From positions 1-39,297 of the forward strand of contig CAYPXV010000003.1 in NCBI GenBank assembly GCA_964414925.1: a DNA stretch of 39,297 nucleotides. Reading direction: 5' to 3'. Below are positions 1 through 39,297 of this stretch, piece by piece (within the stretch, counting starts at the first letter, position 1; each line of letters starts with the position of its first letter). Made by a program: the position numbers and the translations under genes. The notes beneath the pieces were generated by a model. That model was not told where the DNA came from. It did not search any database and saw nothing but the letters and a program-made list of their open reading frames with translations. This DNA comes from an uncultured Clostridium sp. (GTDB lineage Bacteria; Bacillota; Clostridia; Christensenellales; CAG-138).

Positions 1-35
1 ATTTCAATACTCCTTTCCACTGCTGATATGTTTTG

Positions 36-64
36 ATTATACTCCGAACATATTAATAAGTCAA
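36..64 (-). promoter_or_regulatory. SigA-type promoter for a gene starting at or beyond the left window edge
   Basis: The reverse complement of 36-64 reads TTGACT-17 nt-TATAAT. Downstream on the minus strand a GAAAGGAG Shine-Dalgarno (17..10) sits 7 nt before 'AT' at positions 2..1, so the start codon is cut by the window edge. Confidence 0.45.
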
Positions 65-77
65 ATAAATTTGCAAA

Positions 78-1112
78 TTATTCATTATTACTGCTTGGCG
101 AATCGGCATTTGCCGCTACATAATTCGCTATCTGTCCCGTAACATCTCCGAGCATCAGAAGTCTTGCCTGATTTACAGCAGAACTTATTGCTTTTGCATT
201 GCTGCTTCCGTGAGCTTTGATGACACCGCTGCGTATTCCCAAAAGGGGTGCGCCGCCGTATTCCGAATAATCCATTTTTTTCTTTAAGTTGGCAAATGCG
301 GACTTACTCATCATTGCCCCGAATTTCGAAAGCGTTGAACCCTTAAGCTCGGTTTTCAACATCGTGAGCAGTGCGTGTATCGTTCCCTCCATGGATTTTA
401 ATACGGCATTACCGACGAAACCGTCACATACGACAACATCAAAATCTCCGCTCATTACTTCTCTTGCTTCGCAGTTGCCGACAAAATTGATGCCTTTATC
501 ATTGTTCAAGAGTGTGTATACAGCCTTTGTCAACTCGTTGCCTTTGCCCGGCTCGATTCCGTTATTTATCAAACCAACTTTAGGATTTTTTATACCTACG
601 ACCTTTTCCATGTATGCCGAACCCATATGGGCAAATTGGTGAAGATATTCACTCTTGCAATCGGCATTGGCACCGCAGTCGATAAGCATAACAGGTCCTT
701 TTAACGTCGGAAGCAACGGTGCAAGTGCGGGACGTAATATGCCTTGGATGCGCTTTATAATCAGCGTTGCACCGGCGAGTATCGCTCCCGAATTTCCCGC
801 AGAAATAAAACAATCCGCTTCGCCGTTTGCTACCAGGTACAGTGCTTTTACAAGTGAACTGTCCTTCTTTTTCTTTATAGCCACGGTGGGCTGTTCGTCA
901 CATGTGATTACATCAGGTGCATGGCAAAGAGTTATTCTCGAACTTAATGCGTTGTAATCATTCTTCCTTTTGTTAAGCTCCGAAGTTATTATTTCAACAT
1001 CGCCGGTCAAAATGACCTCAAAATCATCATGCGCAAGCATTGAATCAAGCACACCGTCTATTATGCAGCCGGGTGCATTGTCTCCGCCAAATGCATCAAT
1101 CGCAAATTTCAT
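78..1112 (-). CDS. plsX: Phosphate acyltransferase PlsX
   Basis: Full-length PlsX-like translation starting MKFAIDAFGGDNAP. A GGAGG RBS lies just upstream of the ATG at 1112. The ORF-track extension to 1274 is AT-rich promoter DNA read as hydrophobic junk. Confidence 0.9.
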   Translation of the reverse strand: MKFAIDAFGGDNAPGCIIDGVLDSMLAHDDFEVILTGDVEIITSELNKRKNDYNALSSRITLCHAPDVITCDEQPTVAIKKKKDSSLVKALYLVANGEADCFISAGNSGAILAGATLIIKRIQGILRPALAPLLPTLKGPVMLIDCGANADCKSEYLHQFAHMGSAYMEKVVGIKNPKVGLINNGIEPGKGNELTKAVYTLLNNDKGINFVGNCEAREVMSGDFDVVVCDGFVGNAVLKSMEGTIHALLTMLKTELKGSTLSKFGAMMSKSAFANLKKKMDYSEYGGAPLLGIRSGVIKAHGSSNAKAISSAVNQARLLMLGDVTGQIANYVAANADSPSSNNE

Positions 1113-1182
1113 GTTTCCTCCTGTTGTTTGCTCGATAAGATAAAATAAAAGAATAAAATGAATTGATGGAGCAAACAGCGTA

Positions 1183-1211
1183 ATTATAAGGCATTTTAAA
1201 AAAAATATCAA
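1183..1211 (-). promoter_or_regulatory. Candidate plsX promoter (TTGATA-17-TATAAT on the minus strand)
   Basis: Hexamers read directly from the reverse complement, about 70 nt upstream of the plsX start. Confidence 0.35.
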
Positions 1212-1267
1212 TAAAAAGTTGAAGAACGGAACAACGCAAATATATTTAAAATAAATCGATAAAATCA

Positions 1268-1295
1268 TTGACAAATCAAAAAAAACGGTTATAAT
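1268..1295 (+). promoter_or_regulatory. Candidate promoter of the ylxM-ffh operon (TTGACA-16-TATAAT)
   Basis: Consensus -35 at 1268-1273 and consensus -10 at 1290-1295, in the divergent plsX/ylxM intergenic region. Confidence 0.5.
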
Positions 1296-1353
1296 ACAGA
1301 AGTCGAGTGTAAAGCTGTTCTACTTTACAGACAGAGGAGGCAGAACTTCCACT

Positions 1354-1689
1354 ATGCAGGAAAAGTCGGAATTGAGTATTCTTCTTGATTATTACGGTTC
1401 TCTTTTAACAAAGACCAGACTTGAAATTCTTACGCTGAGCATTGACGAGGACTTTTCTCTTGCCGAGATTGCCGAAATGAAGAACATTTCCAGGCAGGGA
1501 GTCCGAGATGCGATATGTCGTGCGGAAGCATCGTTGTACGATATGGAAGACAAACTCGGGTTTGTTAAGCGTGATATGCAGATTTCACGGTTGATCGCCG
1601 AATTGACCGCAAAACTGGAAGAAAATAATCTTGCCGATGATTCGATAAAAGAAACTGTAAAAAACCTAAAAAAGATGATGGAGGGTTGA
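1354..1689 (+). CDS. ylxM: YlxM/UPF0122 family putative helix-turn-helix protein (SRP operon companion)
   Basis: 111 aa with a sigma-70 region-4-like HTH (SLAEIAEMKNISRQGVRDAI). It sits directly upstream of ffh, as in Bacillus. Its N-terminus aligns with B. subtilis YlxM. Confidence 0.85.
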   Translation: MQEKSELSILLDYYGSLLTKTRLEILTLSIDEDFSLAEIAEMKNISRQGVRDAICRAEASLYDMEDKLGFVKRDMQISRLIAELTAKLEENNLADDSIKETVKNLKKMMEG

Positions 1690-1690
1690 A

Positions 1691-3037
1691 ATGGCATTTG
1701 AAGGACTTTCGTCAAAGCTTCAAAGTATTTTTAAAAAACTTGGCAATCGCGGAAAGCTTACCGAAAAAGAAGTTAAAGAGGTAATGAGGGAAGTCAAGCT
1801 TGCCTTGTTGGAAGCGGATGTCAATTTTTCGGTTGTAAAATCCTTCATAAATAATGTTTCTCAAAGAGCCGTAGGTGCGGAGGTGCTCGAGAGCCTTACC
1901 CCGTCTCAACAGATAATAAAAATCGTTAATGCGGAATTGATAGAACTCATGGGCGGTTCGGTCGAGAAAATTAATTTCGGACCAAGAAAGCCTTCGGTTA
2001 TACTTCTTGCGGGCTTGCAGGGAGCGGGTAAAACCACCATGGCAGGAAAACTTGCTGCGTTTTTAGCCAAAACACAAGGCAAGAAACCGCTGCTTGTAGC
2101 ATGTGATATCTATCGCCCGGCTGCGATTAAACAGCTTCAGATAGTAGGCGAGAGGGCAGGAGTGCCGGTGTTCGAAAAGGGAACCCAAAATCCCGTTCAA
2201 ACAGCCAAAGAAGCAATTGCTTACGCCGAGTATCATTTTTTGGATTTGGTAATTATCGATACCGCAGGACGACTTCATATTGATGAAAATATGATGGAGG
2301 AAATTACCGCCATAAAGGAGCAAGTCAACCCTTCCGAAATTCTTTTGGTTGTTGACTCAATGACGGGTCAGGATGCCGTAAACGTTGCTAAGAGCTTTAA
2401 CGAAAAACTTGAACTGACAGGTGTTATCCTAACCAAGCTTGATGGTGATACAAGAGGCGGTGCAGCACTCAGCGTTCGTTCGGTAACGGGAAAACCGATA
2501 AAGATCTCGGGCACAGGCGAAAAACTCACCGATGTAGAACTGTTCCATCCGGATAGAATGGCGTCGAGAATCCTCGGTATGGGTGATGTCTTAACGCTTA
2601 TCGAAAAGGCAGAGCAGGCATACGATGAGAAACAAGCCGAGGAGCTGGCAAGAAAGCTTACAGGTGACGAATTTACCCTTGAAGATTTCTTGGAACAACT
2701 TCAACAGGTAAAAAAGATGGGTTCATTTGACGAACTGCTTGCAATGATGCCGGGAATGAATACGGCTCAAATGAAGAACGTCGAGATTGACCCTAAAGCA
2801 AGCGCAAGCGTTGAGGCCATTATTCGTTCCATGACCCCGAAGGAACGACGTAAACCCGAAATTCTCAATGCAAGTAGGAAAAAACGAATCGCTGCCGGTA
2901 GCGGTACGAGCGTTCAACAGGTTAACAGATTGCTAAAGCAGTTTGAACAAACACGTCAGCTTATGAAACAGTTTACGGGTAAAGGAAAAAAACGTTTCGG
3001 GAAAAAGGGCTTTGGCGGCCTGTTCGGCATGAGATGA
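1691..3037 (+). CDS. ffh: Signal recognition particle protein Ffh
   Basis: SRP54-type GTPase motifs GLQGAGKTT, DTAGR and TKLDGD, plus a Met-rich M domain and a basic C-terminal tail. GGAGGG RBS. Confidence 0.97.
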   Translation: MAFEGLSSKLQSIFKKLGNRGKLTEKEVKEVMREVKLALLEADVNFSVVKSFINNVSQRAVGAEVLESLTPSQQIIKIVNAELIELMGGSVEKINFGPRKPSVILLAGLQGAGKTTMAGKLAAFLAKTQGKKPLLVACDIYRPAAIKQLQIVGERAGVPVFEKGTQNPVQTAKEAIAYAEYHFLDLVIIDTAGRLHIDENMMEEITAIKEQVNPSEILLVVDSMTGQDAVNVAKSFNEKLELTGVILTKLDGDTRGGAALSVRSVTGKPIKISGTGEKLTDVELFHPDRMASRILGMGDVLTLIEKAEQAYDEKQAEELARKLTGDEFTLEDFLEQLQQVKKMGSFDELLAMMPGMNTAQMKNVEIDPKASASVEAIIRSMTPKERRKPEILNASRKKRIAAGSGTSVQQVNRLLKQFEQTRQLMKQFTGKGKKRFGKKGFGGLFGMR

Positions 3038-3115
3038 TGCAAAGCCACAGGATAAACCAATACAGCCTTACTTGAGGCTTTTGGATATAGTTTAATTTAC
3101 CAGGAGGAATTATTT

Positions 3116-3358
3116 ATGCTTAAAATCAGACTTCGCAGAATGGGTGCAAAGAAGGCTCCTTTCTACAGAATCGTTGTTGCTGACTCACGCGCACCCCGTG
3201 ACGGTGCTTTTGTTGAGGAAATCGGATATTACAATCCCCTGACAGAACCGGAACAGGTTGTCGTTGACAGCGAGAAAGCAAGACAGTGGATAAAGAACGG
3301 TGCTCAGCCCACCGAGACTGTACGTGGTCTTTTCAAAAAGAACGGCGTTATTGAGTAA
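3116..3358 (+). CDS. rpsP: 30S ribosomal protein S16
   Basis: [25 protein letters not shown] is a canonical S16 N-terminus. AGGAGG RBS. Confidence 0.97.
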
Positions 3359-3621
3359 TGGAAGAAACTTTAAAACAGGTATCGATTGAAGATATGGTTA
3401 CTTTGACCGAATACATCGCAAAGAACCTTGTCGAAAATACCGATGAAGTAAAGATTAATCTTAAAGAAGACGATGAGACTGTAACGCTTGAGCTTTCGGT
3501 AGCTAAAGAGGATATGGGTAAGGTCATAGGTAAACAGGGTAGAATTGCAAAAGCAATACGTACCGTTGTCAGGGCTGCATCCATTCATAGCGAAAAGAAA
3601 GTTCTTGTCGAAATAGTATGA
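3358..3621 (+). CDS. KH-domain RNA-binding protein (YlqC-like)
   Basis: KH GXXG loop (VIGKQGRIAKAIR). The TAATG overlaps the rpsP stop. Conserved position between rpsP and rimM. Confidence 0.85.
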   Translation: MEETLKQVSIEDMVTLTEYIAKNLVENTDEVKINLKEDDETVTLELSVAKEDMGKVIGKQGRIAKAIRTVVRAASIHSEKKVLVEIV

Positions 3622-4151
3622 TGACGGATTATTTCCGCATAGGGCTTTTTGTTCGTCCGCACGGTGTCAAAGGTGAGCTGAAGATGCTTTCGCTTACGGA
3701 TGACCCCAAGAGATTTTCAAAGCTTCGTGATGCTTTTATAGAAACCGCCGACAACAGCTATAGACCCGTTAAAGTTCAAAGTGCAAAAGTTATCGGTGAT
3801 GGTTTTGTTATCGTTGCAATAGATGGCATCACTTCTATGGACGAAGCAGAGGCAATGCGAAATAAGTATCTGTGTGTAGACAGAGCTCATGCCGTTAAAT
3901 TACCCGAGGGTAGTTATTTCGTTAAGGATTTAATCGGTTGTTCCGTGAGTGGCAGTGACGGAGTTCTAATCGGAACGTTTGACGATTTTTATGAAACAAA
4001 CGCAAATGATGTCTATGTCGTCAAATGCGTTGACGGATCGAAATTGTCATTTCCCGCACTGAAAAAACTGCTGGTTTCGGTTGATATTGAGAATAAATGT
4101 ATTGTCGTTGATTCTCAAGTGCTTTTGGAGGTTGGTCTCATTGAGAATTGA
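3618..4151 (+). CDS. rimM: 16S rRNA processing protein RimM
   Basis: RimM-like N-terminus (IGLFVRPHGVKGELK) with a PRC barrel C-terminal part. The ATGATGA overlaps the upstream stop. Confidence 0.9.
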   Translation: MMTDYFRIGLFVRPHGVKGELKMLSLTDDPKRFSKLRDAFIETADNSYRPVKVQSAKVIGDGFVIVAIDGITSMDEAEAMRNKYLCVDRAHAVKLPEGSYFVKDLIGCSVSGSDGVLIGTFDDFYETNANDVYVVKCVDGSKLSFPALKKLLVSVDIENKCIVVDSQVLLEVGLIEN

Positions 4152-4878
4152 TATTCTGACCATATTCCCCGAGATGTTCGACAGTGTTCTTTCAACGAGC
4201 ATGATCGGTCGAGCGGCAGCAAAGGGAATTATTGAGTTTCATGTTCATAACATAAGGGATTACTCCGAAAATAAACATCGCAATACCGATGATTATCCGT
4301 TCGGTGGCGGTGCAGGCATGGTTATGATGGCTCAGCCGATATTCGACTGCGTGGAAGACGTTGATAAGCAGTGTAATACGGATTCAAAAGTGCGTCATAT
4401 TGTTATGACACCGAGAGGAAGAACACTGACACCCGAAATTGCAATGGAATTGGCGCAAGAGGACAACTTAGTAATTCTTGCCGGTCATTATGAAGGCATA
4501 GATGAGCGTGTCATGGAGCTGATGGATGATGAAATTTCGATCGGTGATTACATACTGACCGGCGGCGAACTTCCCGCAATGGTGCTGATTGATTGCCTTT
4601 CAAGGTTCATTCCGGGTGTATTGGGGAGCAGTGAGTCCGCTAAAGACGAAAGCTTTTCGGATTCGGGTTTGCTCGAATATCCGCAGTACACCAGACCATC
4701 CGTTTTTCGAGGTCGTGAGGTCCCGCAAGTCCTGCTTGGCGGAAATCATGCCGAAATATTGAAATGGCGCAGACAGCAGGCTCTTATTAAAACAAAGTTC
4801 ATGCGCCCCGATTTAATCGATGAATCCAAATTGTCAAGCCGTGATATTGAATTTTTAACCGGCTTGGAGGAGCAGTAG
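4141..4878 (+). CDS. trmD: tRNA (guanine37-N1)-methyltransferase TrmD
   Basis: The TTG start at 4141 gives (M)RIDILTIFPEMF, the canonical TrmD N-terminus, with GGAGG 10 nt upstream. It overlaps the rimM stop. The ORF-track start at 4081 lies inside rimM. Confidence 0.93.
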   Translation: MRIDILTIFPEMFDSVLSTSMIGRAAAKGIIEFHVHNIRDYSENKHRNTDDYPFGGGAGMVMMAQPIFDCVEDVDKQCNTDSKVRHIVMTPRGRTLTPEIAMELAQEDNLVILAGHYEGIDERVMELMDDEISIGDYILTGGELPAMVLIDCLSRFIPGVLGSSESAKDESFSDSGLLEYPQYTRPSVFRGREVPQVLLGGNHAEILKWRRQQALIKTKFMRPDLIDESKLSSRDIEFLTGLEEQ

Positions 4879-4908
4879 GGTATCTTAATAAATTTTTTTA
4901 TTTGATAC

Positions 4909-4937
4909 TTGCAAAAAAAATATAGTTGTGCTATAAT
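4909..4937 (+). promoter_or_regulatory. Candidate rplS promoter (TTGCAA-17-TGcTATAAT, extended -10)
   Basis: Hexamers read directly. It is followed by a leader of about 70 nt before the rplS RBS. Confidence 0.5.
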
Positions 4938-5006
4938 TAAATAGTTATTTGGGCGGTCCAATGATTGTTATGAAGCAGTTATGAACGTCTGTAAAAGGAG
5001 TTAAAT

Positions 5007-5360
5007 ATGTCTGAAATTATTAGAGAGCTCGAGAAAGAGCAACTTCGTACCGATCTTCCCAAGTTGGAGATAGGTGATACCGTCCGTGTCTTTGTTAAAG
5101 TTGTTGAAGGCAACCATGAAAGACTTCAGAATTTTGAAGGTATCGTTATTAAAATGCAGGGCGGCGGAATCCGCAAGTCTTTCACCGTTCGTCGTATAAG
5201 CTATGGTATCGGCGTTGAAAGAACCTTCCCGTACAATAGCCCGCGCATCGGCAGAATCGAAGTCGTTCGCCACGGTGTTGTTCGCAGAGCTAAGCTTTAT
5301 TACCTCCGTGAGAGAACGGGTAAAGCTGCAAAGATCAAAGAACGTATCGTTAAAAAGTAA
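5007..5360 (+). CDS. rplS: 50S ribosomal protein L19
   Basis: Canonical L19 sequence ([12 protein letters not shown]...RRAKLYYLR). AAGGAG RBS. Confidence 0.97.
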
Positions 5361-5380
5361 TTTTAATTACAACCAAAATG

Positions 5381-5416
5381 CTCTCCCGGCATGTCCTGTT
5401 TGGGAGAGTTTTTTTA
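5381..5416 (+). terminator. Intrinsic terminator after rplS
   Basis: CTCTCCC (5381-5387) pairs with GGGAGAG (5402-5408), followed by T7. Confidence 0.8.
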
Positions 5417-5434
5417 AATGTTATAGGTGGTTTT

Positions 5435-6307
5435 ATGCAAACAATAAATTGGTATCCCGGTCATATGGCTAAAGCAAAGCGTATGCTGGAAGATAATGTT
5501 AAGCTTGTCGATATGGTCATTGAAATCGTTGACGCTCGTGCGCCGTTGGCATGCAGAAATCCCGATTTCGATGCAATTTTCTCAAATAAACTCCGCTTCG
5601 TTGTGCTTAATAAGAGTGATCTTTCATCAAAAGCTCAAAATAAAGAATGGATTGATTATTTCAAAAAAGAAGGTATTTCAGCCATTGAACTTGTTTCAAC
5701 AAATGCCTCAATGCGAAAAGGTGCAATTTCTTTCATTGAACGTACAGGTTCGGACATCATTAAAAAATATAAGGATAAGGGCATTAATAAGGTTCTGCGT
5801 GCTATGGTTGTCGGTGTCCCTAACGTCGGAAAGTCAACTTTTATTAATAAGATTGCAGGAACATCAAAGGCGCAGGTGGGCGATAGACCCGGTGTTACCA
5901 GAAGTAAACAGTGGGTTAGAATATCCGATTATCTGGAACTTTTGGATACTCCGGGTTTGCTTTGGGGTAAACTCGATAATGAAATCTTTGCGAAACATTT
6001 GGCTTATATTGGCTCAATAAGGGACGATATTCTGGATGTTGAGGAATTGGCTGCATTGCTTCTTTTTGACCTTATGAAGATTTGCCCCAATGATTTAATA
6101 GCACGTTACAAAAAACTCTCGCAATCAATGGAAGCTCCCGAGGAACTTCTCGAAGGAGTATGCCGCAGCAGAGGATTCATACTTTCGGGCGGTGTTTTTG
6201 ATACCGAAAGAGCTTCAAGAATTGTCTTGGACGAATTCAGAGCGGGTAAAATTGCTTCCGTCGGTTTGGAAAATGTAAGCGATAATTTTGACCCTGTGAG
6301 CGATTGA
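5435..6307 (+). CDS. rbgA: Ribosome biogenesis GTPase A (YlqF/RbgA, circularly permuted GTPase)
   Basis: Starts MQTINWYPGHMAKA. The G4 motif NKSDL precedes G1 GVPNVGKST and G3 DTPG, a permuted order. AGGTGG RBS. The ORF-track start at 5378 overlaps the rplS terminator. Confidence 0.9.
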   Translation: MQTINWYPGHMAKAKRMLEDNVKLVDMVIEIVDARAPLACRNPDFDAIFSNKLRFVVLNKSDLSSKAQNKEWIDYFKKEGISAIELVSTNASMRKGAISFIERTGSDIIKKYKDKGINKVLRAMVVGVPNVGKSTFINKIAGTSKAQVGDRPGVTRSKQWVRISDYLELLDTPGLLWGKLDNEIFAKHLAYIGSIRDDILDVEELAALLLFDLMKICPNDLIARYKKLSQSMEAPEELLEGVCRSRGFILSGGVFDTERASRIVLDEFRAGKIASVGLENVSDNFDPVSD

Positions 6308-6311
6308 ACTT

Positions 6312-6950
6312 ATGAAAAAAAACGAATTGAAACTAAGCGAAGAACAGCGACTTATCCAAATGACACAGTATGAAAGTGAGTTTTGGAATAAGGGACTGTT
6401 TGTCGCAGGCATGGATGAAGTCGGACGAGGACCTCTTGCAGGTCCCGTTGTTGCGGCATGCGTTGTTATGCCGAAAGATAACTTAATATGCGGCATAAAT
6501 GATTCCAAAAAAGTCTCGGAAAAGAAGCGTAATACTCTATTCGATTCCATTACGGATAAGGCTGTTGCATACGGTTTCGGATGGAGCTGGCAGGATAAAA
6601 TCGATAAGATTAATATCTTGGAAGCAACTAAGCTTGCTTTTGCTCAATCTTACGATAACATGATGTTTTCGTGTGACGCAGTGCTTGTTGACGCTGTGAA
6701 AGGACTAAACATTAATGTAAAGCAATATCCGATTATTCACGGGGATGCTTTGAGCTATTCCATTGCCGCAGCCAGTATCCTTGCCAAAGTCAAAAGAGAC
6801 AATTACATGATAGAACAAGCTAAAAACTATCCGCAATACGGTTTTGAGAAGAACAAGGGATACGGAACCAAGCAGCATATAGAGGCAATAAAGCAGTACG
6901 GCTTATGTCCTCTGCATAGATTGACGTTCGTAAAGAATTTTATCAGTTGA
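6312..6950 (+). CDS. rnhB: Ribonuclease HII
   Basis: GMDEVGRGPLAGPVV active-site motif, plus DSKK and an RNase HII C-terminal part. Confidence 0.92.
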   Translation: MKKNELKLSEEQRLIQMTQYESEFWNKGLFVAGMDEVGRGPLAGPVVAACVVMPKDNLICGINDSKKVSEKKRNTLFDSITDKAVAYGFGWSWQDKIDKINILEATKLAFAQSYDNMMFSCDAVLVDAVKGLNINVKQYPIIHGDALSYSIAAASILAKVKRDNYMIEQAKNYPQYGFEKNKGYGTKQHIEAIKQYGLCPLHRLTFVKNFIS

Positions 6951-6951
6951 T

Positions 6952-7332
6952 ATGGGAAATCTTAAAATAAATAGGGGAAGTAACACCCAAAAGGACGGCT
7001 TTAAGGCAGAGACAATGGTTAAATGGTATCTTTTCTTCCGAGGCTATAGGCTTTTGGAAAAGAATTATACCGTCGGACATAAGGAAATCGATTTGATAAT
7101 GAGAAAAAAGGATACAATTTTCTTTATTGAAGTCAAAGGTAGAAGAAAAATTGATGAAAGATTTCCGCCTAGGATGAGTGTAGACAGAAGAAAACAATTG
7201 AATATAATTGCAGCTGCTAAGATCTATCTGGCAAAAAATAAATTGAGGCGTGTTTATGTAAGCTTTGATGTTGCCGAAGTGGATTTGGATAAGAAACGGA
7301 TTATTTATATTGAAAATGCCTTTACGGAGTAA
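6952..7332 (+). CDS. YraN family (UPF0102) endonuclease-like protein
   Basis: The pattern G...AE...YL...GY.LL.KNY..GHKEIDLI....FIEVKGR is typical of UPF0102. Conserved position after rnhB. Confidence 0.85.
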   Translation: MGNLKINRGSNTQKDGFKAETMVKWYLFFRGYRLLEKNYTVGHKEIDLIMRKKDTIFFIEVKGRRKIDERFPPRMSVDRRKQLNIIAAAKIYLAKNKLRRVYVSFDVAEVDLDKKRIIYIENAFTE

Positions 7333-7416
7333 GATGATAATTGCTTTTAAATTCGACACTTAATCAAATCAAACTTTTAGTCGATTATCTGTGCGTAGAA
7401 TAAGATAAATATTGTC

Positions 7417-7445
7417 TTGACACGAATTTTGTATTGTGCTATACT
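7417..7445 (+). promoter_or_regulatory. Promoter of the riboswitch-controlled locus (TTGACA-17-TGcTATACT)
   Basis: Consensus -35 and an extended -10, read directly. The predicted TSS of about 7452 is the 5' end of the riboswitch. Confidence 0.6.
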
Positions 7446-7451
7446 TGCGCT

Positions 7452-7680
7452 GTAACGAAGGAACGGTTGCCGTGCGATTTTTCGTAGGCTTAAAAGGGAA
7501 TGCGGTTAAAGGCCGCAGCAGTCCCCGCTACTGTATCCGGTGACGAAATTGCTATAACCACTTCGCTTTATGCGTGGGAAGGTGCATTGAGTAGATTGAC
7601 CCGGGAGCCAGGAGACCTGCCGTACTTTCGCAATGGTGGTTCTCGGGAGATAGGCGACCTAAGGTGTGCATAGTGATACG
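7452..7680 (+). promoter_or_regulatory. Cobalamin (B12) riboswitch aptamer
   Basis: The conserved core AAAAGGGAAtGCGGTtAAaGgCCGCaGCaGtCCCCGCtACTGT lies at 7492-7534. The B12 box AGCCAGGAGACCTGCC lies at 7606-7621. Both match the Rfam RF00174 consensus from memory. Confidence 0.9.
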
Positions 7681-7709
7681 AGAACTGCATTTTATGCAGT
7701 TCTTTTTGT
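7681..7709 (+). terminator. Riboswitch expression-platform terminator
   Basis: AGAACTGCA (7681-7689) pairs with TGCAGTTCT (7695-7703), followed by TTTTTGTT. Confidence 0.8.
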
Positions 7710-7783
7710 TGCGTCTTTTTCCGCTTGCTTCCGACACCGTGTGATTGCAGTCACAAATAATTTTTGTTCGGAGGTTAAGCGAA

Positions 7784-8806
7784 ATGAAAAACTGCAAAAA
7801 ATTGATTGCGATTATTATGGTCGCAGCACTTATGTTGTCCTGTGTCGCTGCTATGGCGCAGGTTGTACCGACGTATCCCGAAGTTCCCGACGGATATGAC
7901 GGATTCGTAACCATTTCGGTTTCGGCAGCCACCATAGGCTGGGGATACTTGGTTACACCGATGCTCGTTCCCGTACATAACGGAGAAAGCGTTGCACAAG
8001 CAACGGTTCGTCTGTTCGACACACTTAGTATCGGCTATATAGCGGGTTCCATGGAGAATTTCTATCTCAGCAATATTTCATGCCAGAATTGCGTGGACGG
8101 AGTTGCTCCCAATGTCCCGAGTTACTTAATGGAACAGCTTGAGCTGTACCCCGGTTGGGCAGAAGAAAATTACGGATACTCATATGGCGAATGGACAGGA
8201 ACCGAAAATGGAAACGGTATGTTGGGTGAAGGTGACTTCAGTGATTTCGCAGGCTGGATGATAGCGGAAAATAATGTTTCACTTCCCGTTGGTGCAGGTT
8301 CTTATTCCGTACAGGTAGGTTGTTCTTATCAGTGGGGATTTACCGTTTACGGATGGGGAATGGATCTCGGTTGGAGCAACGGTTGGGGTTCTTTCCCGAT
8401 ATTCGATAACCCCGCAGAAGGCGTTAACCGCTCCGAAGCTGAAAAAGCAGTTGCCATGATTTTATCGGATGAAACATTATCACCCAAAGTTGAAGAAGGT
8501 GGTGCGGCATATACCGAGTTCGCAAGCTTGAAATCCGCTCTTGAGATCATTTCTTCAAGTCAGGAACAGATAGACGACTGCCTTGCTCAATTATTGAATG
8601 CACTTGAAGACAACGCCTTGTTGCTCGGCGATGTTAACGGTGACGGTGCCGTTAATATGCAGGATGCACAATTGGTTTTGAGACATTCGATGGGCTTAAT
8701 GCAACTTTCTGACGAAGCACTTGCCGTCGCCGACGTTAACGCAGACGGAAACATCAACTCCGCAGATGCAACTCTTATTGTCAGAATTGCACTTGGTCTT
8801 GTTTGA
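7784..8806 (+). CDS. Secreted DUF4430-like protein with a C-terminal type I dockerin
   Basis: GGAGG RBS and a signal peptide MKNCKKLIAIIMVAALMLSCVAAMA/Q. The central region aligns by eye with the DUF4430 lipoprotein at 10207 (NGESVAQATVRLF vs EGESVYDVLVREC; AGWMIAENNVSLPVGAGSYSV...WGFTVYGWGMDLG vs SGWTYCVNSVFPNYGCSNYFL...FHYTCDLGRDVG). The C-terminus has two dockerin Ca-binding repeats, DVNGDGAVNMQDAQLVLR and DVNADGNINSADATLIVR. Confidence 0.8.
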   Translation: MKNCKKLIAIIMVAALMLSCVAAMAQVVPTYPEVPDGYDGFVTISVSAATIGWGYLVTPMLVPVHNGESVAQATVRLFDTLSIGYIAGSMENFYLSNISCQNCVDGVAPNVPSYLMEQLELYPGWAEENYGYSYGEWTGTENGNGMLGEGDFSDFAGWMIAENNVSLPVGAGSYSVQVGCSYQWGFTVYGWGMDLGWSNGWGSFPIFDNPAEGVNRSEAEKAVAMILSDETLSPKVEEGGAAYTEFASLKSALEIISSSQEQIDDCLAQLLNALEDNALLLGDVNGDGAVNMQDAQLVLRHSMGLMQLSDEALAVADVNADGNINSADATLIVRIALGLV

Positions 8807-8818
8807 TAAAAGTTTGTT

Positions 8819-8856
8819 CCTATGCGGTGAATTGCTTTCACTGCATAGGTTTTATT
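8819..8856 (+). terminator. Strong intrinsic terminator/attenuator hairpin inside the riboswitch-controlled locus
   Basis: A 13-bp stem (8819-8831 pairs with 8837-8849, one G-U) with loop TTGCT, followed by TTTTATTGTTT. Confidence 0.75.
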
Positions 8857-8863
8857 GTTTACT

Positions 8864-10210
8864 ATGCTGAAAAAGTTTTCTAAGATTATAATAGCTTTCG
8901 TCCTGCTTCTGTCATTCTTGCTTTGCGTAACGGTCAGTTTTGCCGATAAAGCGGAATACACTTCCGAGCTTGACGCAACTCTTACCAGACTTAAAGGTTC
9001 AAAACCGCAGTTCGGTTCGATAGGCGGTGAATGGAAGGTCTTTGCGCTTGCAAGGAGCGGTCGCATTGATAAAGATTCAAAGTTTGTTTCCGATTATCTT
9101 TCTTCAATAGAAGATATGCTCAGGAATAATGGAGATCCTAAACTTGACCCGAGAAAGCCGAGTGAGAATTCAAGACTCATAATTGCTTTGTCAAGCCTGG
9201 GTTATGATGCAACCGATGTCGCCGGTTTTGACTTGACTCAGCCACTTAAAGAAATCGACTTTGTCCGTAAGCAGGGTATAACAGGTGTTATATATGCGCT
9301 CATTGCTCTCGATTGTAAAAGCGAATATGCGACAACCTCGTATAAAAAACAACTCGTTGATTTTATTGTAAATGCGGAAATTAACGGTGGTGGATGGGCG
9401 ATGGGCGGCAATGTGCCCGATCCCGATATTACCGCTGCGGCAATATACGCTATTGCCGACTATTCATCTGCTAAATCTGCGGTTAATCGAGGTGTAAATA
9501 TCCTTTCGGAAATCCAATGCGATAACGGTGCTTTCCAAAGCTATGGCAATATCAATTCCGAAAGTTGCTCACAGGTTCTTGTAGCTTTGAGTACGGTCGG
9601 AATAGATGCATCGTCGGATTCGAGATTTATTAAAAACGGTTGTTCATTACTTGATGCACTGCTCTCATTCTTTACCGGTGACGGCTTTGCACATCTGTAT
9701 GGCGGTTCGGTTAACCAGATGGCAAGCGAGCAAGCAGCGTATGCGTTATGTGCTTACAACAGAATGGTAAAACATAAAACCAATCTGTACGACATGTCCG
9801 ATGTCTGGAGCGCATCTTCACCAACTCCGACTAAGACGCCGAAACCGACCGCAACACTTAAACCGACAGCGACTCCGATAGTGACTTCGACTCCGACAGC
9901 GCCCCCCGCCTCAACTCCTGTTGAGACAACAAGACTTGACAGTAATACCGAGAAGCCTTCGCTTACACCGTCGGTTGATTCTACATCAACACCCGAAGCT
10001 ACATTCGAATTTGTGACGGAAACGATCACAACTGATGAAGAAACGCCGTCACCGACAGCGCAAACCGATACGGTTGAGCCGACTGTTATTACAACGGAAG
10101 AACCTGTCGGCGGAAAGGAAGCAAATGCAAAATGGCTCTTGCCGCTGTGTTTGATTGCTGCCGTTTTGGTAGGTATTACGGTGTTTGTTTCGATTAGGAG
10201 GAAATCTTGA
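8864..10210 (+). CDS. Cell-surface alpha/alpha-toroid (prenyltransferase/terpene-cyclase-like repeat) protein with a Pro/Thr linker and a C-terminal TM anchor
   Basis: Signal peptide MLKKFSKIIIAFVLLLSFLLCVTVSFA. Repeats such as NGGGWAMGGNVPDPDITAAAIYAI and QCDNGAFQSYGNINSESCSQVLVAL are typical of squalene-cyclase/prenyltransferase-type toroids. The PT/ST-rich linker lies at about nt 9815-10110. The terminal WLLPLCLIAAVLVGITVFVSIRRKS is a TM helix with a basic tail and no LPXTG. I prefer the ATG at 8864 to the ORF-track TTG at 8855, but no obvious SD precedes it. Confidence 0.75.
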   Translation: MLKKFSKIIIAFVLLLSFLLCVTVSFADKAEYTSELDATLTRLKGSKPQFGSIGGEWKVFALARSGRIDKDSKFVSDYLSSIEDMLRNNGDPKLDPRKPSENSRLIIALSSLGYDATDVAGFDLTQPLKEIDFVRKQGITGVIYALIALDCKSEYATTSYKKQLVDFIVNAEINGGGWAMGGNVPDPDITAAAIYAIADYSSAKSAVNRGVNILSEIQCDNGAFQSYGNINSESCSQVLVALSTVGIDASSDSRFIKNGCSLLDALLSFFTGDGFAHLYGGSVNQMASEQAAYALCAYNRMVKHKTNLYDMSDVWSASSPTPTKTPKPTATLKPTATPIVTSTPTAPPASTPVETTRLDSNTEKPSLTPSVDSTSTPEATFEFVTETITTDEETPSPTAQTDTVEPTVITTEEPVGGKEANAKWLLPLCLIAAVLVGITVFVSIRRKS

Positions 10211-10695
10211 AAAGAATTTCTTGCTTGATATTAACAATCTTTTTCTTGTTTGCATGCTTAACCGCTTGTGATGTAGGAAAAGAAGAAAACGGTCTTACCT
10301 GCACTCTATATATCGAATGTAAGACAGCACTGAACTATGAGGAACTGGACCCCGAAATTAGGGAAATAATCCCGGATGACGGAATTATTATTCAACAAAG
10401 CACCGTTGCTTTTGATGAAGGAGAGTCCGTTTATGATGTTCTCGTCAGAGAATGTAAAGAAAGAGGAATACACATGGAGGCATCATATACCCCGGTGTAT
10501 AACAGTGCTTATATAGAAGGCATCAATAACCTCTATGAGTTTGATTGCGGAAGCTTAAGCGGATGGACGTATTGTGTTAATTCCGTCTTTCCGAATTACG
10601 GATGCAGTAATTACTTTCTTTCTGACGGAGACTGCATAGAATTTCACTACACTTGCGACTTAGGTCGTGATGTCGGTTGTGTTTTTGAGGAGTAA
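10207..10695 (+). CDS. DUF4430-domain lipoprotein (putative corrinoid-binding)
   Basis: TTG start 5 nt after AGGAGG, overlapping the upstream TGA. The lipobox is L-T-A-C (Cys21). The body matches DUF4430, including GWTYCVNSVFPNYGCSNYFLSDGDCIEFHYT. Confidence 0.8.
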   Translation: MKRISCLILTIFFLFACLTACDVGKEENGLTCTLYIECKTALNYEELDPEIREIIPDDGIIIQQSTVAFDEGESVYDVLVRECKERGIHMEASYTPVYNSAYIEGINNLYEFDCGSLSGWTYCVNSVFPNYGCSNYFLSDGDCIEFHYTCDLGRDVGCVFEE

Positions 10696-10703
10696 AAGTA
10701 AGT

Positions 10704-11585
10704 ATGAGACGAGATGCATTTGATGATGTACATCCCTTTATTGCGTTTGCTTTTTTCGCTTACGCAATTTTAGTGACGACTCTTTTTATGCATCCCGTCT
10801 TTATTATCGCTTCATTCCTTATCGGGATTAGCTGGTCTTTTATCCTTGTCGGTAGAAAAACATTGAACTTACTGGTTAAGTTTATTCTGCCGGTTACAAT
10901 TATTATTGCGATTATTAATCCTTTGTTTAATCATAAGGGTTTGACTATTCTTTTTTATCTTAAAGATAATCCGATAACACTTGAATCCATTATCTATGCC
11001 CTCGTAGCATCTGCAATGTTTGCATCCGTCATTATTTGGTTTTCATGCTTTAATGAAATAATCAAAAGTGAAAAGATAATCTACATATTCGGTAAAACCT
11101 TGCCGTCGATTTCCTTGCTGATTATGCTTGTACTCAGATTCGTACCGCTTTATAAACGCCAAGCTCAAAAGATAGCTTTATCTATGCGTGCAAGAGGGTG
11201 CGATACGGAAGGCGGCAACGTCATCAAGCGTGCCAAAACAGGTTTGAACATACTTCTGGCTCTTATAACCTGGGGGCTTGAAAGCTCTGTAACTACAGCC
11301 GACTCCATGAGGTCAAGAGGTCATGGATTGCATGGCAGAACTTTTTATTCCGATTATCGTTTGGATAAGAGAGATATCGTAATTGTGATTTGTATGCTGT
11401 TAGGTGGGATAACCGCAGTATACGGCATTGCAACAGGCTCCGTGTTCGTTAAGTTCTATCCGCTGTTTAAAATGAATGAATGGGACTTCACAACACTCCT
11501 TTATTCTGCAATACATGCGCTTGTTCTTTTTATTCCGATTATTTTAAATGTTATTGAGGCTACAAGATGGAAATACTCAAAATAA
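10704..11585 (+). CDS. ecfT: ECF transporter transmembrane (T) component, EcfT/CbiQ family
   Basis: Polytopic membrane protein with the two coupling-helix Arg motifs MRARG and MRSRG, in the spacing typical of EcfT/CbiQ. Confidence 0.85.
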   Translation: MRRDAFDDVHPFIAFAFFAYAILVTTLFMHPVFIIASFLIGISWSFILVGRKTLNLLVKFILPVTIIIAIINPLFNHKGLTILFYLKDNPITLESIIYALVASAMFASVIIWFSCFNEIIKSEKIIYIFGKTLPSISLLIMLVLRFVPLYKRQAQKIALSMRARGCDTEGGNVIKRAKTGLNILLALITWGLESSVTTADSMRSRGHGLHGRTFYSDYRLDKRDIVIVICMLLGGITAVYGIATGSVFVKFYPLFKMNEWDFTTLLYSAIHALVLFIPIILNVIEATRWKYSK

Positions 11586-13216
11586 ACGATTTAAGTTTTT
11601 CATATTCAACCGAAAAAAACGGCAGACAGGCTCTTTCACATATAAACCTTTCCATAGACGAAGGTCAGTTCGTGCTTGTATGCGGCTCGTCGGGATGCGG
11701 TAAATCGACTTTACTTAAACAGATTAAGCCTTCGTTAAGACCCTATGGTAAGCTTGACGGTTCGATATTGCTTGACGAAAAAAACGTGGATGAATTGTCC
11801 TTCCGCCAACAATCGGAATTAATCGGCTTTGTGATGCAGGATCCCGAGATGCAGATAGTTACGGATAAGGTCTTTCATGAACTTGCCTTCGGTTTGGAAA
11901 ATTTGGGAGTAGATAATACTCAAATGCATATTCGCATTGCGGAAACGGTTAATTATTTCGGGATTCAGAACATAATTAACAATGATACTTCGGAATTATC
12001 AGGTGGGCAAAAACAAATCGTCTGCCTGGCGGGTATTATGGCAATGCAGCCTAAAATTCTGCTGTTGGATGAACCCACTTCTCAGCTTGACCCGATTGCG
12101 GCAAGTGAATTTATTTCCGCATTAAAGCGAATTAACGAGGAATTGGGGACTACAATTATCATTACAGAACATAGATATGAGAGCCTGTTTCCTGTGGCAG
12201 ACAGAGTGGTTTTTATGGAAAACGGACAAATAATCTCCGACAGTAAACCGCAAAATTCGGTAATGAAGCTTATTAATAAGCCCGAATACATAGAGATATT
12301 GCCGACAACATTAAGATTGTATGCAGCAACATCCGATTTAACGGGCGATGCTCCGTTAACGGTGCGTGATGGAAGAAATTATTTGCGTACTTTCGCCAAA
12401 ACCGAGGCTAAATCATGTGCATTAAAAATAAAAAACCCGGATAAACAAACCCCGATTCTTTCGGCAAAAGATGTTTATTTCAAATATGATGCCTCAGGAA
12501 AAGACGTACTGAGAAGTTTTAATTTCGATGTTTTTCAGGGAGAACTTATGTGCATTATAGGTGCAAACGGTTCGGGGAAAACAACCGCAATAATGACAGC
12601 GTCCGGTTTATACACTCCGTACAGAGGTAAGGTCAGTTTCAAAGGTAAGAATATGCGTACCTACAAGAAAACGGAACTTTACGGAAAACAGATTGCTCTG
12701 CTGGTTCAAAATCCGATTTGTACCTTTGTTCATGATACGGTGATTGAGGAACTTGAAGATGTGTGTAAGAATTTCTCGATACCAAAACAAAGACTGAATG
12801 AAGTTATAGAACTGATGGAGCTTGAGAATATTCTTGACAAGCATCCTTATGACGTTAGCGGAGGAGAAATTCAGCGTGCGGCTATAGCGGCTTTGCTTTT
12901 GCCGAGTCCGGAAGTTATCTTCTTGGATGAAGCAACAAAGGGAATGGATGGTTTTTTTAAGAAGAAATTCGGTGCTTTTTTAAAGAAAATAACTGCCGCC
13001 GGTACTGCCGTCGTTTTGGTTTCCCATGATATAGAGTTTTGTGCGGAATATGCGGATAGGTGCGCAATGTTTTTTGACGGAACAATTACCGCACAGGGAC
13101 TACCTGAACAAACTTTACTGAATAACAGCTTCTATACGACAACCGCAAATAGGTTATCTCGAGAAGTTATTTCTGCGGTTTTGACTACCGAGGAATTAAT
13201 CGATAGTGTGAAGTGA
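11567..13216 (+). CDS. Fused tandem ECF/ABC ATPase (EcfA-EcfA')
   Basis: Two nucleotide-binding domains. NBD1 has GSSGCGKST, LSGGQKQ and LLLDEPTS. NBD2 has GANGSGKTT, VSGGEIQ and IFLDEATK. It overlaps the ecfT end by 19 nt. Confidence 0.9.
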   Translation: MEILKINDLSFSYSTEKNGRQALSHINLSIDEGQFVLVCGSSGCGKSTLLKQIKPSLRPYGKLDGSILLDEKNVDELSFRQQSELIGFVMQDPEMQIVTDKVFHELAFGLENLGVDNTQMHIRIAETVNYFGIQNIINNDTSELSGGQKQIVCLAGIMAMQPKILLLDEPTSQLDPIAASEFISALKRINEELGTTIIITEHRYESLFPVADRVVFMENGQIISDSKPQNSVMKLINKPEYIEILPTTLRLYAATSDLTGDAPLTVRDGRNYLRTFAKTEAKSCALKIKNPDKQTPILSAKDVYFKYDASGKDVLRSFNFDVFQGELMCIIGANGSGKTTAIMTASGLYTPYRGKVSFKGKNMRTYKKTELYGKQIALLVQNPICTFVHDTVIEELEDVCKNFSIPKQRLNEVIELMELENILDKHPYDVSGGEIQRAAIAALLLPSPEVIFLDEATKGMDGFFKKKFGAFLKKITAAGTAVVLVSHDIEFCAEYADRCAMFFDGTITAQGLPEQTLLNNSFYTTTANRLSREVISAVLTTEELIDSVK

Positions 13217-13959
13217 GCATTATGAACGGCAATAAATTTTTTAAGCTGATACAAAATAATAAAAACAGATTGATATCGACGTTGCTATTTGTCATAATTG
13301 TTCCGTGCTTAATAGCACTCGGAATAGTTGTTTGGGATGATAGGCATTACTATATAGTCTCCGCAATTATTATAATAGCTGCGCTCGTTCCGTTTACTCT
13401 GCTTTTTGAAAAAAGAAAACCTAAAACACGAGAATTGGTTCTTATTGCCGTCATGACAACTCTGGGCGTAGTAGGTAGGGTTGCTTTTTATATGTTGCCC
13501 CAGTTTAAACCTGTCACTGCAATAGTCATTATTACGGGTGCTGCATTTGGAGGCGAGGCAGGTTTTGTGACAGGTGCATTGACTGCTTTCATTTCCAATA
13601 TGTTTTTCGGTCAAGGTCCGTGGACTCCCTGGCAAATGTTTGCATTCGGAATAATCGGATTTTTATCAGGATTGATTTTTTATAAGAAATCGGAAAAGAT
13701 AAATATCATGCAGTTGGTAGTGTTCGGAGCATTGGCAACGTTGATTATTTACGGAGCGATTATGGACACTTCATCCCTTTTTTCGATGAGCGATGAGGTG
13801 TCTTTTAAGGCATTATTGAGCCTTTTTGCTTCGGGTTTTATAATGAATGTAATTCATGCTCTTTCAACCGTAGTCTTTTTATTGCTTTTATCTAAGCCGC
13901 TACTGAAAAAGCTTCAAAGGATAAAAATTAAATACGGAATATTGAGCCCAAACGATTAA
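13213..13959 (+). CDS. ECF transporter substrate-capture (S) component, candidate corrinoid-specific (CbrT-like role)
   Basis: A small membrane protein of 6-7 TM helices, with an S-component-like core (GRVAFYMLPQFKPVTAIVIITGAAFG...GPWTPWQMFAFG). It is translationally coupled to the ATPase (GTG 13213 overlaps the TGA; alternative ATG at 13222). Substrate specificity is inferred only from the riboswitch context. Confidence 0.65.
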   Translation: MSIMNGNKFFKLIQNNKNRLISTLLFVIIVPCLIALGIVVWDDRHYYIVSAIIIIAALVPFTLLFEKRKPKTRELVLIAVMTTLGVVGRVAFYMLPQFKPVTAIVIITGAAFGGEAGFVTGALTAFISNMFFGQGPWTPWQMFAFGIIGFLSGLIFYKKSEKINIMQLVVFGALATLIIYGAIMDTSSLFSMSDEVSFKALLSLFASGFIMNVIHALSTVVFLLLLSKPLLKKLQRIKIKYGILSPND

Positions 13960-13967
13960 ATTAAAGC

Positions 13968-13996
13968 TTGAAGAATTGTGTAACATGGGATATAAT
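13968..13996 (+). promoter_or_regulatory. Candidate promoter of the GT2 gene (TTGAAG-17-TATAAT)
   Basis: Hexamers read directly, about 50 nt upstream of the AGGAGG-ATG at 14046. Confidence 0.55.
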
Positions 13997-14045
13997 GAAT
14001 ACGGTGAAAACCGTTGATTTCATTATTTTGTTGTTAGGAGGAAAG

Positions 14046-14975
14046 ATGGAAAAGTTGCTTTCGCTGATTGTCCCCGTTTATAACGAGGAAGAAGTTCTTG
14101 AAGTTTCGTTCCAAAAGATGGATGCGGAAATGAAAAAAATAGGCTATCCATACGAAATTATCTATGTAAATGATGGAAGTCATGACGGCTCGATGAAAAT
14201 CCTTCGCAAAATCGCCAAGGATAATAAGCATGTAAAGGTTCGTTCTTTCAGTAGAAATTTCGGACACCAGACAGCTGTAACCTGCGGAATGGATGCCGCA
14301 AAGGGTGATGCTCTGATTATCATTGACGTTGATTTGCAAGATCCGCCGGAAGTCATTGCCGATATGGTTAAAGCATGGGAAAATGGTGCCGATATCGCTT
14401 ACGGTAAACGCTTAAAGCGAAAAGGGGAGACCTTGTTCAAAAAATTTACCGCCTTTTGCTATTACCGTCTGCTTAAAGCTATGAGTACAAACGCAATTCC
14501 GCTCGATACAGGCGACTTCCGTTTGATCGACAGAAAGGTTGCGGATGTATTTTTGAAAATGCGTGAGCATAACAGATTCCTTCGCGGAATGAGCGGTTGG
14601 ATGGGCTTTGAAGCTGTTCCCGTTGAATATGTAAGAAATGAACGTTATGCAGGTAAAACGAAATACACATTAAAGAAAATGCTTCGCCTTGCCATGGACG
14701 GAATTATCGGATTCAGCGACAGACCGTTGACCCTTTGTGCAGGATTCGGCGCATCCGTACTTGCCATAGGCGGTTTGGGATTGCTTACTTTGATAGTTCT
14801 TGCTTGTTGTGCCGTTAATTTTCCCGTATGGCTCTGGGCTTTGGACGGTATAATAATTTTACAGGCTATGCTGTTCATCTTTTTGGGAATACAAGGCTCA
14901 TATATGAATCGTATGTATGATGAATTGAAGAACCGTCCGCTCTATATCGTTGCGGAAGAACTTAACGTCGATTGA
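14046..14975 (+). CDS. Family 2 glycosyltransferase, polyprenyl-phosphate sugar transferase type (GtrB/DPM1-like)
   Basis: Starts MEKLLSLIVPVYNEEE. It has the DGSHDGS and DVDLQD (DXD) motifs and two C-terminal TM helices. AGGAGG RBS. The ORF-track start at 13968 lies in the promoter. Confidence 0.85.
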   Translation: MEKLLSLIVPVYNEEEVLEVSFQKMDAEMKKIGYPYEIIYVNDGSHDGSMKILRKIAKDNKHVKVRSFSRNFGHQTAVTCGMDAAKGDALIIIDVDLQDPPEVIADMVKAWENGADIAYGKRLKRKGETLFKKFTAFCYYRLLKAMSTNAIPLDTGDFRLIDRKVADVFLKMREHNRFLRGMSGWMGFEAVPVEYVRNERYAGKTKYTLKKMLRLAMDGIIGFSDRPLTLCAGFGASVLAIGGLGLLTLIVLACCAVNFPVWLWALDGIIILQAMLFIFLGIQGSYMNRMYDELKNRPLYIVAEELNVD

Positions 14976-15015
14976 TTTAACCGTTCCATAGAATTAAATA
15001 TCTCAAATTATATAG

Positions 15016-15043
15016 TTGAGTTTTGAGAATAATAAGCTATAAT
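15016..15043 (+). promoter_or_regulatory. Candidate gap promoter (TTGAGT-16-TATAAT)
   Basis: Hexamers read directly upstream of the AGGAGG RBS. Confidence 0.4.
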
Positions 15044-15067
15044 GGTTAAAGAAGAAAAAATCCGTAG

Positions 15068-16108
<1,041 letters not shown>

Positions 16109-16122
16109 AATTTGATTTCAGA

Positions 16123-16168
16123 GTCTGTCGCCGCAGTTAATTCGTTTTACGGTGACAGATTCTTTTTT
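16123..16168 (+). terminator. Intrinsic terminator after gap
   Basis: TCTGTCGCCG (16124-16133) pairs with CGGTGACAGA (16150-16159), followed by TTCTTTTTT. Confidence 0.75.
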
Positions 16169-16205
16169 ATTCTTTAAACATTGAATAATCAAAAGGAGAT
16201 AAACG

Positions 16206-17429
16206 ATGCCGAGAAATTTTACCAAAGCTTTTGTAAATGAAAGAGCAGAACAGGCGGTTAAACACGGTCATCCTTGGGTTTTTGCCGAAAAAATTATTTC
16301 CGTAGAAGGTGAATATGCCAACGGAGATTTGGTAGATGTATATAGCAGAAAGAAACGTTTCCTCGGAACAGGATTTATAAACGATAATTCAGCAATACGT
16401 ATCAGAATCCTTTCACGAAATGCAAACGATAAGTTCGATTATGATTTTTTTCGCAGACGAATTAAATATGCGGTGGACTATCGTAAAACCGTTATGGACG
16501 CTGATTTCGATTATTGTCGTCTCATCTTCGGAGAAGCTGATTCTTTCCCCGGGCTAACGGTTGATAAATACGGTGATGTTTTAGTGACTCAGGTTTTATC
16601 ATTGGGCATTGAAAGAATTAAAAACGTCGTGTTTCCCGCATTGATAGATGTTTTAGGTGAGTACGGCGTTAAGGTTCGTGCATTGCTGGAACGTAACGAT
16701 GTTGATATAAGGGAAAAAGAGGGATTGACCCAATACAAGAGCTTCTACCGTTTCGGTGATTTGATTGAGCTGTCCGACACTGAAATAGAAGTAGTTGAAA
16801 ACGGTATTAAATACAATGTGGATATCCTAAACGGTCAAAAAACAGGATTTTTCCTTGACCAAAAGTATAATAGAGTCGCCGCAGCAAAGATAGCCGAAGA
16901 TAAACGTGTTTTAGACTGCTTTACACATACAGGGGCTTTTGCACTGAATGCCGCCGCACATGGCGCAGCTCATGTTACCGCTGTTGATATTTCTGCCGAT
17001 GCAATAGAACTATGCAGAAGAAATGCAAAACTGAATCAGCTTGATTCAAAGATGAGCTTTGTATGCAAAGATGTTTTTGATCTTTTGACGGAACTTGAAC
17101 AACAGCCGAGGTTCGATTACGATTATGTCATTCTTGATCCACCTGCTTTTACCAAGAGCAGAGATACCGTCTCAAATGCAATTAAGGGCTATAAAGCAAT
17201 TAATGCTAAGGCTATGAAGTTATTACCGCGCGGAGGTTATCTTGCAACCTGTTCGTGTTCGCATTTTATGACAGATGAGCTTTTCAGACAGATGTTGTCC
17301 AATGCTGCGGAAGATGCAGGAGTCCAGCTCAGGCAGATAGAGGCAAGACAGCAGGCTCCCGACCATCCTATCGTTTGGAATATTCCCGAAACCAATTACT
17401 TGAAATTTTATATCTTTCAAGTTGTTTAA
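16206..17429 (+). CDS. rlmI: Class I SAM-dependent rRNA m5C methyltransferase, RlmI/RlmK-like (PUA + MTase)
   Basis: N-terminal PUA-like region, the SAM motif VLDCFTHTGAFAL and the catalytic ILDPPAF...CSCS arrangement typical of RlmI-type enzymes. Confidence 0.75.
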   Translation: MPRNFTKAFVNERAEQAVKHGHPWVFAEKIISVEGEYANGDLVDVYSRKKRFLGTGFINDNSAIRIRILSRNANDKFDYDFFRRRIKYAVDYRKTVMDADFDYCRLIFGEADSFPGLTVDKYGDVLVTQVLSLGIERIKNVVFPALIDVLGEYGVKVRALLERNDVDIREKEGLTQYKSFYRFGDLIELSDTEIEVVENGIKYNVDILNGQKTGFFLDQKYNRVAAAKIAEDKRVLDCFTHTGAFALNAAAHGAAHVTAVDISADAIELCRRNAKLNQLDSKMSFVCKDVFDLLTELEQQPRFDYDYVILDPPAFTKSRDTVSNAIKGYKAINAKAMKLLPRGGYLATCSCSHFMTDELFRQMLSNAAEDAGVQLRQIEARQQAPDHPIVWNIPETNYLKFYIFQVV

Positions 17430-17438
17430 AACGTATCA

Positions 17439-17488
17439 AGACCCTATAATGTCACGATTTTTTTCGTCATTATAGGGTCTGATTTTTA
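17439..17488. terminator. Shared hairpin terminator between convergent rlmI and the topoisomerase gene
   Basis: A 13-bp perfect stem: AGACCCTATAATG (17439-17451) pairs with CATTATAGGGTCT (17468-17480). A T-run follows on the plus strand. Confidence 0.75.
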
Positions 17489-19453
17489 TAATTTTACTTT
17501 GTTCTCAAAAGAGTCAACCTTATTGAAATCGGCATGTTCGATGATGTATTCCTTCCTTGGTGCAACTTTGTCTCCCATCAGTAGCGTAACAAGATGTTCC
17601 ACATATGCGGCATCTTCAATGGTTACTTGAACTAATGAACGATTTGCCGGATTTAGCGTTGTTTCCCAAAGCTGTTCGGGGTTCATTTCTCCCAGTCCCT
17701 TGTAACGTTGAAGGGTATAACCTTTCATTCCTTTGGTTATTTTAGAAAGTTCATCGTCATCATAAGCATAGATTACTTCTTTACCCTTTTGTACCTTGTA
17801 TAAAGGGGGCATTCCCATGTAAACATGCCCACTCGTTATTAACTCTCGGGTATAACGATAAAAGAAAGTAAGAAGTAATGCACGTATATGTGCGCCGTCC
17901 TGGTCAGCATCGGACAAGATAATAACTTTGTTATATTTCAAATTCGCAAGTTCAAAATCCTCTCCGATTCCGGTACCCAGTGCGGTAATTATTGAACGAC
18001 ATTCATCGTTTTGAAGTACCTGCTCCAATCTTCTTTTTTCTACATTCAAGGGCTTTCCCCTCAAAGGCAATATTGCTTGGAATTTTCTGTCACGACCCTG
18101 CTTTGCACTTCCGCCTGCCGAATCACCCTCAACTATGAAAAGCTCATTTAATTCTGCGTTGCGTCCCGTGCAACTTGACAGCTTTCCGACAAGAGGTGCA
18201 TTCTCAAGCTTTGATTTCTCTCGTGCCATGGATTTTGCCTTGCGGGCAGCTTCTCTTGCTTTTGCAGCCTTCAATGCTTTATCCGCAATTGTCGATGCCA
18301 ACTGTGCATTCTTTAAATCCTCCAAAATCGGTGTCAGCATATCGGTAACAATGCTTTCTACTGCGGTTCTGGCTTCGGTATTGCCAAGCTTCGTTTTCGT
18401 TTGTCCCTCAAACTGTATCGAACTCATTTTAAGTGACAATACCGCCGTAAGTCCTTCACGGAAGTCCTCTCCCGATAGTGACGAATCCTTATCCTTTAAA
18501 ATGCCTATGCGCCTGCAATAGTCGTTCATTACCTTCGTCAGGGCAGAGCGAAATCCCGTTTCGTGCGTTCCGCCCTCGGTTGTGGGAATGTTATTTACAT
18601 ACGAAAAAACGCTTTCCGCATAACCGTCATTGTGTTGCATTGCAATTTCTATGACTATAACATTGTTGCCGGTATTGCGCATACCGGTAAAGTATATCGG
18701 TATATCGTAAAGTACGGTTTTATCCGCATTCAGATATGTTACAAAATCAATTATACCACCATCATATTTGTACTCTTTTTGTCTGTTTTCGTCGGTGATT
18801 CTGTTATCGGTAAAACGAAAAAGAACACCCTTGTTTAAATATGCCAACTCGTTTAACCTCTTTGATACAACGTCATGGCTCATCTCCACGGTTTCAAAAA
18901 CTCTGTCATCGGGCATAAATGTTACTTTGGTGCCTTGCCTGCGGGTTCGTCCGACTTCGGCAAGAGGTGCAACGGGAATACCCGAATGCATATTGCCCTC
19001 GTCATCCATGTAACTGTGAAAACGAATTTTATAGAGCTTTCCGGCTGTCGCAACTTCTACTTCGACATATCTTGATAGGGCGTTGACAACGGATGCTCCC
19101 ACCCCGTGAAGTCCACCGGAAAATCCGTATGAATCATTATCGAATTTTCCGCCTGCATGAAGCTGAGTATATACGACTTCCACACCGGAAATGTTCAGTT
19201 TTTCATGTATTCCGACAGGAATGCCTCTGCCGTTGTCCTCTACGGTAACAGAATTATCGCTGTTGATTGTTACGTTTATTTCATTTGCATATCCGTTCGC
19301 CGCTTCGTCTACTGCATTGTCAACGATTTCCCATAGCATATGATGAAGTCCTCTGCTGCCGGTACTTCCGATGTACATACCCGGTCTTATTCTAACAGCC
19401 TCAAGTCCTTCCATTACTTTAATATCGTCAACCGTATAATCATGTGTACGCAT
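17486..19453 (-). CDS. Type IIA DNA topoisomerase subunit B (GyrB/ParE family, ParE-like C-terminus)
   Basis: Full-length protein with a GHKL ATPase (GLHHMLWEIVDNAVDEA, GGLHGVGASVVNA), a transducer domain (QFEGQTKTKLGN), a Toprim domain (EGDSAGGSAKQGRD, PLRGK, DADQDGAHI) and a tail. No A subunit is adjacent. Confidence 0.9.
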   Translation of the reverse strand: MRTHDYTVDDIKVMEGLEAVRIRPGMYIGSTGSRGLHHMLWEIVDNAVDEAANGYANEINVTINSDNSVTVEDNGRGIPVGIHEKLNISGVEVVYTQLHAGGKFDNDSYGFSGGLHGVGASVVNALSRYVEVEVATAGKLYKIRFHSYMDDEGNMHSGIPVAPLAEVGRTRRQGTKVTFMPDDRVFETVEMSHDVVSKRLNELAYLNKGVLFRFTDNRITDENRQKEYKYDGGIIDFVTYLNADKTVLYDIPIYFTGMRNTGNNVIVIEIAMQHNDGYAESVFSYVNNIPTTEGGTHETGFRSALTKVMNDYCRRIGILKDKDSSLSGEDFREGLTAVLSLKMSSIQFEGQTKTKLGNTEARTAVESIVTDMLTPILEDLKNAQLASTIADKALKAAKAREAARKAKSMAREKSKLENAPLVGKLSSCTGRNAELNELFIVEGDSAGGSAKQGRDRKFQAILPLRGKPLNVEKRRLEQVLQNDECRSIITALGTGIGEDFELANLKYNKVIILSDADQDGAHIRALLLTFFYRYTRELITSGHVYMGMPPLYKVQKGKEVIYAYDDDELSKITKGMKGYTLQRYKGLGEMNPEQLWETTLNPANRSLVQVTIEDAAYVEHLVTLLMGDKVAPRKEYIIEHADFNKVDSFENKVKL

Positions 19454-19465
19454 ATTATTCTTCCT

Positions 19466-22400
19466 TTACATTCCCAATTGTTTGTTTACTGCCTTTAACT
19501 TCTTTCTTATTTCGACAATTTCATCGTCAATTCCGCTCGTCTTATTTATCTCTTCAATAAGCTCCCGTTCGTCGGTATCAAGCTTCTGTAATTTCATTAC
19601 CGTTTCGTTGAGCTTCGCCGAAAGACCGTTAAGACAGTTATCCATCCTTGCAACTATGCCCATTGCGCTCTCGCTTAATTCGGATTTATAACAGCCTGTT
19701 CCTTTCAACAGGAAAACTCGTCTTGCGTCAATTAGGTTATTCGCAATAAATAACTGAAAACCACGGTAACTTCCTATGAGCTTATCTTCCCTTAAAAACG
19801 CATATTCAGCAAGAAGTTCTATGAGTCGTTCTCCCGCATCGCGCCTCTTCCTGAAAGTTTCTTCCATTATTTGCATTGAGAAGCTTTGCGGCTCCTTTTC
19901 AAGCAGTGAATAGTCATCGGAAAACATCGATTTGAGCCTGTTAAGCTCCGCACGCTTGGACGGCAACTGTAAAAGTGCTTCGTTAGCTTCGAGTTTCCTG
20001 TGCTGTATTTTCGATTGTAACATCAATTTGCGCTGCAACATCGTCTCCAACTCTATCTTACGCTTTATGAGAGGATTGCCTACCGCAAGGGATTTTACTT
20101 CGCTATAGGTCAAGACAGCTTCATCAACTTCGTCGCCTGTTCGATTCGTATAGCTGCCGCATATTATCTGTGAAATAAATCGCTGCTTATTTTCCAGTAT
20201 TTGCCAGGAGTATGCATCAAAACTTCCGTTTGTAATGTATCGATATATCTTTACATTGTCATTCTTGTTGCCCTGACGCAGCATACGACCTTCTCGTTGT
20301 GTAACATCCGACGGTCTCCACGGAATATCAAGATGGTGGATTGCAACGAGATAGTTCTGGACATTCGAGCCGATTCCGAGCTTGGATGTTGAACCGATTA
20401 AAATACGTATTTTTCCCCTTCGCACTTTGCCGAAAAGAACAGCTCTGGTTGAGTCCGTTACCGCATCATGCACAAATGCGATTTCGTCGGAGGGAATACC
20501 GTTATCGATAAGCTTGTACTTTATGTCGTCATAAAGATTAAAACTGTCCTTAGGTGTACTTTGATCAAGAAAAACCAATTGAGTCAGTTTTTCGGTGCTT
20601 TTCCATATCGACGTTACATTCTTAACGCAATAATTAAGTTTGGAATCGGAATCGTCGCTTGCATCGGGATCGACCAATCTCATATCAAGTGCTGCTTTTC
20701 TGCCGTCGGTTGTTATTTTCAACATATTATCCTCCGTTCGGGGGATGATACCTGCCTTTACTCTATCAGCTCTTTCGGCAAGTTGAGCTATGTATTCTTT
20801 CAGAGAATCACCGGATTGAACGATACAATTAACCGTTTCTACATACGACGGAAGTTTACTGTCATCACCGGACGTATAATACATGTCGGCTATATCGGCA
20901 AGCATCAGCGAAAGTTCGGGAAGATTATAATACCTGCTTAATCGCTTGCGCAGTCTGTATTCTACACCGTTAGCCTCAACCTCAAATTCTTCGGTTATTT
21001 CGGAAAACATCTTTATCCAATTGTCAAATTCGGAAAGGTTGAGATTCTCCAGCGTTTCATAACCCAAATATTTCTGTATGGTATAAATGTCCGAAACGGA
21101 ATTTGTAACCGGAGTTCCCGTCGCAAAAACAACTCCTCGTCCGTTGTTATTACGCTGAACAAACCGAATCTTTGTCAACATATCATCACATCGCTTCGAA
21201 CCTTTTGTATTAAGTCCCGGCAAGGATGAATGTTTGGTATCTATGGTTATGTTTTTGAAATTATGAGCTTCATCGACAAAGAGCGTATTGATATTCAGCT
21301 CATCAAAACAAATGCTATGAGGTACATCGTCCTGCTCACTTTCCCATAGCAATTTAAGTTTATGACTTATTTTTGCAGACTGCCTGTTAAGCACGCAGTA
21401 CGCATCCGTATCTACGGAAGTTTGCATAGCTTGAACTATCGTGTTATGAGCATCCATTAATTCACGCTCACGTTCTTCCCGTGAAATGGGAATAAGTGCA
21501 AAGCTTGTGTATGTCATGATTATTGCATCATAATCACTTTCGATGATATGCTTTAACACTCGATTGCGCCTGGCAGGGGAGAATTGTCGAGGTTCTATTA
21601 CTAAAATCGATGCGTCGGGGTATAGATTCTTAAACTCATTGTTCCATTGCTCTAAAATATTGTTTGGTATAACAAACAGATTTCGTTTTGATACTCCGAG
21701 TCTGCGCATTTCCATGGCAGCGGCAGCCATGACATATGTCTTTCCCGCTCCGACTTGATGCGCTAACAGAATGTTTTTTGAATTTATTACACGACGTATT
21801 GCGTTGAGTTGGTATTCCTGAAGCTGAATTTCGGGGTTCTTTCCGGGTAAGAGCATCGGAGAACCGTTAAAACGTCTCGGTACAATCGCACAGAATTTTT
21901 CGTTGTATAAATCAACAATCTTCTTGCCCCGTGATTCGTCCTTGAAAAGCCAATAGTTGAAGCGATCGGATATTTGTCTTGCCTTTTCCTGAACAAGCAG
22001 CGTCTCGGCCTTGTTGATTTTTCTGGTCTTTTTTCGAGTTTCAAATGATACATATGTTTCATAAACAAGTAACTCGCGCGAATTAAGCAGTCGCTCTATA
22101 ATCTCAAAAGCATTCATCTCCGATGTACCGTATGTAAGCTTTGCTCGAGTGAACTCGGAAAAAAGACGCTTGCCTTTGATAATATAATGATTGGCAGGAC
22201 GAACGTATTCTACTTGCAGCCCGACTTTGCCGGACAGTGATTTTATGCCGATAAGTGCTATTATAAAATCCCTGTATACCTCAACGGGAATCCACGGGCT
22301 TCCTATCGCAACTTTGATTTGCTTTGAAGTAATTCTCTTAGGCATTACGATTTTTAACGCAGAAATATTCTCGCTGAGATCGACAAACGAAGGCTCTTTC

Positions 22401-22669
22401 TTTTGCTCTATCGCTGCTTCGGCATATTTGATTTTCGAAAAAATGTTTCCGGATAAATACTCGTCTGCCGACACAAAATCTTCTCTTTCGGGGTCATAAT
22501 AAATTACACCCCTGAGCAGGTCGAATGCTTCCTGCGGGGTCAGATTTGTAAGCGAAGCGATGATATCAAGATCAACTCGTCCGGTTTTTTCCATGCAACA
22601 GCTCAATGCCTCATGAGCAGTCATAATCTCGGCGGAATTATTCCTTTCATCTATTGTAAAATCGCTCAT
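19466..22669 (-). CDS. Large SF2 (SNF2/DEAH-like) helicase-family protein with an N-terminal domain of unknown function and a C-terminal coiled-coil region
   Basis: Motif I LLAHQVGAGKT, motif II VDEAHNFKN, motif III ATGTPVTNS, motifs V-VI IGSTSKLGIGSNVQ and QREGRMLRQGN. About 290 aa precede motif I. The last 250 aa or so are heptad-rich. Confidence 0.8.
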   Translation of the reverse strand: MSDFTIDERNNSAEIMTAHEALSCCMEKTGRVDLDIIASLTNLTPQEAFDLLRGVIYYDPEREDFVSADEYLSGNIFSKIKYAEAAIEQKKEPSFVDLSENISALKIVMPKRITSKQIKVAIGSPWIPVEVYRDFIIALIGIKSLSGKVGLQVEYVRPANHYIIKGKRLFSEFTRAKLTYGTSEMNAFEIIERLLNSRELLVYETYVSFETRKKTRKINKAETLLVQEKARQISDRFNYWLFKDESRGKKIVDLYNEKFCAIVPRRFNGSPMLLPGKNPEIQLQEYQLNAIRRVINSKNILLAHQVGAGKTYVMAAAAMEMRRLGVSKRNLFVIPNNILEQWNNEFKNLYPDASILVIEPRQFSPARRNRVLKHIIESDYDAIIMTYTSFALIPISREERERELMDAHNTIVQAMQTSVDTDAYCVLNRQSAKISHKLKLLWESEQDDVPHSICFDELNINTLFVDEAHNFKNITIDTKHSSLPGLNTKGSKRCDDMLTKIRFVQRNNNGRGVVFATGTPVTNSVSDIYTIQKYLGYETLENLNLSEFDNWIKMFSEITEEFEVEANGVEYRLRKRLSRYYNLPELSLMLADIADMYYTSGDDSKLPSYVETVNCIVQSGDSLKEYIAQLAERADRVKAGIIPRTEDNMLKITTDGRKAALDMRLVDPDASDDSDSKLNYCVKNVTSIWKSTEKLTQLVFLDQSTPKDSFNLYDDIKYKLIDNGIPSDEIAFVHDAVTDSTRAVLFGKVRRGKIRILIGSTSKLGIGSNVQNYLVAIHHLDIPWRPSDVTQREGRMLRQGNKNDNVKIYRYITNGSFDAYSWQILENKQRFISQIICGSYTNRTGDEVDEAVLTYSEVKSLAVGNPLIKRKIELETMLQRKLMLQSKIQHRKLEANEALLQLPSKRAELNRLKSMFSDDYSLLEKEPQSFSMQIMEETFRKRRDAGERLIELLAEYAFLREDKLIGSYRGFQLFIANNLIDARRVFLLKGTGCYKSELSESAMGIVARMDNCLNGLSAKLNETVMKLQKLDTDERELIEEINKTSGIDDEIVEIRKKLKAVNKQLGM

Positions 22670-22681
22670 CTATTACTTCCT

Positions 22682-23485
22682 TTAAATTTGAATTTTATAA
22701 AAGCTCGGTTTTAGCTTGTCAAAGGTAGCTGCATACTTTATGCCCGATTGAACTGCAAGATGTAACGCATCATCAAAACGATAACCTATCTTGTTAGTGT
22801 CATGAGTGTCGGAACCGACAGTGATAAATTCACCGCCGAGTAAGCGGTATCTTTTTAATATGTCACTTCCCCATAGCGGATCATCCCACCATGCGGATGT
22901 ATTTATCTCAATGCCCTTCCCGTCGGCAATTATGATTTTGAATATTTCGTTAAAAAGTTCTTCGGCTATATTAAGCGTCATCGCTCTTTCTTTAAACGGT
23001 GCGTATTTGGTAACAAAATCATAATGCCCCAGTACACTGTAATTATTGCAGGTCTTTATTCCTCTCAAAATCATATCAAGGTAGTTATAGTAAGCAGTTT
23101 GTTTTGTCTTTTTCCGAAAATAATTATCCGAATAAGTTTCAATGCCGTCAACCAAATGAACGGAAGCAATAATGAAATCCGGGTCCGCATCACAAATACT
23201 GTAAAGTGCTTTCGATGCCGCATCAAAAGCATCAAGACTTATTTCAGCTCCGAATTTAAGCTTTATATCTTCCTTGTTTACATCGGCATTGTCAATAAAT
23301 TCTTTTAATTTTTTTACATCGGCACACGGACGGGGATGTATGCGAATCGATTTATCGAAATCAATGTGGTCAGTGAAACACAGCTCACTTATACCGCTCT
23401 TTTTCGCACGTTCTATTTGTTCTAAAGGAGAACATGTACAATCATGAGAGAAAAACGTATGTACATGATAGTCACTTTTGTACAT
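22682..23485 (-). CDS. PHP-domain phosphoesterase, histidinol-phosphatase HisJ family
   Basis: The N-terminal YHVHTFFSHD metal-binding motif, then TDH, SVH and GSDTH motifs, in a length of about 267 aa typical of HisJ/HisK PHP enzymes. Confidence 0.8.
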   Translation of the reverse strand: MYKSDYHVHTFFSHDCTCSPLEQIERAKKSGISELCFTDHIDFDKSIRIHPRPCADVKKLKEFIDNADVNKEDIKLKFGAEISLDAFDAASKALYSICDADPDFIIASVHLVDGIETYSDNYFRKKTKQTAYYNYLDMILRGIKTCNNYSVLGHYDFVTKYAPFKERAMTLNIAEELFNEIFKIIIADGKGIEINTSAWWDDPLWGSDILKRYRLLGGEFITVGSDTHDTNKIGYRFDDALHLAVQSGIKYAATFDKLKPSFYKIQI

Positions 23486-23532
23486 TTATAACACCTCGTC
23501 CATGTATTTACTCTGTATTTCTGAGCTCAGTA

Positions 23533-23560
23533 TTATAACACAAAAAAGCTATATATTCAA
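23533..23560 (-). promoter_or_regulatory. Candidate promoter of the PHP-helicase-topoisomerase operon (TTGAAT-16-TGtTATAAT on the minus strand)
   Basis: Hexamers read from the reverse complement, about 45 nt upstream of the GAGGTG RBS and the ATG at 23485. Confidence 0.5.
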
Positions 23561-23711
23561 ATGAAATCTTGCACTGACGGAGATTTATATTTCGCATTCG
23601 GGCAAACAAGGATTTGGATAGGTCTCAACGCTTAATCAACATCGATAATTGTGATTACAATAAAGATATATAAAAATTTATGAAATTTTATGAAAATTCC
23701 GATAGTATTGG

Positions 23712-23740
23712 TTGACATTTATAGGTGAAAAGAGTATAAT
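23712..23740 (+). promoter_or_regulatory. Perfect-consensus SigA promoter (TTGACA-17-TATAAT)
   Basis: -35 at 23712-23717 and -10 at 23735-23740. The ATG of the aminotransferase begins 7 nt after the -10. Confidence 0.6.
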
Positions 23741-23746
23741 TTGCAC

Positions 23747-25069
23747 ATGGGAAACAATAAAAGAGAGTTTCGGAAAGGGGACTATCTGAAAAGCGTGAAT
23801 AGAGATAACTTAGATTTAGTAGCACTTAAGAAACTACACGAAGAATCAACTCAGCAATTTACATCAATTGTAGAACAAAAGTTAAAGCTCAATATGGCAA
23901 GAGGAAAGCCGAGTGCAGCACAGCTGGCACTTTCCGGCAGATTATTAAATATGCCTATTGAGGATACAATGGATGACGGTGTTGAAGCTCGTAACTATGG
24001 CGAACTCATGGGTTTACATTCATGCCGTAAGCTTTTTGCGGACTTATTGGGTGTAAAATATGAGCAGGTTTTCGTTGGCGGAAATTCAAGTCTTACTTTA
24101 ATGTACGATACGATTTCCAAGGCGTATACACATGGCTTACTGCATTCGGATAAACCGTGGTCGCAGCTTGATGAGGTTTCTTTCATTTGCCCTGTGCCGG
24201 GATATGATCGCCATTTTGCGATTTCGGCTGCATTCGGAATGAAAATGATTCCCGTTGCAATGCTTGATGACGGACCGGACATGGACGAAGTAGAAAGACT
24301 TGTTCGTGACGAGAAGGTAAAAGGTATGTGGTGCGTACCTAAATATTCAAATCCGACAGGCACCGTGTACAGCGAAGAAACGATAAAACGAATTGCAAAC
24401 CTGAAGCCTGCGGCAAAAGATTTTATCCTCATGTGGGATAATGCTTATTGCGTGCATGACCTTTACAACGTTGCAGCTCCGCAAATAGATATTCTTTCCG
24501 TGTGCGAGCAGGCAGGTAATGCCGATATGCCGTTTGAGTTTGCTTCCACTTCAAAGATGACATTCCCGGGTTCGGGCGTGGCATGCTTTGCTTGCAGTGA
24601 AGCAAATATGGACTATATGAAAAAGCTGATAACCGCTCAGTCAATCAGTTATGACAAGATAAATCAACTTCGTCATGTTCTGTTCTTCAAAGATAAGGAT
24701 GGCGTGATTGAGCATATGAGGAAACATGCGGAAATTCTGAAACCGAAATTCGATATGGTTGACAGAATCTTAACGGAAGAAATAGGCGAACTCGGTATTG
24801 CTTCATGGACAAAACCTGAAGGCGGTTACTTTGTGAGCTTAAATGTTGCCAACGGATGTGCTAAACGTGTTCATGAGCTTTGCCGTGAAGCAGGTGTCGT
24901 TATGACCGATGCGGGCGCAACATATCCGGGAAAAGTTGACCCGAATGACAGTAATTTGAGGATTGCTCCCAGCTTCCCATCTTTAGAAGAGCTTGAAAGC
25001 GCAATGCGAGTTCTTTGCGTATGTATCAAGCTTGCAACATGTGAGAAACTGATCAATAAATTGATGTAA
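23747..25069 (+). CDS. PLP-dependent aminotransferase (class I/II fold, Asp_aminotransf PF12897-like)
   Basis: Motifs [30 protein letters not shown] and [11 protein letters not shown] match my recollection of this clostridial aminotransferase family. The start could be ATG 23747 or TTG 23741. Confidence 0.8.
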
Positions 25070-25088
25070 TATTTTTCTGGAGGAAAAA

Positions 25089-26132
25089 ATGAAAAAGATG
25101 ATGAATGCCCTTGTCAAGACAGAAGCGGCTAAGGGCTTGACACTTATGCAAGTTCCCGTACCCGAACCGGGAATGGGCGAAGTGTTGATTAAAATTCGTA
25201 AGACAGCTATTTGCGGAACCGATGTTCATATATATAATTGGGACTCATGGTCTCAGCAGCATCTTACACCCCCCGTTGTGGTTGGTCATGAATACGTTGG
25301 CGAAATCGCACAGCTCGGAGAGGGCGTAACAGGACTTTACGTCGGTCAGCGTGTATCGGGCGAAGGTCATATCGTTTGCGGACATTGCCGTAATTGCCGC
25401 AGTGGCAACGGTCAGTGGTGCGAGCATACCCGTGGTGTCGGTGTTGAAAGAGACGGTGCTTTTGCCGAATATCTCTGCATTCCCGCTTCCAACGTCGTAC
25501 CGATGGACGGAAATAACATCCCCGATGATATTATCTCATTCTTTGATGCATATGGTAACGCCACACATACAGCTCTCATGTTTGATGTTATCGGTGAAGA
25601 CGTAATCATTACCGGTGCAGGTCCTATAGGCATGATGGCAGCGGCGATTGTCAGACATAATGGGGCACGCAACGTCATAATCACGGACGTTAACGAATAT
25701 AGATTGAACTTAGCTAAAACCCTCGGAGCAACACGTCCTGTTAATGTAGCAAAGGAAAACTTGGCTGATGTTATGAAGGAACTCGGAATTAAAGAAGGTT
25801 TTGACGTCGGTTTGGAAATGAGCGGTAACGGCGGTGCGCTGAATCAGCTCATTAAGTCGATGAGACATGGCGGAAAGGTCGCTTTGCTCGGTATTGCAGG
25901 ACCCGGAACCGTTGTTGACTGGAACGATATCATTTTCAAAGGACTTACACTGCAAGGCATCTACGGCAGGAAAATGTTTGAAACATGGTATAAGATGGGT
26001 GCAATGATTGAGGCAGGTCTTGATCTTACCCCGATGGTAACTCACAAGTTCAATTATCGTGACTTCGAAAAGGGCTTCGAAGCGATGATGAGCGGTAAGA
26101 GCGGTAAAGTTGTCCTTGATTGGACTGAATAA
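25089..26132 (+). CDS. tdh: L-threonine 3-dehydrogenase
   Basis: Strong similarity to E. coli Tdh ([40 protein letters not shown]). GGAGG RBS. Confidence 0.93.
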
Positions 26133-26161
26133 ACAAAATCGACGAAAGGAATTTTATTTAA

Positions 26162-27343
26162 ATGAACAAAGCATATGAAATTTTTCGTAACGAACTTGCC
26201 TCAATAAAAGAAGCAGGCACTTACAAGGATGAGCGTATAATCACGACTCCGCAGAAGGCTCGTATCAATACGACAGCTAAAGACGGTGTACTCAATATGT
26301 GCGCTAATAACTATCTCGGCTTGTCCGATAATAAAGATATTATTGCCGCTGCAAAAGCCAGCTATGATAACTGGGGCTTCGGTTTATCTTCTGTCCGCTT
26401 TATCTGCGGTACACAGCAAATCCATAAGCAGCTCGAGCGCAAGCTTGCAGATTTTATCGGTACTGATGACTGTATTCTTTATTCATCCTGCTTTGATGCA
26501 AACGGCGGTCTTTTCGAAACCCTCTTGGGCAAAGAAGATGCGGTTATTTCCGATGAACTTAATCATGCCAGCATCATTGACGGTGTTCGTCTGTGCAAAG
26601 CTCAGAGATTCCGTTATAAGAACAATAACATGGATGACCTCCGTGCCCAACTCGAAGCTGCCAAGGATTGCAGAATTAAACTTATTGCAACCGATGGCGT
26701 ATTCTCTATGGATGGCTTCATTGCCAATTTGCCCGCAATCTGTGACCTCGCAGATGAATACGGCGCATTGGTAATGGTTGACGACAGCCATGCTGTAGGC
26801 TTTATGGGCGAACATGGACGCGGAACCGCAGAGGCTTGCGGCGTTATGGGTCGTGTAGACATAGTTACAGGTACTCTCGGTAAGGCAATGGGCGGTGCAA
26901 GCGGCGGATATACCTGCGCCCGTCAGGAAATAATCGATCTGCTCCGTCAAAAATCCCGTCCCTACCTTTTCTCCAATACTCTTGCTCCCGCAATTTGCGC
27001 AGCATCGATTAAGGTTATCGATATGCTGACAGAGTCAACCGAACTCAGAGACAGAGTTCACGAGAATACACGTTATTTCCGTCAGGAACTCGGCAAGCTC
27101 GGTTTCGATGTGCCCGAAAGCACACATCCCATAGTCCCTGTTATGCTCTATGATGCTAAAGTTGCTCAGGAGTTTGCAAAGCGTATGCTCGAAAAGGGTG
27201 TTTATGTAGTCGGTTTCTGCTATCCCGTTGTTCCTATGGGAAAGGCAAGGATTCGTACTCAAGTATCTGCCGGACATACAAAGGAAGATCTCGATTTTGC
27301 TGTTCGTTGCTTCAAAGAAGTTAAAGAAGAAATGGGCATCTAA
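26162..27343 (+). CDS. kbl: Glycine C-acetyltransferase (2-amino-3-ketobutyrate CoA ligase)
   Basis: Alpha-oxoamine synthase family (NNYLGL, DDSHAVG, the [12 protein letters not shown]-lysine region), immediately downstream of tdh. Confidence 0.92.
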
Positions 27344-27418
27344 TGTGAATTTATTTTCGTTGAGCGGTTGGAAACAGCCGCTCAATGTGGTAATAAGTTA
27401 TAAATCTGGAGTACAAAT

Positions 27419-28408
27419 ATGAATAAAAAAATTATTCTCAGTGGGATTCAGCCCAGCGGCACTCCGACTCTCGGAAACTATATCGGTGCATTGCGTAACT
27501 GGTATTTGATGCAAAAAGAAGATAACTATTGTTTCTATTGCGTTGCAAACATGCATGCGCTTACAGTTCGTCAAGATTCGAACGAACTTCGTGAGCGATC
27601 AATGAGCATGGCTGCTCTGCTTATTGCCTGTGGCATCGATCAAAAATTGTCACCTCTTTTTATCCAGAGCGATGTTGTTCAACATGCTCAACTTAACTGG
27701 GTTCTGGCTTGTAACGCTTATATGGGCGAACTCAACAGAATGACCCAGTTTAAAGATAAAAGTGCTAAACATTCTGACAATATTAATGCAGGCTTATACA
27801 CTTACCCTGTCCTTATGGCAGGCGATATCCTGCTGTATCAATCGGATCTTGTACCAGTCGGAAATGACCAGAAACAACATGTCGAGCTTGCCAGAAATAT
27901 TGCCGTAAGATTTAACAATGCGTATGGTGAAACTTTCAAAATTCCCGAACCCTTCATACCCAAAGTCGGCGGACGTGTTATGAGCCTTACCGATCCGGAG
28001 AAGAAGATGAGTAAGTCCGACTCGAATCCGAACTCATATATCTCTATTCTCGATGAACCGTCGGTAATTATGAAGAAGTTTAAGAGAGCGGTTACGGACA
28101 GTGAAGGTTATATCTCCTATGAAGAAGGACGTTACGGCATTAATAATCTTTTGTCAATTTACAGCGCAATTACTTCTAAGTCAATAGAGGAGTCCGTTGC
28201 GGAATTTGAAGGCTGTGGATACGGAAAGCTTAAGACATCCGTTGCCGAAGCAGTTATAAATGAACTTGAACCCGTTCAACAGGCTTATAAGAATATCCTG
28301 TCCGATAGGGGTACACTTGAAAACATCCTGCGTGACGGTGCCGAACGTGCGTCGGAGGTCGCCGAAAGAACAATCGACTCTGTCTATCGCAAGGTTGGAC
28401 TTCGATAA
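27419..28408 (+). CDS. trpS: Tryptophan--tRNA ligase
   Basis: Class I motifs: SGIQPSGTPTLGNYIGA (HIGH-region equivalent) and KMSKS. The GNDQKQHVEL motif is typical of TrpRS. Confidence 0.95.
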   Translation: MNKKIILSGIQPSGTPTLGNYIGALRNWYLMQKEDNYCFYCVANMHALTVRQDSNELRERSMSMAALLIACGIDQKLSPLFIQSDVVQHAQLNWVLACNAYMGELNRMTQFKDKSAKHSDNINAGLYTYPVLMAGDILLYQSDLVPVGNDQKQHVELARNIAVRFNNAYGETFKIPEPFIPKVGGRVMSLTDPEKKMSKSDSNPNSYISILDEPSVIMKKFKRAVTDSEGYISYEEGRYGINNLLSIYSAITSKSIEESVAEFEGCGYGKLKTSVAEAVINELEPVQQAYKNILSDRGTLENILRDGAERASEVAERTIDSVYRKVGLR

Positions 28409-28432
28409 TAATTTTAAGGGGGAAACTTTAGA

Positions 28433-29659
28433 ATGAACAATATGCTTTCTGAATATGCACGTTTATTGGTGGAAGTAGGTTTGAACGTTCAAAAAGGACA
28501 GTACGTACTTATTAATTCGCCGATTTCGTGTGCTGATTTTACAAGACGTTGTGTTGATGCCGCCTATGCCGCAGGTGCTTGCGATGTGTTGGTAAACTGG
28601 GGTGATGATTATGTTTCGCGTCAGCATTGGCTGAATGCGGATGATTCCGTTTTTGACAATGTCTTTTCGTGGGACGTTGATAAAAACCTCGGTTATGCGA
28701 AATTAGGTGCTGCAAGGCTGTCAATTTCGGCATCGGATCCCGAAAATTTAAAGGGTGTCGATCCGTCAAGGATGGAACGTGCTTCCAAAGCCTCGGGCGA
28801 AGCTAATAAGGAATTCCATGAAATGATGATGACCAGTGCTTTCCCTTGGTGCGTTGCAAGTATCCCGGTTCCGTCGTGGGCAAAGAAGGTCTTTCCCGAA
28901 TTGCCTGAGGATGAGGCAATGGAAAAACTCTGGGAAAGTATTTTCAGTGCGGTTAGAATTACTCCTCAGGGCGGTGCCGTAGAGCGTTGGAGAGAGCATT
29001 GTGACTATTTAAAGCAGAAGAGAGAAGCTTTAAATAACTTTAATTTTAAATTCTTGCATTATACCAATTCAATCGGTACGGATTTGATGATTGAATTACC
29101 CGAGAACCATATCTGGATGGCAGGTTCGGAATACAGCAAGAACGGTATTGAATTTGTAGCCAATATGCCCACGGAAGAAGTTTTTACCGCCCCTAAACTC
29201 GATGGCGTAAACGGAAAAGTTGTTGCATCAATGCCACTGGTCGAAGGCGGTAATATCATTAATAATTTTTACATGATTATTAAAGACGGTGTTATCGTTG
29301 AAGTTCATGCGGAACAGGGTGAGGAGTATTTAAAACAGGCGATCGCATTGGACGAAGGTGCATCACGTCTCGGTGAAGTTGCATTAGTTCCGTTTGATTC
29401 TCCGATTTCAAACAGCGGAATCCTGTTTTATAATACCTTGTTTGATGAAAACGCATCGTGCCACCTTGCTTTCGGTGCTGCTTATCCTTGTGTAAAAAAC
29501 GGTGAGAACATGACTGCCGAGGAATTGACTGCCGCCGGTCTTAACAATAGCATTCAACATTGCGATTTTATGATCGGTACGTCGGACCTTTCCATAGTAG
29601 GTATCACGCATGACGGTAGGGAAGTACCGGTATTTGTTGACGGAAATTTCGCAATTTAA
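28433..29659 (+). CDS. M29 family aminopeptidase (AmpS/PepS-like)
   Basis: The N-terminus LSEYARLLVEVGLNVQKGQ and the length (408 aa) match thermophilic-type M29 aminopeptidases. The conserved C-terminal part includes HLAFGAAYP. Confidence 0.85.
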   Translation: MNNMLSEYARLLVEVGLNVQKGQYVLINSPISCADFTRRCVDAAYAAGACDVLVNWGDDYVSRQHWLNADDSVFDNVFSWDVDKNLGYAKLGAARLSISASDPENLKGVDPSRMERASKASGEANKEFHEMMMTSAFPWCVASIPVPSWAKKVFPELPEDEAMEKLWESIFSAVRITPQGGAVERWREHCDYLKQKREALNNFNFKFLHYTNSIGTDLMIELPENHIWMAGSEYSKNGIEFVANMPTEEVFTAPKLDGVNGKVVASMPLVEGGNIINNFYMIIKDGVIVEVHAEQGEEYLKQAIALDEGASRLGEVALVPFDSPISNSGILFYNTLFDENASCHLAFGAAYPCVKNGENMTAEELTAAGLNNSIQHCDFMIGTSDLSIVGITHDGREVPVFVDGNFAI

Positions 29660-29678
29660 TTGAACATAGGTAAAGCAT

Positions 29679-30326
29679 ATGAAGAAGAAATACACGATTA
29701 TAATTAAAATTGCAATCTATATCGTTGTTATTCTTCTTTGTATGGTTCTTTATTTCAAGTACGGCTTGATAGAAAACGAGCAAGTTGACGGTAATTCTCC
29801 CGAACTGACTGTCGTACCCACGACTTCGCCACAACCATATCCGTGCCGATATGAGATTGTTGAAAATATAATTAACGAGGGTATTCAGATAAGTACCGAT
29901 GTTTATTATTTTAACAAAGATGAATCATATTATGATTACAAATTTGAATACGGCACCGATTCTGTTTATGAAGGCACAGTGAGGATAACCGTTAATAAAT
30001 TTGACTGTATCCTTTGCTCCGAGCTTCAGCTTAAAAATTTATCAAAAGTTCCCGATGCAATAGGGGAACGGGAATTGTTGGAATTGGAAAGCTTAAAGCG
30101 GGATAAGGAAAATATCGAGCTTATGCGTAAATTCGTTCTTGCATGTACTAAACTTTTGAATAAAGATGAAGTTATTCCGGTGACTATCCTGAATAAGATA
30201 ATCGACAGAGTTCAATCCGCCTATCTTGAAGAAAAAGAACTGAGCTTTACCGAGTATGGCGTTCGTTATAGATTAATTTGCGATGAATCCGAATTGTATT
30301 CAAATTATTATTTATTGGTAAATTAA
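29679..30326 (+). CDS. Hypothetical membrane-anchored protein (single N-terminal TM)
   Basis: N-terminal TM IIIKIAIYIVVILLCMVLYF followed by an extracytoplasmic domain of about 185 aa. I recognise no motif. It ends 10 nt upstream of the Spo0A-like gene. Confidence 0.55.
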   Translation: MKKKYTIIIKIAIYIVVILLCMVLYFKYGLIENEQVDGNSPELTVVPTTSPQPYPCRYEIVENIINEGIQISTDVYYFNKDESYYDYKFEYGTDSVYEGTVRITVNKFDCILCSELQLKNLSKVPDAIGERELLELESLKRDKENIELMRKFVLACTKLLNKDEVIPVTILNKIIDRVQSAYLEEKELSFTEYGVRYRLICDESELYSNYYLLVN

Positions 30327-30336
30327 GAGTAAGCTT

Positions 30337-31263
30337 ATGTCGTATAAATCGAGAAGAGATGAATTTTATCCGAATGAATTTGACTATGTGAAACTGATGA
30401 CACTGTTTACAGTTCCGCTTATTGTAACTTCTCCTTTGCATATAAGGAATGGTCGGGAATTTGGTGACGAGATGTTTAAAGCATTGTCGGAACAGTTTGT
30501 CAGAACTCAACCGCCTTTGAGAGATAAAAACAGCTTTTTGCATATGCTTTTCAATTGCATCCCCGGAATTATCCTTATCGAGAATAATTTTGATGGGATT
30601 GATATGATTGAATGTATAAAAGCTTTAAAAACAGGCGAAGTTTGTAAAAATACCGAGTTCTACATTGTTGCCAGGCGAACCAATAAAACCCTCGAAGCAA
30701 AGTGCAAAGAAAGTCCTTATGTCAGAGGTGTAATTTATGCGAGCGCACCAATCAAAGAATCGGTCAACAGAATCGCTAAAGAATATCGCGAAATGCTCAA
30801 TGAGCGTGTAAGGTTGAATAAGACACTCGATAATCTTCCGGATCAAAGATCACCGTACCTGGTGTTCATGGATTCCGAAAAAGAAGGTAAATTATTCAGT
30901 GGAAACTTGATTAATGACTTGCTTAGACCGTTGGGCTTTGACAAAAAGCAAGTCGGAACGCAGTATACTTGCACCATGATTGCTTTGGGTCTTTTGGGCT
31001 GTGCATCTTCGATGAATGAGATGTATGAATACATCGCTCTTATCGAATGTACCACTCCTCAAATTGTTGAGAAAACTATAAGGTATTCTATCGAACAAGC
31101 ATGGACTCGTCCGACATCCGCTATGCAGATGGTTGTTTTCGGCAATACCATCGATCCGGAAAAGGGTAAGCCCACCAATGCCGAGTTCTTATCGACAGTA
31201 GTGCAGCATATACGCACACATAACTACAACAATATGTTGGTTTGCGGCGATATGGACGATTAA
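30337..31263 (+). CDS. Spo0A C-terminal (Spo0A_C) DNA-binding domain protein with a degenerate receiver-like N-terminus
   Basis: The C-terminal about 110 aa align with B. subtilis Spo0A. EKTIRYSIEQAWTRP matches ERAIRHAIEVAWSRG, and EKGKPTNAEFLSTVVQHIR matches TKAKPTNSEFIAMVADKLR. The N-terminal half is only receiver-like (PGIILIENNFDG vs PDVLVLDIIMPHLDG). Confidence 0.75.
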   Translation: MSYKSRRDEFYPNEFDYVKLMTLFTVPLIVTSPLHIRNGREFGDEMFKALSEQFVRTQPPLRDKNSFLHMLFNCIPGIILIENNFDGIDMIECIKALKTGEVCKNTEFYIVARRTNKTLEAKCKESPYVRGVIYASAPIKESVNRIAKEYREMLNERVRLNKTLDNLPDQRSPYLVFMDSEKEGKLFSGNLINDLLRPLGFDKKQVGTQYTCTMIALGLLGCASSMNEMYEYIALIECTTPQIVEKTIRYSIEQAWTRPTSAMQMVVFGNTIDPEKGKPTNAEFLSTVVQHIRTHNYNNMLVCGDMDD

Positions 31264-31278
31264 ATTAATTTAAAATTA

Positions 31279-31312
31279 ACATCCGGGGCGTCTATGCGCT
31301 CCGGATGTTTTG
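31279..31312. terminator. Shared hairpin terminator between the convergent Spo0A-like gene and pfk
   Basis: A 12-bp stem: ACATCCGGGGCG (31279-31290) pairs with CGCTCCGGATGT (31297-31308, one G-U), followed by TTTT. There is an AT-rich run on the other side. Confidence 0.75.
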
Positions 31313-31324
31313 GTAATTTGTTTA

Positions 31325-32386
31325 TTATTTAAAGTAAAGAGATGCAGCCTCATAGAAATCTTTATCGACTTCCTTGCGTACGGTAACGGCGGTTTCCAAA
31401 TCGGCAGCAATGATTTTTGTTCCGGATTGAGCTACCATCTTACCGTATTCGCCTTTGGCAACCAGCTCTCCTGCTTTTATTCCAAGACGAGTACCGAGAA
31501 CTCTGTCAAATGCACAAGGCGAACCACCACGCTGAATATGACCTAAGACTACGGGTCTGCACTCAAAATATTGAGCATCACTGCCGAGCAGAGGATCGTT
31601 TTTCATGGTATTCTCAATCATATCGGATAGGTTCTTTGCCAAATTTTTATGAATGAGAAGCTTGTTTCCGAAGGGATCTGTTCCGATGTCTATTTCATCA
31701 CTGCCGAGCAGTTCGAAACCTTCCGCTACAACAATTATGGTGTGGCGATCTCCCCTTAAATATCTCCTGCGTATGAGTGAGATTATCTCATCATAACTTT
31801 TGGGAAACTCCGGTATCAACACAAGATGTGCATTGGCGGCAAGTCCCGCTTGCAATGCAATCCATCCGGTATGTCTGCCCATACATTCAACGACGATACA
31901 TCTTGAATGTGCCTTTGCTGTCGTTTGAAGACGGTCTATCGCCTCCATTGCTATGTTTGCGGCTGTTTCAAAACCGAAAGTATAATCGGTGCAGCTTAAA
32001 TCGTTATCTATGGTTTTAGGCACGCCGATTACGTTTATACCGAGTTTTCTAAGTGTATTCGCTACACCAAGTGTATCGTCGCCGCCTATTGCAACAAGTC
32101 CTTCCAGGTCAAGTGCTTCAAGAACGTCACGAATTGTTGAAGGTCCGTTCGGATCTGCCATGACATTAGTACGTGAGCTTCCTATTATCGTTCCGCCAAG
32201 GGTCTGTATTCCTTCAACTTCGGAAAGAGTAAGCCAGTGTCCTCTTGCATTTAACGCACCGCGCCAACCATCGTTAAATCCGAAAACTTCTATGCCGTAT
32301 TCCGCACATTTTTCAACTACGCCTCGTATAACTGCGTTCAATCCGGGACAGTCTCCGCCGCCGGTTAAGATACCTATTTTTCTCAT
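31325..32386 (-). CDS. pfk: 6-phosphofructokinase (PfkA family; phosphoryl-donor residues of the PPi/mixed type)
   Basis: Starts MRKIGILTGGGDCPGLNAVIRGVV after a GGAG RBS. Motifs IGGDDTLGVA, GVPKTIDNDL and MGRHTGW are present. Confidence 0.9.
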   Translation of the reverse strand: MRKIGILTGGGDCPGLNAVIRGVVEKCAEYGIEVFGFNDGWRGALNARGHWLTLSEVEGIQTLGGTIIGSSRTNVMADPNGPSTIRDVLEALDLEGLVAIGGDDTLGVANTLRKLGINVIGVPKTIDNDLSCTDYTFGFETAANIAMEAIDRLQTTAKAHSRCIVVECMGRHTGWIALQAGLAANAHLVLIPEFPKSYDEIISLIRRRYLRGDRHTIIVVAEGFELLGSDEIDIGTDPFGNKLLIHKNLAKNLSDMIENTMKNDPLLGSDAQYFECRPVVLGHIQRGGSPCAFDRVLGTRLGIKAGELVAKGEYGKMVAQSGTKIIAADLETAVTVRKEVDKDFYEAASLYFK

Positions 32387-32412
32387 GTCGTCTCCTATCA
32401 TTTTTTAATTAC

Positions 32413-33084
32413 TTATATCAATCCATGCGTATGCACGAGCTCAAACACCTTGGAAGATATTTCCTCGGGTGTAAGCATAACTCCTTCATTAGTGCAAGAT
32501 ACAATTTCGATATTATCGTATTTTGCCGCAACTTCAATGTACTTCTCTTTTGAACGTCTTTGAATGGATGTGCTGCTTTCATATACATCCTTGCCCATAC
32601 CTACATAGTCCCTAAATCCCTTTTTTCCGACATTTAAGTTTGCACAACCAAGTTCAACATCGAATACTAACGTAAGGTCGGGTTTCGGTAGATTCAATTT
32701 CTCATACTCAAGCTCAAACACCCAGTCAACGATATCGGGTTTATCTATATCAACATCTCGAATACTTTGGTACACGGCATTACTGAGTACGTAGCGATTG
32801 ATAATCATAAAATCATATTCTCCGTCGGTGAATTGTTTTAAATCATCGAATCTGTCCATGGCAAACCAAAGTGCCATGCTTTTTTGGTCAACATCCGTTG
32901 CATTTAATCCGGTTTCGCCCGAAAGCAATTCACCTATCCTCGTGCCGAAGAAGGAACCATAGGCAGGATAGGAACGCTTTGTAACCGTGTATCCGCTTGC
33001 AACGAGTTTCTTTTCGAGCAAATCAAACTGTACGGTTTTACCGCTTCCGTCTATGCCTTCAATGGCAATCACTTTAGTTTTCAT
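32413..33084 (-). CDS. Thymidylate kinase family protein (type I/eukaryote-archaea-like Tmk)
   Basis: P-loop IEGIDGSGKT, plus ALWFAMDRFD and INRYVLSNAVYQ, which resemble the LLFSANRWE and DRYAFSG regions of type I dTMP kinases. It overlaps the hflX stop by 11 nt. Confidence 0.65.
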   Translation of the reverse strand: MKTKVIAIEGIDGSGKTVQFDLLEKKLVASGYTVTKRSYPAYGSFFGTRIGELLSGETGLNATDVDQKSMALWFAMDRFDDLKQFTDGEYDFMIINRYVLSNAVYQSIRDVDIDKPDIVDWVFELEYEKLNLPKPDLTLVFDVELGCANLNVGKKGFRDYVGMGKDVYESSTSIQRRSKEKYIEVAAKYDNIEIVSCTNEGVMLTPEEISSKVFELVHTHGLI

Positions 33085-34903
33085 TTTTCACATTTACTCC
33101 CAACATCTTTTCAAGCTGCCCTATATCGGCTTCGTCCATCAGAGAAGAAACTTTTGTACCGATATCAAGGTGTTCTTCACTTAGAATTACCCCACGTTCA
33201 CGTATAAAAGAAATTGCTTCATACCTGGAATAGGGGATTGTTACTTCTATTTTTTGACGAGAATGATTAAGTTTATTCTCGATTAACCGCAATAAATCCT
33301 CGATACCGTCGGTTTCTTTGGCAGAAATCAATATGCTCTCGGAAGATTCACTTCCAAGCGATTTGCATTTATTTTTGAATACGGCAGATTCGTCCTCCGA
33401 GAGAAGATCCGATTTGTTATAAACAAGTATTTGCGGAATATCAGATGCATGAAGCGAACAAAGCACATCGTTTACAACCTCGATTTGCTTATCGTAAAAC
33501 GGACACGATGCATCGATGATGTGTAGTATAAGATCGGCTTCGGAAACTTCCTCAAGGGTAGATTTAAATGCAGATACTAAATCATGCGGAAGTTTATTTA
33601 TAAAACCAACCGTATCGGAAATAAGAGCCTGAGTGCCTCCGATTAGGGTGATTTGTCTCACGACCGGATCAAGTGTGGCAAAAAGCTTGTCCGCCGCATA
33701 AACATCCGAATCCGTCAGTCTGTTTAATAATGTTGATTTTCCCGCATTGGTGTATCCGACCAGTGTTACCAGCGGAATACGATTTGTTTTTCTGTTCCCT
33801 CGTCTTAGCCCTCTTTGTTTTTCTATTTCGGAAAGCTCGGTTTCGAGCTCGAATATTCTGCGGCGTATGCGTCGCCTGTCAATTTCAAGTTTCTTTTCAC
33901 CGGGACCTCGTGTTCCGATGCCGCCTCCAAGTCTTGACAGAGATACACCTTGTCCCAGTAATCGGGGTAGCATGTAACGCATTTGCGCAAGCTCTACCTG
34001 AAGTTTACCTTCACGACTTGTGGCTCTTTCGGCAAAAATGTCTAAAATCAGGGTTGTCCTGTCTATAACTTTCGTTCCGAGTGTTTGTTCCAGTGAACGA
34101 AGTTGAATTGCGGAAAGTTCATCGTCAAAGATGAATAAACTTGCCTCAAGCTCACTGCCTTTTAAACTAAGCTCCTCGGCTTTTCCACTTCCTATATATG
34201 TCGCATTGTCAATCGGACGTTTGCGAACACATATCCTGTCAAGCACAGTCGCCCCCGCTGTTTTCGAAAGCTCGGCAAGCTCCTGTAGCGTGTCGTATCC
34301 TTCATCGTTTTCCATGCCGACAAGTATTGCTTTTTCAACAGTGTCGTCATTTACAACTTTAGTGCTGCTTCTGAATCTGTCGTCCGAAGTATAAATTTCG
34401 GCGATGAGGGCTTTTTGCGGCAGCTTCAGGGGACGCAAAGGTCCGTAAACAAGTACGTCATATTTGTCTGCACTTTCGTTGGCATCACCTAAAAATGCAC
34501 AGTATAACTGTGTCGGCTTACCTTCCCAAACGCCCAACGCAGCCATAGCATCAAGTTTCGATGAACGCAGGGTGCCAAGGTCAACACCGGACAATCGTCC
34601 GTCACCGTTCGGATGGGTGTGTATACATCTTACACCGCAAAGCCTATCTTCATTTCTAACTAAGCGCATAGTCGGCATATTAACCTTTGATGTATCTCCT
34701 ATGGAAACATCAACTATATCTCCGTCTCTTGCAATGTAGACGGAAATTTCACGATTGATTTTGCACGAATATTCGGCAAGGGCACAGATAAGTTCATTGG
34801 ACGCGAACTCATCCGAATTTATTTTCAGCTCGTAGATTGAGTTTATTTGCTCGAGTATTGTAGACTTTATGCCGACGGTATTTCCGTTAATTTTATTAGC
34901 CAT
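33074..34903 (-). CDS. hflX: GTPase HflX with an N-terminal JAB/MPN-like extension
   Basis: HflX N-domain, helical linker and G domain (G1 GYTNAGKST, G3 DTVGF, G4 NKSD) occupy residues ~190-609. Residues 1-185 are extra and contain HTHPNGDGRLSGVD. Confidence 0.88.
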   Translation of the reverse strand: MANKINGNTVGIKSTILEQINSIYELKINSDEFASNELICALAEYSCKINREISVYIARDGDIVDVSIGDTSKVNMPTMRLVRNEDRLCGVRCIHTHPNGDGRLSGVDLGTLRSSKLDAMAALGVWEGKPTQLYCAFLGDANESADKYDVLVYGPLRPLKLPQKALIAEIYTSDDRFRSSTKVVNDDTVEKAILVGMENDEGYDTLQELAELSKTAGATVLDRICVRKRPIDNATYIGSGKAEELSLKGSELEASLFIFDDELSAIQLRSLEQTLGTKVIDRTTLILDIFAERATSREGKLQVELAQMRYMLPRLLGQGVSLSRLGGGIGTRGPGEKKLEIDRRRIRRRIFELETELSEIEKQRGLRRGNRKTNRIPLVTLVGYTNAGKSTLLNRLTDSDVYAADKLFATLDPVVRQITLIGGTQALISDTVGFINKLPHDLVSAFKSTLEEVSEADLILHIIDASCPFYDKQIEVVNDVLCSLHASDIPQILVYNKSDLLSEDESAVFKNKCKSLGSESSESILISAKETDGIEDLLRLIENKLNHSRQKIEVTIPYSRYEAISFIRERGVILSEEHLDIGTKVSSLMDEADIGQLEKMLGVNVKNEN

Positions 34904-35007
34904 GTCATTCCTTTCTTGTCATATGACAGATAATTTAATTTTTTATTGAATCAATAATAAAGATCATGGCTGATTTTCCTCCTTTGGTATTTGTACGATG
35001 CTTAAAC

Positions 35008-35036
35008 ATTATAACCTATTTTCTACTCATTTTCAA
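35008..35036 (-). promoter_or_regulatory. Candidate hflX promoter (TTGAAA-17-TATAAT on the minus strand), overlapping the 3' end of the symporter gene
   Basis: Hexamers read from the reverse complement. It predicts a leader of about 100 nt. Confidence 0.45.
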
Positions 35037-36419
35037 TTCAAAAATCAAATGTTTTTTTGTTTGAGTACCAACTTTATCCGAAAGCAGAAGAACCGCCGCC
35101 AGATTAGGCACCGCCATCAAATAATTAAGCGTTTCTCCGAGCATCCATACAATTTCCACACCGCAAACAGAACCTATTATGCAAAAAAATGTGTAAAACA
35201 ATGAAAAAACACGTTCTGCTTTGTTATCGAATAAATATCTGATGCATTGGATTCCGTAAACAGACCAGCCGATTATCGAAGTGTATGCAAAGAGAAAGAT
35301 TGATACAGCCAGGAATATGCTCATTATTTTTCGGGGAAATGCTACCGAAAAGGCTTCTAAGACTATTTCAGTTCCCGAAACATTTGCCTGCCCATACGGA
35401 ATGTTTATACCGCTTGAAAGTAAAACCAGTGCTGTTATGCTGCAAACAACGATTGTATCGACAAACACTTCAAAAATACCGTATAAGCCTTGCTGCACAG
35501 AATCGGATGTTGTTGCACATGCATGCGCCATGGGTGCGGAACCTATTCCTGCCTCGTTGGAATAAATACCTTTTGAAATTCCTGTTCTCATAATACGAAG
35601 CAAACCGTAACCGACCACTCCGCCGCCAATCTGCTTCATTCCGAAAGCATTTGTGATTATGCTTAAAAATGCACTCGGTAAGTTGATTCTGAATTTATAA
35701 AGTGCAATCGTGCCTACAATCAAATACCCTGCAGCCATAAACGGAACTACATACCCTGATACACGGCTTATTCTGCTTGCACCGCCGAGAACTACGATTC
35801 CTACGAGGAATGCGATAATTAAACCGCAAACCAAACTTATAACTTTTGTATTTATTTGTACAGAAAATTCATTGATTAAATCAATGATACTCAATGTAAT
35901 TGTATTGGATTGCACCAGAGTTGTCCCTATTAATGCAGCTAAACAGCCGAATATCGCAAAAGCAACAGCCATAGGTTTTCCTAACTTTTTCAGTAAATAA
36001 CCATGGCGGTTAAAACCCTGTTCTATGTAAAACATTGCTCCGCCGATGTAACCGTCAGGTGTGCGTTTTCTGTACTCCAAAGCAAGAACTATTTCGGAAT
36101 ATTTCACGCCCATACCGATAAATGCAGCTACCCACATCCAAAATATGGCACCGGGACCACCCATAATTATCGCACCTGCAACACCGGCTATATTTGCAGT
36201 ACCTATTGAACCGCCAAGAGCGGTTGCCATAGCCTGAAAAGGTGTTATCCCATCAGTCGTTCGTTCTTTCTTTTTCTTAAATCCGAGGCATAAGCGTATG
36301 GATTTCCCGAGATGAGAAAGTTGGAACCAATTGTTCTTAAAAGAAAGTATTATTCCGCTAACCAATATTACTATCGAAAAAAATGTCTTAAAGCTAATCA
36401 TGCAATATCTTATGTGCAT
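35016..36419 (-). CDS. Alanine/glycine:cation (Na+) symporter, AGCS family
   Basis: GITPFQAMATALGGSIGTANIAGVAGAIIMGGPGAIFWMW is the signature AGCS region. The protein has about 11 TM helices. The start is uncertain (36419 or 36401). Confidence 0.88.
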   Translation of the reverse strand: MHIRYCMISFKTFFSIVILVSGIILSFKNNWFQLSHLGKSIRLCLGFKKKKERTTDGITPFQAMATALGGSIGTANIAGVAGAIIMGGPGAIFWMWVAAFIGMGVKYSEIVLALEYRKRTPDGYIGGAMFYIEQGFNRHGYLLKKLGKPMAVAFAIFGCLAALIGTTLVQSNTITLSIIDLINEFSVQINTKVISLVCGLIIAFLVGIVVLGGASRISRVSGYVVPFMAAGYLIVGTIALYKFRINLPSAFLSIITNAFGMKQIGGGVVGYGLLRIMRTGISKGIYSNEAGIGSAPMAHACATTSDSVQQGLYGIFEVFVDTIVVCSITALVLLSSGINIPYGQANVSGTEIVLEAFSVAFPRKIMSIFLAVSIFLFAYTSIIGWSVYGIQCIRYLFDNKAERVFSLFYTFFCIIGSVCGVEIVWMLGETLNYLMAVPNLAAVLLLSDKVGTQTKKHLIFELKMSRK

Positions 36420-36573
36420 TCGATGCCTGTTATTAGGATTGATTGCACGTAAAAGAAAATTATATTATTATAGAGGGCAATTTGAGATGGAAAATTTATC
36501 GTTTATCCCCTGCATTTAATTTAAGATGTAATAGTTATCGTGAAAAAATTGCACTTGATTTTTTGTCAGTTAT

Positions 36574-36582
36574 TGATAAAAT
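36574..36582 (+). promoter_or_regulatory. Extended -10 element (TGaTAAAAT) directly upstream of trmL
   Basis: Read directly. The ATG of trmL starts 7 nt after the -10, and no SD is present. Confidence 0.35.
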
Positions 36583-36588
36583 AATGGT

Positions 36589-37050
36589 ATGTTTAACATC
36601 GTACTTGTACAACCGGAGATTCCGCAAAACACGGGTAATATTTCGAGAACATGTGCTGTGACAGGCTGCGCACTGCATTTAGTGCGCCCTCTTGGGTTTT
36701 CTCTCGATGATAGATACCTCAAACGTGCGGGATTGGATTACTGGAATGAACTAAAAATATTTTACTATGATAGTTTTGAAGAACTTGAACAGAGGTATAA
36801 CGAAAGAACGTTTCATCTGTTTACGACTCATGCCGAAAAATGCTATTCCGACGTGAAATATAAGCCCGGTGATTTCCTCGTTTTCGGTAAAGAAACAGCG
36901 GGACTGGGTAAAGAAATAATCGGCAGGCGAAGTGAGGATTGCGTCAGGATACCCATGAGACAGGACTTGAGATCTTTGAATCTGTCAAATTCAGTTGCAA
37001 TAGCCGTTTATGAGGGATTTAGGCAAAATATGTTTGAAGGTCTCGTGTGA
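36589..37050 (+). CDS. trmL: tRNA (cytidine/uridine34-2'-O)-methyltransferase TrmL (SpoU/TrmH family)
   Basis: MFNIVLVQPEIPQNTGNISRTCAVTG...LKRAGLDYW aligns end-to-end with E. coli TrmL ([26 protein letters not shown]...). Confidence 0.9.
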   Translation: MFNIVLVQPEIPQNTGNISRTCAVTGCALHLVRPLGFSLDDRYLKRAGLDYWNELKIFYYDSFEELEQRYNERTFHLFTTHAEKCYSDVKYKPGDFLVFGKETAGLGKEIIGRRSEDCVRIPMRQDLRSLNLSNSVAIAVYEGFRQNMFEGLV

Positions 37051-37074
37051 TAAACGGATGATAGGTGGGAGAAT

Positions 37075-37710
37075 ATGAATACACTTGACATAATACTGAA
37101 AAGCAAAATAATAGCGATTGCCCGCGGTATTTACGGTAAAGAGCTTATTGATGCGGCAAAAGCTTTATATGAAGGCGGAATAAGAGCTTTTGAGGTAACG
37201 TTTGAACAAAACGGTTCAAACAAAAATACGGCAGACGCAATTTTCATGCTTAAAAGAGAGCTGCCCGATGAGTGTACAATCGGAGCGGGAACGGTACTTA
37301 ACGAAGAACAGCTTGAACAAGCTAAATCGGCAGGAGCAGAGTACATTGTTTCACCCAATGTTAATATAAAAGTTATTACAAAAACAAAACAACTCGGTCT
37401 TATATCTATTCCGGGTGCTATGACACCTTCTGAAGTGGTTGCGGCACATGAAGCAGGCGCAGATATAGTTAAGTTGTTTCCGGCAGGGGAGCTGGGTATT
37501 GCGTATTTTAAGGCAGTGAGAGCCCCGTTGAGTCATATAAGACTTGCCGCCGTTGCGGGTATAAATCACGGGAATATTGCCGAGTTTAAAAAAGCGGGTG
37601 CAAGTGCGTTCGGAATAAGTTCGGGTTTATTTATAAAGGCAGAGATTAAAAACGGAAATTATAATGCTTTAACCCGAAATGCAGCTAAATTCATCGATGA
37701 AATAAATTGA
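37075..37710 (+). CDS. eda: KDPG / 4-hydroxy-2-oxoglutarate aldolase (Eda family)
   Basis: Eda-like pattern IIAIARG...GGIRAFEVTF...IGAGTVL...AGAEYIVSPN...KLFPA, 211 aa. Confidence 0.85.
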   Translation: MNTLDIILKSKIIAIARGIYGKELIDAAKALYEGGIRAFEVTFEQNGSNKNTADAIFMLKRELPDECTIGAGTVLNEEQLEQAKSAGAEYIVSPNVNIKVITKTKQLGLISIPGAMTPSEVVAAHEAGADIVKLFPAGELGIAYFKAVRAPLSHIRLAAVAGINHGNIAEFKKAGASAFGISSGLFIKAEIKNGNYNALTRNAAKFIDEIN

Positions 37711-37736
37711 CGGCTTATTATATTTTTAAAATTCTG

Positions 37737-37765
37737 TTGCCGTTAATATTGTTTTGTACTATAAT
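37737..37765 (+). promoter_or_regulatory. Candidate glyA promoter (TTGCCG-17-TATAAT)
   Basis: Hexamers read directly, about 35 nt upstream of the GGAGG-ATG. Confidence 0.55.
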
Positions 37766-37802
37766 GCAGTTATAGAATTATGATAAACCTTTGGAGGTAT
37801 TT

Positions 37803-39047
37803 ATGATCCAGTTTGATTTGATTCGTGCAAATGACCCCGAGCTTTGCGGCTATATGGAGGAAGAGCTTGCACGTCAGCGCAGCCATCTCGAGCTTATTGC
37901 ATCCGAGAACTTCGTCAGTGAAACCGTCATGGCAGCTATGGGTAGCCATTTGACAAACAAGTATGCTGAGGGTTATCCCGGAAAGCGCTATTATGGCGGC
38001 TGCGAATGTGTTGATAAGGTAGAAAATCTGGCACGTGAACGTGTTAAGAAGATTTTCGGTGCGGAACATGCAAATGTTCAGCCGCATTCCGGAGCACAGG
38101 CAAACCTTTCCGTTTACTTTGCACTGCTTAACCCGGGCGATACCATTCTCGGTATGAACCTTAACCATGGCGGACATCTTACCCATGGCAGCCCCGTAAA
38201 TATGAGTGGTAAGTATTTCAATATCGTTCCTTACGGTGTCAGCGAAACCGATGAACAGATCGATTACGATGAACTGCGCAGGATTGCATGCGAATGCAAG
38301 CCCAAACTTATTGTTGCAGGCGCAAGCGCATATCCTCGTGCTATCCGTTTCGACTTGATTGCCGATATCGCTCATGAAGTAGGTGCCCTCTTTATGGTTG
38401 ATATGGCTCATATCGCAGGTCTGGTTGCAGCCGGCTTACATATGAATCCCGTTCCCTATGCCGATGTAGTTACCAGCACAACCCATAAGACCCTCCGCGG
38501 ACCCAGAGGCGGTATCATTCTTTGCAAAGAAGAACTTGCAAAGGCAATTGACAAGGGTATCTTCCCGGGCACTCAGGGTGGTCCTTTGATGCATACAATC
38601 GCAGCAAAAGCAGCTTGCTTCAATGAAGCATTGCAGCCCGAATTTAAACAGTACCAGCAGCAGGTAGTGAAAAACGCAAGCGTTCTTGCAGCAGAACTTC
38701 AGAATGCAGGTTTGAGAATTGTTTCCGGCGGTACGGATAATCATCTCATGCTCGTTGACTTGACAGCCAGCGGAAGAACAGGCAAAGAGGTTGAGGCACT
38801 TCTTGATATGGCTAACATCACCGTCAACAAGAATACCATCCCCTTTGAAACACGCAGTCCCTTCGTTACAAGCGGTATCCGTATCGGTACCCCCGCTCTT
38901 ACCACTCGCGGCTTCAATGAAGATGACATGAAGGTCATTGCACATCTGATTGCCAAGATAGTCTTTGACGGCGAAGATGCAGTTGAATATGTAAAGGCGG
39001 AAGTTGCTAAACTTACCGAAAAACATCCTCTTTATCCCGAAATCTAA
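37803..39047 (+). CDS. glyA: Serine hydroxymethyltransferase
   Basis: Canonical SHMT sequence, including the [15 protein letters not shown]-lysine motif. ATG at 37803 follows a GGAGG RBS. Confidence 0.97.
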
Positions 39048-39076
39048 TTTGCCCGATTCGCTAAGCAATAAAAGTG

Positions 39077-39116
39077 TAGAGACATGGTTCGAGCCATGTC
39101 TCTATTCGGTTATTTG
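39077..39116 (+). terminator. Hairpin terminator after glyA
   Basis: An 11-bp perfect stem: TAGAGACATGG (39077-39087) pairs with CCATGTCTCTA (39094-39104). The U-tract is interrupted (TTCGGTTATTT). Confidence 0.6.
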
Positions 39117-39164
39117 AAATAAAATGTAAAAGAAACACGCCGATTTAATAACGATAAAAAATTG

Positions 39165-39193
39165 TTGACAATAATCGAACTTTGAGTTATAAT
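39165..39193 (+). promoter_or_regulatory. Consensus promoter for the tRNA gene (TTGACA-17-TATAAT)
   Basis: -35 at 39165-39170 and -10 at 39188-39193, 20 nt upstream of the tRNA 5' end. Confidence 0.6.
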
Positions 39194-39212
39194 ACCACTC
39201 GTCGAAAGAAAT

Positions 39213-39297
39213 GGACGGGTTCCCGAGCGGCCAAAGGGAGCGGACTGTAAATCCGTTGTCACAGACTACGATGGTTCGAATCCATCCCCGTCCACCA
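39213..39297 (+). tRNA. tRNA-Tyr (anticodon GTA), class II with a long variable arm and encoded CCA
   Basis: GGACGGG...CCCGTCC acceptor stem. Anticodon stem-loop GCGGA-CTGTAAA-TCCGT. Long variable arm and a GGTTCGAATCC T-loop. It ends in CCA at the window edge. Confidence 0.93.

Follow-up and report, generated by a model that had tools for sequence, protein, structure and literature searches.

A cobalamin riboswitch-headed operon of an uncultured Clostridium sp. with three differently anchored secreted proteins and an ECF transporter: a likely system for corrinoid capture and import

Promoter, riboswitch and gene order

Positions 7417–13959 of the window, as we call the whole analysed stretch of 39,297 nt, contain a cobalamin riboswitch and six genes of the + strand, which are referred to below as g1, g2, g3, EcfT, EcfA-A' and S component. 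All sequence features listed for this region in a preceding sequence-only reading were found again at the same positions, including the six genes on one strand. Their frames are packed as closely as it described, with overlaps of 4 nt, 19 nt and 4 nt and a single gap of 8 nt at the junctions from g2 onwards. The best promoter of the region is a sigma-70-type element TTGACA-17-TATACT with TG extension (7417–7445, + strand). It ends 2 nt 5' of the riboswitch and with 11/12 matches comes near to the consensus ascribed to it.

The riboswitch, announced as a textbook one, deserves this name. Its aptamer (7447–7638, + strand) corresponds to the full length of model RF00174 (positions 1–189 of 189) with 120.8 bits and an E value of 5.7e-30, the gathering score being 31.5 bits, and the B12 box of the model is aligned with AGCCAGGAGACCUGCC. 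The terminator that had been attributed to it is also present in the expression platform (7680–7712, + strand) as a hairpin with an 11-bp stem at 7680–7704 (−17.4 kcal/mol including flanks, z −4.6), followed by a T run. Pairing with the 5' arm of this hairpin is possible for GGTTCTCG at 7640–7647, which makes it a candidate antiterminator. At high intracellular cobalamin the aptamer would be bound and the hairpin would stop transcription, while scarcity of B12 should permit read-through into the operon. The same type of control is widespread among relatives: of the 33 species-level loci, 32 have a riboswitch directly 5' of their g1 homologue, and in one (L013) none was detected. Close relatives have RF00174, and four Clostridium loci have the AdoCbl class RF01482.

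Three exported proteins and their anchors

The first gene, g1 (7784–8806, + strand), encodes a secreted protein with a signal peptide (~aa 1–25), a divergent DUF4430/transcobalamin-beta-like domain with an insert of ~45 aa (~aa 38–215), designated beta' below, a helical module (~aa 217–274) and a type I dockerin. An alternative start at TTG 7745 was rejected, as ATG 7784 is the one with GGAGG upstream. Both signal peptide and dockerin had been noticed before, and the latter is now placed at aa 281–333 (nt 8624–8782) by PF00404, with 47.2 bits at a threshold of 22.9. It has two Ca-binding repeats, DVNGDGAVNMQDA and DVNADGNINSADA, and its fold matches 2ccl_B in Foldseek (TM 0.91, rmsd 1.0). A cohesin partner was found neither in the window nor in related loci of the same split type. 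Assignment of the N-terminal domain to DUF4430 is less straightforward. In its Pfam form it failed, since PF14478 gives 15.4 bits, below the gathering threshold of 23.8, and aligns only by the C-terminal half of the model, weak matches being registered in 12 of 19 family members. It was, however, upheld by profile–profile comparison with DUF4430 (hhalign, 96.6%, E 4.9e-10) and by the fold, which is similar to the transcobalamin beta domain (5no0/5np4, TM 0.72–0.73), in structures both with and without bound cyanocobalamin, and likewise to the DUF4430 structure 3u7z. Both approaches support homology at the superfamily level, and the domain is best described as a divergent DUF4430 subfamily with an insert of the indicated size.

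The product of g2 (8864–10210, + strand) has all the parts that were seen in its sequence, i.e. a signal peptide, an alpha/alpha toroid (~aa 30–315), a disordered Pro/Thr-rich stalk of ~105 residues (~aa 317–421) and a C-terminal TM helix (aa 425–447). The toroid is reproduced by the AlphaFold model (pLDDT 80.7), for which Foldseek returned transcobalamin chains 7qbg_C, 4zrp_B and 8ixu with E ~5e-3 and TMq 0.37–0.42, and matched terpene cyclases and beta subunits of prenyltransferases slightly better. By sequence no Pfam family exceeded its threshold, PF01122 (Cobalamin_bind) gave nothing at E ≤ 0.01, and a phmmer search of the PDB gave no transcobalamin match. An enzyme of the squalene-hopene cyclase/prenyltransferase type (PF13243, PF00432) was considered and rejected, PF13243 scoring 15.5 bits at a required 26.1. 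Instead of the catalytic DxDD-type motif, the conserved stretch of the g2 family reads DPDxT, in which D186, P187, D188 and T190 are each at least 90% conserved. Thus g2 is an extracellular stalk-borne protein with the fold of an enzyme family but without membership in it.

The third protein, g3 (10207–10695, + strand), is the DUF4430 lipoprotein that it was taken for: PF14478 covers aa 72–149 with 55.5 bits (threshold 23.8), a lipobox LTAC with Cys21 can be read by eye, and the ribosome binding site is AGGAGG.

Transporter, related loci and the predicted route of corrinoids

Family matches bear out the previous naming of the last three genes as EcfT, fused double ATPase and S component. EcfT, a transmembrane component of the CbiQ family (10704–11585, + strand), has about six hydrophobic segments and scores 31.6 bits with PF02361 (cut-off 25). 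The fused EcfA-EcfA' ATPase (11567–13216, + strand) contains two ABC_tran domains and reaches 341.8 bits with TIGR04520 (cut-off 315). The CbrT-like S component (13213–13959, + strand) exceeds the cut-offs of both PF07155 (55.1 versus 26.7 bits) and PF12822 (41.2 versus 30.7 bits) and carries an N-terminal extension of ~65 aa comprising two extra hydrophobic helices. Its sole match in the PDB is CbrT (6fnp_A, E 7.1e-11, aa 68–242), with a low similarity of 45.5 bits. Among its NCBIfam matches there was no curated CbrT model, and the folT and riboflavin S models remained below their cut-offs. The genes are adjacent and overlapping, and the presence of EcfT, two ATPase domains and S component together corresponds to the dedicated (group I) organisation.

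Matches of the T component to the Pfam family CbiQ and of the ATPase to cbiO models might suggest a CbiMNQO-type cobalt transporter, a kind likewise regulated by B12 riboswitches, with secreted proteins binding some other ligand. However, these names span EcfT and EcfA proteins generally, CbiM and CbiN are absent, and the S component belongs to vitamin-type families and matches CbrT, so that this version is scarcely credible. ECF-CbrT of Lactobacillus delbrueckii, which is the closest solved relative of our S component, is a biochemically proven transporter of B12 and cobinamide (Santos et al. 2018, PMC5997447; PDB 6FNP). The present system differs in its dedicated module, its fused ATPases and the two additional N-terminal helices of its S component. 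CbrT, which belongs to group II, shares a general ECF module, and extracellular binding proteins are not part of that system.

The order riboswitch-g1-g2-g3 is conserved in 26 uncultured species of gut and rumen Clostridia, and elsewhere the same modules occur as fusions. A fused protein of C. bornimense aligns with aa 2–275 of g1 and aa 48–314 of g2. Among the best 147 representatives carrying beta', 23 have exactly the beta'-toroid architecture and 17 combine beta', toroid and beta in a single chain in the order of g1-g2-g3. One such protein (P0300, 1104 aa, beta'-toroid-beta-SLH) has a cobalamin riboswitch upstream and EcfT/AA'/S downstream. These fusions demonstrate pairing of the modelled toroid with a beta-grasp domain, which points to the transcobalamin-type architecture, and since the three modules are colinear in single surface proteins, g1, g2 and g3 probably make up one functional unit, as in transcobalamin. 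Anchors, in turn, are interchangeable across relatives, being represented by dockerin, SLH, ChW or a Pro/Thr stalk with TM helix (PT-TM). A TM-anchored cohesin is encoded in the operon of seven fused-type Clostridium loci. PF00963 is matched by all seven of these cohesins, with a best E of 2.4e-8. At E ≤ 1 the profile of the family hits only four PDB chains, all from cohesin-dockerin/scaffoldin entries (E 0.002–0.29). The conserved order, the colinear fused forms and the exchangeable anchors together with the in-operon cohesin are new here.

Taken together, the riboswitch found in nearly all species, the CbrT-type S component and the transcobalamin-like domains favour the B12-gated corrinoid uptake proposed from the sequence, and we consider it likely that the operon serves for capture and import of corrinoids (the vitamin B12 family) and is turned off by B12. 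Points that count against this explanation are the absence of an adjacent ECF module next to the trio in nine related species, the locus in which no riboswitch was detected, the sub-threshold Pfam scores of g2 and its slightly better fold matches to terpene cyclases and prenyltransferases, the lack of a cohesin for g1 in the window and in split-type loci, and the heme uptake reported for L. sakei (see below). According to the corrinoid explanation, the three exported proteins would be parts of a bacterial transcobalamin-like binder, where g2 gives the toroid corresponding to the alpha domain of transcobalamin, g1 the divergent beta' domain with its insert and helical module, and g3 the canonical DUF4430 beta domain. 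Their assembly at the cell surface, with the toroid on one side of the corrinoid and a beta-type domain on the other, is predicted because beta'-toroid-beta is one polypeptide in other Firmicutes. In this assembly g1 would be tethered by its dockerin to a cohesin encoded outside the window, g2 by its stalk and TM anchor and g3 by its lipid anchor. The CbrT-like S component is then expected to receive the bound corrinoid, which the dedicated EcfT/EcfA-A' module would import at the expense of ATP.

Instead of a single static complex, the same proteins may work as the spatial relay suggested in the sequence-only reading, with dockerin-bound g1 outermost, stalk-borne g2 in the middle and lipid-anchored g3 innermost, each handing corrinoid further in across the Gram-positive wall until it reaches the S component. 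The three types of anchors are real, and split-type loci keep the pattern of g1 with dockerin, g2 with Pro/Thr stalk and TM helix, and small g3. One toroid per two beta-type domains also suits a relay, as does the related operon L044, in which a complete binder anchored to the wall by SLH is accompanied by another toroid with SLH and by a beta domain held at the membrane through a long linker. Nevertheless, many relatives fuse all three modules in one polypeptide, so different distances from the membrane are not required for function, and the anchors are exchangeable: a g1 homologue (P0004) has PT-TM, and some g2 homologues bear dockerin or SLH. A relay is therefore possible but rather doubtful, and surface assembly of the three proteins is the preferred reading.

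The composition of the locus is not unprecedented, contrary to the previous statement that no characterised system of this kind is known; rather, its anchoring is unusual. The only homologous operon studied by experiment is the five-gene lsa1836-1840 of L. sakei, reported as a heme importer. There, too, the extracellular alpha-like (toroid) and beta-like (DUF4430) subunits are separate proteins, and they share a transcription unit with the S component, T component and ATPases, but there is a single beta subunit and no dockerin protein. Heme uptake was assigned on genetic evidence: accumulation of heme suffered when the cluster was deleted and recovered upon complementation. Tetrapyrroles resemble each other in shape, and import of heme or another tetrapyrrole could be supposed for our operon as well. 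No riboswitch is mentioned in the L. sakei preprint, however, while operons of the present type are under a cobalamin riboswitch in all but one of the species-level loci, and in ECF-CbrT hemin was no competitor of B12 (Santos et al. 2018, PMC5997447). Heme as the substrate is thus very improbable here, and corrinoids remain preferred.

The same functional prediction was made for this class of operons by Burroughs et al. (2007, PMC1796856), who described secreted SLBB/DUF4430 and toroid domains, fused or adjacent, linked to CbiO/CbiQ-type transporters and predicted their role in B12 scavenging, the SLBB proteins often being two paralogues. The work is purely predictive, and its relevant passages contain neither the word "dockerin", nor a beta' subfamily with insert and helical module, nor the colinear beta'-toroid-beta order, nor control by a riboswitch, nor a division among three polypeptides with three types of anchors (PMC1796856).

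Mammalian transcobalamin, intrinsic factor and haptocorrin share with our system an alpha/alpha toroid and a beta-grasp (DUF4430-type) domain, to which g2 and g1, respectively, are similar in fold to the extent indicated above; at the sequence level PF01122 is not matched. These carriers are single soluble polypeptides with alpha followed by beta, whereas here the order is beta'-alpha-beta, with two beta-type domains and three anchored polypeptides. In Bacteroides, the surface lipoproteins BtuG and BtuH belong to uptake loci controlled by B12 riboswitches and capture corrinoids ahead of the transporter. Their folds are unrelated to ours, BtuG being a beta-propeller, and they work in the Gram-negative outer membrane with TonB-dependent BtuB, an ECF transporter not being involved.

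A hairpin in the g1–g2 spacer

The spacer between g1 and g2 contains a feature absent from the sequence-only reading. It is a stem-loop of 13 bp (8819–8849, + strand; −20.7 kcal/mol, z −5.7) followed by TTTTATTGTTT, the letters after the hairpin being UUUUAUUGUUU. This candidate partial terminator or mRNA-stabilising element is kept in a 92% relative (L008) and is missing in L006 and L001. In 11 other loci its place is taken by hairpins that are not homologous to it.

Such an element might uncouple g2-g6 from the riboswitch, which counts against the explanation preferred here. In the extreme case it would be an efficient terminator, the riboswitch would gate g1 alone, and the remaining genes would be transcribed from another promoter or barely expressed. 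The strength of the stem, the letters behind it, the comparable hairpins of other loci and the lack of an obvious Shine-Dalgarno sequence for g2 all speak for that. On the other hand, the 57-nt spacer is too short for a promoter, promoter-like sites within g1 occur at chance level, g1 and g2 abut or overlap in 19 related loci, and the T run is weaker in the closest relative. Moreover, a hairpin that raises the relative expression of the first gene is a known operon design, exemplified by malE-malF. Restriction of the riboswitch to g1 is therefore unlikely. With the whole operon under its control, the hairpin would probably make the product of g1 more abundant than those of the genes downstream.

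Gene layout, cobalamin riboswitch and type of transporter

The locus (7417–13959) begins with a promoter TTGACA-17-TATACT carrying a TG extension (7417–7445, + strand), which with 11/12 matches is the best promoter-like site of the region and lies upstream of a full-length cobalamin riboswitch (7447–7638, + strand; Rfam RF00174, 120.8 bits at a gathering threshold of 31.5, E 5.7e-30, model positions 1–189 of 189). An 11-bp hairpin followed by a T run is located 3' of the riboswitch (7680–7704, + strand), and the segment GGTTCTCG (7640–7647), complementary to the 5' arm of this hairpin, could serve as an antiterminator. Six genes on the + strand follow: those of a secreted dockerin protein (g1), a toroid protein with a stalk and a transmembrane (TM) helix (g2), a DUF4430 lipoprotein (g3), EcfT (PF02361), a fused EcfA-A' double ATPase (TIGR04520, 341.8 bits) and an S component. 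A 57-nt spacer separates g1 from g2 and 8 nt separate g3 from EcfT, and the junctions g2/g3, EcfT/EcfA-A' and EcfA-A'/S component are overlaps of 4, 19 and 4 nt, respectively. The start of g1 is ATG 7784 with GGAGG ahead of it, not TTG 7745 of the ORF list.

The S component falls into the vitamin-type families PF07155 and PF12822, and its sole match among all PDB sequences was chain A of 6FNP (E 7.1e-11, residues 68–242), the ECF-CbrT vitamin B12 transporter, which transports cobalamin and cobinamide without competition by hemin (Santos et al. 2018, PMC5997447; the name CbrT was given by Rodionov et al. 2009, as conveyed there). Cobalt transport by this module was rejected because the S component belongs to the vitamin type and because CbiM/N are absent, the latter excluding it in practice. 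Residues 1–67 of the S component (13213–13420) make up an N-terminal extension of about 65 residues with two additional hydrophobic helices, which CbrT (6FNP) lacks; the lengths of the relatives' S components (230–253 aa) suggest that it is conserved.

Scanning of one genome per GTDB species revealed 33 such loci, mainly in rumen and human gut MAGs titled Clostridia, Christensenellaceae or Clostridium sp. CAG:138, seven of them being Clostridium loci, including those of cultured C. bornimense N41 and Clostridium sp. MSJ-8. The order riboswitch-g1-g2-g3 had no exception among the 26 split-type species, i.e. those with separate g1 and g2, and the anchors were constant across split-type loci (dockerin in g1, Pro/Thr (PT) stalk plus C-terminal TM helix in g2, g3 small). 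A cobalamin-class riboswitch was registered directly upstream in 32/33 loci, as RF00174 in close relatives and as RF01482 (AdoCbl) in four Clostridium loci; only in L013, which has the three secreted genes (around 7000–8000), was it found neither with Rfam nor with an nhmmer profile. About half of the loci have ECF genes 3' of the trio and 9 assessable ones have the trio alone, so that the constant unit is the three secreted proteins rather than the transporter.

The riboswitch also bears on the nature of the ligand. Heme uptake is the sole alternative with experimental backing, as deletion of the L. sakei operon lsa1836–1840, encoding an S component, ATPases, a T component and beta-like and alpha-like subunits, impaired heme uptake (Verplaetse et al., bioRxiv 10.1101/864751), but the near-universal presence of a cobalamin riboswitch makes it unlikely for the loci studied here.

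Secreted modules and their fusions

The 340-aa product of g1 combines a signal peptide with a type I dockerin (PF00404, 47.2 bits, two Ca-binding repeats), the latter being superimposable on C. thermocellum dockerin 2ccl_B with a TM-score of 0.91 (Foldseek). Its N-terminal 250 residues missed the Pfam threshold of DUF4430 (15.4 bits), weak matches being present in 12 of 19 family members, but profile-profile comparison related the g1 and g3 families with 96.6% probability (E 4.9e-10), across an alignment that a g1 insert of about 45 residues interrupts. The AlphaFold model of g1 (pLDDT 86) gave TM-scores of 0.72–0.73 to the beta domain of human transcobalamin in its apo and cyanocobalamin-bound forms (5no0, 5np4), and full transcobalamin, intrinsic factor, haptocorrin and the DUF4430 structure 3u7z were further fold matches. 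This divergent transcobalamin-beta-like domain (beta') is followed by a helical module (~aa 217–274). Thus, the sequence-only reading is borne out in all of its descriptive statements, "DUF4430-like" for g1 included. A word-indexed search collected 18 clusters of the g1 family, 17 of them with dockerin, and the exception, protein P0004, has a PT stalk and a TM anchor instead. Longer g1 variants were also encountered: in L027 (3563–5410) the open frame containing g1 reaches 615 codons, and protein P0259 (569 aa) has two stretches matching the beta' module and a dockerin at the end.

In g2 (448 aa from ATG 8864) a signal peptide and a confidently modelled part (residues 30–315) are followed by a Pro/Thr-rich disordered stretch (residues 317–421; 29 T and 17 P within the 115-residue window of aa 311–425) and a C-terminal TM helix (residues 425–447). 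Plain sequence searches with g2 and g3, as well as with the g3-family profile, produced only chance-level matches among PDB sequences, and fold comparison was needed. It presented the globular part of g2 as an alpha/alpha toroid, with terpene cyclases and prenyltransferase beta subunits as top matches and transcobalamin chains next (E ~5e-3). Assignment of g2 to terpene cyclases or prenyltransferases was rejected because it reached no Pfam threshold (PF13243, 15.5 bits), its family conserves DPDxT and not the catalytic DxDD motif, and the protein is extracellular.

The lipoprotein g3 (162 aa; DUF4430, 55.5 bits) has the lipobox LTAC with Cys21, recognized by reading the sequence. Five cysteines of the extracellular domain are invariant in its family (C32, C38, C114, C133 and C150 in the protein encoded at 10207–10695; alignment A2); since their number is odd, one thiol is possibly free, and putative roles include disulfides, metal binding or cobalt ligation as in BtuM. 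Two Christensenella-like loci have an extra gene between g2 and g3 (L028 3441–4223; L030 3691–4494); its product lacks a globular domain and comprises just a signal peptide, an extended Pro/Thr stalk and a TM helix at the C-terminus.

A single protein of about 890 aa unites the beta' module with the toroid in the seven Clostridium loci (fused type). The one from C. bornimense is 30% identical to residues 2–275 of g1 (E 9e-28) and 41% identical to residues 48–314 of g2 (E 2e-63), and has a dockerin at its end. When the N-domain of g1 was used for an exhaustive search with HMMER, 656 representative clusters passed E <= 1e-3, and 138 passed E <= 1e-10. Many are surface proteins, which reach 2,750 aa, and the anchors include dockerin, SLH and ChW repeats. 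When the best 147 representatives were scanned with three home-made profiles (beta', toroid and g3-type beta), 83 had beta' only, 23 exactly beta'-toroid, and 17 combined all three modules within one chain, arranged beta'-toroid-beta. An example is fully fused P0300 (1104 aa), with beta' at 31–247, toroid at 256–561 and beta at 779–896, followed by SLH; its gene lies directly 3' of an RF00174 riboswitch (110.7 bits) and precedes genes for another SLH-toroid protein, a beta protein with a membrane anchor and a long linker, EcfT, EcfAA' and an S component. A DUF4430-toroid-PT-TM fusion (P0135, L045 7001–8644) was observed in an apparent mobile element containing Toprim/DUF3991, DpnD-PcfM, PemK toxin with pemK RNA and RloB/AAA, with no riboswitch or ECF genes nearby.

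Since the same three modules are fused in single chains and their order coincides with the gene order g1-g2-g3, they provide classical Rosetta-stone evidence that the three proteins would act together. The sequence-only reading proposed that the three proteins, held at three distances from the membrane, could form a relay passing corrinoids to the S component. Their anchors may create such a relay across the wall, and wall-anchored and membrane-anchored binders are combined in related operons too, but the fusions show that separation is unnecessary. Based on these data the best supported reading, which we consider probable, is that the locus provides B12-repressed corrinoid capture and import: B12 would repress the operon, g1, g2 and g3 would together form a predicted transcobalamin-like corrinoid binder, and this binder would hand corrinoid to the dedicated CbrT-like ECF importer.

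Surface anchoring and hairpins between g1 and g2

No cohesin gene was found within the window, the other genes of which are housekeeping ones. All seven fused-type Clostridium loci have, between the fused dockerin-bearing gene and g3, a gene whose product (about 215 aa) is anchored by an N-terminal TM segment (L037 4375–5031; L036 10677–11420; L038 5959–6633; L040–L043, about 10.6–11.4 kb). Pfam Cohesin was matched by 7/7 of these products (best E 2.4e-8), and at E <= 1 the family profile retrieved from PDB only four chains (5nrm_A, 5nrk_A, 4uyp_A and 5lxv_A; E 0.002–0.29), all belonging to cohesin-dockerin or scaffoldin entries. As a TM-anchored Cohesin match adjoins the dockerin protein in all seven loci, the B12-riboswitch operon of fused-type Clostridium appears to carry its own membrane-anchored cohesin-dockerin pair. 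An HMM of these in-operon cohesins had no match in the window or any split-type locus. The pairs of relatives, together with swaps of anchors (PT-TM in P0004, dockerin or SLH in g2 homologues), indicate that the g1 dockerin is likely a cell-surface anchor rather than a cellulosome link.

The spacer between g1 and g2 is filled by a 13-bp stem-loop followed by UUUUAUUGUUU (8819–8849; −20.7 kcal/mol versus a shuffled mean of −7.5, z −5.7), and a search for it as a repeated element found no other copy in the window. The 92% relative L008 retains it with an altered loop and a T run that is less strong; L006 and L001, in which g1 directly adjoins g2, lack it. Strong stem-loops in this spacer were found in 12/31 split-type loci, that is in the window and 11 others (L004 9020–9206; L021; L026 6843–6898; L029–L034 among them); they are mutually unrelated, several have T runs, and several, e.g. 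in L026 and L033, look like textbook terminators. A second riboswitch was sought in the long spacers of L004, L021, L029 and L032 and not found. ECF genes were adjacent in 10/10 assessable hairpin-bearing loci versus 5/14 hairpin-less ones, the loci not being phylogenetically independent, and this pattern suggests that the hairpins tune expression of g1 against that of downstream genes. Hairpins are known after binding-protein genes in operons of ABC importers, and by analogy the one at 8819–8849 can be read as raising the abundance of g1 above that of the downstream membrane components. It could also partially uncouple g2–g6 from the riboswitch. An obvious Shine-Dalgarno sequence is missing in front of g2.

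Precedents and significance

According to Burroughs, Balaji, Iyer and Aravind 2007 (PMC1796856), who defined the SLBB superfamily, bacterial transcobalamin-like SLBB domains are secreted and frequently share a chain with an alpha/alpha toroid, which may lie on either of their sides, their operons often encode another, paralogous SLBB protein, there is linkage to CbiO/CbiQ genes, and the hosts lack B12 synthesis; B12 scavenging and a bacterial origin of animal carriers were predicted there. The interpretation in the sequence-only reading is thus supported in part, and its claim that no such system is known is incorrect for the five-gene core, given this prediction (PMC1796856) and the L. sakei operon (10.1101/864751). 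In the searchable literature nothing was found on the beta' subfamily, the colinear three-module architecture, dockerin/cohesin anchoring or riboswitch control of this gene set, nor on B12 binding demonstrated for a bacterial transcobalamin-like protein; the only operon studied was assigned to heme. As far as this literature goes, the locus is a variant of an already predicted, largely untested operon type, its new features being the beta' subfamily, colinear modules, dockerin/cohesin anchoring and riboswitch control.

Corrinoid competition by Gram-positive gut bacteria is far less understood than that by Bacteroides with BtuG/BtuB. The locus and its relatives offer a clean test set, in which modules are split, pairwise fused or fully fused, anchors are interchangeable and cobalamin riboswitches stand ahead (L013 excepted), and the prediction of 2007 is therefore directly testable. 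If corrinoid binding and hand-off were shown, a major route of B12 capture in human gut and rumen Clostridia would be established, the heme-versus-B12 question for this ECF family would be clarified, cohesin-dockerin pairs would gain a vitamin-regulated, non-cellulosomal use, and there would be consequences for the proposal that transcobalamin and intrinsic factor of animals are of bacterial origin. Quite tentatively, and with doubt prevailing, one can imagine that non-cellulolytic gut and rumen Clostridia mount a three-piece transcobalamin on their surface by riboswitch-controlled, cellulosome-type cohesin-dockerin contacts, and that the single toroid, on a flexible stalk of wall-spanning length, alternates between outer dockerin-bound beta' and inner lipid-anchored beta, ferrying corrinoid through the wall to the CbrT-like importer. 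Such a system would be a Gram-positive counterpart of Bacteroides BtuG/BtuB and would model, in living bacteria, the ancestral form of the B12 carriers of animals.

The source organism is probably a spore-former. At 30337–31263 the window encodes a 308-aa protein with a Spo0A C-terminal domain (aa 192–292) and no receiver-domain match at E <= 1e-5. The extreme end of the window (39213–39294) is occupied by a tRNA gene (53.7 bits) whose variable arm is long and whose anticodon loop reads GUA (Tyr) in the Rfam alignment.

Follow-up and report, generated by a model that had tools for sequence, protein, structure and literature searches.

A dockerin on a predicted transcobalamin-like protein encoded behind a cobalamin riboswitch in Clostridia

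The window analysed here, an entire contig of 39,297 bp, encodes a protein, g1, in which a divergent DUF4430/SLBB-like domain is joined to a C-terminal type I dockerin, and its gene lies between a cobalamin riboswitch and the genes of an ECF importer (Table 1). On balance we consider it probable that g1 forms the outermost part of a corrinoid uptake system under B12 repression, in which, together with g2, it would make up a dockerin-tethered, split transcobalamin-like binder. A prediction of surface B12 scavengers of the transcobalamin type, with links to ECF transporters, dates from 2007 (Burroughs, Balaji, Iyer, Aravind; Biol Direct 2:4; PMC1796856).

The g1-g2-g3 trio was present in 33 of 33 genome loci from gut and rumen Clostridia, and in most cases a CbrT-type ECF importer comes next, with ECF genes adjacent in about 20 of them. 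Genomes with a g1 homologue include GCA_022510765.1 (Christensenellaceae HAN035), Clostridium sp. CAG:138 and UMGS453. The arrangement at g1 is conserved across many species and is therefore no chance fusion.

Table 1. Positions in the window of g1, its upstream control elements and the downstream genes
Feature	Position	Strand	Basis and remarks
Promoter-like TTGACA, 17 nt, TG-TATACT	7417..7445	+	11/12 matches; consensus match only
Cobalamin riboswitch aptamer, RF00174	7447..7638	+	120.8 bits, E 5.7e-30; full-length model match
Terminator-like hairpin GAGAACTGCA-TTT-TATGCAGTTCTT, then T-run	7680..7713	+	Riboswitch expression platform; hairpin at 7680-7704
g1	7784..8806	+	Secreted: signal peptide, DUF4430/SLBB-like domain, helical linker, type I dockerin
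g1 signal peptide, residues 1-26	7784..7861	+	Cleavage expected after AMA; predicted from sequence and alignment
g1 divergent DUF4430/SLBB (transcobalamin beta-domain-like) module, residues ~27-215	7862..8430	+	hhalign, Foldseek
g1 helical linker, residues ~216-275	8431..8608	+	Conserved SSQEEID motif; model helices 217-275
g1 type I dockerin, residues 281-333, two calcium-binding repeats	8624..8782	+	Pfam, PDB profile, model
13-bp hairpin, then TTTTATTGTT, between g1 and g2	8819..8849	+	-19.9 kcal/mol
g2	8855..10210	+	Signal peptide, alpha/alpha toroid, Pro/Thr linker, C-terminal membrane helix
g3	10207..10695	+	DUF4430 lipoprotein, lipobox LTAC; Pfam DUF4430 55.5 bits
g4	10704..11585	+	ECF T component (CbiQ family); Pfam CbiQ 31.6 bits
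g5	11567..13216	+	Fused double ECF ATPase (A-A'); two ABC_tran, TIGR04520 and TIGR04521
g6	13213..13959	+	CbrT-related ECF S component; Pfam ECF-ribofla_trS, ECF_trnsprt

The g1 gene and its control

The g1 reading frame of 340 aa extends on the + strand from an ATG at 7784 to a stop codon at 8804-8806, and a GGAGG sequence at 7770-7774 precedes the ATG. This start is supported by an MKxCKK N-terminus that is kept in 21 of 21 full-length homologues. The AlphaFold2 model of the protein has an overall pLDDT of 87.4, with low values at residues 14-25. Classification of g1 as a lipoprotein was considered and rejected: the Cys of the hydrophobic region is not conserved, P0002 and P0005 lacking it, and its sequence context is not that of a lipobox. 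A first-pass annotation of this DNA had described a dockerin-bearing DUF4430-like protein at 7784-8806, and the reading frame, the start and both domains were all borne out.

The promoter-like site stops 2 nt 5' of the riboswitch and no gene intervenes between the riboswitch and g1, in agreement with the earlier proposal that g1 is the first gene after a B12 riboswitch. The terminator-like hairpin of the expression platform probably acts as an OFF switch. A homologous riboswitch (cobalamin or AdoCbl; RF00174/RF01482) occupies the matching position in 23 of the 24 related loci that were scanned. At locus L004 no riboswitch was detected even at E <= 1, and a consensus promoter is located directly upstream in its place, while the distant dockerin-bearing operons L037, L043 and L044 yielded no riboswitch at the Rfam threshold. 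The second hairpin, between g1 and g2, may serve as a partial terminator; it was also seen in L017 and L024 but is not general, and it was discounted as a conserved feature.

The predicted binder and its importer

With the Pfam DUF4430 profile (PF14478), g1 itself scores 15.4 bits, below the cut-off of 23.8, and only profile positions 38-66 are matched. Relatives of the module do pass this threshold, as exemplified by P0159 with 36.5 bits, and a DUF4430 match at E <= 1e-3 was found in 58 of 73 of them. Alignment of the g1-module family with the DUF4430 family of g3, using hhalign, produced a probability of 95.1% (E 3e-8, 99 columns) and brought together the conserved SGW...N core of the two families. 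The kinship with the downstream DUF4430 lipoprotein that had been claimed for the N-terminal domain was thus upheld, though the Pfam score is sub-threshold.

A Foldseek check of the N-domain model for the DUF4430 fold revealed the beta-grasp of the transcobalamin beta domain. Its matches include the beta domains of transcobalamin, haptocorrin and intrinsic factor, and the structures 8ixu, 4zrp, 2bb5, 5no0, 5np4, 4kki and 2pmv were all retrieved with a probability of 1.00, despite modest E-values of 2e-3 to 4e-2; the DUF4430 structure 3u7z was matched with a probability of 0.98. Superposition on the isolated transcobalamin beta domain (5no0/5np4, the latter in a cobalamin-bound form) gave target-normalised TM scores of 0.71-0.72. 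These comparisons of profiles and of a modelled structure support the assignment of the g1 N-domain as a homologue of DUF4430 and of the transcobalamin beta domain, within a divergent subfamily.

Members of the subfamily carry an insertion of about 46 aa and an invariant motif YGxGMDxG...GWGxFPxFxNP, and the helical linker always accompanies the module, with the profile reaching position 251 in most matches. Extra conserved motifs also occur in the module besides the insertion, and these features were counted against a corrinoid role.

The toroid of g2, residues ~30-317, is modelled with pLDDT above 95, and the disordered Pro/Thr linker comprises about 100 aa. Pfam matches to g2 are weak (Prenyltrans and SQHop_cyclase) and Foldseek aligned the model with prenyltransferases, terpene cyclases and the transcobalamin alpha domain, the fold fitting the two enzyme groups no worse than transcobalamin. 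In seven Clostridium loci, and in L035 and L036, the g1 module and the g2 toroid constitute a single polypeptide of about 890 aa, and this gene fusion argues that the two work jointly.

The sole PDB match of g6 was 6fnp_A (E 7.1e-11), which belongs to the ECF-CbrT structure 6FNP, CbrT being a B12-specific S component (PMC5997447). The make-up of a CbrT-type ECF importer is complete in the operon, with an S component (g6), EcfT (g4) and two EcfA domains (g5).

The riboswitch linkage and the predicted fold suggest that g1 binds corrinoids; the literature examined cites no case of B12 binding by a bacterial protein of the DUF4430 or toroid type. The compound that is imported, and that g1 binds, might instead be heme or some other tetrapyrrole or metal chelate. 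For a homologous ECF operon of Lactobacillus sakei with split transcobalamin-like subunits, the authors proposed extracellular ligand scavenging with heme as the cargo (bioRxiv 10.1101/864751), and the divergence of the g1 module from canonical DUF4430, as well as the three distant operons that gave no riboswitch at the Rfam threshold, would be in keeping with such a ligand. Nevertheless, we regard it as very improbable given that a cobalamin or AdoCbl riboswitch lies 5' of the g1 homologue in nearly all of the loci scanned, that the only PDB relative of the S component is a B12-specific protein and that the fold matches of g1 are B12 carriers.

Dockerin, anchors and cohesins

Pfam Dockerin_1 (PF00404) matches g1 over residues 281-333 with E 2.5e-12 and 47.2 bits, well above the curated cut-off of 22.9 against which the region had to be checked. 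Two canonical dockerin calcium repeats had been claimed for the C-terminus and they lie where they were placed: repeat 1, DVNGDGAVNMQDA, at residues 283-295 (nt 8630-8668) and repeat 2, DVNADGNINSADA, at residues 317-329 (nt 8732-8770). The tandem segments of about 22 residues, DVNGDGAVNMQDAQLVLR and DVNADGNINSADATLIVR, each show an EF-hand-like calcium loop (D-x-N/D-x-D...D) and then a helix. Residues D283, D287, D294, D317 and D328 are invariant, or nearly so, in an alignment of 22 orthologues, and a dockerin with intact calcium-binding residues is retained in 20 of 21 orthologues sharing 43-92% identity. PDB profile matches to the C-terminal region are exclusively dockerins, and the AlphaFold2 model superposes, by Foldseek, on the type I dockerin 2ccl_B of C. 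thermocellum with a TM score of 0.91 and an rmsd of 1.0 Å, and also on the solved dockerins 1ohz_B, 4fl4 and 4uyq_B.

The closest solved relatives of this canonical type I dockerin are cellulosomal dockerins and those of the Ruminococcus bromii amylosome, as would be expected if g1 were attached through it to a cellulosomal or amylosomal scaffoldin with several cohesins, and a polysaccharide-degrading complex thereby displayed a vitamin scavenger. The most similar dockerins in the databases are located on other secreted proteins, including LRR_5 and nuclease proteins, and related organisms therefore have several dockerin proteins needing partners; moreover, single-cell genomes of Christensenellales are reported to contain cohesin and dockerins (PMC10266427). 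Against such a scaffoldin, the 39-kb window contains no cohesin, scaffoldin or CAZyme detectable with Pfam at the cut-offs used among ORFs of at least 120 aa, and the cargo on the g1 dockerin is itself neither a CAZyme nor a CBM according to Pfam. Searches with tblastn and with an HMM of a 54-member membrane-cohesin family, a narrow model which missed a second, different cohesin of L037, were also without a match in the window and revealed no operon-type cohesin within 8 kb of the gene in the 26 related loci L001-L026. A hidden cohesin was considered for the wider g2-g3 gap of L019-L025 and rejected, the gap being accounted for by Pro/Thr linkers of greater length or by an additional membrane protein rich in Pro/Thr. 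The neighbourhoods of P0029 and P0026, which carry the dockerins most like that of g1, showed no adjacent cohesin.

The relatives of g1 are informative about how such proteins are held. P0008, P0160 and P0163, the closest relatives that lack a dockerin, end instead in a Pro/Thr linker and a membrane helix. A dockerin-like module forms the end of the fused binders, and their gene is followed by that for a protein of about 210 aa with an N-terminal membrane helix and one cohesin domain. In Clostridium bornimense (L028) the two adjacent genes lie at 1632-4310 and 4375-5031, and Clostridium sp. MSJ-8 has the fused system as well. Pfam Cohesin was matched by 6 of 6 aligned proteins of this kind (best E 6.8e-8), PDB profile searches with them retrieved nothing but cohesins, and for L035-L040 there are precomputed matches to PF00963. 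The dockerin subtype beside these operon-encoded cohesins is divergent (20.6 bits), unlike the canonical dockerin of g1. L037 has a further membrane-cohesin gene, whose pairing with a lipase-dockerin gene suggests one-to-one anchoring in these bacteria. The fused Clostridium proteins also contain a middle region of 235 aa which hhalign aligned with the membrane cohesins at a probability of 41% and for which a PDB profile search produced no match.

With membrane helices in the nearest relatives where g1 has its dockerin, and with a dedicated single-cohesin membrane protein rather than a scaffoldin in the sister systems, as well as the pairing seen at L037, attachment of g1 to a scaffoldin appears distinctly unlikely. 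The display on a carbohydrate-degrading scaffold that was envisaged in the first-pass annotation is accordingly not favoured, and its premise, that dockerins normally recruit carbohydrate-active enzymes, proved too narrow, since non-cellulosomal dockerins are well known.

It is also conceivable, but in our estimate rather unlikely, that the g1 dockerin binds no cohesin, and acts as a calcium-stabilised module towards some other partner (the cell wall, g1 itself or the stalk of g2, for instance), or that the module has no tethering role and g1 is freely released. The cohesin searches in the window and near the gene in the 26 loci would fit this, and non-cellulosomal genomes often encode dockerins with no detectable cohesin. 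Dockerins occur again in L043 and L044, from other lineages, both on a g1-type module and on a toroid, and in neither case was an operon cohesin found. On the other hand, the g1 dockerin is strongly conserved with its calcium sites intact, its model is near-identical to cohesin-binding dockerins, it is exchanged for membrane anchors among relatives, cognate membrane cohesins adjoin related dockerin-bearing binders, and the cohesin search covered a small fraction of each genome.

A cell-surface tether is therefore the best reading of the g1 dockerin, because a membrane helix replaces it in relatives and because sister operons carry their own membrane cohesin. Among the 73 relatives of the g1 module, Dockerin_1 was found in 14, SLH in 10 and CWB2 in 2, and since these anchors are mixed within the family, the dockerin appears to be one of several interchangeable surface anchors.

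Proposed uptake and comparison with known systems

When corrinoids are scarce, the riboswitch, to judge from the aptamer and the terminator, would permit transcription, and g1 would be exported via its cleavable signal peptide, with neither a lipid nor a membrane anchor of its own. Its dockerin would then fix it on the cell surface by means of a cohesin encoded elsewhere in the genome. The SLBB/DUF4430 module of g1 would provide the beta half of a split transcobalamin-like binder and g2 the alpha half, its toroid being raised above the C-terminal membrane helix by a Pro/Thr stalk some 100 residues long. A corrinoid would be sandwiched between the two halves, as it is by the two domains of transcobalamin, and g3, as a short membrane DUF4430 lipoprotein, would accept the ligand and hand it over to the ECF importer (g4-g6) at its CbrT-like S component. 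Both the pairing of g1 with g2 and the order of hand-off are steps that we infer. An operon with the alpha protein g2 and the beta protein g3 could be complete even without g1, and the exact role of g1 is less certain for that reason.

The 2007 prediction describes systems that share with this one secreted or surface SLBB (DUF4430) domains with predicted B12 scavenging, SLBB domains fused on the N- or C-terminal side to a toroid or linked with it in an operon, a second paralogous SLBB protein per operon and linkage to a CbiO/CbiQ-type transporter (PMC1796856). The anchors listed there are LPXTG, Ig, FIVAR, fasciclin and beta-propeller, and neither the word dockerin nor the operon-encoded membrane cohesins of the sister systems are mentioned in that paper; g1 differs further in belonging to a divergent subfamily, with the 46-aa insertion, a helical tail and the dockerin. 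A literature search yielded no paper joining dockerins with transcobalamin-like B12 scavengers, DUF4430 or cobalamin riboswitches, and the earlier statement that a dockerin on a B12 binder was undescribed holds for the literature searched, with the reservation that the scavenging system itself was predicted in 2007.

In the mammalian B12 carriers, both domains sandwich one cobalamin. Transcobalamin, intrinsic factor and haptocorrin have a beta fold like the g1 N-domain and an alpha/alpha toroid like that of g2, but here the halves are split, the Clostridium fusions run from beta to alpha, the reverse of transcobalamin, and anchoring is to a bacterial surface. The sequence identity to these carriers is 10-15%.

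The ECF-CbrT complex, as characterised, is not known to include extracellular binding proteins, whereas three are encoded 5' of the transporter genes here. The g6 protein is related to CbrT of Lactobacillus delbrueckii, and the T and A/A' components of that complex are also present (PDB 6FNP, PMC5997447). The L. sakei locus Lsa1836-1840 encodes an ECF importer together with separate beta-like and alpha-like transcobalamin subunits, Lsa1839 and Lsa1840; it has two extracellular proteins as opposed to three here, and neither a riboswitch nor a dockerin is mentioned for it (bioRxiv 10.1101/864751).

Non-cellulosomal cohesin-dockerin pairs and the R. bromii amylosome likewise place a type I dockerin on a protein other than a plant cell wall enzyme, and the partner in the sister operons is a cohesin with a membrane anchor. 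In the present case, the cargo is a predicted micronutrient-binding module under a riboswitch, rather than an enzyme or toxin, and adjacent genes of a transporter operon encode the cohesin and the dockerin protein of the sister systems. Bacteroides BtuG resembles what is proposed for g1, in being a surface accessory, controlled by a B12 riboswitch, that captures corrinoids ahead of a transporter. BtuG is, however, a beta-propeller, a fold unrelated to that of g1, and a Gram-negative outer-membrane lipoprotein that feeds a TonB-dependent transporter.

A more speculative extension, to which we attach a low probability as a whole, is that cohesin-dockerin pairing forms a widespread, hitherto unrecognised surface corrinoid-capture assembly of gut and rumen Clostridia and that g1 is a releasable, re-docking B12 carrier. 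Such a carrier would load B12 at a distance from the cell, or take it from its neighbours, would dock again by its dockerin on a cohesin beside g2, g3 and the ECF importer, and would be a Gram-positive counterpart of the hemophores and of Bacteroides BtuG.

Gut communities are shaped by competition for vitamin B12 and its analogues, and extracellular corrinoid capture by Gram-positive anaerobes is almost unstudied. A riboswitch-controlled importer of the CbrT type, a predicted split transcobalamin-like binder and cohesin-dockerin attachment are brought together in the locus described here and in at least 33 related genomes. This suggests that a plug-and-socket of the cellulosome type serves some gut Clostridia for keeping a vitamin-scavenging protein at their surface. 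The fused and split forms, and the operons with a membrane cohesin of their own, are a ready source of pairs for binding work. If the proposal is correct, cohesin-dockerin biology would reach beyond polysaccharide degradation to micronutrient scavenging, and there would be a testable model of the bacterial proteins from which the B12 carriers of animals descend.

Domain structure and regulation of the dockerin-bearing protein

The gene termed g1 encodes a dockerin-tethered, transcobalamin-like module under vitamin B12 control. Its start was placed at the ATG at 7784 because this codon is preceded by GGAGG (7770–7774) and because all full-length homologues share an MKxCKK N-terminus. Across the 22 aligned orthologues M1, K2 and C4 show no variation and K5 almost none (window 7784–7801). 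C4 is a cysteine in the signal peptide's charged N-region and is replaced by F in L004, a related locus lacking the riboswitch; the conservation of these residues might reflect an RNA-level constraint close to the start codon. A cobalamin riboswitch, a promoter-like site and a terminator-like hairpin (Table) together establish g1 as the first gene under a B12-responsive transcriptional switch. A further, strong 13-bp hairpin followed by a T-run (-19.9 kcal/mol) occupies the g1–g2 gap at 8819–8849 and could cause partial transcript termination, leaving g1 in excess over the downstream genes; similar hairpins occur in loci L017 and L024 but not in every locus.

Residues 281–333 of g1 match the Pfam type I dockerin (E 2.5e-12, 47.2 bits; cut-off 22.9) and, in an AlphaFold2 model built from the 22-orthologue alignment (mean pLDDT 87.4), the C-terminal module can be overlaid on 2ccl_B, a type I dockerin of C. 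thermocellum (TM 0.91, rmsd 1.0 Å). The modelled N-terminal domain resembles transcobalamin, haptocorrin and intrinsic factor (probability 1.00 each), the isolated transcobalamin beta domain with (5np4) and without (5no0) cobalamin (probability 1.00, TM 0.71–0.72) and the DUF4430 crystal structure 3u7z (probability 0.98). Its own Pfam DUF4430 match lies below threshold (15.4 versus 23.8 bits), while alignment of its profile to one for the family of the DUF4430 lipoprotein encoded downstream gave a probability of 95.1% (E 3e-8), with an insertion of ~46 residues in g1, and 58 of 73 related module proteins match Pfam DUF4430. Taken together, the fold matches, the profile alignment and these relatives place the domain in the transcobalamin-like SLBB/DUF4430 superfamily, as a divergent member. 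The sub-threshold match and extra conserved motifs in g1 weaken the uptake scheme proposed below. A conserved helical segment (residues ~216–275) follows the domain. All elements that the first-pass annotation had described were recovered at the coordinates given there, so that its observation was confirmed.

Features of the g1 operon and membrane-cohesin genes of related loci (L numbers)
Feature	Locus	Coordinates	Details
Promoter-like site	window	ends 7445	upstream of riboswitch
Cobalamin riboswitch	window	7447–7638 (+, as g1)	Rfam full-length match, 120.8 bits
Terminator-like hairpin and T-run	window	7680–7704	between riboswitch and g1
g1	window	7784–8806 (+)	340 aa
g2	window	8855–10210	alpha/alpha toroid, disordered Pro/Thr linker of ~100 residues, terminal membrane helix
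g3	window	10207–10695	DUF4430 lipoprotein, 55.5 bits
g4	window	10704–11585	ECF T component, CbiQ-type
g5	window	11567–13216	ECF ATPase, double
g6	window	13213–13959	S component; sole solved relative CbrT of the B12 importer ECF-CbrT (6fnp_A, E 7.1e-11)
Membrane cohesin	L028	4375–5031
Membrane cohesin	L035	10701–11333
Membrane cohesin	L037	7001–7612
Membrane cohesin	L039	7001–7627
Membrane cohesin	L027, L029, L031–L034

Conservation of the operon and its B12 control

The toroid of g2 is modelled at pLDDT above 95, and its fold matches include the transcobalamin alpha domain, prenyltransferases and terpene cyclases. Several related operons encode the S component fused to both ATPase domains in one protein of ~880 aa (L037 9732–12380, L039 9916–12558, L043 7406–10018), the counterparts in the window being the separate g5 and g6. 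The remaining window genes are housekeeping genes, for example gyrB, ffh, GAPDH, HflX, SHMT and Spo0A. A 215-aa ORF lacking a Pfam match (29679–30326) lies directly 5' of the Spo0A-like gene (30337–31263), and a tRNA gene with a long variable arm at the contig end (39213–39294) is probably tRNA-Tyr, since its anticodon loop carries GUA.

The protein database holds 21 full-length g1 homologues at 43–92% identity, 20 of them with a dockerin. A scan of one genome per species yielded 33 loci. Almost all of them come from uncultured Clostridia of the gut or rumen (labels include Christensenellaceae, Christensenella sp. and Clostridium sp. CAG:138), and every one carries the g1-g2-g3 trio, adjoined by ECF genes in about 20. 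A cobalamin or AdoCbl riboswitch lies immediately 5' in 23 of the 24 loci scanned for it. Both the gene arrangement and its regulation by B12 are thus maintained by selection rather than being a chance feature of a single genome. At the sole exception, L004, relaxing the threshold to E <= 1 still revealed no riboswitch; directly 5' of the g1 homologue (7925–8000) there is instead a TTGACA/TATATT promoter of consensus type, which suggests constitutive expression in that lineage. About ten loci (L004–L011, L014, L015) have polysaccharide biosynthesis genes and no ECF genes after the trio (e.g., L010 11044–16133), so that their transporter must be encoded elsewhere.

Surface B12 scavenging by bacterial transcobalamin-like proteins of the SLBB superfamily was predicted by Burroughs et al. 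(2007; PMC1796856), who defined that superfamily; these proteins are often fused or linked to alpha/alpha toroids and accompanied by a second SLBB paralogue and CbiO/CbiQ transporters. Dockerins, in contrast to g1, are absent from the anchors listed there. Cohesin and dockerin domains were reported from Christensenellales single-cell genomes with no function assigned (PMC10266427). Our literature search found no publication joining dockerins with DUF4430 or with cobalamin riboswitches, and those naming both dockerin and vitamin B12 draw no connection between them. Thus, the underlying system is of a kind already predicted computationally, and the dockerin on a putative B12 binder is a new variation.

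Interchangeable anchors and the cohesins of sister operons

In seven Clostridium loci, including C. bornimense and Clostridium sp. MSJ-8, and in L035 and L036, the module of g1 is fused to the toroid of g2 in a single protein of ~890 aa, which argues that they work together, like the beta and alpha domains of transcobalamin. In L035 tandem cobalamin riboswitches (7230–7416 and 7588–7766) precede the fused gene. The fused binders terminate in a dockerin-like module, and the next gene, ahead of the DUF4430 lipoprotein and ECF genes, encodes a ~210-aa protein that combines a membrane helix at the N-terminus with one cohesin domain (Table). This family has 54 database members; all six aligned match Pfam Cohesin (best E 6.8e-8), PDB matches of its profile are exclusively cohesins, and PF00963 matches were precomputed for L035–L040. 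It looks like a dedicated one-to-one cohesin–dockerin membrane anchor within the transporter operon. L037 has another membrane-cohesin gene (211 aa) just 5' of its B12 operon, with a gene for a GDSL lipase-dockerin protein directly after it (the pair at 1986–3570); that organism may use such gene pairs for anchoring in general. A stretch of ~235 aa between toroid and dockerin in the fused proteins (L028 3402–4106 and equivalents) appears cohesin-like by eye; its hhalign probability against the membrane-cohesin family is only 41%, and no sequence in the PDB matched it.

In the nearest dockerin-less relatives of g1 (P0008, P0160, P0163), a Pro/Thr linker leading to a membrane helix at the C-terminus takes the place of the dockerin. 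Among the 73 module relatives, Dockerin_1 occurs in 14, SLH in 10, Big_2 in seven and CWB2 in two; toroid proteins of the g2 family vary similarly, with membrane helices, dockerins, SLH domains or a fused DUF4430, and dockerins are also borne by toroid proteins and by a canonical DUF4430 protein from other operons (L043, L044). These swaps, the neighbouring cohesins and the census thus identify the dockerin as one of several interchangeable devices for keeping binders at the cell surface. One relative, P0159 (569 aa; L018 3701–5410), carries the g1 module twice in tandem, followed by one dockerin.

The first-pass annotation had further proposed display on a scaffold of the cellulosome or amylosome type. 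Its interpretation was supported only in part: there is no sign of such a scaffold, and plain anchoring at the cell surface is better supported by the comparative data. The 39-kb window encodes no cohesin, scaffoldin or carbohydrate-active enzyme. Within the clade of g1, neither the window nor the 8 kb around the gene in L001–L026, a small part of each genome, yielded a cohesin, and the dockerins paired with the sister-operon cohesins belong to a divergent subtype (20.6 bits). Both points count against the tethering in the uptake scheme proposed below.

A putative route for corrinoid uptake

We somewhat favour a scheme in which low B12 would allow transcription of the operon, a regulation read from gene linkage. 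Secreted g1, which lacks its own anchor, would be held through the dockerin on a cohesin presumably encoded elsewhere; a corrinoid would be captured by the SLBB module acting jointly with the stalked toroid of g2, and the g3 lipoprotein, near the membrane, would then hand it to the CbrT-like ECF importer. A weakness of the scheme is that g2 and g3 already provide the operon with an alpha and a beta protein, respectively, so that g1 may contribute in another way. Heme is the ligand proposed for a related L. sakei system, an ECF operon with separate alpha-like and beta-like subunits (bioRxiv 10.1101/864751), whereas for the window operon corrinoids are favoured by the riboswitch and by the CbrT-like S component. 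We rate the interest of the finding as moderate to good, since it ties cohesin–dockerin biology to vitamin scavenging and is open to direct experiments.

Follow-up and report, generated by a model that had tools for sequence, protein, structure and literature searches.

The closest described relatives of the proteins considered here are the animal vitamin B12 carriers, which are extracellular, join an alpha6/alpha6 toroid and a beta-grasp (SLBB/DUF4430) domain on one chain, alpha then beta, and feed an uptake system through receptor-mediated endocytosis. In bacteria, transcobalamin-like SLBB proteins have been predicted to scavenge B12 and, in the parts of the 2007 article drawn on here, are often accompanied by a second paralogous SLBB protein and share operons with genes for CbiO and CbiQ (Burroughs, Balaji, Iyer and Aravind 2007, PMC1796856); the same parts describe fusions and operons and mention no riboswitch. 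The secreted proteins Lsa1839 (beta-like) and Lsa1840 (alpha-like) of Lactobacillus sakei, encoded beside the ECF genes Lsa1836-1838 (S, A-A' and T), have been modelled as a heterodimer with haptocorrin and transcobalamin as templates, and were assigned to haem in a bioRxiv preprint that mentions no riboswitch (10.1101/864751). On the transport side, cobalamin and cobinamide are brought into Lactobacillus delbrueckii by ECF-CbrT (PDB 6FNP), an ECF transporter driven by ATP (PMC5997447). Among the forces that shape gut and rumen communities is competition for B12-type cofactors. Surface capture of cobamides is known for Bacteroides, in which BtuG, BtuH and BtuJ (the last a DUF4465 protein) form a surface lipoprotein relay; the same role in Gram-positive Firmicutes has been called 'entirely uncharacterized' (2026 review, PMC13616437).

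Here we analysed a window of 39,297 nucleotides (contig CAYPXV010000003.1 of assembly GCA_964414925.1) from an uncultured spore-forming Clostridia bacterium of the gut or rumen. The window closely fits the 2007 description as far as that article is drawn on here, with secreted SLBB proteins, an alpha/alpha toroid and CbiQ/CbiO-type genes in one operon; it differs in that the toroid and both SLBB domains lie on three polypeptides, one of them carrying a dockerin, and in its documented riboswitch and CbrT-like S component. With the L. sakei system it shares the split architecture of separate alpha-like and beta-like proteins accompanied by an ECF transporter, to which it adds the dockerin-SLBB protein, and its cobalamin riboswitch points to corrinoids rather than haem. 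Compared with the animal carriers, the two domains occupy separate polypeptides, and the proteins are cell-anchored (by lipid, membrane helix or dockerin) and feed an ECF transporter. The Bacteroides relay shares, by analogy, the principle of surface capture of cobamides for delivery to a transporter. That transporter is the TonB-dependent BtuB in a diderm cell, and to our knowledge the folds of BtuG, BtuH and BtuJ are unrelated to those of the window proteins. The carrier layout is therefore not new: the 2007 article had already predicted it, and its split version is on record for L. sakei. The discovery is modest because the architecture had already been described computationally. A corrinoid-capture role for the operon is nonetheless well supported, and we place at roughly 0.78 the probability that the toroid gene (gene B) and the DUF4430 gene (gene C) form the middle of a seven-gene corrinoid uptake operon whose toroid, paired with an SLBB domain, serves as a transcobalamin-like binder feeding a CbrT-like ECF importer.

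Operon organisation and regulation

The following features lie on one strand, with the operon genes densely packed or overlapping.

7417 to 7445, plus strand: promoter-like site (TTGACA, 17-nt spacer, TATACT, with a TG extension; 11 of 12 consensus matches)
7447 to 7638, plus strand: cobalamin riboswitch aptamer RF00174 (120.8 bits, E=5.7e-30, full-length model match)
7680 to 7704, plus strand: terminator-like hairpin with a T-run (11-bp stem followed by TTTTGTTG, 42 nt past the aptamer)
7784 to 8806, plus strand: gene A, secreted protein combining a divergent, insert-bearing SLBB/DUF4430 domain with a helical region and, at the C-terminus, a type I dockerin
8819 to 8849, plus strand: strong 13-bp hairpin followed by TTTTATTGTT, between genes A and B (dG -19.9 kcal/mol)
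8864 to 10210, plus strand: gene B, secreted membrane-anchored alpha/alpha toroid (ATG start; in-frame TTG at 8855)
10207 to 10695, plus strand: gene C, DUF4430/SLBB lipoprotein (lipobox LTAC, Cys21; PF14478 E=7.7e-15, above cut-off)
10704 to 11585, plus strand: EcfT, CbiQ-type transmembrane component (PF02361 E=1.6e-07)
11567 to 13216, plus strand: fused EcfA-EcfA' double ATPase (two ABC_tran domains)
13213 to 13959, plus strand: CbrT-like ECF S component with an N-terminal extension of ~65 aa (PF07155 E=1.2e-14, PF12822 E=2.2e-10)

The aptamer lies in the 5' leader on the operon's own strand, with a score above the gathering score of 31.5 bits for RF00174, and is directly preceded by the promoter-like site, which was recognised solely by its consensus match. 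From its sequence, we infer that the hairpin at 7680-7704 is likely the expression platform of the riboswitch. The second hairpin, between genes A and B, may serve as a partial terminator or as a stabiliser of mRNA ends, and together with its T-run could stop some riboswitch-controlled transcripts ahead of gene B. It is not conserved: an equivalent was found in only one relative (L007; related loci carry the prefix L), and in two others (L008 and L011) the counterparts of genes A and B overlap. The notion that this hairpin sets gene A apart as an independent unit was rejected as a general rule because the two genes abut or overlap in relatives, with no hairpin between them. The riboswitch, gene A (a third secreted SLBB protein) and the downstream ECF transporter are context absent from an earlier note on the window, which had dealt with genes B and C.

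The transporter genes that follow encode an EcfT whose position is conserved in relatives, a fused ATPase matching the NCBIfam models TIGR04520 (E=2.7e-102) and TIGR04521 (E=3.1e-96), and an S component whose sole significant match in a PDB search is 6fnp_A, over 182 aa (E=7.1e-11). By its components (a CbrT-like S protein, EcfT and two EcfA ATPase domains) the module belongs with ECF-CbrT; relative to that importer, the S component is homologous, whereas here one operon supplies a dedicated ECF module, with its ATPases fused into one protein and with three extracellular accessory proteins encoded ahead of it. The riboswitch and this homology suggest that the module would transport cobalamin or cobinamide. 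A different substrate would follow if this were a CbiMNQO-type cobalt importer, a type that is also regulated by B12 riboswitches, with surface proteins that bind metal. EcfT does fall under CbiQ in Pfam and the ATPase under models of the cbiO type, several cysteines are conserved in gene C, and the PDB entry of the DUF4430 structure 3u7z names it a 'putative metal binding protein'. CbiQ and CbiO are, however, no more than the general families of ECF T and A proteins, the S component falls into the ECF-ribofla_trS and ECF_trnsprt families and matches CbrT, and the Pfam and PDB searches listed no match to CbiM or CbiN for any operon protein, so that we consider cobalt import extremely unlikely.

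The DUF4430 lipoprotein

Genes B and C are genuine same-strand open reading frames in the window's ORF list, as the earlier note had described them, and the overlap that it reported between the TTG start of the second and the TGA stop of the first is borne out by the sequence: TTG at 10207-10209 and TGA at 10208-10210 share a 4-nt TTGA, with a perfect AGGAGG at 10196-10201, 5 nt ahead of the TTG. Gene C is translationally coupled to gene B. Its lipobox cysteine, Cys21, is nearly invariant in homologues, and the DUF4430 protein family comprises 3188 homologues.

The AF2 model of gene C (pLDDT 90.1) identifies the fold. In a Foldseek search each of the top 17 PDB matches was the beta domain of a B12 carrier (transcobalamin, intrinsic factor or haptocorrin; E 5.5e-6 to 1.1e-4), followed by the bacterial DUF4430 structure 3u7z and then by ubiquitin-like folds at E>0.02; against the isolated transcobalamin beta domain 5no0 the TMt was 0.70. 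As modelled, the DUF4430 protein is thus structurally a transcobalamin beta domain, in keeping with the beta-domain-like lipoprotein that the earlier note had proposed. This link came from the structure model and not from sequence: a narrow DUF4430 profile (A2) run against the PDB recovered no B12 carrier, single-sequence PDB searches with genes B and C gave nothing meaningful, and gene C had no match in NCBIfam.

The toroid protein

The product of gene B divides into four regions, read directly from the translation except for the toroid domain, which is seen in the AF2 model.

Residues 1 to 27: signal peptide
Residues ~30 to 312: alpha6/alpha6 toroid domain
Residues ~313 to 420: Pro/Thr-rich stalk
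Residues ~424 to 448: C-terminal membrane helix followed by RRKS

A homologue search gave 1735 matches to the gene B family. The GGW and QxxxG(A/G)F repeats noted previously are present as G176-G177-W178 and Q218-x3-G222-A-F224, and are invariant or nearly so among 93 homologues; Glu233, Ser234, His277 and Gln290 of the toroid are invariant as well. All Pfam matches were sub-threshold, with SQHop_cyclase_C at 15.5-16.4 bits (cut-off 26.1) and, for the 322-aa domain, Prenyltrans at 16.7 bits (cut-off 26.5); in NCBIfam gene B gave merely a partial, sub-threshold match to the SCO2321 family (37.9 bits against 300). PF01122 Cobalamin_bind, which animal carriers do match, was found at E<=1 in 0 of the 93 toroid homologues, the window protein included. 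A toroid profile run against the PDB retrieved only terpene cyclases, by way of the repeat motifs (squalene-hopene cyclase 1gsz, E=7.6e-14), and neither transcobalamin nor any other B12 carrier; sequence therefore cannot tie the toroid to transcobalamin.

Structure is no more discriminating for this half. The AF2 model (pLDDT 93.8, pTM 0.88) is a generic alpha6/alpha6 barrel, to which Foldseek finds transcobalamin, terpene cyclases and prenyltransferases about equally alike. The best E-values belong to terpene cyclases (6vpt, 7e-5; 1sqc, 8e-4), the top match being a diterpene cyclase, and transcobalamin (1.1e-3) takes ranks 3 (2bb6_A) and 5 with TM-scores equal to those of the cyclases (TMq 0.52-0.57, with 2bb5_A at 0.57). 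Cyclases and prenyltransferases score equal to or slightly above transcobalamin, and the search does not separate these from glycosidase-type barrels or C3d. The modelled toroid is thus not specifically transcobalamin-like, and we do not claim specific homology to the alpha domain. The comparison of both halves with B12 carriers, which the earlier note had advised, accordingly succeeds for gene C and does not discriminate for gene B, where cyclases come first and transcobalamin third.

These matches raise the question of whether the toroid is an isoprenoid or glycan enzyme or binder, related to cyclases or prenyltransferases or directed at the cell wall, that is merely co-located with a B12 transporter. 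Class II terpene cyclases and prenyltransferase beta subunits have the toroid fold and the GGW and QxxxGxF-type motifs in common with gene B, 83 of the 93 homologues weakly match SQHop_cyclase_C, and at the DxDD site, which aligns to D374-V-D376-D377 of squalene-hopene cyclase, the toroid keeps two of the three Asp. The third Asp, however, is I, V, M, A or L in all 92 sequences that have a residue at that column, giving DxD[I/V/M/A/L] in place of DxDD. Gene B also has one toroid domain of ~290 aa instead of the two-domain (beta-gamma) cyclase architecture, and is secreted and surface-anchored, remote from isoprenoid diphosphates. Prenyltransferase beta subunits, which carry an Asp/Cys/His zinc site and form cytosolic heterodimers, differ from gene B with its signal peptide and membrane anchor, and a zinc site of that type is unlikely because no Cys is invariant in the alignment of the toroid family. 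The linkage of the toroid to DUF4430, ECF genes and B12 riboswitches is, moreover, near-universal. An enzyme or binder of this kind is, in our judgment, very improbable. A superior fit to cyclases with intact catalytic residues was the outcome that the earlier note held to speak against its proposal; what we find is an extracellular protein with an altered catalytic motif.

Related loci and the substrate

We compared 80 related loci, 63 of which had enough flanking DNA for synteny. A separate DUF4430 gene directly adjoins the toroid gene in 51 of the 63, and the count rises to 58 when fusions of a DUF4430 domain with the toroid are included; the pairing is more than chance. ECF T and A genes were present in 44 of 59 loci. 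Of 34 loci scanned for cobalamin riboswitches, 20 have one upstream on the same strand and the other 14 have none at the Rfam gathering score; L004/L005 and L001 provide further cases of an upstream riboswitch. Clostridiales-1 RNA was considered as a riboswitch substitute in one sub-architecture and set aside, as it was found in L080 only.

These riboswitches bear on the identity of the ligand. Haem or another tetrapyrrole has been put forward for the homologous lsa1836-1840 operon of L. sakei, where the same split proteins accompany an ECF transporter and haem docking and a role in haem uptake are reported (10.1101/864751). Against an extension of that assignment to the window, cobalamin riboswitches head the window operon and most of its relatives, the SLBB fold matches B12 carriers specifically, and the S component matches CbrT, whose B12 uptake in proteoliposomes was not competed by hemin (PMC5997447). 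We therefore regard haem as very improbable and corrinoids as the favoured substrate.

Candidate SLBB partners of the toroid

Two SLBB proteins of the operon could complete a transcobalamin-like binder. Gene A qualifies through its N-terminal domain, whose profile (A3) aligns to the DUF4430 profile A2 with a probability of 98.6% (E=5.6e-16, hhalign). Natural fusions exist: a DUF4430 domain lies within 35 of the 80 toroid ORFs (for example P0085 and P0118), N-terminal to the toroid in 32, C-terminal in 1 and on both sides in 2; the usual order, SLBB then toroid, is the reverse of that in animals. Among SLBB types, the gene-A-type domain (profile positions ~3-280) shows the clearest fusions with the toroid elsewhere, standing directly N-terminal to it in at least 13 genomes with i-Evalues to 1e-37 (as in L058, L072 and L078).

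On this evidence the toroid might pair with the SLBB domain of gene A, leaving gene C as a membrane-proximal relay to the S component within the same ECF-CbrT capture system. Such a division of labour would accord with 23 loci where, despite an SLBB-toroid fusion, a distinct gene-C-type DUF4430 gene still comes next along with the ECF genes, which suggests an independent role for the gene-C type, and with the position of gene C orthologues, which always directly precede EcfT. Other loci speak for gene C. Sixteen contain only toroid, gene-C-type SLBB and ECF genes, so that a gene-C-type SLBB is the only partner available there; in L068 the toroid bears a fused gene-C-type domain on its C-terminal side (i-Evalue 7e-40); gene-C-type genes stand beside toroid proteins in L003, L046 and L067 with no ECF genes nearby; and in the window genes B and C are translationally coupled. 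We consider gene A as the partner possible but doubtful.

A model for corrinoid capture

The favoured reading, a transcobalamin-like binder made of the toroid and one SLBB domain and feeding a CbrT-like importer, suggests the following course of events. When B12 is plentiful, the cobalamin riboswitch would turn the operon off. When the operon is on, three extracytoplasmic proteins would be made together with a dedicated ECF importer: gene A, a divergent SLBB domain tethered via its dockerin; gene B, whose toroid would be held off the membrane by the Pro/Thr-rich stalk; and gene C, the SLBB lipoprotein at the cell surface. The toroid and one SLBB domain would then act as the alpha and beta halves of the binder, presumably sandwiching B12 between them, and a corrinoid caught outside the cell would be handed to the CbrT-like S component and imported, driven by ATP, through EcfT and the fused EcfA-A'. 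The earlier note had proposed genes B and C as a two-polypeptide bacterial analogue of the B12 carriers of animals. Its link to B12 is strengthened by the riboswitch, the CbrT-like S component and the riboswitches of relatives, and the beta half and the natural fusions agree with it; its alpha half is less clear, the modelled toroid being no more like transcobalamin than like cyclases and prenyltransferases.

The operon family is widespread and tightly tied to B12 riboswitches, and its products include simple soluble proteins. Should toroid and SLBB prove to bind cobamides, the 2007 prediction would be confirmed, the question of haem or B12 raised by the L. sakei work would be settled, and studies of how the animal B12 carriers arose would gain a bacterial model.

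More tentatively, and with the odds against it, the three surface proteins might form a three-tier extracellular corrinoid relay in Gram-positive gut and rumen Clostridia, in which an outermost, dockerin-bearing SLBB protein on a cohesin scaffold, a stalked toroid closing over the corrinoid as in transcobalamin, and a membrane-proximal SLBB lipoprotein delivering it to CbrT act in turn. Such a relay would be a functional counterpart of the Bacteroides BtuG/H/J relay and a living relative of the bacterial ancestor of animal transcobalamin, and would amount to a vitamin scavenger riding on cellulosome-type architecture. A literature search found no paper that brings together a dockerin and a 'cobalamin riboswitch'. 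The dockerin of gene A is recognised in Pfam (Dockerin_1, E=2.6e-12) and has dockerin matches in the PDB as well, and a dockerin domain is recorded in 24 of the 27 proteins of the gene A family. The gene A ORF opens at TTG 7745; homologues start MK(L/N/I)CKK, and the start in the window is probably ATG 7784.

Operon organization and transporter

The corrinoid-uptake role of the operon is strongly supported by its genomic context, and we assign a probability of roughly 0.78 to a B12-regulated corrinoid capture-and-import operon.

Features from the promoter-like site to the ECF S component
7417-7445, forward: near-consensus promoter-like site just 5' of the riboswitch
7447-7638, forward: cobalamin riboswitch (RF00174; Rfam, 120.8 bits)
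7680-7704, forward: terminator-like hairpin 3' of the riboswitch
7784 (probable start)-8806, forward: gene A, secreted SLBB/dockerin protein, first gene 3' of the riboswitch
8819-8849, forward: 13-bp hairpin, then T-run TTTTATTGTT; dG -19.9 kcal/mol; inside the 57-nt gene A-gene B gap
8864-10210, forward: gene B, alpha/alpha-toroid protein; ATG at 8864, further in-frame TTG at 8855
10207-10695, forward: gene C, DUF4430 (SLBB) lipoprotein; TTG at 10207
10704-11585, forward: EcfT, after gene C
11567-13216, forward: fused EcfA-A'
13213-13959, forward: ECF S component

Reading the ORFs of the window placed genes B and C on one strand, where the earlier note had them, and the DNA itself confirmed the overlap it described: the TTG of gene C (10207-10209) and the TGA of gene B (10208-10210) form a 4-nt TTGA at 10207-10210. 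A perfect AGGAGG (10196-10201) precedes the TTG by 5 nt, and together these features make the gene C start and the translational coupling of the two genes well founded. From gene C through EcfT and EcfA-A' to the S component, neighbours are separated by an 8-nt gap or overlap. The S component has a sole significant PDB relative (E=7.1e-11), a 182-residue membrane protein from 6FNP, the ECF-CbrT vitamin B12 transporter (PMC5997447). Elsewhere in the window the genes are unremarkable housekeeping ones from a spore-forming Firmicute (plsX, ffh, rimM, trmD, rplS, gap, a gyrB/parE-type gene, trpS, pfk and a Spo0A-type regulator). Past the S component, 8 nt on and on the same strand, starts a family 2 glycosyltransferase gene (13968-14975). 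Its tie to the operon is doubtful; the gene is outside the cluster in relatives, one of which (L004) has a permease in opposite orientation at that place.

Conservation in related loci

A scan covering a single genome for each species confirmed 584 toroid relatives, from which the 80 best loci were taken for a survey. Their ORFs, called stop-to-stop, were searched with a profile for each of the three surface proteins as well as with the window ECF proteins. Clostridia account for nearly all of these loci (Ruminococcus, Oscillospiraceae, Lachnospiraceae, Terrisporobacter and others), and Paenibacillus for one. Where at least 1.5 kb lay beyond the toroid ORF (63 loci), a separate DUF4430 gene directly adjoined it in 51 (45 downstream, 8 upstream, 2 of these on both sides), and a DUF4430 domain was adjacent or fused in 58; where at least 3 kb lay beyond it, EcfT and EcfA were present in 44 of 59 loci. 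The toroid ORF itself also carries a DUF4430 domain in 35/80 loci (32 N-terminal, 1 C-terminal, 2 both). In an Rfam scan of 34 survey loci, 20 had a cobalamin riboswitch on the same strand upstream of the cluster, and 2 further loci had a divergent one adjoining it; the toroid-SLBB-ECF module therefore belongs regularly to the B12 regulon. A Christensenellaceae MAG (L004/L005) shares the order dockerin-SLBB, toroid, DUF4430, EcfT, EcfAA', S with a cobalamin riboswitch upstream, while L001 combines two toroid paralogues, a DUF4430 gene and ECF genes with an AdoCbl-II riboswitch.

Several loci vary this arrangement. Gene A, toroid and DUF4430 are present in L008 and L011, both closely related to the window locus, with ECF genes absent from the next 5.4 kb, and the surface module there may serve another transporter. 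In many Ruminococcus-type loci (L016, L017, L022, L024, L028, L034, L038, L039, L045, L048, L049, L085 and others) EcfA-A' and S match one unbroken ORF of ~890 residues, a pattern that suggests an A-A'-S triple fusion, and a second EcfT lies past the S component in L018, L023, L047, L080, L082, L050 and L053.

Structural assignment of the two proposed carrier halves

The earlier note proposed that genes B and C (8864-10695) encode a two-polypeptide bacterial analogue of the eukaryotic B12 carrier, a claim that finds partial support: the uptake role is strongly supported by context and the beta half is confirmed by structure, whereas the alpha half is compatible at fold level only. Gene C is the DUF4430 lipoprotein it was said to be (PF14478, E=7.7e-15; LTAC lipobox with a cysteine that hardly varies among homologues). 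All of the 17 best PDB matches of its AlphaFold2 model (pLDDT 90.1) are to transcobalamin, intrinsic factor or haptocorrin (E 5.5e-6 to 1.1e-4), which confirms the beta-domain fold; the model aligns with the isolated human transcobalamin beta domain (5no0) at TMt 0.70. Match 18 is the bacterial DUF4430 structure 3u7z, followed by ubiquitin-like folds at E>0.02. Across 82 homologues C32, C38, C114, C133 and C150 are invariant or nearly so, beside the lipobox cysteine, and may form disulfides or a ligand/metal site; the 3u7z deposition describes a putative metal-binding protein.

The gene B translation comprises a signal peptide, a ~290-residue domain, a long Pro/Thr-rich stretch and a C-terminal hydrophobic helix with a final RRKS. 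The GGW and QxxxGAF repeats noted earlier are present at 176-178 and 218-224, invariant or nearly so among 93 homologues. Foldseek with the very confident toroid model (pLDDT 93.8, pTM 0.88) ranked a diterpene cyclase (6vpt, E=7e-5) first, squalene-hopene cyclase (8e-4) next and bovine transcobalamin third (E=1.1e-3, TMq 0.52); human transcobalamin scored TMq 0.57, prenyltransferase beta subunits 0.55-0.57 and C3d about 0.5. As modelled, then, these matches are not specific to one class: the fold is compatible with a transcobalamin alpha domain, but cyclases and prenyltransferases match equally well or slightly better, and the resemblance to that domain stays at fold level. Sequence searches agree: the toroid profile reached squalene-hopene cyclase in the PDB through the repeats (E=7.6e-14) and found no B12 carriers there. 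In Pfam, the SQHop_cyclase_C and Prenyltrans matches of gene B fall under curated cut-offs; 83/93 homologues weakly match the former, 47/93 the latter and 0/93 Cobalamin_bind.

The alternative that gene B is a cyclase or prenyltransferase with intact catalytic residues was dropped. The cyclase D374-x-D376-D377 column reads D-P-D-[I/V/M/A/L] in 92/92 family sequences with a residue there, the fourth position never being Asp. Because this motif is not intact, the family has no invariant cysteine, and gene B has a single toroid domain and is exported, we predict a binding module rather than a cyclase or prenyltransferase. Invariant in the 93 homologues are F275-x-H277, E233-S234, Q290, W57, R64 and R104. 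The upper axial cobalt ligand in transcobalamin is a histidine of the alpha domain, which makes H277 a candidate cobalt ligand by analogy.

Gene A and the partner of the toroid

The gene A product is secreted and ends in a type I dockerin; Pfam recognises nothing in its N-terminal domain. Built from 23 homologues, a profile for this domain aligned with the DUF4430 profile at an hhalign probability of 98.6% (E=5.6e-16), with a visible insertion, and this match marks gene A as a second, divergent SLBB protein. Its family is very small: of the 27 proteins found, 24 carry a dockerin annotation. Gene A would be a vitamin-capture protein held via predicted cohesin-dockerin binding; no cohesin gene lies within the window.

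Evidence on which SLBB protein pairs with the toroid points two ways. A gene-A-type domain sits directly N-terminal on the toroid in at least 13 genomes (for example the fusions L058, L072 and L078, i-Evalue about 1e-37), and 23 loci keep a separate gene-C-type lipoprotein and ECF genes after the fused SLBB-toroid; both findings speak for gene A as partner. On the side of gene C, 16 loci have only toroid, gene-C-type SLBB and ECF; one (L068) has a gene-C-type domain fused at the toroid C-terminus; and gene-C-type genes accompany toroids lacking nearby ECF genes (L003, L046, L067). Both pairings are therefore plausible on these gene arrangements, a sandwich formed by genes B and C themselves standing at about even odds, and in the window the system appears completely split, over three polypeptides. 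The toroids of L003 (the contig with fusion protein P0118), L046 and L067 are SLBB-toroid fusions, and the L003 neighbours (Toprim/DUF3991, DpnD-PcfM, PemK toxin, AAA ATPases, SNF2-type helicase) are mobile-element-like.

Relation to earlier predictions

Much of this architecture has been predicted and described. Passages in Burroughs, Balaji, Iyer and Aravind 2007 (PMC1796856) define the SLBB superfamily, predict B12 scavenging and propose that animal transcobalamin came from such bacteria. The split form appears in a 2019 Lactobacillus sakei preprint (10.1101/864751), where Lsa1839 (beta-like) and Lsa1840 (alpha-like), adjoining an ECF transporter, were modelled as a heterodimer and haem uptake was argued. 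The present locus adds a separate dockerin-bearing SLBB protein and clear riboswitch evidence favouring corrinoids over haem. Our literature search found no published B12 binding by these bacterial toroid/SLBB proteins, and a 2026 review calls extracellular cobamide capture in Gram-positive Firmicutes entirely uncharacterized.

Hairpin and leader variation

The 8819-8849 hairpin could end a share of transcripts, and may be a local modulator of stoichiometry between gene A and the downstream products. We set it aside as an operon boundary: it is not conserved and is missing from most relatives, where genes A and B abut or overlap (as in L008 and L011, where they overlap), a comparable hairpin being seen in L007 only. 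In a Blautia sp. MAG (L080), a Clostridiales-1 RNA of unknown function (RF01699, 96.3 bits; 3035-3193) occupies the leader of a DUF4430-toroid-ECF operon, the place held elsewhere by the cobalamin riboswitch. Four loci with a similar layout gave no match to this RNA; in L080 a divergent cobalamin riboswitch lies just 5' of it on the other strand.
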